Source: an uncultured delta proteobacterium (GTDB taxonomy: Bacteria > Desulfobacterota > Binatia > UBA9968). From it: DNA of 64,000 bases. The stretch's first letter is position 1. Every line of letters begins with the position of its first letter. Position numbers and translations under genes: made by a program. The DNA is taken from positions 32,001-96,000 of the forward strand of contig CAWDPO010000014.1 in NCBI GenBank assembly GCA_963804165.1, read 5' to 3'. This document shows, one piece after another, positions 1-64,000 of the stretch. A model generated the notes under the pieces. That model was given only the letters and a program-made list of their open reading frames with translations, had not been told where the DNA came from and ran no database searches.

Positions 1-729
1 GGCGCCGCTGCCATCGAGATTGATGCGGCGGATCTGGCCGTTGGTCTCCGGCGGCTCGCAAATATTGCACGGCGCACCGACGTTGACGTAGAGCTTGTTG
101 TCGGGTCCCAGGCCCATGAATTTCCAGCCGTGTGACTGGTGATTCAGAAAATCGCTGTAAATCACCACGGGCTTCGGCGGATTTTCCAGATTGTCCTCGA
201 TGTTTTCCAGTTTGGAAATTTTCGTGCCTTCGGCGATGTAAAGCGTACCTTTGTGATAGGCAAGGCCGTTGGGACGGTCGAGGCCCGAAGCGATGACTTT
301 CGCTTCACGCTTGCCGCCTCTGTCGACGACCGCGTAGACCTTGTCGAGCACGCGGTTGCTGACGAACACCGTTCCCTTGTCGCCGAGCCTGAGTGAGCGG
401 GCGTTGGGAATGCCGCTCGCATAGACCTCGACCTTGAATCCTTTGGGAACCATGAGCTGCGCCACCGGCAACTTGTCGGCTGGCGTGCCAAAGGGCAGCG
501 GCGCGACGTTGCGCAGTTGCTTGGCGACTTCGGCGTTCGGAATGTCGGGTCGCCCTGGCACCGTCGTCGGCTGCGGCTGCTGACTCGGCATCGGCTTCGA
601 TGCTTCCGGCGCGGGTGCCTTGGTTGGTTGATCGCCGGTTTGCTGCGCGATGACAGGAAGCGTGGCGAGAAGGCCGATGAGAATGCCGGCAACCAAGAGG
701 CGAGATCGTTTCGATGGTCTCGTGATCAT
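1..729 (-). CDS. PQQ-dependent glucose/sorbosone dehydrogenase-family beta-propeller protein (runs off the window start)
   Basis: Manual translation from ATG at 729 (AGGAGG RBS upstream): signal peptide, then PKGFKVEVYASGIPNARSL...HGWKFMGLGPDNKLYVNVGAPCNIC, typical of the family. Not in the ORF track because it is open at the window edge. Confidence 0.8.
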   Translation of the reverse strand, partial: MITRPSKRSRLLVAGILIGLLATLPVIAQQTGDQPTKAPAPEASKPMPSQQPQPTTVPGRPDIPNAEVAKQLRNVAPLPFGTPADKLPVAQLMVPKGFKVEVYASGIPNARSLRLGDKGTVFVSNRVLDKVYAVVDRGGKREAKVIASGLDRPNGLAYHKGTLYIAEGTKISKLENIEDNLENPPKPVVIYSDFLNHQSHGWKFMGLGPDNKLYVNVGAPCNICEPPETNGQIRRINLDGSGA

Positions 730-785
730 GGGAATCCTCCTTTATCGGGCATGTCCAATTTTACCCGCAACGAGTGCTCTAACTC

Positions 786-2000
786 TCATCCTCGCGCGTT
801 CTGAACCAGCTTTTCAGGCTGTTCCTGGAACTTGATCTCGGCATCCTGTGGCAGCACCCATTTTTTGAGCGGCCGTCCCTCGGCCAGGGCGCGCAACTCT
901 CTCTCCCAGATCCTGCGGAATAGGATGACGCCAACGTCCGAGCGGCCGAGATGCTCCCGAGCGCGATCTGCGAGGGAGCCCTGGCCAACCTGCGCAACGT
1001 AATCTTGCGCATGGACCAGGGAGATTTTGTCTTTGAAGAAGTTATCCAGATCCTGGAAACTGAGCTTGCCGGAGAGCACCGCCCCGCCCATCTGCGCCAC
1101 GGAAAGTTTCGGTTCCGCGGCCGAAGCGTCTTGGCGTGCGCGGTATGCGCGCGCGGCTTCTCCGGATAGTGGTAGGCGGCGGAGGCGAAACTCCAGAGCA
1201 TTTTCGTCATCGAGCGGCACGTCCCACTGCATGCGGTCTTCCGACGTGCATTCGGGTTCGGGAGATGGATTTCGAAACGCGTAGACGTTGGGCATGAAGA
1301 ATTGAAAGACGTTGCGCCAGCCCTGTGCAAAGCTCGCGTATCCTGTCGTCCCCCACGGGCTTTCTTCCTTCGAAATATCCGGCAGCCCGCTGCGATTGTT
1401 GTCCGCAGAAGCGGAATAGGCGCCGCGATGAACGAACGGCACGTGATAGGTGTCGCCGTTATTATCGATGCGCTGGAAAAAATTGCACGGCCATATCTCC
1501 GTCGAAAGGACTTCGAGCACGCCGTCTTCTTCCATATGACGATAGCGCGGAAAGGCCGGCGCGGCGCCTTCGCCAAAGTAGGCGAAAATCAAACCTAGAT
1601 ATTCCCGCGCGGGGTAACTTCTTATACGAATCTTTGCCGCGAAAGATTTCTCCTCTGCGGGCTGCTCGGTGCACTGGCCGGATTCGTTGAATCGCCAACC
1701 GTGATACATGCAACGGATCGAGTCGCCTTCGACCCAGCCGGCCGAGAGCTGCGTGCCGCGATGGGGGCAGCGAAAATCCACGACGTGCGGCGTCCCACCG
1801 TCGCCGCGATAGAGCGTAAAGCGCTCGTTCATGATCTGAATCGGTTTGGCTTGGCCGGGCAGGAGCTCTTCCGCGCGATGAATAGGGTGCCAAAAGCGGC
1901 GCATGAACGCACCGGCGAGACTTCCCGGGCGAGTGGAAACGAGATCCTCGAAACGCAGTTTTTTTACAGGACGATTGGTTTTACGTTTAGCTGAGGGCAT
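786..2000 (-). CDS. Rieske non-heme iron aromatic oxygenase alpha subunit (phthalate 4,5-dioxygenase/VanA-like)
   Basis: Rieske motif CPHRGTQL...CMYHGW and mononuclear Fe motif DTYHVPFVH. Confidence 0.85.
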   Translation of the reverse strand: MPSAKRKTNRPVKKLRFEDLVSTRPGSLAGAFMRRFWHPIHRAEELLPGQAKPIQIMNERFTLYRGDGGTPHVVDFRCPHRGTQLSAGWVEGDSIRCMYHGWRFNESGQCTEQPAEEKSFAAKIRIRSYPAREYLGLIFAYFGEGAAPAFPRYRHMEEDGVLEVLSTEIWPCNFFQRIDNNGDTYHVPFVHRGAYSASADNNRSGLPDISKEESPWGTTGYASFAQGWRNVFQFFMPNVYAFRNPSPEPECTSEDRMQWDVPLDDENALEFRLRRLPLSGEAARAYRARQDASAAEPKLSVAQMGGAVLSGKLSFQDLDNFFKDKISLVHAQDYVAQVGQGSLADRAREHLGRSDVGVILFRRIWERELRALAEGRPLKKWVLPQDAEIKFQEQPEKLVQNARG

Positions 2001-2163
2001 GAGATTCTCTCCGCAGTTTTTTAATGGAATCTCCTAGGCCGGATTTGTTGGCTCGACGTCAAACGTTTCCAGTTCATTACAAACAACATCCGAGCTTGCA
2101 ATGGCTTGCTTCACGGCATTATAGATGCGGGTGCATTTATATTGCATCCGACTTAGTTTGACA

Positions 2164-2928
2164 ATGAAGCTGGACGGCAAGGTCGCAATCGTCACGGGTT
2201 CGGCGCGTGGTCTGGGATGGGAAATCATCCAGGCTTTCGCGCAAGAGGGAGCGAAGGTCGCGATCTGCGATCTCACGCAATCGGACGTGGACGAAGCCGT
2301 CGTGCGCCTGGGAGCGGCGCCGGAGAATGTCTTGGGCGTTAAAGCCGACGTGACTGCGGAGCGCGACGTGGCCGATCTATTTCACCGGACGCTCGGAAAG
2401 TTCCACCGGTTGGACGTCGTGGTCAACAACGCCGGTTTTGCCTGGCCGCGCGGCGGTCCGGTCAATCTAGAGCTTGCGGAAACGCCTTCGGATGTCTGGC
2501 TCAAGATCCTCGATACCAATCTCAACGGCACTTTTCTGTGCAGCCGGGAAGCGCTCAAGGTCATGCGGCCGCAGCGCGGCGGCGTGATCGTCAATATTTC
2601 TTCGCCGCAGGGAAAAAAGGGAAAACTTCTGAGAGGTCCCTATACAGCGGCGAAGTTCGGTGTCGAGGGATTGACCCAGGTGCTCGCGTTGGAGAACGAA
2701 TCTTACAACATCAGAGTAAACTGTCTCGATCCCGGCGGGATCGTCGCCACCGAAGCGATCAGGAAAATTTCCGGCAATCGCGGCGCGCGCATGCTTAGTC
2801 CGGAAATCGTCCGGCCCTGTGCTGTTTACCTGGCATCGGACGAGTCGAGCGGCGTGACGGGAACATCTGTTGTCGCTACCGATTGGCATAAGGAGCGGGG
2901 CTTTGTGGTTCCTTACACGGTCGCGTAA
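2164..2928 (+). CDS. Short-chain dehydrogenase/reductase
   Basis: TGSARGLG, VNNAG and YTAAK motifs; start set at MKLDGK. Confidence 0.9.
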   Translation: MKLDGKVAIVTGSARGLGWEIIQAFAQEGAKVAICDLTQSDVDEAVVRLGAAPENVLGVKADVTAERDVADLFHRTLGKFHRLDVVVNNAGFAWPRGGPVNLELAETPSDVWLKILDTNLNGTFLCSREALKVMRPQRGGVIVNISSPQGKKGKLLRGPYTAAKFGVEGLTQVLALENESYNIRVNCLDPGGIVATEAIRKISGNRGARMLSPEIVRPCAVYLASDESSGVTGTSVVATDWHKERGFVVPYTVA

Positions 2929-3094
2929 CGCGCGGTAATAATTCGTTTGTGTGACACTCAACGCTCCGAACCAAATCTCCCCTAGCCCCTCTTTTTCAAA
3001 GAGGGGAACCGACAAAAAGGGGATTTTCTCGGCGACTTAAATAATTAATCTTAGGCGAGTTTCATTTAGCAGCAACCTAAAGGAGACTGAATTC

Positions 3095-4078
3095 ATGCGG
3101 GCAAAATGGCAACTAAGAGCTCTCGTCTGCCTTCTAACCGTCAGCGCATTTTTCACACGGGCGGAAAGTCGAACGGTCAACGTGGCGGTCCCCACGCTTA
3201 GTATGGTGGTGATCGCCTTCACGGCCGCCAAGGAGAAGGGCTACTATCAGGACGAAGGCTTGGACGTGAACCTGGTTGTGATGCGGGATACGCTGGGCAT
3301 CTCGGCTCTGATCGGCGGCAACGCTGATTTTGCCTCCATGAGTGGCGCCGGTTTCACCGCCATTCTCGGCGGCGTGCCGCTGCGCTTCGCTTTCAGTAGT
3401 TTTTTCCGGCCGATGTTCTGGCTCTACGCCAAACCCGAAATTCAGGACGTCAAGGCTCTCCGGGGAAAACGGGTTGGCGTGACTGGCCTTGGTAGCGGCC
3501 CGGATAATCTCTTGCGCGAGACTCTTAAGCGCAATGGCCTGGAAGGCGGCCGGGATGTGACGATCCTGGCGTTGGGATTGCCCGCGACCCTCGCGGCGGC
3601 ACTTCGAGCCGGCACTGTGGATGCGGGGACGGTCAGCCCGCCGTTCAATTTTGCCGTGAGAGACGCTGGTTTTCGTGAATTGGTATCTTTTCTGAAGGAA
3701 GACTTCGTCGAGCTGCAAGGCAGTATTCTGACCCATGAACGGATTTTTCAGTCCGACTCGGCTGTCGTCGAAAAATTCGTCCGCGGCACCCTAAAAGGGT
3801 TGCGCTACGCGAGAGAAAACAAAGCAGGCACGATTCCGATCCTGCTCCGTTACATGAAACTCAAGGATGATCTGGCCGGACAATACTATGATCTGGTGCG
3901 GCCGATCATGACCAGCGACGGAACAGTCAACGCAGAATTTCAAAAAAAATATCTCGACCAAGCGCTCAAGGTTTTGTCGCCCAAAGAACCGCCGACGATG
4001 GAGCGGATCTATAATTATTCCTTAGCCCGCAAAATCAACGCTGAGTTGGATGTATCAGGGTGGAAGCCGGGAAAATAA
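3095..4078 (+). CDS. ABC transporter substrate-binding protein, NMT1/SsuA/TauA type
   Basis: Signal peptide; AKEKGYYQDEGLDV and LRGKRVGVTGLGS family patterns. Confidence 0.85.
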   Translation: MRAKWQLRALVCLLTVSAFFTRAESRTVNVAVPTLSMVVIAFTAAKEKGYYQDEGLDVNLVVMRDTLGISALIGGNADFASMSGAGFTAILGGVPLRFAFSSFFRPMFWLYAKPEIQDVKALRGKRVGVTGLGSGPDNLLRETLKRNGLEGGRDVTILALGLPATLAAALRAGTVDAGTVSPPFNFAVRDAGFRELVSFLKEDFVELQGSILTHERIFQSDSAVVEKFVRGTLKGLRYARENKAGTIPILLRYMKLKDDLAGQYYDLVRPIMTSDGTVNAEFQKKYLDQALKVLSPKEPPTMERIYNYSLARKINAELDVSGWKPGK

Positions 4079-4129
4079 GACTCGCTAAACTTGTGCTGCC
4101 ACTGTCGTTCATGTCTCCAACTCCTAACA

Positions 4130-6274
4130 TTATTGAACCAACTCAAAATCAATCTCGCTTCGAAACGAGTTAATCCGCACAACTTTCACCCGCACATTAT
4201 CGCCTAGCCTAAACTTTCGTCCGTGACGGCGGCCTTTGATGACGTATTCCTTTTCGTAGTAGTCGTAGTCGTCGTCGATCAGTGAGGAGAGTTTCACCAA
4301 GCCCTCGACAAAATAGTCATCCAGTTCGACGAAGAAGCCGAAGTTTGCCAGGCTGTTAATGAAGCCGGTGAACTCTTCGCCGATTTTATTCATCATGAAC
4401 TGAGCTTTTTTGAGACCGACCATCTCGCGCTCGGCGTCCATGGCGTGGCGCTCGCGCTCGGAGCTGTGTTTGCCGGTTTCTTGGAGGTAACGGAGCAAGT
4501 CTTCGCGCTGATTACCCTTAGGCTTTTCTCCGCGCATCACTCTGTCCAACATGCGGTGGACAATCAAATCGGGATAGCGGCGGATCGGCGAGGTGAAGTG
4601 CGTGTAGCAAGTCGAAGCCAGGCCGAAATGGCCGACGTTTTCAGGTTGGTAGATCGCCTGCTTCATCGAGCGAAGAAGCACGCGGTTGATGACCCGCTCT
4701 TCAGGTTTGCCGCGGGCGGATTGCAACAGTTTCTGAATCTCCAACGGCGCGATCTTGTCTTTTTTCTGGGGTAGACGATAGCCAAGGCTCAAAAGAAACG
4801 GCGCCAGAGCTTCGAGCGATTCTTGATCCGGCCCTTCGTGCACGCGGTAAAGGCTGGGAAACTCTTTTTCTGTAAGATGGCGCGCGACCGCCTCGTTGGC
4901 GGCGATCATGAATTCCTCGATGATCCGGTGCGCGATATTGCGTTCGGCGCGCATGATGTTTTCCGGCAGGCCCTGCAGATCGAGAACGATTTCGGCTTCC
5001 GGCAGGTCGAAGTCGAGATTGCCGCGGGCGCGCCGCCGCTCATAGATCAATAGCGCGAGCTCTTCCATCAGCTTGAATTCTGCGACAAGATTTTGGTACC
5101 GCGCCAAACATTCCGGATCTTGGTCGACTAAAATTCGCCGCACGCTCGTATAGGTCATGCGCTCGTGGCTGCGAATCACCGAATTGAAAAAGCGGCTGCG
5201 GATCACTTCACCTTTGGCGTTGAACTCGATACAGACGGTTTTCGTCAAACGGTCTTCGTGGGGATTCAGACTGCAAATCCCATTCGATAATGCCTCGGGC
5301 AGCATGGGTATCGCGCGATCGGGAAAATAGACGCTGGTTGCGCGCTCGTAGGCTTCCTGATCGAGCGCCGTTTCAGGGGCGACATAATGCGCCACGTCGG
5401 CGATCGAGACGTAAAGCTCGTAGTGATCGCCCTGTTTGCGCACGTAAACCGCGTCGTCGAAGTCACGCGCATTTTCGCCGTCGATCGTCACGATCGGTAG
5501 TTTCCGCAAGTCGGTGCGCGCGGCGAGCTCTTCCGTCGCGATCGAATAGGAAAGTTGATTTGCCTCGCGATGGACCTCTCCAGGAAAAGTCGCCGAGAGG
5601 CCGTACCGAAACACGATGGATTGTGCCTGCACTTCCGGATCGTCGGGGTCGCCCATGACGTTGACCACGTGAGCTTCCGGCGGTGACATGGCCGTGCCGT
5701 AGCGGGAAATTTCCGCCGCAACGACTTTACCTTTTTCCGGCTTCACCGCGCCTGGTTTGAGCGGAATGACGCCGATGCGCGCGTCCATGGGGACCAGGAA
5801 GCCTTTGCCGTTGAGCTCGTCGTAAGTTCCGAGCAGGCGTTTTTGGCCGTGTTCCAAGACTTGCACGATATGGGTTTCAGCGCCGCCGCGGGACTTCCGA
5901 TCGACGCGCACCATCACCTGATCGCCGTGCATGACGCGGCGCATTTCACGGTGATTCAAATAAAGATCTTCCATGTCTCTAGCTTCGGGAATCAAAAATC
6001 CGTAACCGTCCGGGTGGGCGTGGACTCTGCCTTTGACGAGATGCTGGCGGTCGGGCAGGGCGTAATGATTCTTTTTTAGGCGAACCAGCTTGCCGTCGCG
6101 ACACAAGCCGCGCAACGCGTCGACGATCACTTGTAACTCGTTGCGGGCAAATCCGGCGCGCCGGAGAATCTCCGCCGGCGTGAGCCGTTCCCGCGGTTTG
6201 TGGGCGAACAAATCGAGGATTCTTCCGCGTGCCTTGGGTTCGGAGGCGGATTCAAGATCGGACTGTGGTCGCAT
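4130..6274 (-). CDS. rnr: Ribonuclease R
   Basis: HPDGYGF cold-shock domain, TIDGENARDFDDA catalytic motif, HFTSPIRRYPD, C-terminal S1 domain; start set at MRPQSD. Confidence 0.93.
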   Translation of the reverse strand: MRPQSDLESASEPKARGRILDLFAHKPRERLTPAEILRRAGFARNELQVIVDALRGLCRDGKLVRLKKNHYALPDRQHLVKGRVHAHPDGYGFLIPEARDMEDLYLNHREMRRVMHGDQVMVRVDRKSRGGAETHIVQVLEHGQKRLLGTYDELNGKGFLVPMDARIGVIPLKPGAVKPEKGKVVAAEISRYGTAMSPPEAHVVNVMGDPDDPEVQAQSIVFRYGLSATFPGEVHREANQLSYSIATEELAARTDLRKLPIVTIDGENARDFDDAVYVRKQGDHYELYVSIADVAHYVAPETALDQEAYERATSVYFPDRAIPMLPEALSNGICSLNPHEDRLTKTVCIEFNAKGEVIRSRFFNSVIRSHERMTYTSVRRILVDQDPECLARYQNLVAEFKLMEELALLIYERRRARGNLDFDLPEAEIVLDLQGLPENIMRAERNIAHRIIEEFMIAANEAVARHLTEKEFPSLYRVHEGPDQESLEALAPFLLSLGYRLPQKKDKIAPLEIQKLLQSARGKPEERVINRVLLRSMKQAIYQPENVGHFGLASTCYTHFTSPIRRYPDLIVHRMLDRVMRGEKPKGNQREDLLRYLQETGKHSSERERHAMDAEREMVGLKKAQFMMNKIGEEFTGFINSLANFGFFVELDDYFVEGLVKLSSLIDDDYDYYEKEYVIKGRRHGRKFRLGDNVRVKVVRINSFRSEIDFELVQ

Positions 6275-6366
6275 AAAAAGTGATGGGCCTGACCCGGGAA
6301 TTCCCAGTTTGCAGCGGCTCCGCATGGCGCCGCTTTTTGAAACTGGAGATTGTCGCTAAAACCAGT

Positions 6367-6642
6367 TTATCGGGTCGAAGACTCCGCCGCTAGCTCGGCC
6401 ATGAACCAATCGTCTTTCATGTCGGCGGGCCGGGCGATTTCCCGCAACGGTATTTCTTTCTCGAGCGAGACCAAAATTGCGCGCGCGGTGTCGAGGAAGT
6501 CAGTCATGGCGAGGAGCACGATGACGGCCTTTTTTCGGTCCACCGTACGAATGATGCCGACCTCTTCGTAGGACTCGAAGACAAACTTTACATAGGCGAT
6601 GTGTTCGGCAGGCACTTCCAGGTAGATGTCGTGCAATACCAT
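6367..6642 (-). CDS. DUF4911-like small conserved protein
   Basis: IAYVKFVFESYEEVGIIRTVD pattern; start set at MVLHD. Confidence 0.65.
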   Translation of the reverse strand: MVLHDIYLEVPAEHIAYVKFVFESYEEVGIIRTVDRKKAVIVLLAMTDFLDTARAILVSLEKEIPLREIARPADMKDDWFMAELAAESSTR

Positions 6643-6653
6643 GGCAGAAGCCT

Positions 6654-9329
6654 CTAACGATTCAAAAAACGTTCGAGGGCGTCGGGCAGCCACCGTTTGG
6701 CGTCACTGGGCTCGTCCCCTTGTTTCGTTTGCGCGTCTTTGTCGTCGCCGCGTCCCGTTGAACTCGCGCGCAGGGCTTGTGCCAAGGCGCGATTATCGAG
6801 CCGGATTTTGACGTCTGGAATTTTACCCTCCAAGCGAAATGAGATCGCCAGTCTGCCGCGCCGATCCAGCAGATAACGGATGAGTCGATAGTCGCGTTGC
6901 ACCTCTTGAGACAGACGCGGCGATAGAACCAGCAGACCGTTCCACTGGGTCGAGCGGTCAAAGCCGATCCAGCCCGCGCCTGTAATCGTATAATCGGGAG
7001 TCGTAATGACAAGATTCTCAGTGCGAACCTGTTTTTGGTCGACGGTGAAACTGGCCTTTAACGAGTCAAAGGCCGTATCACGTCGGCCGACCAAGCCGGC
7101 AAATCCAGGCGGTAGGCGGGACACTGAAGACTCCGATATCGTGGCACCGCTACCTTTTAACAACAGTTGGCTGACTACGTTGAAATCTTTGATCACACCC
7201 CGTTCGATCGCTGCCTCGCCGGATCCTTTGAGCGCATCTTTAATACTGCTGCCCTCCGTGGTGGCGGCGTCAAATCGGGCGTGACCCTGGAGCTGCCCTT
7301 CGAACCGTCCCGTCAGCGGAGGCGCGAGCTGCGCGATCAAAGCGCGTACTTCCAAAGCGTCGAATGTAGGGGAAAACTCGAGTTGCTGTGTACGCGGGTT
7401 GACGGACGCCCAATAGCCATCGGAGCGGAGTCTGCCATTCAGAACTTGTGCCGAAAGATTTTTAAACGTAAGGCCCTTCGCAGTCAGAACGACGTCGGCG
7501 CGAAGGTCGCGAAATCCGAACTGATTCAAACTGCCTTGCGGCGCGACCACCGATCCGCTGAGCACCAACCGCTCATTTTGTAGCCGCATCACGCCATTCG
7601 CGGTCATGTTTTCGAGTTGAACGGGTGGGCTGGTGGTGAGCAAGGGTAGGTCGGCCAGATCCAACCGAGGGGAACGTAGACTGTAAGCCACGGTCGGTTC
7701 GAGCAGTTTTGGCGCGGTGCCGTGGAGCAGGATCGTGGATCGTCCGATGCGGAATGTCACCTCGTCCAGGCGCGCTTGTTGACCGGTGAAAGAAACTTTG
7801 GCGTTCAAGTCTTCGATCTTTCCGCCGGTGGCTTTTTGTCTAATTTCGGCGCCCGTGAGCTTCAGTTGGCCCTGAGCCGCCCAATCCTCATCGCCCGTAG
7901 ACAACCCCTTTTGGATGGCTATTTTCCACTCGGCCTCGCCAGCTCCAACCACGAAAGTGGCGGACGGGATCAAACCGTTCCACCCGGCCACTGGGCTTTT
8001 CGCGCTATGCACATTGAGCCTGAGCCGCGGCAGGTGTGCGTCATCGATGCTGCCCGAAAAGCCGATCTTTTGCGCGCCGGCGACGAGTTCGGATTCATGA
8101 AATAAAAGCATTTTGTTTCGCCGCGAGATCTGCGTTCTAAGCTCGGCCGGAACGCCGGCGGGCTTGCGTAGCGACTCTTTGTAGCGTAGGTCCGCTTTTT
8201 CGGCGCGCACCAGCGCGCCGATACGAAGATTCTCCCATGTTCCCTCGAAGCGGCCGTAGATGCCGATCGTTCCGTCGGCGACCAATGCGGACGGCAGATT
8301 TTGCTCGAAAAACTTGAGAGTCCGCAAGGGGGCAAGCGCAAGGGGTTCGACGACGAGCTTGCCTTGGATAGCCGCGTCCTCCCACAGCCGGCGCTCGGTG
8401 AAATGAATGCTGCCGTTGACGACGGCGTTGTAATTGGACGAACCGAACAATGGGATTTTAAGCGTGATGTCATCGATGCGCGGTCGCTCCGGCGTGCCGC
8501 GCGCTTTGGCATGGAACGCCATCGGGCCTGTCACATCGAGATCGCCGGGAATCTTGTCCCGCAGCGCGGCCAGAGCGCGCGCGACGACGGGAACATGGAG
8601 CGAATCGAATCGAAGATCGAGATCAATGGGGCGGTGCAGCCAAGAAAGTTCGTTCGGCGCCGGATCGAGTCGTCCGTTGATCTTCACGTCTTGACTGAGA
8701 CTCTCGGTTAACGACGCCGTCAGGCGGATTTTCATCACCTCGCGGGGCCCGAATCCTTTGAGGATCATGGAAAGATGCCTGACGCGAAGCTCCGCTGGTT
8801 CCTTGACCGATCGATCGATGTACTCGACGCGCCCTTCGTCAATCCGGATTTGGTGGATCACGAAGCTCACTGCGTTGTGTTTACGCTCGGATGAGGCGGG
8901 GGGCAGCTTGGGAAACCGGCGCAAGTCGTCTTTGCGGTTCAGCAACGTCGTGAGATTGAGCAATCCCGATTCGTCGGTGATGATCTGAAATTCAGGCTCG
9001 GTGAAAGTCAGCGTGCTGATGACGAACCGTCGGAAAAGCAGGTTCCACACACTGACTCCCAAGATCAGCTCGCGCGCGCGCAGCAGCGGAGTTGCGGCAA
9101 AATGAGAATCGTCGGCGACACGAAATTCTCGGGCGACAAAACCCAATCGGCCGAACCAATGAACTTCCAAACTGTCAAAATTAACGTCCGTGCCGAATAC
9201 TTTTTGCAGCTCTTGACGTACCTGATCGCGATTTCTGCCGGCGAGGGTGTTGAAAGTTTGCACCAAGACAACGGCCGCGATCACCAGGGTCACGGCAATC
9301 AAGACAAGGAATTTTTGCGGGCTTTTCAT
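6654..9329 (-). CDS. AsmA-family protein
   Basis: N-terminal membrane anchor, beta-rich 891 aa, AsmA-like C-terminus (FDSLKASFTV...ITGAGWIGFD). Confidence 0.8.
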   Translation of the reverse strand: MKSPQKFLVLIAVTLVIAAVVLVQTFNTLAGRNRDQVRQELQKVFGTDVNFDSLEVHWFGRLGFVAREFRVADDSHFAATPLLRARELILGVSVWNLLFRRFVISTLTFTEPEFQIITDESGLLNLTTLLNRKDDLRRFPKLPPASSERKHNAVSFVIHQIRIDEGRVEYIDRSVKEPAELRVRHLSMILKGFGPREVMKIRLTASLTESLSQDVKINGRLDPAPNELSWLHRPIDLDLRFDSLHVPVVARALAALRDKIPGDLDVTGPMAFHAKARGTPERPRIDDITLKIPLFGSSNYNAVVNGSIHFTERRLWEDAAIQGKLVVEPLALAPLRTLKFFEQNLPSALVADGTIGIYGRFEGTWENLRIGALVRAEKADLRYKESLRKPAGVPAELRTQISRRNKMLLFHESELVAGAQKIGFSGSIDDAHLPRLRLNVHSAKSPVAGWNGLIPSATFVVGAGEAEWKIAIQKGLSTGDEDWAAQGQLKLTGAEIRQKATGGKIEDLNAKVSFTGQQARLDEVTFRIGRSTILLHGTAPKLLEPTVAYSLRSPRLDLADLPLLTTSPPVQLENMTANGVMRLQNERLVLSGSVVAPQGSLNQFGFRDLRADVVLTAKGLTFKNLSAQVLNGRLRSDGYWASVNPRTQQLEFSPTFDALEVRALIAQLAPPLTGRFEGQLQGHARFDAATTEGSSIKDALKGSGEAAIERGVIKDFNVVSQLLLKGSGATISESSVSRLPPGFAGLVGRRDTAFDSLKASFTVDQKQVRTENLVITTPDYTITGAGWIGFDRSTQWNGLLVLSPRLSQEVQRDYRLIRYLLDRRGRLAISFRLEGKIPDVKIRLDNRALAQALRASSTGRGDDKDAQTKQGDEPSDAKRWLPDALERFLNR

Positions 9330-9483
9330 CGCGCGAGCGATGGTAGATCAGAGACAATTCGAAAAAAAGATAAGCTTAGGTTCGGATGTCGAATCCTGAT
9401 GTCCGCCGGGGCGGATTGGATTGGCGCCAACAATTTACGATACCGGTTACGTGAGCATGAATCCAACGGTCTGACCGTACCAC

Positions 9484-10686
9484 TCAATTCATGCGTTCCA
9501 CGATCGTGGCGATGCCTTGCCCCACGCCGATGCACATAGTTGCGAGGCCGTAGCGGCAGCCGCGCTTTTGCATTTCGTGAATCAGCGTCGTCATGAGACG
9601 CGCGCCGCTGCAGCCGAGCGGATGGCCGAGGGCAATGGCGCCGCCGTTGACGTTCAACTGATTCAGATCGATGCCGAGCTCGCGGGCGCAGGCGAGCACT
9701 TGGGAGGCGAAGGCTTCATTCAATTCGACCAGATCGATCTGTTCGATGGTCAAACCGGCGCGTTTGAGCGCTTTCTGTGTCGCCGGTATCGGCCCGATAC
9801 CCATATAATTCGGATGGACTCCGGCCGCCGCGGACGCGACGATGCGCGCCAGCGGTTTGAGCTTCAACTGTGCGGCTTTCTGCGGTGTAGTAACGAGGAG
9901 CGCCGCGGCGCCGTCGGAAAGCGGCGAAGAGTTTCCCGCGGTTACGGTGCCGCCTTTCTTGAACGAAGCTTGGAGGCCGGCAAGGATCTCCAGCGACGTG
10001 TCAGCGCGCGGCCCCTCGTCTTTATCGTGCACCAGCGGCGCGCCTTTGCGCTGGGGAATTTCGAACGGAACGATCTCGTCTTTAAGGCGGCCGTCTTTTT
10101 GCGCTTTGAGGGCTTTTTGATGGCTGGCGAGCGCGAGTTTGTCTTGATCTTCTCTGCTGATCTGGTACTTGTCCGCGACGTTTTCCGCGGTCTCACCGTT
10201 GTTGATCAAAGAATATAGTTCGGCCATGCGCTTGTTGGGAAAACGCCAGCCGAGCGAGCTGTCATACATCTGCACATCGCCGCGCTGGTAAGCATTCGCC
10301 GGTTTGCCCATGACCCAGGGACCACGGGTCATGCTTTCGACGCCGCCGGCGACAAAAAGATCGCCGTGATCGGTCTCGACCGCTCGGCCCGCTTGATTGA
10401 TCGCTTCGAGCCCCGAGCCACACAGACGGTTCACTGTCGCGCCGGGAATCGTGTACGGCAGGCCGGCCAGCAAAGACGCGTTGCGCGCCACGTTGCGCGA
10501 GTCTTCGCCGGCTTGATTGGTGCAGCCAAAGTAGACGTCCTCGATCTCGTCCTTATTGATGCCGGTCTTTTCGACCAGCTTGCCGATGATGAACGCGGCG
10601 AGATCGTCGGTGCGAACGTCTTTAAAAATGCCGCCGTGCCGGCCCATCGGCGTGCGCACGGCTTCAACGATGACGGCTTCTCTCAT
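9484..10686 (-). CDS. paaJ: Thiolase (3-oxoadipyl-CoA thiolase, PaaJ/PcaF-like)
   Basis: [19 protein letters not shown] and MCIGVGQG motifs; NQAGED typical of PaaJ/PcaF; paa context. Confidence 0.85.
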
Positions 10687-11429
10687 GGCTTCACCTGACC
10701 TTCCCTATACGGATAAAATCCTCTGCCGCTGATCTCGCCGAGAAAACCGGCGATAACGAGTTTTTTCATCAGCGGCGCGGGCCGATAGCGGTCGTCGCCG
10801 GTCTCGCGGTGCAATCCTTCGAGTACCGCCAAGACTTCGTCCACGCCGATCTGATCAGCCCATTTAAGCGGTCCCTGCGGATAGTTGACGCCGAGACGCA
10901 TCGCCACATCGATCTCTTCGGCCGAAGCTACCCCTTCTTCCAGGCTTCTGGCAGCTTCATTAATAATTAAGCTCAAAATGCGCGGAAAAGTAAGCCCGGG
11001 ACTGTCTTTCACGCGGACGGACTCTTTGCCGAGCGATGCAAACAACTGCTCGGCTTGCCCGAGCGCCGAGTCGCTGGTGCGCAAGCCGGCGGCCAATTCG
11101 ATCAGGCGGCGATCTTTGAGCGGATAAAACGTCGCGAAGCCGACTATCCGGTCAGGTTTTTTGAGCCACGAAGCCATTTGCGTCGTCGAGAATCGCAAGC
11201 AGGAAGTCACAATCACCGAGGACGCCGGCAAAGACGCATCGAGTCGCTGGAGCAGCGCGCGCTTTTTATCTTCGGCGCCGGTCTCGCTATCGATCACGAA
11301 ATTCGTCGTCGACCCAACCGCCGTGGCGTCACTGAGATGCGTCGCCTCAAGACCCTTGGCTTGAGCCAACGCCAGCAACTCATCCGCTAACCGGCTTTTG
11401 CCGATGATCGCCAGGCTACTTTTTGTCAT
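10683..11429 (-). CDS. 3-hydroxyacyl-CoA dehydrogenase family protein (resembles C-terminal half of PaaH)
   Basis: [37 protein letters not shown]; ATG at 11429 overlaps the upstream stop. Confidence 0.75.
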
Positions 11430-12282
11430 AGCTGTAGAAACCCCGGCCGGTTTTGCGGCCGAGATTGCCGCCCGATACCATGCGTTGTTGGATCGGACTT
11501 GGACGGAATCGTGGATCTTCAAAAAACGAGCGGTAGAGCGACTCGGTGGCGGCGAAATTGACATCGTTGCCGATCAGATCCATCAGTTCGAACGGTCCCA
11601 TACGGAAATTGCCCGCTTCTTTCATGATGCGATCAATCACTTCCACCGAAGCGTCGCCGTCGCCGAGAATGCGCAAGCCTTCATTGTAGAACGGCCGGGC
11701 GACGCGATTGACGATAAACCCGGGCGTATCCTTGGCGCGCGCCGGCGTTTTTCCCATCGCTTTCATGAGCGCGGTCGCCTTCTCGATGGTGTCCGCGCTG
11801 GTACGATCCCCTTGAATGACTTCCACCAACGCCATCAACGGCGGTGGATTGAAAAAGTGCAAGCCCAGGACTCGTTCCTGGTTCCGTGTGCTGGCCGCGA
11901 TGGCGGTGATGTTGAACGACGAAGTGTTGGTTGCCAAGAGCGTCTCGGGAGCGCAGATCACGTCGAGCTGCTTGAAAATCTCGCGCTTGAGGTCGAGTTT
12001 CTCTGGAGCCGCTTCGATGACTAAGGTTGCGTCCCTGCAATCTTCGAGGCTCGTCGTAGTTCGAAAGCGCTCGAGAATTTCTTGTTCCTGTTCGGCGGTC
12101 AACCTGCCGCGCGTGCGGCTTCCTTGCAAAAAAGTTCGCACTCGATCCAAACCGGCGTCGATAAATTCTTGCTTGACGTCATAAACCAGGGTCTCGTAGC
12201 CGGCTTGCGCCGAGACTTGCGCAATCCCCGCGCCCATGGTGCCGGCGCCAAGGACGGCGATCTTTTCGGTTTTGTTGGCCAT
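11416..12282 (-). CDS. paaH: 3-hydroxyacyl-CoA dehydrogenase (PaaH N-terminal half / Hbd-like)
   Basis: [25 protein letters not shown]. Confidence 0.8.
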
Positions 12283-12354
12283 CGCTTTACTGTTTCGAGT
12301 TTCGGGTTCAACGTTTCAGGTTACACTGAAAGCACGAAACCCAAAACTGATTTT

Positions 12355-13134
12355 TCACTTTCCGGTAAACATCGGCGCGCGCTTCTCTAAGAACGCTTTC
12401 ACACCCTCGTCGTAGTCGGTGCTTCTGCCGGCGATTTCCTGCAGTTGCGCCTCGTATTCGAGATCGCTTTCGAGGTTCGCTAAGTGAGCATGATTGACCG
12501 CGCGCTTGATGAGGCCTATGCCGCGCGGCGCGCGCGCCACTTGCTCCGCCAATGCTTTCGCCGCCTCTGCAAATTCCGTGGAGGGAAACACCCGCGCCAC
12601 CAAGCCGATGCGCTGCGCTTCCTTGGCATCGACGGTGTCGCCGAGGAGCAAAAGCTCCATCGCTTTGCTGAGGCCGACGAGGCGCGGAAGAATGAAACTG
12701 CCGCCCGAATCCGGCGCCAAGCCGACGCGCACGAACGATTGGATGAATTTTGCCTCTTCGGACGCGACGCGCAGATCGCAGGCGAGCGCAAAGTTGCAAC
12801 CGGCGCCGGCGGCGACGCCGTTGACCGCCGCGATGACGATCTTTTCCATCTGGCGGATCTGGCGGATCATCGGATTGTATTTCTCGCGCAGCGAAGCGCC
12901 CAGGGAGCCTTTTTGCTCGGGTGTTCTGCCCTTGAGGTCCTGGCCGGCGCAGAACGCGCGGCCCGCGCCGGTGATCATGAAACAGCGCACTTCCTTGTCC
13001 CGCTCGCCGTCTTTCAGCGCTTCGAGCACTTCTTTGTTCATCTGCGGCACAAACGCATTCAGTGACTGCGGCCGGTTCAATGTAATCGTCGCAACGCCGC
13101 TCTGCTTGTCGTAGAGGATGGTCTCGTAGGCCAC
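12355..13134 (-). CDS. paaG: Enoyl-CoA hydratase/isomerase, PaaG-like
   Basis: FCAGQDL, AAGAG, GLAPDSGG with the Asp typical of PaaG. Confidence 0.8.
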   Translation of the reverse strand: MAYETILYDKQSGVATITLNRPQSLNAFVPQMNKEVLEALKDGERDKEVRCFMITGAGRAFCAGQDLKGRTPEQKGSLGASLREKYNPMIRQIRQMEKIVIAAVNGVAAGAGCNFALACDLRVASEEAKFIQSFVRVGLAPDSGGSFILPRLVGLSKAMELLLLGDTVDAKEAQRIGLVARVFPSTEFAEAAKALAEQVARAPRGIGLIKRAVNHAHLANLESDLEYEAQLQEIAGRSTDYDEGVKAFLEKRAPMFTGK

Positions 13135-13150
13135 GCTGAAACCCCGTCGC

Positions 13151-13924
13151 CTATTTACCTTTGAATTCCGGCTTGCGTTTTTCGAGAAACGCCTTCATGC
13201 CTTCGCTGCGGTCTTCAGAGGCGAATAGTAAGTAAAACGACTTGCGCTCGAAGTCCAAGCCTTCGTCGAGCGGAGCGTTGGCGGCTTTTAGCACTGCTTC
13301 TTTGGCGGCCTTGATGGCGAGAACCGGCTTGGCGGCGATCTTCCTGGCGATGTTTTTCGCTTCCTCCAAAAACAACTCTACCGGTAACACGCGACTCACG
13401 AGACCCAAACGCTCTGCGTCGGCGGCGCTCAGGATGTCGCCGGTGAGCACGAGCTCCATGGCGCGGTGTTTGCCAAGAACATGCGTCAAGCGTTGCGTGC
13501 CGCCGCTGCCGGGGATGATGCCGAGGTTAACTTCCGGCTGACCGAAGCGCGCGGTCTCCGATGCAATGATGATATCGCAGCTCAGCGCCAATTCACAGCC
13601 GCCGCCGAGGGCGAAGCCGCTAACCGCGGCGATGACAGGTTTGGTGATTTGGTTAATTTTATCGCGATAAGCGAGCCGTTCCTGAATTCTTTCGTCGAAC
13701 GGCCCGCGCTCCGCCATCTCTTTGATATCCGCTCCCGCCGCGAAGACTTTTTCTCCGCCGGTGATGATGATCACCCGAACTTCATCGTCTTGATCGAGCT
13801 CCTGCATGGCCAGAGAAAGATCTTTGACCAGCGCATAAGAGAGAGCGTTTAACGCTTGCGGACGGTTGAGCGTGACGACGGCGGTCGGACCGTCCTTTTC
13901 GACCAGGACGTTGTCGAAATTCAT
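13151..13924 (-). CDS. paaF: Enoyl-CoA hydratase, PaaF-like
   Basis: [27 protein letters not shown]; start set at MNFDNV. Confidence 0.8.
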
Positions 13925-14092
13925 AAACGTTGAGGTTTTAGACATACACCATGGCGGGGGTCGATTCAAGAAACTGTGCGAAACGGCAAGTGCTGGAAAA
14001 AAATCGACTCAATGCCAATTCGCCCGTCGTAAGTGGCAAACGCATAGTGTCATTGACACCCCTAGGCCGATTTGCAAATATCGAATCCATCC

Positions 14093-14776
14093 ATGTCGAT
14101 TCGTCTCGAACCCGCAACCCGTCAGTACGACGAAAAGCTGCAGCAGATTCTCAAATCCTCGGCCAAGATTTTTGCTGAAAAAGGTTTTCATCATACCTCG
14201 GTGCGCGACATCGCGCGGGCGACGAAGATGAGTCTGTCCGGATTGTATTATTACTTTACCACCAAAGAAGAATTGCTCTTTTTGATCCAAGAGCGCTGTT
14301 TTTTGACCCTGCTACAGCGTTGGGAACACGCGGCACAGGCGGACCTCGACGTGCGCGCGCGTATCCGCGCCTTCGCCGAAAATCACTTGAGTTTCTTTCT
14401 GCACAACATGCCGGAGATGAAAGTGATGGCGCACGAGGATGAGTCGCTTACCGGCGAATTCAATGACAAGATCCTCGTGCTCAAACGTCGCTACGTCAAG
14501 GTGATCATGGATCTCATGGGCGAATTGCAGAAACAAGAGGGAGCCAAAGGCATCGATTTGCGGGTGGCGACGTTTGCCCTGTTCGGCATGATGAACTGGA
14601 TCTATACCTGGTACCAACCCAAGCGCGATCTGGGGTTGCCCCAGCTGATCGAGCAGATGTTGCGAATCTACTTCTTCGGGCTGCTCAAATCACCGGGCGC
14701 GCAGGAAGAATGGTTCACAGCGAGAGCGGGGTCGAGTGAAAAGAACAAATTTTCCCTTTGGCAGAATATTCCTTAA
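14093..14776 (+). CDS. TetR-family regulator divergent from the paa-like operon
   Basis: HTH FAEKGFHHTSVRDIA...LYYYF and C-terminal GMMNWIYTWY. Confidence 0.88.
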   Translation: MSIRLEPATRQYDEKLQQILKSSAKIFAEKGFHHTSVRDIARATKMSLSGLYYYFTTKEELLFLIQERCFLTLLQRWEHAAQADLDVRARIRAFAENHLSFFLHNMPEMKVMAHEDESLTGEFNDKILVLKRRYVKVIMDLMGELQKQEGAKGIDLRVATFALFGMMNWIYTWYQPKRDLGLPQLIEQMLRIYFFGLLKSPGAQEEWFTARAGSSEKNKFSLWQNIP

Positions 14777-14805
14777 ACCGGCAGTATTGGAAGTGAGGCG
14801 CAAAC

Positions 14806-15339
14806 ATGGGCTTGTTACGAATCGGCGACAACGCGCCCGACTTTAACGTTGAAGGTATTTTTCAGGGGAAAGTCGCGGAGTATTCGCTTGCAAGCTGCAA
14901 GGGGAAGTGGTTGGTGCTGTTTTTCTATCCCGCCGACTTCACCTTCATTTGCCCCACAGAGGTCACCGGTTTCAGCAAGATGGCCAAGGCGTTCGCCGCA
15001 GAATCCGCGATGATTTACGGCGCGAGCGTAGATTCCATCGATAGCCATCGCTCGTGGGCGGAAGAGCTCGGCGGTTTGGAATATCCGCTGCTGAGCGACA
15101 CGGGTAAGACGCTGAGCAAGGCGTACGGCGTTCTCGACGAGAAAGAAGGCGTCGCTTTGCGCGCGACCTTTATCATCAATCCCGCCGGGGTCATCTACTA
15201 TCAGGTCATGAGCCACGTCAACGTCGGACGCAGCGTGGAAGAAACATTGCGCGTGCTCAAGGCGCTGCGCACGGAGCGCTTGTGTCCATCCGATTGGCAG
15301 CCAGGGGAGGCGACCGGTGATCTGGGATTGAAGTATTAG
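14806..15339 (+). CDS. ahpC: 2-Cys peroxiredoxin (AhpC/TSA)
   Basis: FYPADFTFICPTE and LCPSDW motifs. Confidence 0.88.
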   Translation: MGLLRIGDNAPDFNVEGIFQGKVAEYSLASCKGKWLVLFFYPADFTFICPTEVTGFSKMAKAFAAESAMIYGASVDSIDSHRSWAEELGGLEYPLLSDTGKTLSKAYGVLDEKEGVALRATFIINPAGVIYYQVMSHVNVGRSVEETLRVLKALRTERLCPSDWQPGEATGDLGLKY

Positions 15340-15430
15340 GTCAATGGAAACCTTGCCATTCACAATTCACGTGCCAAGAATTATCCCGCGCCCTTTATCT
15401 TTTCATTTTCCCCTTTCCGCTTGATTCCCG

Positions 15431-16159
15431 ATGGCTCTAGCAGCGATCCAACGAAAAAAGCGGGTGATCGAGAGCCGATCGCGGATTCGCGAGTTCGTCT
15501 TCGGCATTCAAGACGGTTTGATCAGCACGGTCGGTTTGCTCGCTGGCGTGCAGGGGGCGACGGAGAACAACGTCGTGGTGATCGTCACCGGACTCACCGC
15601 GATGTCTTCGGGAGCGATTTCAATGGCGGCGGGTTCGTATCTGTCCTCGGGAGCGCAGAAAGATATTTTCGACAAAGAAATCGCCGATGCCGAAAGGCTC
15701 GCCGATCGCGAACCCTATATCGCGGCGGAAGGCTTGCTCAACGCACTCGAACAGGAGGGATTGAGCAAGGAGCACGGCTACCGGCTGGTTAAGGTCTTGC
15801 TTCAAGAGCGAAACGTTTTTCTGCGCACGTTTCAGGAAAAAGTCTTCGGGTTGGGCAGCGCCGAAGTCAATCAGCCGATTGCGGCGGCGCTCGTGATGGG
15901 GCTCTCGTTCGTGGTCGGCGCATTTGTGCCGATCTCGCCGTATATTTTCTTGAGCGGTGTGCCGGCGCTCTATCTTTCGGGTTTGTTGAGCGGGATTACG
16001 CTCTTCGGTGTCGGCGCGTTCAAAGGATATCTGGCGGGCCAATCGCTGTTAGTTTCCGGATTGAAATTCTTCGCGATCGCCGTCAGCGCCGCCGGCGTGG
16101 GTTACCTGATCGGCCTCGTCGTGCAGTATTTTTTTCCGGGGATATCTGTTCCGACATAG
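15431..16159 (+). CDS. VIT1/CCC1 family iron/manganese transporter
   Basis: VFGIQDGL, GAISMAAGSYLS; about 5 TM segments. Confidence 0.88.
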   Translation: MALAAIQRKKRVIESRSRIREFVFGIQDGLISTVGLLAGVQGATENNVVVIVTGLTAMSSGAISMAAGSYLSSGAQKDIFDKEIADAERLADREPYIAAEGLLNALEQEGLSKEHGYRLVKVLLQERNVFLRTFQEKVFGLGSAEVNQPIAAALVMGLSFVVGAFVPISPYIFLSGVPALYLSGLLSGITLFGVGAFKGYLAGQSLLVSGLKFFAIAVSAAGVGYLIGLVVQYFFPGISVPT

Positions 16160-16310
16160 AATTCGATCGCCCTCACCCTTCCCTCTCCCGCCTCGCGGGC
16201 GAGGGTTTATTGCAAGTGCAGCAAAAAGATCACTGAACCTTCGTTCGAAGATGATTCTATTTCCTTGCTCTCGAGAGGATGAACGTGAGGGTGTCGCAAG
16301 ATGAGGTTGA

Positions 16311-17192
16311 TCAGGCTTTAATCAAGCTACGCAGCAGCGTCAAGTTTTCTCTGTCTTCTTTGAGATCCGGTCCCTTCGGCGTTTCGAGGCACATGGGCAA
16401 GCCCCAAAAGCGCTTGTCATTCATGAGCAGACGAAAGGCTTCGACGCCGATGAAGCCCTTGCCGATATGCTCGTGGCGATCGACGCGGGAATAGAATTCC
16501 TTTTTTGAATCGTTGAGGTGAAACGCGGCTAATCGGTCGATGCCGATCGCGTCATCGAATTCGTCGAACGTGCGCTCGTAGCCTTCCTTCGTGCGAATGT
16601 CATAACCGGCGGCGAAGGCATGTTCGGTATCGAAGCAAACGCGCAGGCGATCGCTTTCGTGCGTGGCATCGATCATATTGGCGATTTGCTCGAAGCGATA
16701 GCCGAGATTAGAACCTTGACCCGCGGTGATTTCGAGCGTGATCGTCGCGCGATAACCTGGACACGCTTTGTGAACTTCGTCCAACGACCTGGCGATCGTC
16801 TTGATGCCCTCGGTTTCTCCCGTGCCGACGTGGGCGCCGGGATGAGCGATTAGATTGGTCACGCCCAAAACTTCGCAGCGCTCGAACTCATCGATGAAAG
16901 CCGCCACGGAGCGCTTGTGCAGGGCCGGATCCGGCGAGCCGAGGTTGAGTAAATAGGAATCGTGCGCGACGACGCTCTCGATGCCGGTTTCCTTCTTGTT
17001 CGCATGGAATTGCGCAATCTCTTCTTTGGTATAGGGGGTGGCCGCCCATTGGCGCGAGGACTTGGTAAAAATTTGAATCGCGTCGCAGTCGACTTTCTTG
17101 CCTTCGAGAAAGGCATTGCCGACGCCGCCGGCAATCGACATATGTGCGCCCAAAAGTGGACCGCGCGGTTTCGGCTTAGTCTTAGTAACCAT
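16311..17192 (-). CDS. nfo: Endonuclease IV
   Basis: GAHMSIAGG, HDSYLLNL, HPG, DTEH, HLNDSK, DRHEHIG, LETP. Confidence 0.95.
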   Translation of the reverse strand: MVTKTKPKPRGPLLGAHMSIAGGVGNAFLEGKKVDCDAIQIFTKSSRQWAATPYTKEEIAQFHANKKETGIESVVAHDSYLLNLGSPDPALHKRSVAAFIDEFERCEVLGVTNLIAHPGAHVGTGETEGIKTIARSLDEVHKACPGYRATITLEITAGQGSNLGYRFEQIANMIDATHESDRLRVCFDTEHAFAAGYDIRTKEGYERTFDEFDDAIGIDRLAAFHLNDSKKEFYSRVDRHEHIGKGFIGVEAFRLLMNDKRFWGLPMCLETPKGPDLKEDRENLTLLRSLIKA

Positions 17193-17283
17193 TGGAACAC
17201 CTGGAACAATTGAAACGATTGGAACGAATTCGTGGCGCGGCCTGGTTCCAGTCGTTCCAATAGTTCAAAATGTTCCAGACGTT
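17192..17283. repeat. Intergenic inverted array of ~9-nt TTGGAAC/GTTCCAA units
   Basis: ttggaacacctggaacaattgaaacgattggaacg ... gttccagtcgttccaatagttcaaaatgttccag; related units at 21121-21160 and 21294-21352. Confidence 0.75.
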
Positions 17284-17291
17284 TAGGATAA

Positions 17292-18900
17292 TCACGTGAA
17301 GTGTCTTCTTTCTACCAGCGGCAACGAGATGCTGCCGGCGCTGAGCAGTTTATCGTGGAACTCGCATAAGTTGAATTTGCTGCCCAGCCGCCGTTCCTCA
17401 TGGTCGCGCAGGCGGTTGATGATCGACCAGCCGAGCGCGTAGCCCATCGGCACCGACGGCGACTGGCTGTACCAGTTTAAATCGCCGCAGGCTTGCGCAC
17501 GCGGAAAGTGCAACTCGCGCACCATCAAGTCGGCGGCTTCGTCGTAGCTCATGCGGCCCGTTTGAGTTTTTACGTCGATAATGATTCTCAGCGCGCGCCA
17601 GAGGCGATCCTTGAGCATGACGAAGCGATGTTCTTTGCTCTTAAGAAAACCTTGCTCCTGCATGAGCTGCTCACAGTAGAGCGCCCAGCCTTCGTAGAAA
17701 ACGGAGGATTCATTCATTAGCCGGGGCAGAGTCGAAGCAGCAGGGGTGCAATTGGCAATGGAAAACTGCAGGTGGTGCCCGGGGTAACTTTCGTGCACGG
17801 AAGTGTTTTCCAGGCCGACCCAGTTGTGCTCGCGCAGCAAGTCATCGTCCGTGACGGGTGTGACGTAATAATAACCGACCTGATCCGGGTCCTTCGGTGA
17901 TGGCGATAAGTAGGCGGCGAACGGGATTTCATGGCGGCGAAACTCCGGCGTGTGGACCACGTGCAGTCTTTCTTTGGGCGGAAAGGAAACCAGGTTCCTT
18001 TCTTTGACGAACGTCACGCGCCGCTTCCATCGCTTCTTGATACGCCGGGAGAATCTGAGCGATCGTCGGATGGTGGTCTTGTATCTTCCGCGCCGCTGCC
18101 TCGACGCCTTTGCCGGGAGCCAACTCGTCGGCGAGCGATACGAGTTCTTGCTTGGTCCTGGTAAAAAGACTTTCGCCCCACGCGAGCAAGCTGACGGCGT
18201 CGTGATCGAGATAGTGTTTTTTCTTCAGCAGCAGATTGTAGTGCTCCGTGCCGACCGCGTAGACGCCGTGGCTGCGCGGCAGCAGGTCGCTCTCGAGAAA
18301 AGACGCAAACTCGCCGACCGCGCCTTTCGCATCATCGAGCGCGTTTTTGAGCGCGTTCGGATCGATGCCCGCGATTTGTACTTTGGGGTGGGTCGGCAAG
18401 GTTTCCAAAAAACCGACAGCGCCCTTGGCGCCCTCGATTGCCATCTCCGTCCAAAGCCTCGGCGGGTTGGCATCTTTGCGGCTCAGATTATCGATGCCTT
18501 GCCGAATGAGAGCCGGCGTTCGGTTCAGGCGGTTCAAAAGATTGCCTGCCAAGTCGTTCGTTGCACGAACCGTGAGGATATAGATGGCGTCGATGGGCGA
18601 ATAGGTGTCGGGCCACTTTAGCCGATAATCTTCTTTGGCATGCTCGAACTTCTGAATCGTGAGTTTTCCCTCGAGCAAGACACAATCGATGGCCTCGTCT
18701 TGGTCGAGGTTATCGGTCGCAAGTTGCCGCAACCGCTGCAGCGATTCGTCGACGAACGCCGTTTCTGCGCGATAACTCTCGTCGGAGTAATCGTTCAGTA
18801 AATGATCGTAGCCTTGGATGCCGTAATAGATAGCGTCGGTGGGGTGAAGCTCGAAATATTTCTTAAAGTAAGCAGCGCAAAATTCGGTAAACTGGGACAT
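17292..18900 (-). CDS. DUF885 family protein (split by an apparent frameshift near 18017)
   Basis: ORFs 17929-18900 and 17292-18017 join; HESYPGHHLQ and EGWALYCE motifs. Confidence 0.82.
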
Positions 18901-19153
18901 TCGATGTCATTATCACCTTACGGTAGAGGCTGCAATTTTAGCGCGGGGCCTGCGCGGAAATTTATCCTCCGCAAAAAGTCGAAGGCAAAGGAAATCATCC
19001 GCGCCCCAAGAAGACGTAGAGTCATCGTGGCGCGACCTGGACGCCGCAGGCAGCAAGTCAAATTCCACGGCAGCTAAATCCAATAAATTCAGCTGCCGCA
19101 TTACCGTACTACGGGCTCGCTCTGTCCGAGCGCGGTGGACCAACGTCTTCGTG

Positions 19154-19706
19154 CTACGCGGGGTTTTCGCTCGGCACGGGGTGATGAAACGCCAGCACGC
19201 GTTTTCCCGACCTCGGAGTTTCGTCGTCCATCGGTGGCGCCAGCAGCACCGGGTAGGGTATCTTCTCGATCATTCGAAGCAGCTTTCGGTTTGCCAAGTT
19301 AGGAAAGAGGAAGCGATTACGAAGTTCGAGGACAATAAGATCGATGTTTTCCTCACGGGCGACGGCAATAATTTCTTCACGGGCCGTGCCGAGCCGCACT
19401 AACCGTTTGAGTTTTACCTGTCGCCGTATCGCGCACGGTTCGATCGATGAAATTCCATAAGTCGAGGGCTCGTTCGCGGAGCAAAGCATCGATCGGACGA
19501 AACGGCGGCTCGGCCCCAAAAAAAGGCCAGCCCTCCGGTGGCATAATGAAGGGCAGAAGCCCATCATCTCCTGTGAGCTTGTCAACGACATGCAGTGCGA
19601 TGATTTCTGCGTTGATCTGTTTTGCCAGGGAAGAAGCATATTTCAGCGCTTTCTCTGACTCCGAGGAAAAATCGATCGGCACTAATAGCTTTTTTACGTT
19701 ACCCAT
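19154..19706 (-). CDS. Universal stress protein (apparent frameshift near 19415)
   Basis: KKLLVPIDFSSES...ALHV continues in another frame as GTAREEIIAVAREENIDLIV...YPVLL. Confidence 0.75.
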
Positions 19707-20238
19707 GATTCCTCCGATTCGTGATTATCGGCAACACTTGATAATGCGAAATCGCGCCGGTTATCGGCGCAATCGAGGCGGCATTTGTTGTTCTCAAACC
19801 GCGCGACCTTGTTTTAAAATAACCGCAATTGCTATGCCACGGACCGGCGCCAGAATTGAGCGTCAAATCGCGGCCTAACCTTCTTTCTGTTCGAATAGTG
19901 CCTGTTTCTCGAACAGGCAGTGCTTAAAGAGTAAACATTTTCGCCGCTGAGGACGGTGCCAGTCGCCGAACAACGTTTGAGGATGAATAGAAATGCTGTA
20001 GGGAGTTGACGCGGTGCTGTAGGGTTAACGATGAAGCGGATGTTACAGGGAGGTAACGGTACGACGCGCTGCGAATCTGTCAGTCAGATTCAGAAAGTTG
20101 ATCGCCTGGAATTTTTACATAAACGTGTCACGGCGGCGCCATCAGGTCGCTCGACGATTGCCGTTGCCAGCGACGAAAATTAAAAGATTGCACGGATCGT
20201 TCGACATCGCGTTGCGCGTTCGCACCGTGGTTTAAATT

Positions 20239-21102
20239 CTAACTCCGGCCGGCAAGCTTGCGTCCCTGTTCGAGAACACCGAAGGAGCGCGGCGCCGAGG
20301 GCATGAGAAATCGATAGCCGTCCGCTACCAGCCGCTCGATGTTTTTCCCGTCGGGGTGAGGGTGGCCGCAGGGCACGTTGTGTTCTTTGCAGATTGCGAG
20401 AATGCGATTGATCTCCTTGGCGACGACGGGGTGCTCATAGTCGCGCGGATGACCCAGCTCCTGGCTCAGATCGCCTTCGCCGATCAAGACCACGCCGATG
20501 CCCGGAACCTCTTTGAGAATCTTCGGCAGGTTTTCGATGGCGCGAGTCTCTTCGCATTGGATGACAACGAGAACTTCTCCGTCCGGCGCCAGCGGCCAGA
20601 CGTCGGCGCGTTTGTAATATTCCTGCTGCGTCAGACCCCAATAACGCGCTGCGCGCGCGGGAGCATCGCCGCGAATACCCGGCGGATTATAATTCGACGC
20701 GGTAGACAAGCGCGGATAACGGCAGGCACCCACGGCGTTCCAGGCTTCTTCGACTGAGCTTACATGTGGGAAGATAATTCCGAAGACGCCGATGTCGAGC
20801 ACCTGCTTGGCGATCCAACTATTCATCTCTATACCGTTGGGCGGGACGCGAACCATCGGCGTGACTGCGGGAGTGAGCGTCGCGCGATCGACGATCTGGC
20901 GGCGGTCGAGCATGAACTGCAATGCTTGGCGCAGCCCGGGAAAATCGAGGGGCGCGTGCTCCATTTCGAAGGCGACGCCGTCGAGTTTGGAGCTTGCCAT
21001 AGCCACGGCGCTCTCGATATCCACCGGAGTGAAGGCGACGAAAGCGGTCTGGCCTTGTTCCAAGGCTTTGATTACGCCGTTGAGGCGGGGTATGTCTGGC
21101 AT
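20239..21102 (-). CDS. HpcH/HpaI aldolase/citrate lyase family protein
   Basis: FEMEHAP, VRVP, VLDIGVFGIIFPHV, IGEGDLS. Confidence 0.85.
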   Translation of the reverse strand: MPDIPRLNGVIKALEQGQTAFVAFTPVDIESAVAMASSKLDGVAFEMEHAPLDFPGLRQALQFMLDRRQIVDRATLTPAVTPMVRVPPNGIEMNSWIAKQVLDIGVFGIIFPHVSSVEEAWNAVGACRYPRLSTASNYNPPGIRGDAPARAARYWGLTQQEYYKRADVWPLAPDGEVLVVIQCEETRAIENLPKILKEVPGIGVVLIGEGDLSQELGHPRDYEHPVVAKEINRILAICKEHNVPCGHPHPDGKNIERLVADGYRFLMPSAPRSFGVLEQGRKLAGRS

Positions 21103-21374
21103 ATGTTAACTCCTTTACCGATCGTTCAAGACGTTCAAAATGTTCAAGCCATTCAAATCGTGGAAAATCAAGAGCGGCCAGGAACAAAGTTTTGAACATT
21201 TCTTTGAAGATTGCTATAGCAAAGCGATTCGAAGCTGACAATCGGCGCGGCGTGGCGCAGGATTCGGGGTCCTAAACTTCGTTCTCCAGACGGCTTGAAC
21301 CCTTCGACTCCGCTCAGGGCAGGCTCCGCGCGGCGGTTGAACGGCTTGAACGAATCTAACTCTTAGGAGGTTCT

Positions 21375-22379
21375 ATGATCATCGACGCTCACACTCATTT
21401 CACCACGGCGCCTGCGCAACTTCAGGCTTACCGCGGGCAGCAAATCACCAACCTCGCTAAGCCGGTGCGCGCTAAGCTCAATATCAGCGACGAGGAGGTC
21501 GCGCGCTCGATGCAGGGACAGCTCAAACGCATGCAGGAGTGCGGCATCGACCGGCTGATGTTTTCGCCGCAGGCCGGCGCGATGGGACATCACTTCGGTT
21601 CGCCCCTGGTGAGCCGTTACTGGACCGAGGCGTGCAACGATTTGATCGCGCGGATCGCCAAGCTTTTTCCGGATAAGATCTCGCCGGTCTGCCAGCTGCC
21701 CCAGTCGCCGGGAGTCGGGCCGAACGAGTGGGCCGACGAACTCGATCGCTGCGTTAACGACTTGGGCTTCGTCGGCTGCAACGTCAATCCCGATATGGCG
21801 GGGGGGCGGGAGCCGTTGACGCCATCCATGGGCAGCGAGTGGTGGTATCCGCTGTGGGAGAAGCTAGTCAAACTCGACGTGCCGTGCACGGTTCACGCCA
21901 GCGCCTCGCTCAATCCGGCGATGCATCTGACCAACGCCTATTACATCGCGCACCATAATTCCGCCGCTGTGGAGATTCTCAAGTCGCGCGTGTTCAAGGA
22001 TTTTCCAAAACTGAAAATCATCATTCCGCACGGCGGCGGCGCGATTCCCTTTCAATGGAACCGCCAGCGCGGCATGCACGTGAAAGAAGGCCTCGAGCCG
22101 TTCGAGGAAGCGGCGCGGCGTGTCTACTGGGACATGGCGATCTACGACAAGGAATCGATGGAGCTTTTGATCAAGCGGATCGGCGCCGACAACGTGCTCT
22201 TCGCCACCGAGATGTTCGGCGCCGTCAACGCCATCGATCCCAAGACCGGCAGAAACTTCGAAGACCTCGTGCCGATCTTCAAGTCCATCGACTGGCTTAC
22301 CGAAGAGGAACGCCTCAAGATCACCGAAGGGAATGCCAAAAGAGTTTTCTCGCGCATGTCGGCGTCGACTAAAGCGTAA
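21375..22379 (+). CDS. Amidohydrolase_2 protein, LigJ-like (4-oxalomesaconate hydratase-like)
   Basis: MIIDAHTHFTTAP N-terminus, CQLPQSPG, PHGGGAIP, LFATEMFGAV resemble LigJ. Confidence 0.75.
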   Translation: MIIDAHTHFTTAPAQLQAYRGQQITNLAKPVRAKLNISDEEVARSMQGQLKRMQECGIDRLMFSPQAGAMGHHFGSPLVSRYWTEACNDLIARIAKLFPDKISPVCQLPQSPGVGPNEWADELDRCVNDLGFVGCNVNPDMAGGREPLTPSMGSEWWYPLWEKLVKLDVPCTVHASASLNPAMHLTNAYYIAHHNSAAVEILKSRVFKDFPKLKIIIPHGGGAIPFQWNRQRGMHVKEGLEPFEEAARRVYWDMAIYDKESMELLIKRIGADNVLFATEMFGAVNAIDPKTGRNFEDLVPIFKSIDWLTEEERLKITEGNAKRVFSRMSASTKA

Positions 22380-22590
22380 ATGACGATTGGTGCGGTGAAT
22401 CGGCAAGCCGGATCGGCCAACACGTTGGTCGAAGCCAAATTATTCAGTCAGAAAAGTTTGGTGTGAACGACGTTTGGCTGATTTCAGCTTGTCACCGCGA
22501 GGACACAATCACACTGCGAGCAATTGCGGATGTCTGAGAAATGCCACGTGATCGACTTCAGCGCCGCGGCTTTCAACTCGCTCGATATCG

Positions 22591-23382
22591 TTATTTCGAC
22601 CTTTTCATCGGCAGGCGGTCCGGCACCACGTTGGTCACCGCGGGAGATTTCTCCAGGACCCTCAATGCGTCGACCCCCACTCGCAGCGCGATGCCGGGAA
22701 TACTTCTATAAAGTCGCATTACCCTGTAACGCGTACCGGTCAGTTCCGCCAAAATATAACCCTGAGCGTCATGGATCGCGGTTCGCTGTAACGCGAGCAG
22801 ATTCTCGTTCAATAATTCCTCCCGCTGCCATGGAGTCCGTAATCCGGCGATGACGAGAACGGTACCGTGGGTTGTGGCGTGTTTGAAGAGATCGAACGGC
22901 ACTTTCTCAGATGTGCCGGTTTCGCTGTTGGCTGCGGTGGCTTCTCCCTGTGCGAGCCGATAATTGCCGCCGTCGGCCGAACTCGACGGTGGGCGATCGA
23001 GCAGGACATTGGTCACAATCGGCAACCTCGCCAACTCGGCCAAGGCATCGGCGCCTACTTCCAAGGCGATGCCCGGAACTTCGTGATAGCGCCGTAGAAT
23101 CTTATAGTTTTTTTTCTCCAACGTGATCAGGAGATCGCTTTGAATTGACGCGATCGCAGCACGCTGGGCGCGGAGCGCGTCGTCGCTCAGTCTTGATTCC
23201 ATCTCCCAGGGCACGTTTAAGCCTACGAGCACCAATACCGTGCCGTGAGCGGCGGCCTCGTCGATCACCTCGCGCGGGATTTTTTCTTGAGTTCGCGCCG
23301 TCGAAAAAGGCGCAGCGAGCAGTAGGAGGGCAACACAACAACTCATCCCTAAGAATCTTTGGCTCCGAACGGATAACTTCAT
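22591..23382 (-). CDS. Secreted protein with two tandem subtilase-propeptide (inhibitor I9)-like repeats
   Basis: Signal peptide; internal repeat HGTVLVxxGLxxPW...QRxAI...YxxxPGIALxVGxDALxxLxxxPxVTNVxxDR occurs twice. Confidence 0.55.
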   Translation of the reverse strand: MKLSVRSQRFLGMSCCVALLLLAAPFSTARTQEKIPREVIDEAAAHGTVLVLVGLNVPWEMESRLSDDALRAQRAAIASIQSDLLITLEKKNYKILRRYHEVPGIALEVGADALAELARLPIVTNVLLDRPPSSSADGGNYRLAQGEATAANSETGTSEKVPFDLFKHATTHGTVLVIAGLRTPWQREELLNENLLALQRTAIHDAQGYILAELTGTRYRVMRLYRSIPGIALRVGVDALRVLEKSPAVTNVVPDRLPMKRSK

Positions 23383-23832
23383 AAGCACTCTCGATCCGAT
23401 GTTTCGGTCTGCCGATTTAAGGGAGACAAGCAAAGCAGCGCTTACCCGGAGATGATTGTATACCCCCGTGGCACAGGCTGTCTAGATATCTTTGAGCGAT
23501 GCTCTAAGGGAGAATGCGTGAAGCTCATGGGTGGAGATGCACGTCTTTTGCAGGATCACTTCCTGTGTCCCGCCAAGGCCGTTTCAGCGAGCCACGCGTT
23601 CTGAACGGCGACTTGAGCGTTGTTTACGTTGCTATGACGGCTTCCATGAGCCCGGGCCAACATGATCGCTTCGCTGCCACTTGGCCACTCTCGAGAAGTG
23701 TGGATTCTTCCATTAAGAATCTTGTTGAACGCCGGACTACGCTTTGATATTCGGGGATTCGGTGGGACTCAACGCGAAGCGCCGCGATTTCGCGATGCGC
23801 CGCGTCAAGTTACGCCATAGAGGTAATATATC

Positions 23833-24906
23833 ATGCCGACCATCGATGCTGACGCGCATGTCGTTGAATCGGAACGCACCTGGGACTACATCGACAAAGC
23901 CGATCAAAAATACCGCCCGTTGATTGTCAAGCCGCGCGGTGAGGGCGGCGGCGAATACTGGTACATCGACGGCAAGATCCGCGGCCTGGTGCGGATCGTT
24001 CTGACCGCCAAGAACGTCGAGGACGTAGCAAGACGCACCGGCCGCGACATGAATACCCCGCAAGAAACCCGCGAGATGGAGAACGTGGCGGCGCGGCTCA
24101 AGCACATGGACGAGCTCGGCATCGACATCCAGGTGCTTTACCCGACCATGTTCATCGAGCAAATCGCCGACAAGCCCGAGTGGGAAATTCCGATCAGCAG
24201 AGGCTACAACCGCTGGCTCGCTGACATTCACTCCCAGGGCCAGGGGCGGCTGCGTTGGATTTGCGTGCTGCCGTTGCTCGACATGAGCACTGCGCTCGAA
24301 GAGCTCAAGTTCTGCGCGGCGCATGGCGCCTGCGGCGTTTTCATGCGCGGCATCGAAGGCCAGCGCATGATCACCGATCCGTATTTCTATCCACTCTACG
24401 AAGAGATGAGCCGGCTTGATCTCGCCGTCGGTGTCCACGTCGGCAACGCCAACCCGTACGTCATCGATCTCGTGTCGCAGTACAACGGCGGCGGCAGCTT
24501 CTGGAAATTTCGCATTCCGGTGATCGGCGCGTTTCATTCGGTGGTCATGAGCGAGGTGCCTAAGTTATTTCCCAGACTGCGCTTTCACTGGGCCGAAGCC
24601 GCCGCCCAGTGGATCCCCTACGTCGTCAAAGATTTCCAACGCCGCTGGGGCGCGATCAATCGGCCGCTGCCGGAAAACCCCCTCAAAGAGTATCGCCAGT
24701 TCGTCTCGTGCCAAACCGACGATGACGTCGACTATGTTCTCAAATACTCCGGCGAAGAAAACCTCGTCATCGGCACCGACTACGGCCACAACGACCAATC
24801 GACGGAGATCGAAGCGCTGAGGAATTTGAAATCCCAAGGCGGTATCACAGTACGCCAGTACGAAAAAATTACCTATGATAATCCGAAGGTGTTGTTTGCG
24901 CTGTGA
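23833..24906 (+). CDS. Amidohydrolase_2 family protein
   Basis: IDADAHVVE, MDELGIDIQVLYPT, GVH, GTDYGH. Confidence 0.88.
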   Translation: MPTIDADAHVVESERTWDYIDKADQKYRPLIVKPRGEGGGEYWYIDGKIRGLVRIVLTAKNVEDVARRTGRDMNTPQETREMENVAARLKHMDELGIDIQVLYPTMFIEQIADKPEWEIPISRGYNRWLADIHSQGQGRLRWICVLPLLDMSTALEELKFCAAHGACGVFMRGIEGQRMITDPYFYPLYEEMSRLDLAVGVHVGNANPYVIDLVSQYNGGGSFWKFRIPVIGAFHSVVMSEVPKLFPRLRFHWAEAAAQWIPYVVKDFQRRWGAINRPLPENPLKEYRQFVSCQTDDDVDYVLKYSGEENLVIGTDYGHNDQSTEIEALRNLKSQGGITVRQYEKITYDNPKVLFAL

Positions 24907-24989
24907 ACGTCACCCTCAGGTAAATTATTGATGTTGCTGATCAGCAGTTAGGCGTTACGCCAATAGCGAATTCTGGGCTAGAAGGGTAG

Positions 24990-25515
<526 letters not shown>

Positions 25516-25536
25516 CTTTGGGTCGAGAAGTTTGAT

Positions 25537-25713
25537 GACTACGTCATCAAACATTCCGGCGAAGAAAACCTCGTCATCGGCACCGACTACGGCCATAACG
25601 ACCAATCGACGGAGATCGAAGCGCTGCGGAATCTGAAATCTCAGGGCAGCATCACGCCGCGGCAGTATGAGAAGATTACGTATGATAATCCGAAGGAGCT
25701 GTTTGCGCTGTGA
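25537..25713 (+). repeat. Diverged duplicate of the last 177 nt of the amidohydrolase gene (24730-24906)
   Basis: Manual alignment: ungapped, about 24 of 177 nt differ, mostly synonymous; both copies end in TTTGCGCTGTGA. Confidence 0.95.
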
Positions 25714-25805
25714 AGAAAGGACGCTTTTGGCGGGTGTATCGATGATGCGCCAATTCGCCTCGCGCGATTGCCGATGCGGATCTAGATGCACAGGAGTCCT
25801 ACGTC

Positions 25806-26156
25806 ATGAAACAAACATACAAAGGTTCGTGTCACTGCGGTAAGATTCAGTTCGAAGTCGATGCCGATCTTGACCATGTTCGGGTGTGCGATTGCTCAAT
25901 ATGCCGTCGAAGAGGTGCACTCAATCACCGCGTCGAGGAGCAAGATTTCCGCCTGTTAACACCGTTAGAAGAACTTTCCCTGTATCAATGGCATACGAAA
26001 ACTGCCAAAGACTACTTTTGCCCTGACTGCGGTATTTTACCGTTTCGTCGTCCGCGAACGGTCCCGCAGCTATGGACGGTCAATGTTCGTTGTCTCGAAG
26101 GAGTCGATCTATCATCTATCCCCATCAAATATGTTTACGGAAGCCGACTCGATTAA
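25806..26156 (+). CDS. GFA/CENP-V family Zn-binding protein
   Basis: GSCHCG, CDCSIC, FCPDCG, VNVRCL. Confidence 0.88.
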   Translation: MKQTYKGSCHCGKIQFEVDADLDHVRVCDCSICRRRGALNHRVEEQDFRLLTPLEELSLYQWHTKTAKDYFCPDCGILPFRRPRTVPQLWTVNVRCLEGVDLSSIPIKYVYGSRLD

Positions 26157-26170
26157 GATTGTGAGGTGTT

Positions 26171-27229
26171 ATGAAATTACTTATGGCTAATATTGGCGCA
26201 GCGATCGCCATTGTTGGTTCTCTCAACGTCAACGGCGTCTTCGCGCAGCAGGCTCCGGGCAAAAGGAACTTCGAAGCGGAGATTCAGGTCGCTTTGCAGT
26301 CGGCCAAGACCGCTGCTGGGTTCGAATTCCAGGGCACTTTGGTCCGGACGTGTTTGTTGCCGCAGAGTGGCGGCGAAAACTTGAGCGACAACGTGCCAGG
26401 TTACGTCACGAATCCCGCTAGCGCGCCGGCGCGTGACACCTGGTACGCGGAACCCGCCAAGGTCTTTGACAATCTCTACTTCGTCGGTGGCAAGCTTCAC
26501 TCAGCCTGGGCTTTGACGACGAAGGAAGGGATCATCCTCATCGACACGATCTATCCCTACAACTCCGAGGAACTGGTCATCGGTGGGATGCAGAAGGTCG
26601 GCCTCGATCCGAAGAACATCAAGTATGTTCTTATCTCCCACGCTCATGGTGATCACATCGGCGGCGCCGAGATGCTGCAGACCCGGTATAGCGCGCGAAT
26701 CGTCATGGGCGGACCGGATTGGGAATGGGTTGAGAAGTATCCGAACCGGTACAAAACCATGGCGCCGAAACGCGACGTCGTCGCTACCGACGGCATGAAG
26801 ATAACGCTGGGTGAGACGACGGTAACCATCTGGCTTACCCCCGGCCATACGCCGGGCACGATGTCGTACACTTTTACCGTGTTGGACCGAGGCAAGCCGG
26901 TCAACATAGCGTATTCGGGTGGCACGGCGTTCAATTTTGTGAACAACACGCCCGACCCGGGCATTAAGAATTTCCAGACTTATATCGACTCGCAGAAGCA
27001 CATGGAAGCAAAAGCCGCCTCTACCAATGCCACCGTCCTGCTCTCGAACCACTCGGAGTTCGACAACGCGGTCAGCAAGAACAGAATGCTCGCCGGGCGC
27101 GGTAACGGTCCGCATCCATACGAACTCGGCGCTGCTTCGGTCCAGCGCTATTTCCAGGTCATGCAAGGTTGCGCCCGGGCCGCGCAGCTGAGGCTGGAGC
27201 AGAAACTGGTTGAAACAGCGATGCCGTAA
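26171..27229 (+). CDS. Secreted metallo-beta-lactamase-fold hydrolase (subclass B3-like)
   Basis: PAKVFDNLYFVG, SHAHGDHIGG, TPGHTPG; signal peptide. Confidence 0.82.
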   Translation: MKLLMANIGAAIAIVGSLNVNGVFAQQAPGKRNFEAEIQVALQSAKTAAGFEFQGTLVRTCLLPQSGGENLSDNVPGYVTNPASAPARDTWYAEPAKVFDNLYFVGGKLHSAWALTTKEGIILIDTIYPYNSEELVIGGMQKVGLDPKNIKYVLISHAHGDHIGGAEMLQTRYSARIVMGGPDWEWVEKYPNRYKTMAPKRDVVATDGMKITLGETTVTIWLTPGHTPGTMSYTFTVLDRGKPVNIAYSGGTAFNFVNNTPDPGIKNFQTYIDSQKHMEAKAASTNATVLLSNHSEFDNAVSKNRMLAGRGNGPHPYELGAASVQRYFQVMQGCARAAQLRLEQKLVETAMP

Positions 27230-27270
27230 AAGGGCTGTCGCGGCACCGGTACCGGCTACGCGACAGCGCC

Positions 27271-27335
27271 GTAGCCCCGGATGAAGCTTGTCGCAATCCG
27301 GGTTCCTGGTTTTCGTTTCACTCCATCCAGGCTAG
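27271..27335. repeat. Degenerate GTAG-type REP doublet between convergent genes
   Basis: GTAGCCCCGGATGAAG...AATCCGGG followed by the inverted copy CCTGGTTTTCGTTTCACTCCATCCAGGCTAG. Confidence 0.6.
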
Positions 27336-27348
27336 ATGACCGATCAAA

Positions 27349-27890
27349 TCAATCCAACGGCTGCTTTTCTCCCGGAACCGAAACATCAAAAGCGTTTAGC
27401 GTCATTGCAACCATCGAATAAAAGCCTACGGCGCTGACAAGCTCGACCATTTTCTGTTCGCCAAACAGAGCCATACCTCGAGTGAAATTCACTTCGGACA
27501 GCCTATGGGTCGTATTGAGTTCCATGGTGATGTTGTAGACCAGGCGTTCGTCGTCGCGGGTGAACGTGGGTGTGCGGCGCTCGCGGATGGCTTCGACGAT
27601 GTCCGGCGAGATACCGAGCTTGAGCGCGTGGGGTGCGTGGATGAACCAGGCAAACTGTGCTGTTGAGTGGCGAGCGCTAACTAAAATCATCAATTGTACC
27701 AAGCGTCGTTCGAGCTGAACGCGCGAGGCAAACATATCCGAAGCTTGAGCGTGTACTCGGCGAGTTCGGGATTGCGCAGCCAGACGGCGAACGGGCCGCG
27801 GATCTGGCCGCGCACGCGCTTGATTTCGTCATAGAGTCGGCGCTGGTCGGGAGAGAGTTTGGCTTCGTCGATCTCTGGCAAGCGGGGCAT
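27349..27890 (-). CDS. Carboxymuconolactone decarboxylase (CMD) family protein (apparent frameshift near 27740)
   Basis: MPRLPEID...RGPFAVWLRNPELA joins ...AQFAWFIHAPHALKLG...ELVSAVGFYSMVAMTLNAF. Confidence 0.78.
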
Positions 27891-27921
27891 GGGTGCATCC
27901 AAAAATTTGTTCAACGAAGCA

Positions 27922-28040
27922 TGTCATTCTGAGGAGCTGGGCGGCGAAGAATCTGTTTTGTATTTTACGGTGACGATTACGACCTCCCTGTTGCACCCTC
28001 TGCAAAAAAGCAGATCCTTCGCCTCTGTCTCAGGATGACA
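27922..28040. repeat. Miniature inverted-repeat (REP/MITE-like) element
   Basis: TGTCATTCTGAG...GCGAAGAATCT at the left end; AGATCCTTCGC...CTCAGGATGACA at the right end. Confidence 0.65.
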
Positions 28041-28126
28041 GGTAGGAAATGCTCAAGACGACAGAAACAAAACGCTGAGGGGAAAGAAACCAAAGTCCAG
28101 GATCGTTCAGGCAACTTGCTCCACGG

Positions 28127-29116
28127 TCAGAACTTTAACCCTTCGACGAATTTCTCCTGCTTCAGCCGGTCCATGATCGAGCTATCGACGAACTCCTTCG
28201 GGTCGCGGCGCGGGGCGTCGGGGTATTCTTTGCCGAAGTTTTCTAAAATGAGCTTTGTGCCCTCGATCGTTGGGGTGATGTAATCCGGCATGAGGGACGA
28301 GACAAATTCAAACTCGGTGGCGGCCAGCTTGGGATCGTTGATCTTCATGTATTTGCTGATGATGCGTTCGCTGTCGGCGCGGTTGCGCTTGAGCGCGACG
28401 ATCGATTCCGTGGCGCACTTCATGTAGCGATAGGCGAGCTCGCGATTCTTGTTGAGCCAGGTTTCTTCGACGACGACGGAAGTCCACGGAAAAGGGATCG
28501 CCATCTGCTGGGCCGTGGCGAGCACGCGAAAGCCCAGCGCGCGGGCGTTGTCCGTCGCGGCGGCGCCGAGAAAAGTATATTGAATCGTGCCGGTTTTTAG
28601 AGCGGCGACACGGCTCGAGTCGCCTCCCATTTGCAGCATCTTTAGGTCCCTGTCCACGTTGAGGCCGTTTTTGCGGAAGAGATAGCGAAAGCCCTGGTCG
28701 GTGGACGAGCCGAAGCGTGAGATGCCGGCGAGCTTACCTGGGAGATCCGGGATTCCTTTGATGTCGGGATGGACGACCAGATTTGACGCGAGCCAAGGTA
28801 AGGGATTGCCCAGGATCGTCAGCTTGACGCCGCGCAAGCGCGCTTCGATCGACACCGGCCCGCCGCCGGCGATCTGCACGCTTCCGCCGACGAGGGCGGC
28901 GATGTTCATCGTACCGCTATTGATGTAGAGCAATTCGCCTTCAAGTCCGTGCTTGGCAAAGAAATTTTTCTCTTGGGCTACCCAAAGAAAAGCTTGAGTT
29001 GCATTGACGGCTGAATAAGAGATGCGTAACCTATCGGCAGCGAAAAGGCTCGAAGCCGAGCCACTTATCGCGATCGTGATCACCAGAAGGACGATGACTC
29101 TATTGAATCTGTTCAT
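28127..29116 (-). CDS. ABC transporter substrate-binding protein, NMT1/SsuA type
   Basis: Signal peptide; WVAQEKNFFAKHGLE and GISRFGSSTD. Confidence 0.85.
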   Translation of the reverse strand: MNRFNRVIVLLVITIAISGSASSLFAADRLRISYSAVNATQAFLWVAQEKNFFAKHGLEGELLYINSGTMNIAALVGGSVQIAGGGPVSIEARLRGVKLTILGNPLPWLASNLVVHPDIKGIPDLPGKLAGISRFGSSTDQGFRYLFRKNGLNVDRDLKMLQMGGDSSRVAALKTGTIQYTFLGAAATDNARALGFRVLATAQQMAIPFPWTSVVVEETWLNKNRELAYRYMKCATESIVALKRNRADSERIISKYMKINDPKLAATEFEFVSSLMPDYITPTIEGTKLILENFGKEYPDAPRRDPKEFVDSSIMDRLKQEKFVEGLKF

Positions 29117-29439
29117 GGTGACGAAATGGATACAGCGATCGAGGGCGCTAGGTCAAGCTTTGATGGGGCGGTCGAGGCAGCCGAATGAACCTGAGCGCGG
29201 CTTGTGCCGGCGCTTGGCGCAACGAGGCGTCGTCAACGATAGGCAGCGTTCTGCGATCTTTGCTCGCGGTTTGTCTCGGAATGCTGCAAAACGAAGGAGC
29301 TGTTCGGCGACGGCTCTCCAATTATTGCCTACAAAGAGACCTCAAGATTGCTTTTAGCTCATGCCGGCTTTATAGTTTTGCGCCAAGCAGTAAATATAGA
29401 TCCGCCCACTGATGTACATCCTCAACAAAAGCGCGCGCG

Positions 29440-30201
29440 ATGAGCTTCGATTTCCATGACAGAGTCGCCTTGGTGACCGGTGCCGCCTCCGGCATAGGTC
29501 GCGCCAGCGCATTGGCATTTGCGCGCGCCGGCGCAAAGGTGGTTGTCGCCGACATCACCGACGTCGGCGGGCGCGAAACGGTTGACGCAATTACGTCCAG
29601 CCACGGCGAAGCCGTTTTCATCAAGACTGATGTCACAAAGACCGCCGAAGTCAGTTCTTTGATCGACAAAGTCGTAGCGCATTTCGGCAAGCTGGACTTT
29701 GCTCATAACAACGCAGGCACCGAGGGTGTGATTGCGTTTACACATGACTGTTCCGAAGAAAATTGGGATGCAACTATAAACGCCAATCTCAAGGGAGTCT
29801 GGCTTTGTCTGAAATACGAGCTTCCGCCCATGCTCGAGCAGCGCTTCGGGGTCATCGTCAATACATCCTCGGTGGCGGGACTGGTCGGACTGAAAGGCTC
29901 GCCGGCTTACGCCGCCAGCAAGCATGGAGTGATCGGGCTGACAAAAACAGCCGCCCTCGAATACGCCAAAACCGGCGTTCGGATCAATGCTGTTTGCCCT
30001 GGCCTTATTCGCACGCCGATGATCGAGCGGCAGATAAAAGATAATCCGCAAAAAGAAGCAAATTTGATCGGCCAGCAACCTTTCGGACGCATGGGGACGC
30101 CCGAGGAAGTCGCTGGCGCAGTGATGTGGTTGTGCTCGGATACCGCGTCCTTCGTCACCGGCACCGCAGTTCAGGTGGACGGCGGCTTGGTCGCACTATG
30201 A
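29440..30201 (+). CDS. Short-chain dehydrogenase/reductase
   Basis: TGAASGIG, NNAG, YAASKH. Confidence 0.9.
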   Translation: MSFDFHDRVALVTGAASGIGRASALAFARAGAKVVVADITDVGGRETVDAITSSHGEAVFIKTDVTKTAEVSSLIDKVVAHFGKLDFAHNNAGTEGVIAFTHDCSEENWDATINANLKGVWLCLKYELPPMLEQRFGVIVNTSSVAGLVGLKGSPAYAASKHGVIGLTKTAALEYAKTGVRINAVCPGLIRTPMIERQIKDNPQKEANLIGQQPFGRMGTPEEVAGAVMWLCSDTASFVTGTAVQVDGGLVAL

Positions 30202-30202
30202 A

Positions 30203-31642
30203 ATGCGAGGTCGAATACATTCGATGATATCAGGAACATTAGAGCGTAGAGACGTAGACGGGCCGCCGGCGATGGCGCTGATCGGCGCGAAAGGCAATTT
30301 CTTCCAGTTCATGAGAGATCCCGTCGGTTCGATGATCAGACTGCACCACAATCATGGAAAAGTTGTTGCCCTGACCAAGGGACTCGCGCAAAGCGGCATC
30401 TGTCTGTTTGGCCCTGAATACAACCGGCAGGTACTGAGTGATGGTTCGATCTTCCAATGCACGGGGTACGTTCATGCGGGGCCGATGAGCTCGGCCAATC
30501 ACCGGATCAGCCGCAGCTTGTTGAGTATGAACGGAGAACAGCACAGAGAGCATCGAAAAATGATGACGCCTGCTTTCCATCCCGGCCTCTTGCCGTCTTA
30601 TCAAGAGAAAATCATCCGGTTGGTCGATCAAATGCTGGAGCGTTGGGATGGGCAGTCTTCGATCAATCTCTCCCATGAGATGAGACAGTTGTCTTTGGCC
30701 GTTTCGGGCATGGTGTTGTTTGGTCTCGACAGCGCGGCTCAGGCCTACGAAATGGGTGACACCATCGAGCGCTGGATGAAGCGCAATTTTTCCATTGCGC
30801 GCGCCATCCGGATCACGTTTCCAGGCTCGCCTTATCATCGCATGCTGCGGGCGGCGGAGAAGGTTGAAGATATCGTCAGGCAAACTCTCCAACAACGAAA
30901 ATTGCGCTTGCCGTCGGAGTCGAGTGACGTGCTGTCGGCTTTGCTGCAATCACCAAACAACGGCAGCGAAGCGCTGACCGCAGAGCAACAAATCGGCCAT
31001 TTTACCCTTCTCTTCGGTGCAAGTTATGACACGGTCGCCAACGGTTTAGCTTGGACCCAGTTCTTATTGTGCGAACATCCATCGGTTTGTGGGAAACTCA
31101 TGGAGGAACTCGACGGGCTGCGCGGAGCAACTCCCGATCCCGGTGGTTGGGAGCAGTTGCCACTGCTTGATCAGGTCGTCAAGGAAAGCTTGCGCATTCT
31201 CCCGCCGATCGTCTTTAGCTCTCGCGTTTGCAGCGAACCCGTTGAGATCGGCCCCTATCAATTTGGCAAAGGAACAACGTTCATACTAAGCCACTATATT
31301 ACCCACCATATGCCGGACTTGTACCCGCAGCCGGAAAGATTCTTGCCGGAGCGGTGGGCAAACACGAGTCCGAGTCTGTATTCGTATTTACCCTTTGGGG
31401 CCGGCGCTCACGTGTGTCTTGGAGCCTCCTTCGCCATCATGACCATGAAGATCGCCATCGCGATGATCCTGCAACGCTATCGCCTTTCGATCGTGCCCAA
31501 CTCCAGGATCGATCGTAACGTCGTGCTTACCCTCAATCCGTCCCAGGGCATCTCCATGAGAATACAGCGCCAAGATCGCGAATTCCAAAAAAGCAAGGCC
31601 GCCGTACGCGGAAATATTCATGAAATGGTTAATCTAAATTAA
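30203..31642 (+). CDS. Cytochrome P450
   Basis: ESLR (ExxR), PERF and heme motif FGAGAHVCLG. Confidence 0.92.
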   Translation: MRGRIHSMISGTLERRDVDGPPAMALIGAKGNFFQFMRDPVGSMIRLHHNHGKVVALTKGLAQSGICLFGPEYNRQVLSDGSIFQCTGYVHAGPMSSANHRISRSLLSMNGEQHREHRKMMTPAFHPGLLPSYQEKIIRLVDQMLERWDGQSSINLSHEMRQLSLAVSGMVLFGLDSAAQAYEMGDTIERWMKRNFSIARAIRITFPGSPYHRMLRAAEKVEDIVRQTLQQRKLRLPSESSDVLSALLQSPNNGSEALTAEQQIGHFTLLFGASYDTVANGLAWTQFLLCEHPSVCGKLMEELDGLRGATPDPGGWEQLPLLDQVVKESLRILPPIVFSSRVCSEPVEIGPYQFGKGTTFILSHYITHHMPDLYPQPERFLPERWANTSPSLYSYLPFGAGAHVCLGASFAIMTMKIAIAMILQRYRLSIVPNSRIDRNVVLTLNPSQGISMRIQRQDREFQKSKAAVRGNIHEMVNLN

Positions 31643-31922
31643 TCCGTTCCTATGGCATGCGCGGTTCCCCGTCTACGCGATTGATATGCGCATGGAATGT
31701 TCGCGTGAAGACCGACCGCGGTTTTGAGAACCCCCCTTATCGCGCCGCTTCAGCGCAGTGCTCCGGTTGTTTTTTGTTTGCACATTCTGCCCATTGTTCG
31801 GCGGCACAGCTCTCCGGCGCGCTGGCGATAACTTCGAACAGGATACGTTGACTGCGATGCCTCAGATCAATTGTAATCTGCAGAGTTGATGATCTATATT
31901 TGACACGCTTGGAGGTAATCAA

Positions 31923-32333
31923 ATGGCAACGCATTGGTTGTTTAAGACCGAACCTTCGGTCTATTCATACGAACAATTGGTGAAGGACAAAAAGACCATG
32001 TGGGACGGGGTGGCGAATAATCTGGCGCTGAAAAATCTGCGCGATATCAAGAAGGGCGATTTGATTTTTATTTATCATACCGGCGACGAAAAACAGGCTG
32101 TCGGAATCGCCCGCGCGTTGGGCGGCGCCTACGCCGATCCGAGCAAGAAAGATCCCAAGTTGTTGGTGGTCGATATCGAGCCGGTAAAAGCGCTGCCCAA
32201 GCCCGTGACGCTGGCGCAAGTGAAAGCCGATAAGAAACTCGCCAACTTCGATCTCGTGCGCAACTCACGGCTGTCGATCATGAAGGTGACCGACGAGCAG
32301 TGGGAGATTATGGAAGGGATGACCCGCGGGTAG
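31923..32333 (+). CDS. EVE domain protein
   Basis: WLFKTEP, WDGVAN, GDLIFIYHTG, RLSI. Confidence 0.9.
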   Translation: MATHWLFKTEPSVYSYEQLVKDKKTMWDGVANNLALKNLRDIKKGDLIFIYHTGDEKQAVGIARALGGAYADPSKKDPKLLVVDIEPVKALPKPVTLAQVKADKKLANFDLVRNSRLSIMKVTDEQWEIMEGMTRG

Positions 32334-32480
32334 CGCACGGTCTCGGAAATTGACAACAGAATTTGATCATTGCTTAGCGCGAACTGTAGTAGCCCGCTAA
32401 ACACAGCATCCTGCTTTTAGGTGAGATCGCGAACGCTCAGAAACGCTCCACGGGCATGATGGCCACAAGCGGGAGTCCGG

Positions 32481-34367
32481 CTATAGCTCGCGATCCTGTG
32501 TGGATTGATAAACAACTACACGGTCGCGGCCGGCGTTCTTGGCGGCGTACAGGGCCACGTCTGCCGCCCGCAATAATTCACTTGGGTCGGCGGTGTCATC
32601 ACCCGCCTGCGCAACGCCCGCCGACGCAGTCAGAGCGCTGAGCACTTGTTCGCCGTGGGGAATCTGCAGTTCCTTGATTTGCGTCCGAATCTGTTCCACG
32701 CGTTGCTGGGCATCGGCAATGGATGAGTCGGGCAGCACGAGGACAAACTCCTCCCCGCCGTAGCGGCACGAGATGTCGCTTTTGCGCAATTTTCCACGCA
32801 ACAGTCGTCCCAACTCGCGCAACAGCGAGTCACCCGCATCGTGGCCGTAAGTATCGTTGAAGCGCTTGAAGTCGTCTAGATCGAGCATCGCCACACAGAG
32901 CGGCGCATGGGCGCGCCGGGCACGATGCAGCTCGCGCGGCAGGGTTTCTTCAAGATAGCGCCGGTTAAATAGCCCGGTCAGCGGATCGTGAATCGCCTCT
33001 GCCCGCAGCTCCTCTCGCAATTTCAGGTTGGACAAAGATAGCTTGATCGATTCGCTCACCGTCGCGGCCAACTGGAGCTGGCTAACTTGGTGTTTACTCC
33101 TTTTGGCGGGAGCGCCGACGAGACAAAAAACTCCCAACATTTCGCCCTGCACGGTCAACGGCACGCACAGGTAGCTAGTCTCCGGTTGGCTGACAAAATG
33201 ACGGCACAACAAGCCGGCCTGCGGATCGACGACTTCATGCAGTTGGCCACGGCGCAGTGCCCAACAATCCTCCAGTGAAAAGATCGACTCGCCGAGCGGC
33301 CGCTCGCCCCAGCGCGCAACCATTTCAAGATACTGACCCGACGCATGCAGAACCGCCAGGCATCCGGCCTGCCCGTCAAAGAGCTCGCCGGCGGCGAGGC
33401 CAACCACCTTGTAAGCTTCTTCCTGAGTGGTGCAGCTCTGCAGGAGATCGTCCATGCTGATGAGCGCCTGCATTTCACTGTCACGCCGCTGCAGTTCAGC
33501 AACCAATGCCATCAACTCCTCATTGGTTTTTCGTACGCTTTCCGTTGCCAGTTTGGGGGCCGTGACGTCGCGCACAATGGCGATTACCATGCTGCCGCTT
33601 TCCGTAGTCATCGGACTCAGCATAATGTCTACAGGGAATTCGCTCTTGTCTTTGCGCTGACCGAACAGTTCCAAACCGACTCCCATGGGTCGCATGCGCG
33701 GATCGGCAATGTAGCCGGTGATGTGTTTGACGTGCCGTTCTCTAAACCGTTCGGGAATCAAGAACTCCACAGGTTTGTCCTGCAGCTCGTTACGACTGTA
33801 ACCGAAAATAGACTCGACCTGAGCATTCATCTCGGTAATTTTTCCATGACGGTCGATCACCGCGATGGCGTCGGGAAACGACTCATACAGCCCCCTGGCG
33901 ATTTCAGCAAATCTGACGTCGGTGAGATCCCGGGTGATCAGCGAAAAACCCGCCAGTATTCCTTTCGCGCGCCGCATTGCGGTGATGAGCACATTGGCAA
34001 AAAAGCGCGAGCCGTCTTTGCGGACGCGCCAGGCCTGTTCTTCGTGGCGACCTTCGGACGCCGCAGTCTTGAGGACAAAGTCCGGCCGGCGGCGCTGAAT
34101 GTCTTCGGCGGGATAAAAACAGGAGAAGTGTTTGCCGAGAATCTCATCTTGCAGATAACCCGTAAGCCGCTCGGCGCCAATGTTCCAACTCGCCACGCGT
34201 CCCCGAGGATCGAGCGAGCAGACGGCGTAGTCCTTCGCGTTTTCGATAAGAAGACGAAGAGGCTCATTGCCTCCTTGCGCCGCTGTCTTTGTCCGCCGTA
34301 ACAAAGTTGGCAACGCTGGCGCTTTGTTGACTCCTTTGTCCGATGGCTTTTTCTTTCGCGGTTTCAC
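32481..34367 (-). CDS. PAS-PAS-GAF-GGDEF diguanylate cyclase
   Basis: Two PAS/PAC domains (RKDGSRF, RKDKSEFPV), DPLTGLFNRR, DLDDFKRFND, RYGGEEF. Confidence 0.9.
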   Translation of the reverse strand: MKPRKKKPSDKGVNKAPALPTLLRRTKTAAQGGNEPLRLLIENAKDYAVCSLDPRGRVASWNIGAERLTGYLQDEILGKHFSCFYPAEDIQRRRPDFVLKTAASEGRHEEQAWRVRKDGSRFFANVLITAMRRAKGILAGFSLITRDLTDVRFAEIARGLYESFPDAIAVIDRHGKITEMNAQVESIFGYSRNELQDKPVEFLIPERFRERHVKHITGYIADPRMRPMGVGLELFGQRKDKSEFPVDIMLSPMTTESGSMVIAIVRDVTAPKLATESVRKTNEELMALVAELQRRDSEMQALISMDDLLQSCTTQEEAYKVVGLAAGELFDGQAGCLAVLHASGQYLEMVARWGERPLGESIFSLEDCWALRRGQLHEVVDPQAGLLCRHFVSQPETSYLCVPLTVQGEMLGVFCLVGAPAKRSKHQVSQLQLAATVSESIKLSLSNLKLREELRAEAIHDPLTGLFNRRYLEETLPRELHRARRAHAPLCVAMLDLDDFKRFNDTYGHDAGDSLLRELGRLLRGKLRKSDISCRYGGEEFVLVLPDSSIADAQQRVEQIRTQIKELQIPHGEQVLSALTASAGVAQAGDDTADPSELLRAADVALYAAKNAGRDRVVVYQSTQDREL

Positions 34368-34561
34368 GTTCGATTTCCTTCGGTCATCGATTTTACATTT
34401 CTAGCAGAAGACGATTCTGTTTCCGAGTGCCGATTTAAAAAACCGGGACGCAAACAACGGCCAATCGGCACGCCTTGAACGCAGACGGTCATCTGAGATA
34501 GCTATAAGCAATTAGTGATTCGAAGGTTAGCATAGCTTTCAAGGAGTGAGGAAACAGGAAA

Positions 34562-35600
34562 ATGGCGGACGAACACAAACACGAACACAAAGGCGAGCAC
34601 GCGCACGACCACAAGCAAGATCACGGCCACGAGCACGGTCATTCCCATGGGCCCGACGACCAACATACGCACGCGCCCGATCACGGCCATTCGCACGATC
34701 GCGGCCAGTCCCATGACCACGGCCATGATCACGATCATTCGCATGAACACGCGCATGGTCACGAGCACGAGCACGAACACGGCTCCTCCCACGGTCATAG
34801 CCACGATCACAAGACGCGTTTTCACGATCCGGCGCACGCCGCCGAATTCGATCGGCGAGCGCTGTCGGGCATCCGCAGTTCGTTGACGGAGAAGTTAATC
34901 GAAATGTTAACCCTTAAAGGCGGCGAGCTCGTGCTCGATCTTGCAACGGGCACCGGAAGGGTCGCACGGCCGCTGTCCAAACATATGAAAGGTGGTCGCA
35001 TCGTCGGCGTAGATCAGGCGCTGGCGATGCTCGACGTCGGTCACCAGCACGAGGATGCGATTCCGCACTACAATCAGAGCGCCGGCGAGGCCGATAAGTT
35101 GCCCTTCAAAACCAACACTTTCGATCGCGCGTTTCGTCTCGTTTAGCCTGCATCATTTCAGCAATCCGTCGGGTGTCGTCGGCGAAGTGCTGCGCGTGCT
35201 CAAGAACAGCGGTCGCTTCGTGGTGCTCGATCCGATCATCGAAGAGGCGAAAGACGCCGTCGATATCGCACTCGAAACGAAGATCAATCAAGTTTTTCGC
35301 CGCACCCACGGCGATGATTTCCGCTTCCACACATCGAGCAGCATTCAGCGCTTGCTGACCAAAGCCGGTTACCGCGTGCCGCGCTGCAACGTGCTTTCTT
35401 TCTCCTTCAATCAAGAAGGCATGGACGGCATCCCCACCGGGCGCCACTGGCTCGAAGCCGCGCTGGAACTGGAAAAAGAAGCGCCGGAGCTCGCCGAGCG
35501 CATGAAGAAAAACTATTTCACCTGGCACGCCCACGGCGACCATGTGCACGTGAAGGGCGCGTTTTCTTACGCGTTAATCACAGGCGTCAAGCCGGCTTAA
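34562..35600 (+). CDS. Class I SAM-dependent methyltransferase with a His-rich N-terminal extension (apparent frameshift near 35140)
   Basis: About 30 His in the first ~85 aa; VLDLATGTG motif I; continues as FSLHHFSNP...VLRVLKNSGRFVVLD. Confidence 0.8.
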
Positions 35601-35607
35601 AAAGACT

Positions 35608-35631
35608 GTAGGGGCGCAGCATGCTGCGCCC
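35608..35631. repeat. GTAG-REP-like palindrome (second copy at 41564-41586)
   Basis: GTAG followed by the perfect 20-bp palindrome GGGCGCAGCATGCTGCGCCC; the second copy has an 18-bp palindrome. Confidence 0.75.
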
Positions 35632-35652
35632 TCTGATTAGGAGAGCGATGAC

Positions 35653-35913
35653 GTGAAGAAAGCCGACTTCCGAACTTTCTACCGCGACGCGCATGCCGTC
35701 GAATGCCTAACCGAGCGCGAGAAGATGCTCATCGGTCTCACTGTCGCCATGATGCGGCTCTGCGATCCGTGAGTGGATAGGCGCCTTGCGGACGCAAGGA
35801 AAGCGGGGATGACGGAAGAAGAGCTTGATGCGGCAGTGGATGTGATCGCCGCGGTGGATGCGGGCGTGCTGCAGTCGTTGAACCAGAGGATCAAAGCGAG
35901 GAACAAGGGGTAA
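35653..35913 (+). CDS. Putative selenoprotein, CMD/AhpD-like with CxxU (copy 1, 86 aa)
   Basis: AGGAG RBS and GTG start; MKKADFRTFYRDAHAVECLTEREKMLIGLTVAMMRLCDP-TGA(35770-72)-VDRRLADARKAGMTEEELDAAVDVIAAVDAGVLQSLNQRIKARNKG*; CMD-like pattern continues across the TGA; SECIS-like hairpin downstream. Confidence 0.82.
35784..35799 (+). promoter_or_regulatory. Putative bacterial SECIS hairpin
   Basis: CCTTGC-GGAC-GCAAGG, 11 nt after the in-frame UGA, G-initiated loop; identical in copies 2 and 4, one mismatch in copy 6. Confidence 0.72.
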
Positions 35914-35956
35914 CTCCCGCAGCCGCCGAGGACCACCTGGGTGGTACAAAGCCGGT

Positions 35957-36101
35957 GCTACCGAGACACTGAACAGCGTTTTCAACCAAGCTGGTCAGAA
36001 TATGCGCGAGGCAATCGAGTCCGATCTTGAAGGCTCGCGGCACGACTAAAGCGTTCTCACGCCCGAGCTCGTATTCCACCTACATTGACGTAACTGTTTA
36101 A
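35957..36101 (+). pseudogene. Collapsed hicA/hicB toxin-antitoxin remnant
   Basis: TLNSVFNQAG (HicA C-terminus-like) fused to NMREAIESDLEG...SSYSTYIDVTV* (HicB C-terminus-like); stop lies in GTTTAAC. Confidence 0.55.
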
Positions 36102-36107
36102 CCTCCG

Positions 36108-36260
36108 TTGTCGGGGTTGGTAGAGGGCTGGGGCGAATACCCGAAGGGCAATGATGAGCCGAGAATTCGGGCTACGTTACTTCGAGGAATTCGTACCGGT
36201 CAGCCGGCGGGCAGCGACCAGTTTATCGAAGTGATTGAACAGTTAGAGGTCGTGGTCTAA
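36108..36260 (+). pseudogene. C-terminal fragment resembling a Y1 (IS200/RAYT-like) transposase
   Basis: LSGLVEGWGEY...LLRGIRTGQPAGSDQFIEVIEQL recalls the RTGRPxGxxxF tail of Y1 transposases; no HUH motif remains; recognised from memory. Confidence 0.45.
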
Positions 36261-36340
36261 TAATGCGCACAGCCAGGCGCCTACTGAAATGCATCATGAG
36301 AAATTAGTATTATGCCCCGGAATTCTCGCCACAACTCAAC

Positions 36341-39300
36341 ATGAGTGAACTTAAGAGACACCCTGCCAAGCTGCCGCCGGAGCAGGCGGCGCTCCGAGCG
36401 AAGTGTTTTCACCCGTCGGGGACATTTGTCGAGTTTCCAATCGAAGACGTTGAGACATCAATCCCCGCCCGGTTTGAGAAGATCGTACGCAAATATCCCG
36501 ACCGAATCGCGATCAAATCAGCAAATCAACTGCTCACTTACACCGAGCTCAACTCCCAAGCCAATCGAATAGCCCACGCGATTGTAGATCAGCAAGGAGA
36601 TGAGGCGGAACCGATCGCGGTATTGCTTGAAAGCGCGATGACGTTGATGGCAGCGACAATCGGGGTTTTAAAGGCTGGGAAATTTGTTGCGCTTCTGGAT
36701 GCTTCCTTCCCGGATTCGCGTAATGCGGCCATATTGGAGGATTCTCAAGCGCAAGTGGTGATCACCAACCGAAAAAATGCTCCGCTAGTTAACAGAATCA
36801 CAAACCGTGATTGTCGATTGATGGATTTCGAATCCGCCAATTCGGGAACTTCGGACGATGACCTGTGGTTATCTGTCTCACCGAACGCGCTCGCATTCCT
36901 TGTGTATACGTCCGGTTCCACTGGACAGCCCAAAGGCGTCATGCAGGATCATCGGAGTCGCTTGCATCAATATAAGTGGAGTACAAACACGAATCACATT
37001 TGCGAACACGATCGGGCGAGCCTTCTGACTTCCGGTACGTCCAGTTCGGTGGTTGTTAGTCTTAGGACCTTGCTTAATGGTGCGATGCTTCTTCCATTTG
37101 ATATTCGTAGGAGAGGAGTCGACAATCTCGCCGGCTGGCTCTTGGGCGAGAAAATTTCCGTTTGCGTAATCAGCTCGCCACTTTTCCGCAGCCTTTGCGA
37201 AAGCCTAACGGGAAAGGAAGGATTTCCCGATCTTCGCCTCATCCGGTTGAGTAGCGAAACAGCTTATAAGAATGATTTTTGTCTTTATAAGAAATTTTTC
37301 CCCCCAGAATGCCTTCTTACCAATGGGTTATCCCCCACTGAAGCTGGAGCGTTGACAGACTATTTCATGGACCAAGAGACAGAGATTCCCGGTGACGAGA
37401 TACCCGTGGGTTATCCCTTGGAAGATATAGACATTTTGTTACTGGATGACCAGGGCAAGGAGGTTGGCTTCAATCAGGTGGGCGAGATAGCCGTGAAAAG
37501 TCGTTATCTCTCGTCGGGCTATTGGCGAAGGCCAGCGCTTACCGAAGCCAAATTTAGACGCGCTCTCGACGGCAAGGACAGCCGTCTTTATCTCACCGGT
37601 GATTTGGGACTTATGCTTCCTGACAGTTGTCTCCTTCACAGGGGACGCAAGGATTTCCGAGTGAAGGTCCGGGGCTATGGGGTCGAGATGGCGGAAGTAG
37701 AGACTGTTCTCCGGGATCATGCGGCCATCAATGACGGAGTTGTGGTGGCGCGCCCAAATGAATCGGGTGAGGCTCGTTTGGTTGCTTATTTTACTTCTCC
37801 CCGGAGGCCCGGCCCCAGCGTGAGCGAGTTGCGCCGTTTCTTGCAAGAGAAGCTTCCCGACTACATGATCCCGTCGGCCTTTGTGAGGCTAGACGCGATA
37901 CCTTTGACTCCAAATGGCAAGGTAGACCGAGAAGCGCTTCCCGACCCGAAAAACTCAAGACCTAGTCTCAATGCTCCGCCCGTCGCACCGCGGACTTCCA
38001 AGGAGGAGAAATTAGCAAAGATTTGGGCGAAGGAGCTGCACATCGATCAGATAGGAGTTCATGACAATTTTTTCGATTTAGGCGGCCATTCTCTATTAGC
38101 AATGCGAGTCATCTCGCAGGTTCGCGACCATCTACAGGCTGAATTGTCCCTGATTCAGTTTTTTGAAAGTCCGACTGTGGCTGCTCTCGCCGCTCGAATT
38201 GAACCGGCTCGTTCACCGCAGGACGGGACACCGGCTCCTTTTATACAGCCCGCTTCAAGGGACGGAAAACTCCTTCTTTCTTTTGCCCAACAGAGGCTAT
38301 GGTTCATGCACCAGCTCGACCCAGAAAGCTGTGCGTACAACCTGTTTTCTGCAACTCAGCTCACGGGCCGACTCAACGTGACGGCGTTGGAGCAGAGTTT
38401 CAACGAGATCATTGGGCGCCACGAGGCCTTGCATACCGTCTTTAGGTCGGTCAACGGACAGCCGTTCCAAGTTGTTCTCCCAGCTCTGACTATCAACCTT
38501 CCTGTCGTGGAATTGCGAGATATCGTTTCTCCGGCTGAGCGAGACGCGGAGCGTCGCCGCCTTTGCGCTGAGGAGGCCCGGCGACCCTTCGATCTGGCCA
38601 ACGGCCCTTTGCTACGGGCCACTTTACTAAGATCGACCGACGAAACGTACGTTCTGCTGCTGGTCCTACACCATATTATTTTCGATGGTTGGTCTAGAGC
38701 AGTCTTAGATCAAGAAATTTCCATAGCCTACGAGGCCTTGTCCTGCGGCCAATCTCCATCGCTGCCCGTGTTGCCGCTTCAGTATGCAGACTTTGCTCAA
38801 TGGCAGCGCCAGCAGCTACACGGCGAGGCGCTCGAAGGGCAACTGGCCTACTGGAAAAAGCAGCTTGAAACGCTCTCAATTTTGCAGTTGCCGAGTGATC
38901 GGCCACGACCAGCGATTCAAACTTCTAGAGGCGCAAGACAATCTTTCACGCTGCCCGAAGAACTCGTCGCGGGACTCAAAATGTTTGGGCGCCAGGAGGG
39001 CGCCACTCTTTTCATGACGTTGCTAGCGGCCTATCTGACATTGCTGGGCCGTTACACGGGGCAGAACGATATCGCGATTGGGGCTCCCATCTCCGGCCGG
39101 AACCGTAGCGAGTTCGAAAGTTTAATCGGGCTCTTTCTTAACATGTTGGTCCTGCGCACCGACTTGTCTGGCAATCCAACCTTTCGAGAGCTGCTCTCTC
39201 GCGCCCGAAAGGTTTGCCTGGAAGCTTATGCGAACCAGGATGTCCCTTTTGAAGAACTCGTCCAAGAACTGCAGCCGCTACGCAGTCTAAGTCACAATCC

Positions 39301-41473
39301 ACTATTTCAAGTAACCTTTGCGCTACAGAATAGCCCAACGAGCCTTCTCAAGCTGACCGGTATGACCGCACGAGATCTTAATCTGGGGTCAGGAATAGCA
39401 ACTTTTGATTTACACCTGTTCATGGTCGAGGAGGAGACAACCTTGAGCGGTTGGTTGGTTTATAACACGGATCTGTTTGATGCCGCGTCGATCGCCCGGA
39501 TGGTCAGGCATTTTCAAATGATACTGGAAGGCGTCGTCGCTAATCCCGACCAGCATATCTCGGATCTACCGCTACTCACGGAGGCCGAAAAGCATCAACT
39601 TTTGGTGGAGTGGTGCGATAGAAGGGAAGAATACACAAAAGACAGGTGTCTGCACCAGCGGTTTGAGGAGCAGGTAGTGCGTACGCCTGAGGCCCTCGCC
39701 GTGGTCTTTGAAGATCAGCAATTGACCTACCGAGAATTGAACCGGTCCGCAAATCGCATAGCGCGTCGATTGCAAGGACTGGGAGTTGGGCCTGATGTTC
39801 TGGTCGGCCTGTACGTCGAACGATCCATCGAGTTGATCATCGGCGTTCTGGGAATTCTCAAAGCCGGCGGGGCCTATGTTCCGTTCGACCCCAGTTATCC
39901 AGCGGATCGAGTAGAGTTCATGCTGAGAGATGCCGACGTATCGGTGCTGCTGACGCAGAAGCACCTGTCCACTCAATTACCTGCATGCGATTCCGCAGTG
40001 GTATACCTTGATGCGGAACATTTGAAAAATTCGTCCGACGACGCGAATGAAGCAGATCTTGAAAGCAGTGCCAAGCCGGATGATTTGGCATACGTGATCT
40101 ACACTTCCGGCTCTACCGGCAAGCCCAACGGCGTGTTGATCACGCATCGTAGTGCTGGCGCTTTTCTCAATTGGGCTCACAGCGCGTTTACCCAAGAAGA
40201 TTTCGCCGGCGTCATTGCATCGACCTCGATTTGCTTTGACTTATCCGTGTTTGAAATTTTTGCTCCGCTTACAGCCGGCGGGCAGGTTATCCTGGTTGAA
40301 AACGCTTTGGCGCTAGCCCACGTGGACGAGGCAGTGGCGCCAACTTTAGTGAACACGGTGCCGTCGGTCATGGCCGAGCTGTTGCGCCTTGGCGGGTTGC
40401 CGAAGTCGATTCGCACCGTGAATCTGGCCGGCGAGCCACTTAAGGCGAGCCTGGTTCGGCAGATCCATCAACAAACTTCCGCACAGCAGGTCTATGATCT
40501 TTATGGACCGTCGGAGACCACGACGTACTCGACTTACACGCAGAGAACGGCCGATGGTGCTCAAACGATTGGCCGTCCGATCGCCAACACGCAAATCTAT
40601 ATCCTGGATCCGCATGGGAATCCCGCGCCGATCGGCATACCGGGAGAGATTTACATTGGCGGGACGGGTTTAGCGCGCGGCTATTTGAATCGTCCTGAGC
40701 TGACTGCGGAGAAATTCATTGCCAATCCGTTCAGCACCGAGCGCGGGGCAAGGCTTTACAGGACCGGAGATTCAGCGCGGTATTTACCCGACGGAAATAT
40801 CGAGTTCCGCGGGCGCCTGGACAACCAAGTCAAGATCCGGGGATTTCGCATTGAGCTAGGGGAGATCGAAGCCGTGCTCAGTCAACACTCCAGACTCCGA
40901 GAGGCTGTCGTGCTCGTTAGAGAAGACAATCCTGGCGAGAAGCAGTTAGTGGCCTATACCGTCGCCGCTGCCGGCTTCATGCCTTCGGTCAATGAACTGC
41001 GCGCCTTTCTACAGCAGAAACTCCCGGAATACATGGTACCGTCCGCGTTTGTCATGCTCGTCAGCCTTCCATTTACTCCCAACGGTAAGGTGGACCGAAA
41101 GGCACTACCCGCACCACACCAAACCAGGCCTGAGCTGGAGGAAACTTTCGTCGCTCCGCGGACACCGACCGAGCAAACGCTCGTCGCAATATGGGGCAAA
41201 GTGCTCAAACTCGAAAAGGTCGGCATCCACGACAACTTCTTCGAGTTGGGAGGACATTCGTTACTTGCCACGCAAGTCATGTCCCGAATACGCAGTGCTT
41301 TTTCCATCGACCTGCCGCTACGCCGCATGTTCGAATCGCCAACGGTGGCGGAAATTGCGGTCATTATAACAGAAAGCCGAGCACAGCCTGTGAGCGAAGC
41401 AGCGTTTGCGCGTATGTTGTCTGAGGTAGAAGTCACGACCGAGGAAGAAGCGGAAAAAATCCTTGCAAAATAG
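36341..41473 (+). CDS. Non-ribosomal peptide synthetase, A-T-C-A-T, no thioesterase
   Basis: Two YTSGSTG A3 motifs, two GGHSL PCP motifs, one HHIIFDG condensation motif; acidic helical C-terminal tail. Confidence 0.93.
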   Translation: MSELKRHPAKLPPEQAALRAKCFHPSGTFVEFPIEDVETSIPARFEKIVRKYPDRIAIKSANQLLTYTELNSQANRIAHAIVDQQGDEAEPIAVLLESAMTLMAATIGVLKAGKFVALLDASFPDSRNAAILEDSQAQVVITNRKNAPLVNRITNRDCRLMDFESANSGTSDDDLWLSVSPNALAFLVYTSGSTGQPKGVMQDHRSRLHQYKWSTNTNHICEHDRASLLTSGTSSSVVVSLRTLLNGAMLLPFDIRRRGVDNLAGWLLGEKISVCVISSPLFRSLCESLTGKEGFPDLRLIRLSSETAYKNDFCLYKKFFPPECLLTNGLSPTEAGALTDYFMDQETEIPGDEIPVGYPLEDIDILLLDDQGKEVGFNQVGEIAVKSRYLSSGYWRRPALTEAKFRRALDGKDSRLYLTGDLGLMLPDSCLLHRGRKDFRVKVRGYGVEMAEVETVLRDHAAINDGVVVARPNESGEARLVAYFTSPRRPGPSVSELRRFLQEKLPDYMIPSAFVRLDAIPLTPNGKVDREALPDPKNSRPSLNAPPVAPRTSKEEKLAKIWAKELHIDQIGVHDNFFDLGGHSLLAMRVISQVRDHLQAELSLIQFFESPTVAALAARIEPARSPQDGTPAPFIQPASRDGKLLLSFAQQRLWFMHQLDPESCAYNLFSATQLTGRLNVTALEQSFNEIIGRHEALHTVFRSVNGQPFQVVLPALTINLPVVELRDIVSPAERDAERRRLCAEEARRPFDLANGPLLRATLLRSTDETYVLLLVLHHIIFDGWSRAVLDQEISIAYEALSCGQSPSLPVLPLQYADFAQWQRQQLHGEALEGQLAYWKKQLETLSILQLPSDRPRPAIQTSRGARQSFTLPEELVAGLKMFGRQEGATLFMTLLAAYLTLLGRYTGQNDIAIGAPISGRNRSEFESLIGLFLNMLVLRTDLSGNPTFRELLSRARKVCLEAYANQDVPFEELVQELQPLRSLSHNPLFQVTFALQNSPTSLLKLTGMTARDLNLGSGIATFDLHLFMVEEETTLSGWLVYNTDLFDAASIARMVRHFQMILEGVVANPDQHISDLPLLTEAEKHQLLVEWCDRREEYTKDRCLHQRFEEQVVRTPEALAVVFEDQQLTYRELNRSANRIARRLQGLGVGPDVLVGLYVERSIELIIGVLGILKAGGAYVPFDPSYPADRVEFMLRDADVSVLLTQKHLSTQLPACDSAVVYLDAEHLKNSSDDANEADLESSAKPDDLAYVIYTSGSTGKPNGVLITHRSAGAFLNWAHSAFTQEDFAGVIASTSICFDLSVFEIFAPLTAGGQVILVENALALAHVDEAVAPTLVNTVPSVMAELLRLGGLPKSIRTVNLAGEPLKASLVRQIHQQTSAQQVYDLYGPSETTTYSTYTQRTADGAQTIGRPIANTQIYILDPHGNPAPIGIPGEIYIGGTGLARGYLNRPELTAEKFIANPFSTERGARLYRTGDSARYLPDGNIEFRGRLDNQVKIRGFRIELGEIEAVLSQHSRLREAVVLVREDNPGEKQLVAYTVAAAGFMPSVNELRAFLQQKLPEYMVPSAFVMLVSLPFTPNGKVDRKALPAPHQTRPELEETFVAPRTPTEQTLVAIWGKVLKLEKVGIHDNFFELGGHSLLATQVMSRIRSAFSIDLPLRRMFESPTVAEIAVIITESRAQPVSEAAFARMLSEVEVTTEEEAEKILAK

Positions 41474-41609
41474 GGGTCAATGAAGAAAGCGATTCTGGCA
41501 CGGGAAGGCGGGGCATCTATTCCAGGGCAAGTGCTCAGTCATGAGTGCTGAGGTTTCGCATCAGTAGCGGCGCAGCATGCTGCGCCTTCTGCGTGACAGG
41601 AGCAATACT

Positions 41610-41924
41610 TTGACGAAAGCCGATTTTCGAACCTTTTATCGTGACGCGCATGCCGTCGAATGCCTAACCGAGCGCGAGAAGATGCTCATCGGTCTCACTG
41701 TCGCCATGATGCGGCTCTGCGATCCGTGAGTGGATAGGCGCCTTGCGGACGCAAGGAAAGCGGGGATGACCGAAGAAGAACTCGACGCGGCGGTCGACGT
41801 GATTGCCGCGGTGGACGCGGGAGTGTTGCGGTCGTTGAATCAGCGGATCAAGCAGAGGGGGCAAAAGCTAAGAATCTACTTGACTGCACCTGCACTACGA
41901 AACCGGTCCCTGAGTCCTGGTTAA
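41610..41924 (+). CDS. Putative CMD/AhpD-like CxxU selenoprotein (copy 2)
   Basis: AGGAG RBS and TTG start; TGA at 41727-29 is again codon 40; same hairpin; C-terminus extended by a different tail. Confidence 0.72.
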
Positions 41925-41966
41925 CCTCTTGACCTCCGTATGCTGGTCCTGTCTTAATCGGTCTCA

Positions 41967-42251
41967 ATGTCCATTAAGTTTGAATGGGATTCTCGTAAAG
42001 CTCGACAAAACCTTCGAAAGCACGGGATAGATTTTGATGAGGCGACCACAGTATTTGCCGATATACTCTCGGTTACGATCCCCGATCCCGATCACTCGGA
42101 GGACGACGAACGCTGGGTGACGATGGGTCTGTCGAATCGCCACCGTCTGCTGGTTGTGGTACATACTGAAGAAGAGGAAACGATCCGGATCATTAGTGTC
42201 CGAGCAGCAGACCGCCTTGAGCGGAGGAAACATGAAGAAGGGGACTCGTAG
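41967..42251 (+). CDS. brnT: BrnT family toxin
   Basis: FEWDSRKARQNLRKHGIDF...IRIISVRAADRLER. Confidence 0.9.
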   Translation: MSIKFEWDSRKARQNLRKHGIDFDEATTVFADILSVTIPDPDHSEDDERWVTMGLSNRHRLLVVVHTEEEETIRIISVRAADRLERRKHEEGDS

Positions 42252-42522
42252 AAACGACAAAATGCGCAATCACTATGACTTTACCGGTGGAGTTCGCGGC
42301 AAGTACGCGCACAGGTACGCCGAAGGCACCAATGTGGTCGTGCTTGATCCCGACGTGGCGCGGTTGTTTCCTAATCGTCAGGCGGTAAATGAGACGCTGC
42401 GGGCGGTAGCCCAGATTGTTGAGATACAGGAGCGAAGGCAGGACGGCATTAAAAAGGCCGTCGCACGTGACCGCCGCACGGGCGTTGGTCGGAAAGATCG
42501 TGAGCGGTCTCGTTCGGGGTAG
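42232..42522 (+). CDS. BrnA-type antitoxin
   Basis: MRNHYDFTGGVRGKYAHRYAEGTNVVVLDPDVARLFP...VNETLR. Confidence 0.82.
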   Translation: MKKGTRRNDKMRNHYDFTGGVRGKYAHRYAEGTNVVVLDPDVARLFPNRQAVNETLRAVAQIVEIQERRQDGIKKAVARDRRTGVGRKDRERSRSG

Positions 42523-42591
42523 GCGGGTGATCAGCAGTGCTAGCCGAAATCAAGCAATAAAGACCGGTTATAACGGCTTCCTTTGTAAAAG

Positions 42592-42658
42592 CCTTTTTAT
42601 CGAGCGTGATGCTCATCGGTCTCACCGTCGCGATGATGCGGCTTTGCGATCCATGAGT
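42592..42658 (+). pseudogene. Selenoprotein gene fragment (copy 3, ends just after the TGA)
   Basis: ATGCTCATCGGTCTCACCGTCGCGATGATGCGGCTTTGCGATCCATGAGT matches copy 1. Confidence 0.85.
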
Positions 42659-42870
42659 ATGAGCCTTTACGGGAAACGCGAAACAGGAAACAACTGCGTC
42701 CCAATCCTTTGGCTCCCTGGGAATTGCGCGTCGGTTCGTTGCGGGTTTTCTATGAAGTAGATGCTGGGGAACCGGGCCTCGTGAATGTCCTCGCTATCGG
42801 AATCAAAAAAGGGAATCTCCTGATCATTGCAGGTAGGAAATACACATATGAAGGCAATGAAACTGCCTAA
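42658..42870 (+). pseudogene. 5'-truncated RelE/ParE-family toxin
   Basis: Manual translation YEPLRETRNRKQLRPNPLAPWELRVGSLRVFYEV...VNVLAIGIKKGN; no in-frame start upstream. Confidence 0.7.
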
Positions 42871-43148
42871 AAGAGATCCAATCATTTCTCGAGGTTGCGG
42901 AAACCGCGAAAGAAGACACGCTGGTCTTTACCAAGAAGAAACGACCGGTCGCTGCTCTGGTCTCTCTCCGAAAGGTGGACCGGGATTCGCTTGCGTTGAG
43001 TACCAATCCGCAGTTTTTGAGAATCATCGAGATCGCGAGAAAAGAATTTCGGGCGGGCAAAACGATTTCAATCGAGGCATTACAGAAAAAGTTTGGCGTA
43101 AGGATGCGGGCTTCGAGAAAAGCGCGCCGCGGCGCGGCCCCGCGTTAA
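42848..43148 (+). CDS. Phd/YefM-like antitoxin (apparent frameshift near 42870)
   Basis: MKAMKLPK / EIQSFLEVAETAKEDTLVFTKKKRPVAALVSL...SLALSTNPQFLRIIEIARKEFRAGKTIS. Confidence 0.68.
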
Positions 43149-43167
43149 CCGAGGTGTCCGATTCCGG

Positions 43168-43382
43168 CGACGTGCGGTCGAATGCCTGCTCGAACGCGAG
43201 AAGATGCTGATCGGTCTTACCGTCGCGACGATGCGGCTCTGCGATCCGTGAGTGGATAGGCGCCTTGCGGACGCAAGGAAAGCGGGGATGACGGAAGGAG
43301 AATTAGATGCTGCCGTCGATGTGATCGCCGCGGCGTGCTGCAGTCGCTAAATCAGCGGATCAAGCAGAGAAGCAAGACGTAA
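43168..43382 (+). pseudogene. Selenoprotein gene copy 4 (5' truncated, 10-nt deletion)
   Basis: TGA at 43249-51 with intact hairpin; GTGGATGCGG missing near 43332. Confidence 0.85.
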
Positions 43383-43451
43383 AGATTGGAGTCGAGGACT
43401 ACATCGGGACCATATGACAGAAGGTCTGTAGGTCATTGGTTAGGCATTGCT

Positions 43452-43889
43452 TTGGCGAGTACTGTAGAAATTCCATTTACCGGCGGTTGCGCGTGTGGCG
43501 CTATCCGCTACGAATGTCTCGCATCACCACTTCGAATGCTCAATTGCCATTGTCGCGATTGCCAAGTTGCGAGTGGAAGCGCGTTCTCGCCAACCTTGAT
43601 TATGGCAAGTAGCGCCGTGAAGGTGACGAAAGGCCAGCCCACACACTTTGAGAAGCTCGCCGAAAGCGGCAACACCGCGAAGCGTGCATTTTGTTCCGCC
43701 TGCGGCACGCCATTGTTTGCGTCGAGTTCGGCGGGGGCGGAATATGTTGGTGTAAGAGCGGCGAGCCTCGACGATCCCAGCTGGTTCAGGCCGGAGGCGA
43801 ACGTCTGGGTCGGAAGTGCCCAACCGTGGGATTGCCTCGATCCAACAATACCAAAATTCGAAAAGAATCGACCGCATGCCAAGCAGTGA
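43452..43889 (+). CDS. GFA family protein bounded by cassette-like GTTAGGC/GCCTAAC
   Basis: GGCACG, CHCRDCQ, FCSACGT; start uncertain. Confidence 0.85.
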   Translation: MASTVEIPFTGGCACGAIRYECLASPLRMLNCHCRDCQVASGSAFSPTLIMASSAVKVTKGQPTHFEKLAESGNTAKRAFCSACGTPLFASSSAGAEYVGVRAASLDDPSWFRPEANVWVGSAQPWDCLDPTIPKFEKNRPHAKQ

Positions 43890-43918
43890 GAAGGCAAGTG
43901 CCTAACACCTGATCCCAT

Positions 43919-43996
43919 GTCGATGTGATCACCGCGGTGGACGCGAGAGTGCTCCAGTCGTTAAACCGGCGGATTAAGCAAAGGAGCCAGATATAA
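43919..43996 (+). pseudogene. Selenoprotein gene copy 5 (3' end only)
   Basis: Translates as VDVITAVDARVLQSLNRRIKQRSQI*. Confidence 0.85.
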
Positions 43997-44204
43997 CTTC
44001 CGAAGCGGACGGCCAAAAAAGAAAAAATGTGATTCCGATCGAAAAGGTCCCCTCTCACCTCATTCCCCATAAGCCGCCATCTCTGGAGCCATCAACCTTG
44101 ACGTATAGTAAGAGAATGTATGACGCGCCATCAGAACCATGTCGATCAAAACCCTTCCGCCCAGCTCCCATGTCGCTCGTTGACGCAGCTGTTGCATTTC
44201 ACGC

Positions 44205-45731
44205 ATGGAATTCAAGCGCCTCGTTGCTGACATGACAGAGAATCCAGGGCGTGGAATCGTCCACGCGCGGTTTATTCACTATTTTCTCCTTCTCTTACCG
44301 ATGGGGTTGGCGGCGGCTCTCAGCTTCTATTCGATCGCTGACAAGAGCTTGTGGTTAGACGAAGCGTTCAGTGTAGCTCTGGCGCGCCTTGATTGGTCGG
44401 AAATGTGGCGAGTGATAACCGTCCGCGAGTCCAACATGGGACTCTACCACGTGTTGCTCCACTACTGGGTGCAGCTTGGCACCGGGGAATTTGCGGTCAG
44501 ATCCCTGTCGGCAATCACGGCAATCGTCTCGATTGCTCCTGTATATGCGATAGGCGCTCGCCTGTTCGGAGTAAACACGGGAATCATCGCCGCGTTATTG
44601 CTGGCGATGAACGCTTTCTTCATTCAATATGCCCAAGAGGCCAGAGGTTACGCTCTTGTTCTTCTGCTCTCAGCCGCCTCGGCATACCTCTTTCTTAAAG
44701 CGATCGATAAACCCTCTGTAAAGAGCTGGGGCGCTTATGCTGCAATTGGCGCTCTCTCCATTTATGCGCATTTCTTTGGCGCATGGGTCATAGCGGCGAA
44801 CTTTCTGTCCGGCTTAGCCGTCCGAGGGCTTGCACAAAAGAGGAATCTCGTCGTCAGCAACCTAGTTATCGCCCTTCTCGTCAGCCCTCTGCTTGTATCT
44901 ATCCTGGCCCCGCATGCTCATGATTCGCATCTCGGTTGGCTAGCGAAGCCATCGCTCCAGACATTCACTCGTTTTTTCAACGCGCTCACCGGTTATGGAG
45001 GCCCCGCCCTGGTCATCGTCCACTCCGTAGTCTGCGGCTTCGCTCTGCTCTCGGCATCGGCCCGGCAGCGAAGAGCCCACGGCAGTTTGATCACCTGGAA
45101 CTATGCTTTTTTATGCACTTGGCTTTTCCTGCCCGTGCTTGGGAGTTTTTTGCTCTCAATCGTATTCAAACCGATCTTCCACCCTCGATATCTGATCATT
45201 TCGCTGCCGCCACTTGTATTGATTGCGGCAGCGGGTGTGCAGAACCTGCGGCCGGCGTGGCTCAAACTCGCTACTGTGCTGTTGCTCTTGGTCCTTTCGA
45301 GCCGGGGTCTTGTGGCGTTGTATTCGGGGCGTTGTTGCCAGAAGGAGAACTGGAGAGCAGCCACCAAGTATGTGCTCGACAATAGCGTGGCCGGTGATGG
45401 TATGGTATTTCAAGCGCCGTACGCCCGGATAGCATTTGAATACTACTTGCAAGCGCTGGGTTCTCAATCCAGGGCCCTGCAACCAGTAGTACCATCAGAC
45501 CCTTGGGGGACACTCGATCTGACCAAGAGACGGTCCGAATGGCTGCATCGCAGCCCGCAAGAGGACCAACGGCTATGGCTCATTTTGGTTTACCAAAGTT
45601 TCGCAAAAGGACCGAGCCCCGGGATTTCCGGTTGGCTGCCGGCAAGCTTCCAAAGCCAGTACTGTTTTCGGGGAATGCAGTCTTTTCAATCGATTGAAGT
45701 GATTCAGTTCCAGCCTTGCTCACGGCCATAG
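44205..45731 (+). CDS. GT-C membrane glycosyltransferase (family 39/PMT-ArnT-like)
   Basis: SLWLDEAFS, YAQEARGYAL, many TM helices, ENWRAA. Confidence 0.82.
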   Translation: MEFKRLVADMTENPGRGIVHARFIHYFLLLLPMGLAAALSFYSIADKSLWLDEAFSVALARLDWSEMWRVITVRESNMGLYHVLLHYWVQLGTGEFAVRSLSAITAIVSIAPVYAIGARLFGVNTGIIAALLLAMNAFFIQYAQEARGYALVLLLSAASAYLFLKAIDKPSVKSWGAYAAIGALSIYAHFFGAWVIAANFLSGLAVRGLAQKRNLVVSNLVIALLVSPLLVSILAPHAHDSHLGWLAKPSLQTFTRFFNALTGYGGPALVIVHSVVCGFALLSASARQRRAHGSLITWNYAFLCTWLFLPVLGSFLLSIVFKPIFHPRYLIISLPPLVLIAAAGVQNLRPAWLKLATVLLLLVLSSRGLVALYSGRCCQKENWRAATKYVLDNSVAGDGMVFQAPYARIAFEYYLQALGSQSRALQPVVPSDPWGTLDLTKRRSEWLHRSPQEDQRLWLILVYQSFAKGPSPGISGWLPASFQSQYCFRGMQSFQSIEVIQFQPCSRP

Positions 45732-45767
45732 ATGTGGGAGACAAGGGGACGGGAACCTTTTGCCTTC

Positions 45768-45951
45768 CCGAGCAGGTGAAGATGATAACGGTCCGACCGT
45801 CACGATGCTGCGGCTCTGCGATCGTGAGTGGATAGGCGCCTTGCGGACGCGAGGAAAGCGGGGATGACGGAAGAAGAACTCGACGCCGTCGTGGACGCGG
45901 GAGTTTTGCAGTGGCTGAATCAGCGGATCAAACAGAGAAACCAAGACCTAA
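45768..45951 (+). pseudogene. Selenoprotein gene copy 6 (most degraded)
   Basis: CTCTGCGATCG-TGA(45825-27)-GTGGATAGGCGCCTTGCGGACGCGAGG; internal deletion of about 18 nt. Confidence 0.85.
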
Positions 45952-46971
45952 AGAATGGAGTGATGCAGTGTTGGAGTCATGGATTCGTTGTCGATTCGCT
46001 GTCGTAGCGATTAACTGCTGGTTTTTCGCATTCATTCTAGCTGTGACGCCGGCCTTAGCCCTAGACAAGCTGCGCATTTCCTACGCTTCTGTCACTGGCA
46101 ACACCGCTGGGATTACTTATATCGCCCAGCGCGCCGGGTTATTCGAGAAACAGGGGCTGGACGTTGAATTGATTCTGATCACCGGTGGGCCGGCGTCGAT
46201 CAGCGCTTTGTTGAACGCCGACGTTGATCTGGACATGCGCGCGCCGGTCGCGGCGCTGCAGGTGATGGCGCATGGAGTCAAGCTGACTTTTTTACTTTTT
46301 CAATCGAATACCCTCGAATACGACGTGGTGACACGGCCGGAGATCAAAGACATCAAGCAGCTTAAAGGCAAAAAAGTCGGCATCATCCGCTTCGGTGGCA
46401 TTTCCGAACTGATGGTGCGCTATCTGTTTCAAAAACTGGGCTTGGACGCGGACAAGGACATCGCCATTGTCCAGGTTGGCCAGGCACGCTTTGTCGCGAT
46501 GGAAAAGGGCGCCATCGACGCGACGGTTTTGCCTCCGCAGAGTCCGCCTATGCCAAGCGCAATGGCTTTCGCGTTCTCGACATGCCGACTCTGCCGTTTT
46601 TTGGCAGCACGATTGTCGCCGCGCCAGCTGTCGCGGCGAAGCGAGCCGATGTGATGACGCGGTACATGAAAGGCTATTTGGACGGGGTGCGGTTCTTTCT
46701 CAGCGAGCGAGAGCGGAGCAGCCAGTACCTCGCCGATCTGTTGCGCACGAAAGACCGCGATATGATCGATCTCGCGTACAGGAATCACCCGCAGCATCAG
46801 ATGGGCCGAAAGCCCTATCCGGACATGAACGCGGTCAAGGCGACGCTCGACATCATGAGCTCCCGCGATCCATTGGTGAAGAAACTCAAGGCGGAAGAGC
46901 TGTTCACCCTTGGCTATTTAAAGCAGCTCGATCAAAGCGGCTACATCGATCAATTGTATTCGGGTAAATAG
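45911..46971 (+). CDS. ABC transporter substrate-binding protein, NMT1 type (apparent frameshift near 46545; start uncertain)
   Basis: IAQRAGLFEKQGLDVE, LKGKKVGIIRFGG; ORFs 45911-46654 and 46582-46971 join. Confidence 0.78.
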
Positions 46972-47046
46972 AGAAGCGGGCGAAAAGGCACTACATGGGT
47001 TCGCCTGTGGCGAAAGCCGCGCAGTGTTTTACGGCTGCTCGTTTGA

Positions 47047-47649
47047 TCAGCTAATCGATTTCAACCATTCCTGCCATCGCTCCATGTCACGGAATAAGGG
47101 CAGCGAGTCCGTTGTCGCTTCACTTCGCACTAGCTCGAAGCGTTTTTTGAAAAGCTGCTCGGCTTCGGGCTCGGTAAGAGGAAACGGCGGACCCGACGAC
47201 GGCCTTTGTCCATACAAAAAGACACCGATCAGTCTGCCTCGGGGCAACAGAAGATCCGCCATTCTGGTTACATACTCGGGCCAGCGCGTGGGAGTCATCG
47301 AACAAAGAAATGTCCGTTCGTAGATGAGGTCGAATCGGCGCTCGCCGAAGTCGTGCGTAAAGAAGTCTCCCAGAACAATCCGTTCAGCTAGAGACCCGAG
47401 CACCCGTTTGGCTTGGTCGACAGCGGCGGGAGAAAAATCTATTGCTGAAACATCGTAGCCGGCGGCATGGAAAGCCTGAATCTCGTAGCCGGAGCCACAT
47501 CCCGGAATTAATACTCTGCCGGGAGCAGAAGATCTCTCAAGAAATAATTTCAAGGCCGATGGAACACCACCGAAGTCCCAGGGCGTCTTACCCGTGACGT
47601 AGCGGACCGTCCAGAAATCTGGCTGGTTATTATCGGAAGGATTGTCCAT
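47047..47649 (-). CDS. Thiopurine S-methyltransferase-like SAM methyltransferase
   Basis: FWTVRY...TPWDFG, VLIPGCGSG, YERTFLC, GPPF. Confidence 0.82.
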   Translation of the reverse strand: MDNPSDNNQPDFWTVRYVTGKTPWDFGGVPSALKLFLERSSAPGRVLIPGCGSGYEIQAFHAAGYDVSAIDFSPAAVDQAKRVLGSLAERIVLGDFFTHDFGERRFDLIYERTFLCSMTPTRWPEYVTRMADLLLPRGRLIGVFLYGQRPSSGPPFPLTEPEAEQLFKKRFELVRSEATTDSLPLFRDMERWQEWLKSIS

Positions 47650-47815
47650 AGTAGATGCCTTAAAAGCTAAGCGATGCGGTTGCCAAAGGCAACGAGTATT
47701 AATTGTCGCAATTGCCACTCATGTGTTAGGTATGCGGGCTGGAAGACTGGAGTGGTGGATTCGGAATTAGTACGGCTGCGACTCATTTCGAACCATGCCT
47801 GAAGAGGAGGGTCGG

Positions 47816-49501
47816 ATGAATACTAATCTTCGTCGAACGATTTTTCTGAGCTTGCTCTTCTGCCTGTTTTTCTCACCGGTACTTTGGGCGCAGACTCGGG
47901 CGATCGCGATTGTCGGCGGCACGTTGATCGACGGGACCGGGCGGGCGGCTGTCGAAGACGCGGTGGTTATTTTTCAAGGCGGGCGCATCCAGGACGTGGG
48001 CAAGCGCGGTGAGGTCGCGATTCCCCGCGGCGCTGAGGTGATCGATGCCAAGGGTAAGACGGTGTTGCCGGGGCTGATCGATGGGCATTGCCACTACTGG
48101 GAGTGGATCGGCGAGCTTCATCTCGCCTATGGTGTGACCACTTGCCCCGACATCAATAACAGTCCGACCGAATGGATCATCGCGCAGAAGGAAGGCATTC
48201 AAAAAGGCAAGATTCGCGGGCCGCGCTTGTGGATTTCCGGCCACGCGCTCGATGGGCCGCGGCCGCAGGGCATGCCGGAGCAACGCTGGCAGCGCGGCAG
48301 CATCATCGTGCGCACCGAAGACGAAGCGCGCAAAGCCGTCCAGGAACATGTCAACAAAGGCATGGATGGTTTCAAATTTCTCGAACGTCTCGCACCCAAC
48401 GTTGCCAAAGCCGCCGCTGAGGAGGCGCGCCGCTTAGGCAAACCGGTGATCGGCCATTCAATCAACATTTTCGACGCCGTCGATGCGGGTTATACTTCGG
48501 TGGAGCACTCGTGGGCGGTCATGTTCACGACGATCCGCGATGTTCAGAAGCGCGCGGAAGTCGACATGAACCGCATGACCGGCAAGGTGGGGACGGTCGA
48601 GGCGCACAGCAACATGGCGCCGGAGCAGTTCGACGAGATCGTCAAGGCGATGGTCGCCAAGGACGTCCATTGGAGCCCGGCTTGGGCGACGCAGTTTCGC
48701 GCGCTCTCGCCGCGCGCGGCGGATATGAAAAAGCGCGAGCTCGCGACGCTCAAAAATCCGCGCTTGAGTTACCTGCCGCCTTACAACTTGGAAGCGGTGG
48801 AAGGTTATTTCGCCGGCTACGAGAAGATGACCCAGGAAAGACGTGAAACCTTCGATAACGCCTACAAGATGGTTCAGGACTTTGCCCGTCGCTATGTCGC
48901 CGCCGGCGGCAAAATGCACTCCGGCTCGGATCCGGGAAGCTTGCTGCCGGCATACGGTGTACACGCCGAGTTCGAGCTTGCCATCGACGCAGGCTTGAGC
49001 CCGCTGGTGGCGATTCAATCGGCGAGTCTCAACGTCGCCAAGACTTGGGGCAAGGACAAAGACTTCGGCAGCGTCGAGAAAGGCAAAGTCGCGGATCTGG
49101 TGATCGTGCGCGGCGACGTCATGAGTGATATCAGCGCGACACAGAACGTCGAAAAAGTTTTCATGGACGGCAAGGCGGTCGATACTTCGTTCAACCCGAA
49201 CTATCGCAATCCGATTCCGCGGACGATTGCGGATCGCTACGTGACGAATCTGACTCAGCTCTCGCCCGCGATGCTGGTCGAAGGCAATACTGGCTCGGTT
49301 AAACTTACCGGTGTGAATTTTCGTCCGACGCACCAAGTGCTGATCAATGGCAAGAAAGTCGAGAGCCGGTTTGTCAGCGGCAGAGAATTGGAGCTCAAAG
49401 TGCCTTCCTTAAGGGCCGGAACTCACAAGATCATAGTGGTCGATCCTGGTATCCCGACCTCGGAGTCGGCCCCGGTTTATCTGGTCGTGTCGTTCAAGTA
49501 G
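47816..49501 (+). CDS. Secreted amidohydrolase with C-terminal IPT/TIG-like domain
   Basis: PGLIDGHCH, SVEH, GSD, GSVEKGKVADL; signal peptide. Confidence 0.85.
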   Translation: MNTNLRRTIFLSLLFCLFFSPVLWAQTRAIAIVGGTLIDGTGRAAVEDAVVIFQGGRIQDVGKRGEVAIPRGAEVIDAKGKTVLPGLIDGHCHYWEWIGELHLAYGVTTCPDINNSPTEWIIAQKEGIQKGKIRGPRLWISGHALDGPRPQGMPEQRWQRGSIIVRTEDEARKAVQEHVNKGMDGFKFLERLAPNVAKAAAEEARRLGKPVIGHSINIFDAVDAGYTSVEHSWAVMFTTIRDVQKRAEVDMNRMTGKVGTVEAHSNMAPEQFDEIVKAMVAKDVHWSPAWATQFRALSPRAADMKKRELATLKNPRLSYLPPYNLEAVEGYFAGYEKMTQERRETFDNAYKMVQDFARRYVAAGGKMHSGSDPGSLLPAYGVHAEFELAIDAGLSPLVAIQSASLNVAKTWGKDKDFGSVEKGKVADLVIVRGDVMSDISATQNVEKVFMDGKAVDTSFNPNYRNPIPRTIADRYVTNLTQLSPAMLVEGNTGSVKLTGVNFRPTHQVLINGKKVESRFVSGRELELKVPSLRAGTHKIIVVDPGIPTSESAPVYLVVSFK

Positions 49502-49517
49502 TCGGAGAGGGACGCAT

Positions 49518-50963
49518 ATGAACATTTCTCGGTTCGGCAGTCTAACGGGCGTTATCTTTGCCGCGGCATTCATCTCCGGGTGCACACTTGGGGCACAAAC
49601 CCGATCGCTTGTGATCCAAGGCGCGACCTTGATCGACGGCACGGGGCGGGCGGCGGTGACGGATTCGGTGATCGTGGTTCGCGACGGCAAGTTTCAAGCC
49701 GTCGGCAAGCGCGCGGACGTCACTATCCCCCAGGGAGCCGAAGTGATCGACGCCAAAGGCAAGACGGTTCTCCCGGGACTCATCGACGGCCACTGTCACT
49801 ACCGCGATTGGATGGGCGAGCTTTATCTCGCCTACGGCGTAGTGACTTGCCCGAACATTTCCAACAATCCTGTTGAATGGATAGTCGCGCAGCGCGAGGG
49901 CGTGAAAAACGGCAGCGTGCGCGGGCCGCGCATATGGGCGTCCGCAAACATCATCGATGGGCCGCCGCCGGAAGGCACCGGCACGCTCCGACGTCAGCGC
50001 ACCAGCATCATCGTCGATAGCGAAGAAGAAGCTCGCAAAGCGGTGCGCGATTTAGTGGAAAAGGGCGTCGACGGGATCAAGCTCTTCGAGCGGCTCAAAC
50101 CGCAGGTTGCAAAGGCGGCAGCGGATGAGGCGCACAAGCTCGGCCGGCCGGTGTTCGGACATACGCTCGATATTTTTACCGCGGCGGCAAACGGCTATCA
50201 GTCCGTCGAACATTCCTGGTCGGTGGTTTATACGTCGATCCAAGATCCAAAAAAGAAGCGCGAGCTGGATATTGGGCGCATGCTCAGAAAAGTCGACACT
50301 GACGAGGTTCACGCGTACATGGAGCCGGCGATGTTCGATAAGATCATCAAAGTCATGGTCGACAAGAACGTGCACTGGAGCACGACCTGGGGGACGTGGT
50401 TTCGGCCCGCGTCGACGTATGCGGACGAGATGAAGAAGCGTGAGCTGGCCTTGCTCAAGAATCCGCAACTCAAGTACTTGCCCGCGTACATTCTTAAGGA
50501 TACCGAGAGCTTTTTTTCTAGGTATGAGAAAATGGCGCCGGAAAAGCGCAATTCAGTTGTCTCAGGCTACAAGATGCTCCAGGAATTTGTCCGCAAGTTC
50601 GCTGGCGCAGGGGGGAAGATTCATACCGGCTCCGATCCCAATCATGTGGTGCCGGGTTACGCCATGCATGCGGAGCTGCAAATGCTTGTGGAGGCTGGAC
50701 TGACGCCGCTGCAGGCGATTCAAACCGCGAGCATCAACGTCGCTCAGGCTTGGGGCAAAGAGAAGGAATACGGCAGCGTCGAAAAGGGCAAAGTGGCGGA
50801 CTTTTTCATCGTCAATGGAGACCCGACAAAAAATATTTCGGATACGCAAAACGTCGAAATGGTTTTTATCGAAGGTAAGAAGATGGACACTGCGTTTCAC
50901 GCCGATTATAAGAATCCGATACCGCGGCCGATCGAAGATCGACCGGAAGGTGGTTCCGAGTAA
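49518..50963 (+). CDS. Secreted amidohydrolase (paralog of the upstream gene)
   Basis: Same motifs: PGLIDGHCH, SVEH, GSD, GSVEKGKVAD. Confidence 0.85.
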   Translation: MNISRFGSLTGVIFAAAFISGCTLGAQTRSLVIQGATLIDGTGRAAVTDSVIVVRDGKFQAVGKRADVTIPQGAEVIDAKGKTVLPGLIDGHCHYRDWMGELYLAYGVVTCPNISNNPVEWIVAQREGVKNGSVRGPRIWASANIIDGPPPEGTGTLRRQRTSIIVDSEEEARKAVRDLVEKGVDGIKLFERLKPQVAKAAADEAHKLGRPVFGHTLDIFTAAANGYQSVEHSWSVVYTSIQDPKKKRELDIGRMLRKVDTDEVHAYMEPAMFDKIIKVMVDKNVHWSTTWGTWFRPASTYADEMKKRELALLKNPQLKYLPAYILKDTESFFSRYEKMAPEKRNSVVSGYKMLQEFVRKFAGAGGKIHTGSDPNHVVPGYAMHAELQMLVEAGLTPLQAIQTASINVAQAWGKEKEYGSVEKGKVADFFIVNGDPTKNISDTQNVEMVFIEGKKMDTAFHADYKNPIPRPIEDRPEGGSE

Positions 50964-50967
50964 AGTC

Positions 50968-52164
50968 ATGCGGGGTTTTGCCAATTGCTGGCGAAAATTT
51001 TGTTCTTTGCCGCGAGGCCTGTCTTTCCTATACCCTCGCCCCTTGCGGGAGAGGGCAAGGGTGAGGGGAATTCAAGATTGGGGAGCACCCCCACCTCAGT
51101 CCTCCCCCGTCAAGGGGGAGGAGGTTGAGCGGGGATTCGGACTCGCGTGTGTCCTCATGACAATTAGCCTAATGGGAAGCTGGCTGGGCCAGGTTTATGC
51201 GGCCGACAGTCCGCTCACCGTTCTTTCCTATCCGGATCGACCGGCGAAGTTGCCGCTCTGGCTTGCGCAGGACGCCGGGCTATTCGAGAAATATGGATTG
51301 AAAGTCGACATCAAGGCGCCTAAATCCGGCGAAGATCTGGTCGAGCGGATCGCTCGCGACGAAGCGCAGATTTACGTCGCCACTGCGAACTGGATCGTTT
51401 CCGGCATCGGTGACGGCAAGGATTTAGTTTTCTTCGCCAATACCGGTTATAGCGTGCTGAAGCTTGTCGCCCGGCCGGACATTACTCGAGCGCAAGATTT
51501 GAAAGGAAAAAAGGTCGGCACCGGCGAGCCGAACAGCAGCCAGGATCGGATCACGCGGCAGACATTGCAACGACTTGGCTTGAACCCCGACCGGGATGTG
51601 ACTCTCGTTCCCTTCGGCAGCCGGAGCATCCAGCGCTTGAATGCGCTGCTCAAGGGCGAGATCGACGCGACGACGAGCAACGAAGATAATTTATTCGAGC
51701 TGGAGCGGCGCGGAGAGATGAATAAAATTCGAGTCCTAGCCGATAACGAGAGCTTGAAACTTTTCATCGGCGCGGGCGTGGACTTCGCCGTGCAGCGCCG
51801 TCTGCTCGCCAAATCGCGCCACGTTGTCAAGGGATTTGTTCAGGCGCTCTCTGAAGCCATCGCGCTGGCGCGGCGCGATCGTTCCCAGGCGGAGCGTATC
51901 TATGGCCGTTATTTAAATGTCAAAGATCCCACGTTGCTGGAATTCATGTACCGGACCTACGTTCACGGCGCGATTCCAGAGCGCCCCTATCCCAAGTTGG
52001 ACAACGTCGCACTCGGCATCGAGGAATTCAGCGCCAAGCCCGGCCTCAAAGGCAAGCGCGCCGAAGACATCACCGATCCAAGTCTGGTCAAGGAGCTCGA
52101 GTCCGAGGGCTTCTTCGATCGGCTGTCCCGCAAACCCGAAGAGCATGGCACCCGAGCTGAATAA
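50968..52164 (+). CDS. ABC transporter substrate-binding protein, NMT1 type (start uncertain)
   Basis: LWLAQDAGLFEKYGL, LKGKKVGTG. Confidence 0.8.
   Translation: MRGFANCWRKFCSLPRGLSFLYPRPLRERARVRGIQDWGAPPPQSSPVKGEEVERGFGLACVLMTISLMGSWLGQVYAADSPLTVLSYPDRPAKLPLWLAQDAGLFEKYGLKVDIKAPKSGEDLVERIARDEAQIYVATANWIVSGIGDGKDLVFFANTGYSVLKLVARPDITRAQDLKGKKVGTGEPNSSQDRITRQTLQRLGLNPDRDVTLVPFGSRSIQRLNALLKGEIDATTSNEDNLFELERRGEMNKIRVLADNESLKLFIGAGVDFAVQRRLLAKSRHVVKGFVQALSEAIALARRDRSQAERIYGRYLNVKDPTLLEFMYRTYVHGAIPERPYPKLDNVALGIEEFSAKPGLKGKRAEDITDPSLVKELESEGFFDRLSRKPEEHGTRAE
51033..51124. repeat. Palindromic repeat doublet (CCCTCGCCCCTTGCGGGAGAGGG type); related copies near 2978-3010 and 16170-16205
   Basis: Two inverted GC-rich hairpin units. 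Confidence 0.7.
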
Positions 52165-52232
52165 GTTGACACTCACGAAGCTTTCTTAGTACCTTCGCGG
52201 CCAATCGATCCTATCTATCTAAGGAGGCGGCT

Positions 52233-53141
52233 ATGCGAACAAAGCTGACTTTGGCTCTCGCAGTATGTGTGGGTTTGATGTCGGCTGCGACTCTCGCGGC
52301 GCAGGAGCTGGCGCCGAACATTCGCAAAATTAAAGATGGCATCTACGTCTACGTCGGCAATAACTTCAACTCCAATTGCGGCATCGTGATCACCCAGGAG
52401 GGCGTGGTGCTGATCGACAGCGGTCACAATCCCACCGATTCTCGCGCCATCCTCGACGCCGTAAAGAAGCTCACGCCGTTGCCCGTGCGTTTTTTGATCG
52501 ACACTGAACCGCATGGCGACCACACGACTGGCCATTTCGTTTTCTCGCCTCCCGCGATCATCGTGGCGCATGATGGGGCAACGGAATCGATGAAAGCGGC
52601 TTTCAATCCGAAGCGAAACGAAAAACTCATGGCCGAGTCGCGGGAAATGCGCGCTGCCTTCGAAGGGTTTCGTCTCGTGTTGCCGCATCTCGAGTACCGA
52701 CAAAAGATGACGCTCAATGTCGGCGAGAGAACTTTCGAGCTGCTCTATTAAAAAGGCGTGCATAGCGAAGCTGACACCGCAGTGTGGCTGCCGGAAGAGC
52801 GCGTGTTGTTTTCGGCGTCTGGCATCGTCGTCGACCAGATCAACATCCTCCGTCCGTTCGTAACCATCCCCGATATTCTGGCGGCCGCCAAGATGATGAA
52901 AGCACTGAACCCGGAGCATGTGATTCCCGGCCACGGCCAACCCGGCACGGTGAAGATATTCGAGGACACGGAGAAATATTACGCGTTGCTCCTGGAACGG
53001 GTTGGCAAGATGGTGAAGGAAGGCAAGTCGCTCGACGAGATCAAGAAAGAGGTCAAGATGCCGGAATACGCTCACTGGGCGAGCAAAGAACGTTTCCCCA
53101 CCAATGTCGAAGCCGCGTACAAAGCGGTGAAGGGGAGTTGA
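52233..53141 (+). CDS. Secreted MBL-fold metallohydrolase (apparent frameshift near 52750)
   Basis: TEPHGDHTTG, HSEAD, PGHG. Confidence 0.8.
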
Positions 53142-53329
53142 CGAGGCGAAGATGTCGGCGCAGGGAGATTACTGAAGCACTCTCTCGGAGTCCTTCGACA
53201 GGTCTCAGGACGAGCGGAAAGAGCTTGATACCGACGAAGAAAGATTTTCCGTTCACGCTGAGGCCCTCGAAGCGTTCCGAGGTTTTTTTCGTAACCCGAT
53301 ACACTGAAGCGTCGGTTGGATAAACAATT

Positions 53330-54254
53330 ATGGAGGTCGTAATGAGAGCTAGACATGTTTGCTCGATATTCGCGGCAATCTGGATCGGATTGTTCCACAC
53401 GCATTTATCAGCTCAAGACCTCGGGCCGCATTTCAAAAAGATCGCGGAAGGGATCTTTGTCCGTGCGGTGAAACCGGCCGATTCCAATGCGGCGATTATC
53501 CTTACCTCCGAAGGCGTGGTGTTGATCGACAGCGGCCACAATCCGCCGGACTCGATCGCGCTTAGCCAAGCGATCAAAAAATTGACGCCGCTGCCGGTGC
53601 GCTACCTGATCAACACCGAGCCGCACAGCGACCACACGACGGGACACTTCGTTTTCTCTCCGCCGGCGCTGATCGTCGCCCATGAGGGCGCGACGGAATC
53701 GATGAAGAAAGCTTACAACCCGAAGCGCAACGAAAAACTGATGGCCGAGTATCCGGAGATGCGTGAGTCGTTCAAGGATTTCAAGATGATCACGCCGCAT
53801 ATCGAATACCGCCAGAAGATGACGCTCCAATCGGGGGAAAGAACCTTTGAACTCTATTACCTTAAAAACGTGCATAGCGAGGCGGATACGGCGATCTGGC
53901 TGCCGAAGGAGCGGGTGCTGTTTTCCGCGGCGGTGGCGGGGATAAAGCGTTTCAGCAATATCCGACCATTCCGTGCAGATCCCCGATATGATCGGCGCCA
54001 TGAAGATGATGAAGGCCCTCAATCCGGAGATCGTCGTGCCGGGTCACGGCGCGCCGGGGACGACGAAGATCTTCGACGACTCGATTCAGTACTATAGCCT
54101 TCTGCTTGAGCGGGTGGGCAAGATGGCGAAAGAAGGCAAGTCCCTGGAGTCCATCAAGAAAGATTTGCGCATGCCCGAGACCGACGACTGGGCGTCCAAA
54201 GATCGCATCGACACGAACATCGAAGCAGCGTATCGCGCGGTGTCGGGGAAGTGA
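53330..54254 (+). CDS. Secreted MBL-fold metallohydrolase paralog (apparent frameshift near 53972)
   Basis: TEPHSDHTTG, HSEAD, PGHG. Confidence 0.8.
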
Positions 54255-54360
54255 TGCGGGAAAGCTTGTTCAAGATCTTGTCTTTTCGAGGAAGGGTTTG
54301 GGCTGAGACACTGATGAAGTCCTACCCGTTGACTTAGCAGTTAGGCCCAAGGAAAGCTCG

Positions 54361-54774
54361 ATGTTCCACGTATTGCTGCTGGTTACCTTTGTCTTGGCGC
54401 TCGCAGTTTCTTATCTCGTGACTCGAGCATTTACGAAGCCTCTCGATAGTATCCTGAACCGAATCATTGCGGACCAGATTAGCGCGGCTTGGCTTAAGTA
54501 TCTCAAGTTCGCCATTATGGTTGTTGGCGTCTCCTCCGGCGTGCGGATTAACGAGCTAGAAAAATACATTACTCCATTCCGTTACGATAAGGAGGCAAGG
54601 ATTGTTGAGCTTACACAGGAGCGCTGGGTACTTGAGGTATATCGCACCGTGATAGAAACGCTGCAAGGCATCGCGTGGATGCTATTGGTGTTCTTCGTAT
54701 TCGCCCTGCTTGCTTACGTCATCGTCCGTATTGGTGAATTAAGGCAGGGTCGGGCCAATCCGAGGTCTCCCTAG
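54361..54774 (+). CDS. Small membrane protein preceded by cassette-like GTTAGGC
   Basis: Three hydrophobic segments; GTTAGGC at 54340-46 lies 14 nt before the ATG. Confidence 0.7.
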   Translation: MFHVLLLVTFVLALAVSYLVTRAFTKPLDSILNRIIADQISAAWLKYLKFAIMVVGVSSGVRINELEKYITPFRYDKEARIVELTQERWVLEVYRTVIETLQGIAWMLLVFFVFALLAYVIVRIGELRQGRANPRSP

Positions 54775-54977
54775 TCCCTCCCTCCAGAGGGCCGATTCGC
54801 AAGCTGTGCTTCCTTGCCAAGCCGCTCCGAAAGAATGAATCCCGCGGTTTTAGCTTCACATTTTATTTGGCGACAACTTCCCTGATCCGCACACCCAAAA
54901 CATTTCCCAAAACATTTCACTTGACCGGTTCATGCCGTTTTAACTAGAATCCAATCGCCGTAGCAGCCAAAAACAAC

Positions 54978-55062
54978 GGAGTAATGGAGCGATGGAGTAT
55001 TGGAGTAAGGGTTTAAAGCCCAACACTCCAGTTCACCAGTACTCCAACACTCCATCACTCCA
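54978..55062. repeat. Octamer (TGGAGTAA/TACTCCAA) inverted tandem array; further copies at 56990-57069, 58997-59076, 61025-61105, 61440-61482 and a half copy at 45955-45982
   Basis: GGAGTAATGGAGCGATGGAGTATTGGAG ... ACTCCAACACTCCATCACTCCAA. Confidence 0.85.
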
Positions 55063-55082
55063 ACTCTCACAGGGAGGTTTCT

Positions 55083-56985
55083 ATGCATAGGCTGGTTAGA
55101 GATTATTTGACTCAGGACCTTTCAAGGCGCGGCTTTTTGAAATCCATGGCCGCGGCCGGCTTCACTGTGGCGGCGGCGCAGTCGGTTTTGGAGAATCTCG
55201 TTCCCGCGGCCCATGCGCAAACTGCCGGGAAGGAATACGTCAAACCGTTTGAGGGAAACGGCGGCGAGCTGTTGGCCGAGCAGTTGTTGCAAACCGGCAT
55301 CGACTACCTCTTTGTCGGCAACGGCTCGGGTCTGGGTTCGCTCTGCGATGCCGTGATCGATCGGCCCAAGCTCAAGTTGGTGCTGGCGACTCATGAAGCT
55401 CACGTCGTGGCGATGGCGAGCGGCTACACGATGGCTACGGGAAATCCCTCGTTCTGCATGTACAGCCGGGTGGGAGCGGCTCACTCCACGGGCAACATTT
55501 ACAATGCCATGAAAGACCACCTGCCGATTGTCGTTGCCGTGGATCGCGCCGATACGACGGAAGACGGTCGGGACGGGCACGAGGATCTTGAGGACATGCT
55601 CGAGCCGATGAAGCAGTACACCAAGTGGCGCTGGGTCGTCAAAGAGGTTGGCCGCACGCCCGAATGGGTCACCAAAGCGTTCAAAGTCTCCGCTACCTTG
55701 CCCTGCGGCCCGACCTATCTCATGTTTCCGCGCGACGTCACCTTCGAGCATAAGGCCAAGGCGAATATTTTTCTGCCGGGCACATTCAACGTGCCGATGA
55801 ACGTCAGGCCCAATGCTAAGAGCGTCGAGAAAACCGCCAAGCTGCTCTTGGAAGCGAAAAGTCCGCTGCTGATGATCGGTCCCGAGGTCTATCAAAGCGG
55901 CGCGCAAAAAGAGGTGGTGGAGTTGGCCGAGCTGCTGAGTCTGCCCGTGTGCGAGCGCGGCCGGTGGTGCCAGGTGTTCCCGAACCAGCACCCGCTCTTT
56001 TTGGGAGCGCTTAGAAGACAAATGCGCTATCCGCAGAATGTCGATCTGTTTCTGAATCTGGGCGCGCTCTTTCCTGACCCGGAAGAGAGCTTCATCGTCG
56101 AGAAGAAAGTTCCCGCGGTGGTGGCCGGCACCGATGTCCGTCATATGGGCGATGCGATGCCGCTAGAAGAGGCGCTGGTGGGAAATCTTAAGGAGACAAC
56201 GCGGGATCTTATCGACGCGCTCAAGAGCATGGCGACGAAGGATCGCATCGACAAGATCGCCAAGCCGAAGATTCGATGAGACCAAGAAATATACCGAGAG
56301 GCTGCGCGCGGGGCGCGAGGCTGCGGCGAAAAAAACATGGGACAATAAACCCATCGAGTGGGACCGTCTGGCGAAAGAGATCGAGGCGGTGGCGGATAAA
56401 GACGCGATCATCGTCGAAGAGTTCGGTTCACAGCGCGGCAAAGTGCCTCGATTATATGAATCTAGGTTACGGCGCCAAGACCCAGTTGGGCCGCACGACG
56501 GGAAGCTGCCTGGGGTGGGGTTTGCCGGCGTGCGGTGGGCGTAAAGCTCGCCAAACCGGATCACCAAGTCTGGGCCCTTCAAGGTGATGGCGGCATGCTG
56601 TTCGGCCAGACCGAGGCGCTGTGGCCAATGCGCCGCCACGAAGCGCCGATCATTACGGTGGTCTTTAACAACCGGAGCTACAACGAGACGCAGAAATCGA
56701 ATGTGGAGCAGGGGCGCGCAGCAGCGCGAGAAAAAGTTGGACATGATCAGTCACTTGGGCAATCCGGATGTGAACTTCGCGAAGATCGCCGAGGCCTACG
56801 ACATCAAGGGCGAGGTCGTTGCCGATCCCAACGACATCGCGCCGGCGCTGAAGCGCGCCATTCAAGCGACGCGCGACGGCAAACCGTATCTGCTCGACGT
56901 TCTCGTCGCGCAGGCCGGGCAGGGCGCGAATCTCAACTGGTATCCAAAGGTGTCGGTGGCGGAGATGAGGACGAAGAAAGCCTAA
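55083..56985 (+). CDS. ThDP-dependent enzyme (benzoylformate decarboxylase/ALS family) with Tat signal; several apparent frameshifts at 56280-56700
   Basis: SRRGFLK...AHA|Q, ATHEAHVVAMA, GDGGMLFGQ...NNRSYN. Confidence 0.8.
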
Positions 56986-57087
56986 AAATTGGAGTAATGG
57001 AGTGATGGAGTATTGGAGTAATGGGTTGGGAGCCCACCACTCCAGCACTCCAAAACTCCAACACCCCAATTCTCTCCGGGAGGTTTT

Positions 57088-58992
57088 ATGCGTGAACTAG
57101 TGATGCGTTATCTCAGTCGCGATTTGTCGCGGCGGTCTTTTCTTACGAGCATGGCCGCGGCCGGGTTCACTCTGACGGCGGCTGAATCGGTGCTCAAGTC
57201 GCTGACTCCGCTCGCCGAGGCGCAAACCGTAGCGCCCGAGGCGGTGAAAATTGTCGAGGGAACCGGAGGAGAGCTTTTAGTCCAGCAGCTGATCGCGGCG
57301 GGCACAAAATATTTCTTTTATTGTAATAGTTCCCCCGCGGGGCCGATTCTGGACGCGCTGGTCGATACACCGGAGATCAAGATCGTCATCGGCACTTCCG
57401 AGAACATCACGATGGCGCTGGCGTGCGGCTACTCGTTGGCGACCGGCCAGCCCAGCGTTGTCAATGTAACGACCGTCGTTGGCACCGCGAGTCTCATGGC
57501 CAATCTGTTCAACGCGCGGCGAGATTACATTCCCGTGATCGTCACGGCGGGCACGCACTATTCGAAAGGAACGGGACGAGACGGCTTTGAAGACATCGAC
57601 GACATCCTTGAGATCACCAAACCGTTCGCGCGCTGGGGTTTTCAAGCAAATTACGCCAGCCGCATGCCGGAGCTGACCCGGATGGCTTTCAAGATGGCGA
57701 CCACGCCGCCGGGAGGTCCCGTCTATCTCGCCTGCCCGCGCGATGTTCTCGATCAGAAGGCTAAAGGCGAAATCATCACGCGGGATAAATTCGATATTCC
57801 GTCGCGGGTCCGGCCCGACAGCCGCGCCGTAGAGAAAGCGGCCCAGCTCCTTCTCGAAGCGAAGGCTCCAGTGCTTGGCGTCGGCCATGAGGTTTGGCGC
57901 ACCGGCGCGATGGACCAGGTCGTTGCGCTGGCTGAAATGCTCGGCTTACCGGCCGTGCAGGTGCTGAGCCCTTACAATGATTTTCCCACGACCCATCCGC
58001 TCTACATGGGCGACGTCGCGGGCCGCTTCAATATACGCCATCCCAAGAACGTCGATGCATTCTTGAACCTGGGTGGCCGCATGCCGTATCAGCAAGGCGA
58101 CGAGCCGAGCATACCGCGAAAGTGGAAGGTGATTCACGCTTCGCTCGACGGCGAAAGCATCGGCAAGGTCTATCCGACGGACGTTGCTTTGCTCGGGGAC
58201 GTGAAGGAAACAACCATGGCGTTGTCAGAGGCGATCAAACAGGGGCTGACTCCGGCGCTCAAGGCTGAGGTGAAAAAGCGCAACGAGGAAACCAAGGCCT
58301 TCACGGATAAATTGAATGATTCGCGGATGCAGTTTGCCCGTCGCGAGTGGGACAACGCGCCCATCAGTTGGGCGCGGATGGGATTCGAGCTGAACGAAGG
58401 ACTCGACAAAGACGCCGTTCTCGTGAACGAATTTGGTTCCTCGAAGGATTCCGTCTTCCGCTGGTTTCGCTGCGCCAAGGATGAAAAAAGCAGCATAGGC
58501 AGAACCATGGGTTCGGCGCTGGGCTGGTCGATGGGCGCGGCTTTAGGAATCAAGCTCGCACTGCCTGACCGGCAGGTTTGCTGCATGGTCGGCGACGGCG
58601 CCGTGATGTTCGGTCAATTTGAATCTCTATGGACGGCCGCCCGCTATGAGATTCCTGTCATCTTCGTCGTCTTCAATAACCGCAGCTACAACGAGACGCG
58701 CGTGCGCCACTTGTCCGGTGGCGGCAAGATGGCGCAGCAGAAAAAAGATCTGGTCAATTACCTCGGCAATCCCGATGTGGCCTTCGCCGACGCCGCCCGA
58801 GCTTTTGGAGTCAAGGCAGAGTCGGTCAAAGCCCCCGGCGACCTAAAGGCCGCGATCAAGCGCGCCGCCGCTGCGGCGCGGGACGGCAAACCGTATCTCT
58901 TGGACGTATTAGTCGAGCGCACTGGAGCTTTGGCCGAGTCCACATGGTATCCAAAGGTGTCGGTTGCGGAGATGAGGACGAAGAAAGTTTAA
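57088..58992 (+). CDS. ThDP-dependent enzyme with Tat signal (paralog 2)
   Basis: SRRSFLT...AEA|Q, GTSEN, GDGAVMFGQ...NNRSYN. Confidence 0.88.
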   Translation: MRELVMRYLSRDLSRRSFLTSMAAAGFTLTAAESVLKSLTPLAEAQTVAPEAVKIVEGTGGELLVQQLIAAGTKYFFYCNSSPAGPILDALVDTPEIKIVIGTSENITMALACGYSLATGQPSVVNVTTVVGTASLMANLFNARRDYIPVIVTAGTHYSKGTGRDGFEDIDDILEITKPFARWGFQANYASRMPELTRMAFKMATTPPGGPVYLACPRDVLDQKAKGEIITRDKFDIPSRVRPDSRAVEKAAQLLLEAKAPVLGVGHEVWRTGAMDQVVALAEMLGLPAVQVLSPYNDFPTTHPLYMGDVAGRFNIRHPKNVDAFLNLGGRMPYQQGDEPSIPRKWKVIHASLDGESIGKVYPTDVALLGDVKETTMALSEAIKQGLTPALKAEVKKRNEETKAFTDKLNDSRMQFARREWDNAPISWARMGFELNEGLDKDAVLVNEFGSSKDSVFRWFRCAKDEKSSIGRTMGSALGWSMGAALGIKLALPDRQVCCMVGDGAVMFGQFESLWTAARYEIPVIFVVFNNRSYNETRVRHLSGGGKMAQQKKDLVNYLGNPDVAFADAARAFGVKAESVKAPGDLKAAIKRAAAAARDGKPYLLDVLVERTGALAESTWYPKVSVAEMRTKKV

Positions 58993-59092
58993 AGACTGGA
59001 GTAATGGAATGGTGGAGTAATGGGGTAATGGGTTGATAACCCAACACTCCAGAACTCCAATACTCCAGCACTCCAATTCCTCGGGAGGTTTT

Positions 59093-61009
59093 ATGCGTGA
59101 ACTAGCGATGCGGTTTTTAAATGGCGACCTTTCGCGACGCGGTTTTTTGAAGGGTCTGGTCGCCACGGGATTCAGCCTGACCGCAGCCCAGTCGGTGGTG
59201 GAGTCGTTCAAGGGCTATGCCGAGGCGCAGGAAATTCCACCGACGATGATCAAGCCGTTTCAAGGCGAGGTGGGCGAGCTGATCGCCGAGTGTCTGCGTG
59301 CGGCCAAGGTCAAGTACATGTTCTTCTGTAACGGCTCGCCGCAGGGGCCGATTCTGGATGCGCTGGTGGACAAGCCGGATATCAACGTCATCATCGCGAC
59401 CGAAGAGGGACAAGCCGTCGCGATGGCGCAGGGATACGAAATCGCCTCCGGTGAGATCCCGTTCGTGGTCACGCAAGCGGTCGGTGTCCCACGCCAGGTG
59501 ACCAATTTGGTGAACGCCTGGAAGGACCGCTCGGGTATGGTCGTCATGACGCCGCGCACGCCACTCGATACCCATGGCCGGGATAGTTTCGAAGACGTGG
59601 AAAATTGGTTGGATTTCGTCAAGCCGGTGACCAAGTGGCGTTGGGACATCGTCAAAGCGAATCGTATCGGCGAGCATATGCGTCACGCCTTTAAGCTCGC
59701 TTCGACGGCGCCCCGGTCGCCGGTCTTTCTGACGGTTCCTGACGATCTCCTGGAGGAAAAAAACGTCAAGGCTTCGGTGATCAGCCAGGACTATTTCACC
59801 GTCCCGGTAAAGGTGAAGGCCGATCCCAAACAGATCGAAGCCGCAGCCAAGATGATCATCGAGGCGAAGAATCCGCTCCTCCTCGCGGGGCATGAGATCA
59901 CGCGGTCAAAGGCGCAAAAGGAGATGCTCGCCTTCGCCGAATTGTTGGGCATTCCGGTCACCCGCGAGCGCGGGCTTTTCCTGGACTTTCCGAGCATGCA
60001 CCCGCTGTTTCTAGGCGATTTCGTCGCCAACATGCGCTTCCCGCGTAACATGGATTTGATTGTAAATATCGGCGGACAATTTCCCCGGATGAGCGAGAAC
60101 GCGGAGGAAGACCCGTTCGTTTTCCTGCCCAAAGGCGTGAAGATCATCCATGCGCGCATCGAGACCGACGATATTGCGCGGCTCTTCCCCACCAGCTTCA
60201 GTATCGCCGCCGACGTCGGCCACACGCTGCGCGATCTCACGGACGCGGTGAAGTCCATGCTCACCCAGGAGCGCATCGAGGCGATTCGAAAACCGCGCCT
60301 GGAGGCGGCGACGAAGTTTACCGCCGCGCTGCGGGAGTCGTGGCGCAAGGCCGCGCAGACCACTTGGAACAGCAATCCGATGTCGTGGGAACGCGTGGTC
60401 TTCGAACTCGACAAGGCGATGGACAAGGATGCGGTGGTGGTCCAGGAAATTGCCGACAACAAGCGGACGGAGCGTTGGATCAGCTATGGCGAAGAAGGCG
60501 GCAGAACGCTCATGGGCCGCACCACGGGGCAATGCCTGGGTTGGGGCGTCGGTGCCGGGCTCGGGGTCAAACTGGCATGGCCCAATCGCCAAGTGGTGAG
60601 CCTGCAGGGCGACGGCGGAATCATGTTCGGCCAGACCGAAGCCTTCTGGAGTTACGCTCGCTATGGGGCGCCGATCATCACGGTGGTCATGAACAACCGG
60701 AGCTACGACGGCGTGCGCCGCAGGCAATTTGCCAAGCAGGGCAAGCAAGCGAAGTTCAACAAGGACATGAGCGCGTACATGGGCAACCCCGATATCGATT
60801 TCTCGAAGATCGGCGAAGCGTACGGCATCAAAGGCAGCTTTGCGCGCGACGCCGGCGAGTTGCAGACCGCGCTCAAACGCGCCATTCAGGCGACCCGCGA
60901 CGGCAAGCCGTACATCATCGATGCGCTGATCGAGCGCACCGGGCCGGGCGCCGACCTGACATGGCATCCGCCGTTCACAGTCGCCGGGATACGGACGAGG
61001 AATGCGTAG
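59093..61009 (+). CDS. ThDP-dependent enzyme with Tat signal (paralog 3)
   Basis: SRRGFLK...AEA|Q, ATEEGQ, GDGGIMFGQ...NNRSYD. Confidence 0.88.
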   Translation: MRELAMRFLNGDLSRRGFLKGLVATGFSLTAAQSVVESFKGYAEAQEIPPTMIKPFQGEVGELIAECLRAAKVKYMFFCNGSPQGPILDALVDKPDINVIIATEEGQAVAMAQGYEIASGEIPFVVTQAVGVPRQVTNLVNAWKDRSGMVVMTPRTPLDTHGRDSFEDVENWLDFVKPVTKWRWDIVKANRIGEHMRHAFKLASTAPRSPVFLTVPDDLLEEKNVKASVISQDYFTVPVKVKADPKQIEAAAKMIIEAKNPLLLAGHEITRSKAQKEMLAFAELLGIPVTRERGLFLDFPSMHPLFLGDFVANMRFPRNMDLIVNIGGQFPRMSENAEEDPFVFLPKGVKIIHARIETDDIARLFPTSFSIAADVGHTLRDLTDAVKSMLTQERIEAIRKPRLEAATKFTAALRESWRKAAQTTWNSNPMSWERVVFELDKAMDKDAVVVQEIADNKRTERWISYGEEGGRTLMGRTTGQCLGWGVGAGLGVKLAWPNRQVVSLQGDGGIMFGQTEAFWSYARYGAPIITVVMNNRSYDGVRRRQFAKQGKQAKFNKDMSAYMGNPDIDFSKIGEAYGIKGSFARDAGELQTALKRAIQATRDGKPYIIDALIERTGPGADLTWHPPFTVAGIRTRNA

Positions 61010-61125
61010 GAGGGTGCAACGAACTGGAGTAATGGAATGATGGAGCGTTGGAGTAATGGGTGGGGAGCCCATCACTCCACTACTCCAATACTCCAGCACT
61101 CCAATTATTGGGAGGAGTCTTTTTC

Positions 61126-61431
61126 ATGCAACGTGGACTTTTTTTGATCTTGTTTTTGGTTTCGATTCTATTTCCGGTGGCGGTTTCGTGGTCGGACAAT
61201 CACTGGAAAAACCTCATGCCGGATGGAGAAGGAAAGCAAGTCACCATGGAGCTTTGCGGCACCTGTCACAATCTGCAAAAAACCGTCGTATCGAGAAAAT
61301 CCGCTCAGGAATGGGAGCGCACGGTTTACGACATGATCCGCCGCGGGGCGCAGATTTTTCCCGACGAAGCCGATCAAATCGTCAAGTACCTGGCGGTGAG
61401 CTTTCCGCCCGGGAAGGCGGTAAACCAGTAG
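61126..61431 (+). CDS. Small periplasmic monoheme cytochrome c
   Basis: Signal peptide, CGTCH, WERTVYDM...IVKYL; GGAGG RBS. Confidence 0.82.
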   Translation: MQRGLFLILFLVSILFPVAVSWSDNHWKNLMPDGEGKQVTMELCGTCHNLQKTVVSRKSAQEWERTVYDMIRRGAQIFPDEADQIVKYLAVSFPPGKAVNQ

Positions 61432-61752
61432 AAAAGAAATTGGAGTGATGGAGTGGCGGAGTAAAGGATTCCAATACTCCAGTTGCCAATCTCTCAGATT
61501 TTCAAATCTTGCCGCAGGAATTTTGCCGCGGTTCGATCTCATTGGGTCAGTTCCCCGCAGCTTGTTGCGTAATGGCTAATACTAAGTCCGTCATTCCCGC
61601 ATGCCTTACGCGGTGGTTCGACATGGCTCACCACAGGCGAAATTCTGATTGGACCTCCGATTAAAACATTCGGGGGTGACGCCCTTAAGACAAATCTCAT
61701 CGCCGATTTCTGATACCCCGCAGCTGCTGCGGGGGTTATTCACTATGGCCGG

Positions 61753-62224
61753 CTATGATAAGAAGCCGATCCACGGTTTCGGCCAGGGGACGCTCAATAG
61801 ATTGTCATAAACGCCGTAGAGAAAACCCCAGGTGACCGCGGTCAAGACTATCGCCGTTAACCAACCGCCGCCGTACAGCTTGACGTAGAGGAAAACAAAC
61901 AACGGCAGCGCGACCAGAAAGCCGATCAGATGGATCGCGAAGAAAAGCCCCCAGAGCCACGCCCAGATTTCTAAACTGCCCCAGCGGCCTTGATGCTCGA
62001 TGGCCTGAACCTCGAAGGTCGGACGCAGGATTTTTGCTCCCTCGGCGCGCGCCGCCTTAAAATCTAGCCGCAGTTGTAGCAAGGCGAGCACGACCCCGAT
62101 GCTTCCCAACAAGAAGAATTATAATCGAAGCGCGAACGGGCCAATCCTTGGCGACGAACAGAGCCGCGAGCATGACAAGGCCGATAAACGCCGTAAAAAA
62201 CATCTGTTCTTTAGCGCGACTCAT
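61753..62224 (-). CDS. tctB: Tripartite tricarboxylate transporter TctB-like (apparent frameshift near 62110)
   Basis: Four TM segments, YDNLLSVPWP tail, downstream of tctA. Confidence 0.68.
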
Positions 62225-63718
62225 CAAGCCTCCGACAATGACGTCTCGACTTTTCGTTTTCGCGCGGTGAGGATCGGATACACAATGGATGCGATCAGGA
62301 GCAGGATCAAAACAATCACCATCGGCCGCGCCAGCCATTCGAATCCATAGCGCGTGTACGAGAGCCAGAAGTAGAGTTCCATCTTGTCGCCCAGGACCAT
62401 GCCCAGCACTAGCGGCGCGCGCGGCCAACCGTAGCGGCGCATGAAGAAACCGAGGGAGGAGAAACATCATCAGCCCCGTGAGATCGTAGGTGTGAAAGTT
62501 GGCCGCGAAGGCGCCGATGAAGACAAAAGCCACCGACCGGCGGGACGATGGCATAAAACGGCATGAAGCAAATCTTCGCGATGGGTTTGGCGAACACCAT
62601 GCAGATCGCCGTGGCGAGAATATTCGCAATCACCAAGGTCCAGATCACAGCGAAGGTCAGGTTGAGCTGTGAGGTCAGCATGTCCGGGCCCGGTTTGATG
62701 CCGACGGCGATAAAGGCGGTGAGCACGAGCGCCGATGAAGTGCCGCCGGGAATGCCAAAGGCCAGTGTCGGAATGTAATCGCCGCCTTCCTTGGCGTTGT
62801 TCGAACCTTCCGACGCGATCACGCCGCGCACGTCGCCTTTGCCGAAATTTTCCCGGTTTTTTTCGGTCTGCACCGCGTGGGCATAGGCAAACCAATCCGC
62901 CACCGAGCTGCCGAGACCGGGGAGAAAACCGACCCAGACGCCGATGATCGAAGTACGAATCAACAGCCACCAGTGAATGAAGACGTCCTTGATGCCTTGC
63001 ACGTAGCCGCGGCCAAATTCTTCCGCCTTTGCGATGGCGCCTTTGCGGCCGGCGAGATCGATCACTTCCGGGATCGCGAAGATGCCCAGCGCGACGAGAA
63101 CCAGATCGATACCTTCCCAGAAGTATGAAAAATTGAACGCGTAAGCGCTCGACGCCGGATTTCGCGTCCAGGCCGACGGTTGAAATCAATACGCCGAGAA
63201 TGCCGCCGAGAAGGCCCTTGATCGGCGCGTTGCCGCTGAGAATGCCGACCATGCTCACGCCCCAAATCGTGAGAATAAAAAACTCCGGCGAGCTAAACGA
63301 AAGCACCAGTGGGCGCAGCACCGGTAACGAGGCAAACAGGACCAGCGCGCCGAAAATGCCGCCCAACAACGACGCCACGAACGAAGCGCTGAGCGCTCTG
63401 GCGCCTTCGCCGTTTTTCGCCATCGGGATGGCCGTCGAGAATCGTCGCTTGGGAGCCCGTGCTGCCCGGCACCGAGATGAGAATCGAAGTAAACGCGCTG
63501 GCGGTGTTGCCGACCGCGTCCATGCCGACCAGCAGCGCGATGACGAGCAGCGGATCTTTCATCGTCATGACGAAGGGAAGCATGAGGGCAAGCGTGCTCG
63601 GCCCGCCGATGCCCGGCAAAAAGCCGACCAGGCTGCCGATGCCGACGCCGAGGCACATGAACATGAATGCCTCGGGTTGAAGCACGCCGACTAAGCCTTC
63701 AAGGGCAGCTTCAAACAT
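62224..63718 (-). CDS. tctA: Tripartite tricarboxylate transporter TctA (several apparent frameshifts)
   Basis: VGFLPGIGG, SILISVPG, EGSNNAKEGGDYIPTLAFGIPG, PRAPLVLGMVLG spread over four ORF fragments. Confidence 0.82.
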
Positions 63719-63748
63719 TGCGCGTTCCGAAAGGTTGCGAAAACGGCA

Positions 63749-64000
63749 CTAGGATTGTTTCTCGCCTAGCGGGAGACTGTATTTCTGACGCAGCTTGGTG
63801 ATGAATTCCTTGGCGTCTTTTGAGATGGTGGTTTGCTCACGAATCACTTCCTCAACCCGTTCCGCCGTAACCGGTTTCCAACCGTCGCCGAAAAACTTAT
63901 CGCCTTCCTTGTCGACTTCGGGATCTTTCATCAGTTTGGCGAACGCCTCGCGCAGCGACGTCACCAGATGGTCCGGAGTCCCCGGGGGTGCCACTAAAAA
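63749..64000 (-). CDS. tctC: TctC/Bug family binding protein, C-terminal part (partial)
   Basis: APPGTP...LREAFAKLMKDPE; upstream of tctA. Confidence 0.7.
   Translation of the reverse strand, partial: FLVAPPGTPDHLVTSLREAFAKLMKDPEVDKEGDKFFGDGWKPVTAERVEEVIREQTTISKDAKEFITKLRQKYSLPLGEKQS

Follow-up and report, generated by a model that had tools for sequence, protein, structure and literature searches.

The window, a stretch of 64,000 nucleotides, was taken from contig C14 of a Candidatus Binatia MAG (G000; 7.5 Mb, completeness 81%, contamination 5%). It carries six copies (c1 to c6) of a small selenoprotein gene, in the following called Sel, all on the + strand within 35653-45945 (Table 1). Of these, c1 and c2 are intact, and the other four are relics. 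The copies were mapped by repeat finding, pairwise alignment to c1 and blastn. This bore out the six same-strand copies of a CxxU gene listed in the initial annotation; the starts of c3, c4 and c6 were refined. Sensitive blastn with nine Sel queries against the 7.5-Mb genome returned the six copies and one spurious match (E 0.003).

Both genes flanking the array span two frames. The methyltransferase gene has a 1-nt insertion near 35133 compared with the relatives (frameshift alignment), and the binding-protein gene has a T4 run at 46527-46530 where the relatives have T5. The last copy had been described as abutting the native ABC binding-protein gene; this was confirmed, and the same arrangement was found in G007/L032. 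The palindrome ahead of c1 is REP-like, with about ten similar copies genome-wide. For c2 the homology begins at 41542 and takes in its own upstream intergenic DNA including the second palindrome (41564-41591). c2 is the earlier resident Sel gene.

Table 1 Features of the Sel locus (positions refer to the window)
Feature	Position	Strand	Remarks
His-rich SAM-dependent methyltransferase, conserved left neighbour	34562..35600	+	Pfam Methyltransf_25/11; synteny with Sel in relatives
Perfect palindrome, methyltransferase/Sel intergenic	35608..35635	.	Second copy ahead of c2
c1, intact Sel	35653-35914	+	UGA 35770-35772; SECIS-type hairpin 35784-35799
hicA C-terminus fused to hicB C-terminus, HicAB cassette remnant	35915..36098	+	Intact hicAB in L093, L127, L113, L147
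NRPS, A-T-C-A-T, 1710 aa, cargo of the newest unit	36341..41473	+	Domain search
c2, intact Sel	41610-41924	+	TTG start; 19 additional C-terminal codons
BrnT toxin and putative antitoxin	41967..42522	+	Pfam BrnT; same cassette in L090, 80.6%
c3, internal relic, 51 nt	42608-42658	+	To ~42592 if a 5-nt gap is permitted
5'-truncated ParE/RelE-family toxin and Phd-like antitoxin	42659..43166	+	Homology to intact L114 pair
c4, relic	43167-43382	+	Deletions of 4 nt and 10 nt; SECIS hairpin retained
GFA-family protein	43386..43889	+	Pfam
c5, 3'-terminal relic	43919-44006	+	Gene positions ~184 to end
GT-C / PMT_2 glycosyltransferase	44205..45731	+	Pfam
c6, oldest relic	45761-45945	+	Deletions of 1, 1 and 18 nt; contiguous with binding-protein gene
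NMT1-type substrate-binding protein, native right neighbour	45911..46971	+	Profile match; synteny in relatives

Sel encodes an AhpD-like protein of the CMD family with 86 codons (PF02627, E 1.8e-10, 41.1 bits against a Pfam cut-off of 23) and the motif C-D-P-U, i.e. the C-x-x-U type with in-frame UGA. Homologues were searched in 61 genomes including G000, and 45 genomes matched; exactly one in-frame TGA was present in each full-length homologue of the 45 matching relatives. The SECIS-type hairpin 3' of this TGA, CCUUGC-GGAC-GCAAGG with a 6-bp stem and a GGAC loop, was invariant across 155 Sel copies matched with a pattern that tolerated a few degenerate positions. For G000 itself tRNA-Sec and the SelB wing domain were detected. 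AhpD-like 2 selenoproteins are described as pfam02627 proteins with a CxxU motif (Zhang and Gladyshev 2008, PMC2398784), and the CMD domain, the C-x-x-U motif and the SECIS-type hairpin assign Sel to this family. Measured against what is described there, the gene is ordinary; only its role as recombination anchor is new.

Identity to c1 was 262/297 (88%) for c2, 47/51 (92%) for c3, 190/231 (82%) for c4, 69/89 (78%) for c5 and 155/205 (76%) for c6. The similarity drops with distance, except for the short c3, which sits in the conserved core. The gradient from intact proximal to degraded distal copies with unequal 5' breakpoints, already seen in the initial annotation, was borne out, the 5' ends being spread from -70 to +184 (gene positions). 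Comparison with L090 revealed that the 3' part of c3 and the start of the following toxin gene were removed by one deletion.

The two intact copies differ mainly at synonymous sites, as had been noticed before, with 20 synonymous and 4 nonsynonymous changes (dN/dS 0.046). dS is ~0.47 overall and far above this value outside an identical tract at nt 34-161, where no differences were found; 25 differences lie elsewhere. These values indicate that c1 and c2 diverged as functional genes in separate lineages. Hence, a mostly vertical origin of the array, by ancient local Sel duplications, unequal crossing-over and later unrelated indels between the copies without imported alleles, seems improbable. 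It would agree with the AGG codon common to all four SECIS-bearing window copies, which only 4 of 151 other copies possess, but in homologous relics elsewhere this codon is CGG or CGC. Thus, AGG was spread by conversion, and gene conversion among the copies is evident.

The cargo names given for BrnT, GFA and PMT_2/GT-C were supported by Pfam; the antitoxin beside BrnT had no Pfam match. The gene pair first called a relE/phd remnant proved to be a 5'-truncated ParE/RelE-family toxin with antitoxin, judged from its intact homologue in L114 (Pfam ParE_toxin 6.8e-5, Phd 0.038). Behind c1 the NRPS was confirmed, and the hicAB remnant was recognised by its intact homologues, with Pfam matches of 1.3e-19 (HicA) and 1.3e-11 (HicB) for the L127 pair, but a transposase remnant proposed at 36102-36257 was not confirmed by search. 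The GC content of the cargo (51.6-55.4%) lies near the window mean of 56.1%, as would be expected for vertical descent. The NRPS is not in line with such descent and points to exchange between lineages: it is 96.5% identical to L122 and ~96% to L148, whereas the core genes reach just 84-90%. For L122 these are the methyltransferase gene (84%) and a GGDEF gene (90%), and the 96.5% holds for the block of relic and NRPS. This pattern fits a one-sided homologous anchor; other recombination histories fit it too. Native donor sequence beyond the cargo ends was found outside the locus for none of the cargo.

A MAG of 81% completeness and 5% contamination with single-base frameshifts in both genes flanking the array might be suspected of chimerically joined strain variants. 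Such an artefact is very hard to reconcile with the data and is considered highly improbable. Of the 10 junction points, 4 are crossed by short-read contigs from other runs; exact contigs span c3 on both sides, 43896-44046 (c5 into the downstream DNA) and 45579-45901 (GT-C into c6). Homologous junctions occur in the independent assemblies L086, L090, L106, L114 and L122, and truncated, indel-bearing copies with unequal ends are unlike collapsed or concatenated haplotypes. Moreover, the 5.1-kb ORF of the NRPS is uninterrupted.

In the relatives the methyltransferase-Sel pair is conserved and the DNA between Sel and the binding-protein gene is variable. When cargo content and order were checked in their loci, the cargo was found to vary. 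Methyltransferase, Sel and binding protein follow each other without interruption in G007/L032, and in other relatives a segment of 0.05-6.4 kb, not the same from one to the next, lies behind Sel. The right boundary varies as well: it is formed by the binding protein, entered at residue 13, 24 or 50, by TPMT or by an amidohydrolase. Same-strand relics downstream of intact Sel were present in 4 of 20 relatives' loci. Among the metagenome contigs, 9 of the 37 that extend 1 kb or more beyond Sel had such relics, as did 6 of the 21 that extend 2 kb or more. The cassettes measure 0.5-2 kb.

Nested states of the array, with the cassettes of the window at an earlier or later stage, were identified on other contigs. 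L114 has ParE/Phd in first place, followed by a relic. In L090, BrnTA follows Sel, then a relic and ParE in second place. L148 carries the hicA remnant and the NRPS first, as in the window. In L122, Sel is followed by a cassette X, a 5'-truncated, c1-like relic and the DNA of window positions 35704-38196 at 96.5%. Two before/after pairs resulted, in which the relic retains the tail and the downstream cargo of the once-intact copy: the tail behind the L090 relic equals that behind the intact Sel of L114, and the L122 relic with its tail matches c1 at 62/65, 62/63, 65/67 and 39/39. The relic is therefore the former resident gene, which supports the polar, stepwise hotspot proposed in the initial annotation.

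Cargo/relic junctions are common to diverged genomes. The GT-C gene with the same junction to a relic is present in L086 (88.7%), and the junction family of c4 also occurs in L106 and L114. Most of these junctions are 80-89% identical between contigs, thus many insertions are old. Since this divergence is about that of core genes, it agrees with vertical origin, and much of the array pattern could reflect vertical inheritance and not an active process. However, hicAB is proximal to GT-C in the window but distal to it in L086, and this reversed order argues against a mostly vertical origin.

The relics also have the geometry of integrase insertion at a gene end. Integrases that target gene ends, as in islands at tRNA/tmRNA genes, leave 5'-truncated relics with the 3' end kept. 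In tandem islands at the ends of tRNA/tmRNA or protein genes the target is restored at one end with a displaced 3' fragment at the other, and reuse leads to fragment arrays; such islands rely on a tyrosine integrase of their own and cross over at a fixed core. A recombinase encoded elsewhere might accordingly insert small circular cassettes site-specifically, with the Sel segment as attachment region, the core inside Sel or in a tandem motif after the stop codon, and the tandem array formed by reuse of the restored site. We regard this as unlikely. No match to the tyrosine integrase profile PF00589 was obtained on contig C14, in agreement with the initial annotation, which saw no integrase in the window, and none to PF00239 anywhere in the genome, although 21 PF00589 matches are located on its other contigs. 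An integrase was encoded by 0 of 125 cargo ORFs of relatives' loci and by 1 of 150 further ORFs (1/275 overall), the latter next to a tRNA gene in a distantly related genome (78% identity). Apart from this tRNA-linked case, neither the window nor 20 relatives' loci nor 76 metagenome contigs had an integrase in or beside the locus.

Several cassette types join at gene positions ~45-62, where the sole mapped crossover (L122f) lies too; this clustering could mark a preferred site. The 3'-retaining relics all cover gene positions 184 to end. But c3 (positions ~57-122) and c5 (184 to end) share no sequence, the 5' ends are scattered as given above, and the right boundary in relatives is ragged; however, secondary deletions have occurred, which may have removed a common core. 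At the cassette ends no inverted repeats were detected, the only two pairs in 15 kb lying elsewhere, even if the small size of the cassettes resembles that in integrons. Of 94 Sel ends, 17 have a conserved tandem motif (8+3+8 direct repeat) behind the stop codon. It is absent from c1, c2, c5, c6 and the rest of the genome, and it remains with the downstream cargo, thus the relic is not the cassette's own end. In contrast to tandem gene-end islands, neither an island-encoded integrase nor a fixed core was found here.

Taken together, the locus is probably an integrase-free insertion hotspot in soil Binatia, located downstream of the methyltransferase-Sel pair and growing by sequential displacement. 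Incoming DNA from relatives would bring cargo preceded by a Sel allele of its own or a segment of Sel, and homology within the methyltransferase-Sel region would let it recombine with the resident locus. In 9 of 17 comparisons (22 kb) between the window and a relative, the longest exact match fell in Sel. Its far end would be joined illegitimately or by a Sel relic already present on the incoming DNA. The outcome would be a proximal intact Sel, the new cargo and then the former resident copy, which has lost its 5' part but remains attached to the 3' flank and the older cargo that it had before. Repeated rounds would yield the polar array, in which relics would decay through small deletions, become partially homogenised by gene conversion and supply extra homology for reshuffling. 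We infer the molecular steps, either one-sided homologous recombination with an illegitimate join or a circular intermediate, as well as the entry route of the DNA. As to uptake by natural transformation, ComEC was not found in G000 (81% complete), although 29 of 30 relatives within the genus have it; DprA is present, but the presence of such genes does not show competence.

The initial annotation had assumed recombination at the anchor with an imprecise join at the other end. The displacement is upheld by our data, but a fresh illegitimate join for each insertion is not, as junctions are common to diverged genomes. It had also favoured illegitimate recombination over att-site integration; in agreement with this, neither an integrase at the locus nor a core common to all relics was found, but homologous exchange within relics acts too. 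The latter follows from one mosaic relic. L122f and L027f have the same decayed 5' ~35 nt including a 6-nt gap, adjoining cassette X, and beyond these they are diverged (51/67; tail 16/31). Hence, the first ~35 nt travel with cassette X, and the remainder is of resident type.

The initial annotation recognised no described system of this design; this was too strong, as two reports describe the design. For the displacement of Rhs C-terminal ends, homologous recombination through a circular intermediate, in which a tip is attached to a core fragment, was proposed (Jackson et al. 2009, PMC2935791). As described there, a proximal intact gene is followed by displaced pieces that lack their 5' part but retain some of the conserved region, this region is where new ends enter, and the arrays are old and conserved. 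The variable part of Rhs, however, is the gene's own toxic tip with its immunity gene. At the Sel locus an entire redox selenoprotein gene, itself non-varying, is the anchor, and the cargo (BrnTA, ParE/Phd, HicAB, GFA, GT-C, NRPS) is unrelated to it. For effector-immunity modules of the Vibrio cholerae T6SS, homology-facilitated illegitimate recombination was proposed and a parallel to integrons was drawn (Kirchberger et al. 2017, PMC5361080). According to that account, polar arrays arise without integrase by successive insertion beside a conserved upstream anchor, intermediate forms occur in other strains, comparable to L114, L090, L148, L122 and L086 here, and finished arrays were later moved by ordinary homologous recombination. 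In Vibrio the old effector is replaced and only the immunity genes are kept, which has a clear selective logic; the relics at the Sel locus are defunct remains of a housekeeping-type gene, and the cargo that was kept is mixed. With integrons the locus has in common a polar array, whose cassettes are small and mostly consist of a single gene or a toxin-antitoxin pair and whose newest member lies at a fixed entry point. It differs by the lack of intI, attI and attC hairpins and by separators that are host-gene relics, each historically part of the downstream unit and not of the upstream cassette.

Integrase-free sequential displacement is thus known from polymorphic-toxin loci, where it is explained by selection for new toxin-immunity pairs. 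At the Sel locus this architecture is seen next to a small redox gene that is otherwise ordinary and has no relation to the cargo. Among the loci sampled from this uncultured soil class, about one in four shows it, therefore the process may be a general route to toxin-antitoxin and defence islets. Furthermore, the relics provide an ordered record of acquisition that is comparable across genomes.

More tentatively, the array might work as a RecA-driven analogue of integrons with the relics as portable homology arms. Single-gene cassettes (toxin-antitoxin, defence, small enzymes) would loop out and re-enter at the intact Sel of other Binatia species. Sel might then serve as a landing pad across species, because within a diverged neighbourhood perfect identity extends furthest along its active-site/SECIS stretch, which is near-invariant in nucleotides. 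The RNA-level constraint of the SECIS element may make a coding gene a favoured recombination anchor between diverged species, an idea that is testable.

Six copies of the 86-codon, AhpD-like selenoprotein gene Sel (c1 to c6, proximal to distal), all on the plus strand within 35653-45945, were detected in the window by repeat finding, pairwise alignment and blastn. The six recurrences described in the initial annotation were borne out by alignment and whole-genome search, and their scope could be extended to relatives. In the source genome G000, a MAG of 7.5 Mb in 46 contigs (completeness 81%, contamination 5%), nine Sel queries matched at this locus only, apart from one spurious match (E 0.003). 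Upstream of c2 a separate copy of the intergenic DNA starts at 41542. The perfect, REP-like palindrome GGGGCGCAGCATGCTGCGCCCC, located between methyltransferase and Sel at 35608-35635, is found there again at 41564-41591; about ten similar copies occur in G000, including contigs C9, C17, C35 and C41.

Sel copies and cargo genes of the window array in their order, with identity to c1 (pairwise alignment) and bridging short-read contigs
Feature	Position	Strand	Identity to c1 (%)	Description	Bridged by
c1	35653-35914	+		intact	
hicA/hicB remnant	35915-36098			named from intact hicAB in L093, L127, L113, L147	
ORF remnant	36102-36257			52 codons; between hicAB remnant and NRPS promoter region	
NRPS	after ORF remnant			domains A-T-C-A-T	
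c2	41610-41924	+	88.2	intact; TTG start; 19 additional C-terminal codons	
BrnT and putative antitoxin	after NRPS/c2				
c3	42608-42658	+	92.2	51-nt internal fragment	record 29, both sides (3 mismatches, two 5-nt insertions)
ParE/RelE-family toxin and Phd-like antitoxin				toxin 5'-truncated; named from intact L114 pair	
c4	43167-43382	+	82.3	deletions of 4 nt and 10 nt	
GFA-family gene	next after ParE/Phd				
c5	43919-44006	+	77.5	only 3' end left	record 22 (c5 to downstream DNA)
PMT_2/GT-C glycosyltransferase	last cargo before c6				
c6	45761-45945	+	75.6	three deletions; continues into binding-protein gene	record 7 (GT-C to c6)

The Sel protein belongs to the CMD/AhpD-like proteins (PF02627, E 1.8e-10) and carries the redox motif C-D-P-U; the family is known as 'AhpD-like 2' selenoproteins (PMC2398784). 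A Sel match was obtained for 46 of the 61 genomes searched (G000 and the unpublished genomes G005 and G035 counted; no individual claim depends on the latter two), and a single in-frame TGA is found in each full-length match. The 6-bp hairpin with GGAC loop 3' of the UGA is invariant across 155 copies, which were collected with a pattern tolerating a few degenerate positions. Both tRNA-Sec and the SelB wing domain are encoded in G000. No Rfam family was matched within 34000-47500 at E up to 0.1, and no paper naming both Binatia and selenoprotein was found in a literature search. The chromosome of G053, a complete genome from another family of the same order, carries full-length Sel twice, at a distance of about 20 kb (L033, L034).

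Four of the ten junction points are spanned by exact or near-exact short-read contigs of other runs, which reach 31 nt or more to either side, counted among the matches listed (31 of 122 records). The bridged junctions are not the product of one assembly. The runs may share their source with the window and are not independent populations. At most 0.14 of the sampled words were present in any sequencing run, and the short-read contigs are uninformative on coverage, copy number and absence of variants. A Sel-to-Sel joint, indicating loop-out, was not among the matches listed, at a depth too low to be informative. The metagenome contigs L114, L090, L086, L148 and L122 are independent assemblies.

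The methyltransferase-Sel pair is conserved throughout the class. An uninterrupted order of methyltransferase, Sel, binding protein and amidohydrolase was found in G007 (L032), and the loci of other relatives contain 0.05-6.4 kb of differing DNA 3' of Sel. The first core gene beyond Sel varies as well: the binding protein, starting from residue 13, 24 or 50, TPMT or amidohydrolase; at some loci none of these three lies within 10 kb of Sel. The cargo variation among relatives that had been set beforehand as a test was seen. Pfam assignments for 125 ORFs of 18 relatives' loci comprise the toxin-antitoxin or defence types BrnT, MazF, DUF5615/DUF433, DUF4160, HEPN-AbiU2, NucS-like nuclease, DUF4238 and Uma2, besides CDF, GFA and GST genes. 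A SECIS-core search of the metagenome contigs yielded 76 loci with flanking DNA, and the 150 ORFs scanned out of 170 downstream of Sel include TIR (3), Mrr, P63C and DUF5677.

Relics, i.e. truncated or deleted Sel copies, are not restricted to the window. Intact Sel has a same-strand relic (E of 1e-7 or better) downstream of it in L023, L027, L028 and L030, four of the 20 non-redundant loci from relatives. A full-length copy is carried by 62 of the 76 metagenome contigs; among contigs that extend 1 kb or more beyond Sel, 9/37 have a downstream same-strand relic, and among those extending 2 kb or more, 6/21, at a spacing of 514-4219 nt. Relaxing the threshold to E up to 1e-3 gave 11 contigs with a downstream relic. 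In the mirror case, a 41-nt 5' Sel piece precedes the intact gene by about 0.9 kb (L079:1282-1322, L102:238-278), and in G003 and G019 (L025, L029) 1.1-1.2 kb of DNA lies between methyltransferase and Sel. Thus, insertions also occur on the 5' side.

Cassettes of the window were also found at other loci, in differing arrangements. L114 shows methyltransferase, Sel, ParE/Phd and a relic (82.7% identity to 42656-43371). In L090, Sel is followed by BrnTA (80.6% to 41955-42514), a relic and the beginning of the ParE cassette (88% to 42657-42773); judged against L090, a single deletion removed the 3' part of c3 along with the first ~34 toxin codons. L086 has Sel, GT-C and a relic with the junction as in the window (88.7% to 44275-45862), and L148 has Sel, the hicA remnant and the NRPS upstream region (96%). 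The upstream genes of L122 are divergent from the window (GGDEF gene 90%, methyltransferase 84%), and its Sel is 88% identical; beyond Sel follow a cassette X, also present with its junction in G025 (L027), and a relic that runs on as window 35704-38196 at 96.5%. These states form a series with ParE first, BrnTA ahead of ParE, the NRPS unit ahead of both and X ahead of the NRPS unit, which reproduces the window order from distal to proximal. The polar, stepwise capture proposed initially is supported by the nested states in L114, L090, L148 and L122.

The tail after the L090 relic equals the tail after the intact Sel of L114, with ParE/Phd next in both, and the L122 relic with its tail matches c1 at 62/65, 62/63, 65/67 and 39/39 positions. 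A relic is therefore the former resident gene, which has lost its 5' part and kept its old downstream DNA. The alternative that relics are attC-like 3' ends of the upstream cassettes was ruled out, since the relic tails travel with the downstream cargo. Either homologous recombination or an integrase acting inside Sel would give this topology. No integrase was found by Pfam in the 125 ORFs of the 18 relatives' loci, and the 150 scanned metagenome ORFs contain a single one, a tyrosine integrase beside a tRNA gene in L128, a 78%-identical relative; it is the sole integrase near any Sel gene examined. In the more distant relatives L048, L128 and L144 a tRNA gene lies immediately 3' of Sel. One IS200-like Y1 transposase, directly adjoining a Sel relic in L028, occurs among the 125 relatives' ORFs; G000 has 18 matches to this type, none of them on the window contig.

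Recombination is active among the Sel copies themselves. Between c1 and c2 there are 25 differences, confined to nt 1-33 and 162-245, with none at 34-161. As initially noted, the divergence is mainly synonymous (20 synonymous, 4 nonsynonymous; dN/dS 0.046). The third codon after UGA is AGG in all four SECIS-bearing window copies and in only 4/151 others (three distant relatives and L104). In L122, L114, L106 and L086 the homologues of c1, c4 and c6 have CGG or CGC at this codon; therefore AGG spread within the array by gene conversion. With the converted tract excluded, the overlap among the six copies is below 90 nt. The relics beside cassette X (L122f, L027f) have a common decayed first ~35 nt including a 6-nt gap, and match at only 51/67 positions beyond it and at 16/31 in the tails; this switch marks a crossover inside the relic. 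For several types of cassette the junction falls at gene positions ~45-62. In 17 window-relative comparisons over 22 kb the longest exact match fell in Sel in 9, in the methyltransferase gene in 5 and in other genes in 3. The SECIS core as unique best identity stretch was borne out only in part (9/17); there is some support that SECIS and active-site constraint may make Sel a good anchor.

The sequence comparisons support sequential displacement, with recombination within the methyltransferase-Sel region as the driving process. As c2 has retained the intergenic region in full, the right join of the NRPS unit lies ~20 nt past the stop codon of the methyltransferase; thus, the left crossover must have taken place within the methyltransferase gene or farther upstream. 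L122, with its window-like relic-NRPS block behind divergent upstream genes, fits a long homologous left arm and a join inside Sel. Such a scenario is homology-facilitated illegitimate recombination, the model put forward for T6SS arrays of Vibrio (PMC5361080). The shared junctions and the mosaic relic are consistent with relics being used again as homology, in line with the circular-intermediate model suggested for Rhs tips (PMC2935791). ComEC was not found in the incomplete G000, 29 of 30 genus relatives (G005 and G035 included) do carry it, and DprA is present; as regards DNA uptake these findings are permissive only. A literature search on integrase-free hotspots with gene fragments found no paper. 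The array design is a variant of the already known sequential-displacement kind with putative recombination chemistry.

Regarding the cargo, the ORF remnant at 36102-36257, initially named a transposase remnant, has neither a Pfam match up to E 0.1 nor a tblastx paralogue in G000, and this name was not supported. By its GC content the cargo is not recognisable as foreign. Sameness of the window GFA cassette with the GFA-relic arrangement of G029 (L023) and L142 is not supported, the protein alignment covering only 30 residues. The methyltransferase N-terminus (34562-34800) contains a long His-rich repeat of H-x-H units with a period of 6-18 nt, TPMT lies near this gene, and relatives' Sel loci repeatedly contain genes for CDF efflux and GFA; together this hints at a role of the native neighbourhood in metal or metalloid handling. 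The methyltransferase is read in two frames owing to a 1-nt insertion near 35133, outside any homopolymer, and the binding-protein gene owing to T4 at 46527-46530 versus T5 in relatives; one short-read contig has an extra base at 46528. These frameshifts may be real decay or assembly or sequence errors.

Finally, 10-30 nt past the Sel stop, relatives' loci contain a tandem direct repeat, GGRCNACA-N3-GGRCNACA (period 11 nt), in many cases with GAACGC next to it on the 3' side (e.g. L043:10245-10270, L113:8783-8805, L106:613-635; degenerate at window 43400-43420). It is non-coding, because the variable base alters the residue, and practically absent from G000, where 7.5 Mb gave 2 weak matches. 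Of 94 Sel 3' ends, 17 contain both halves, and the motif could be a regulator-binding or a recombination site.
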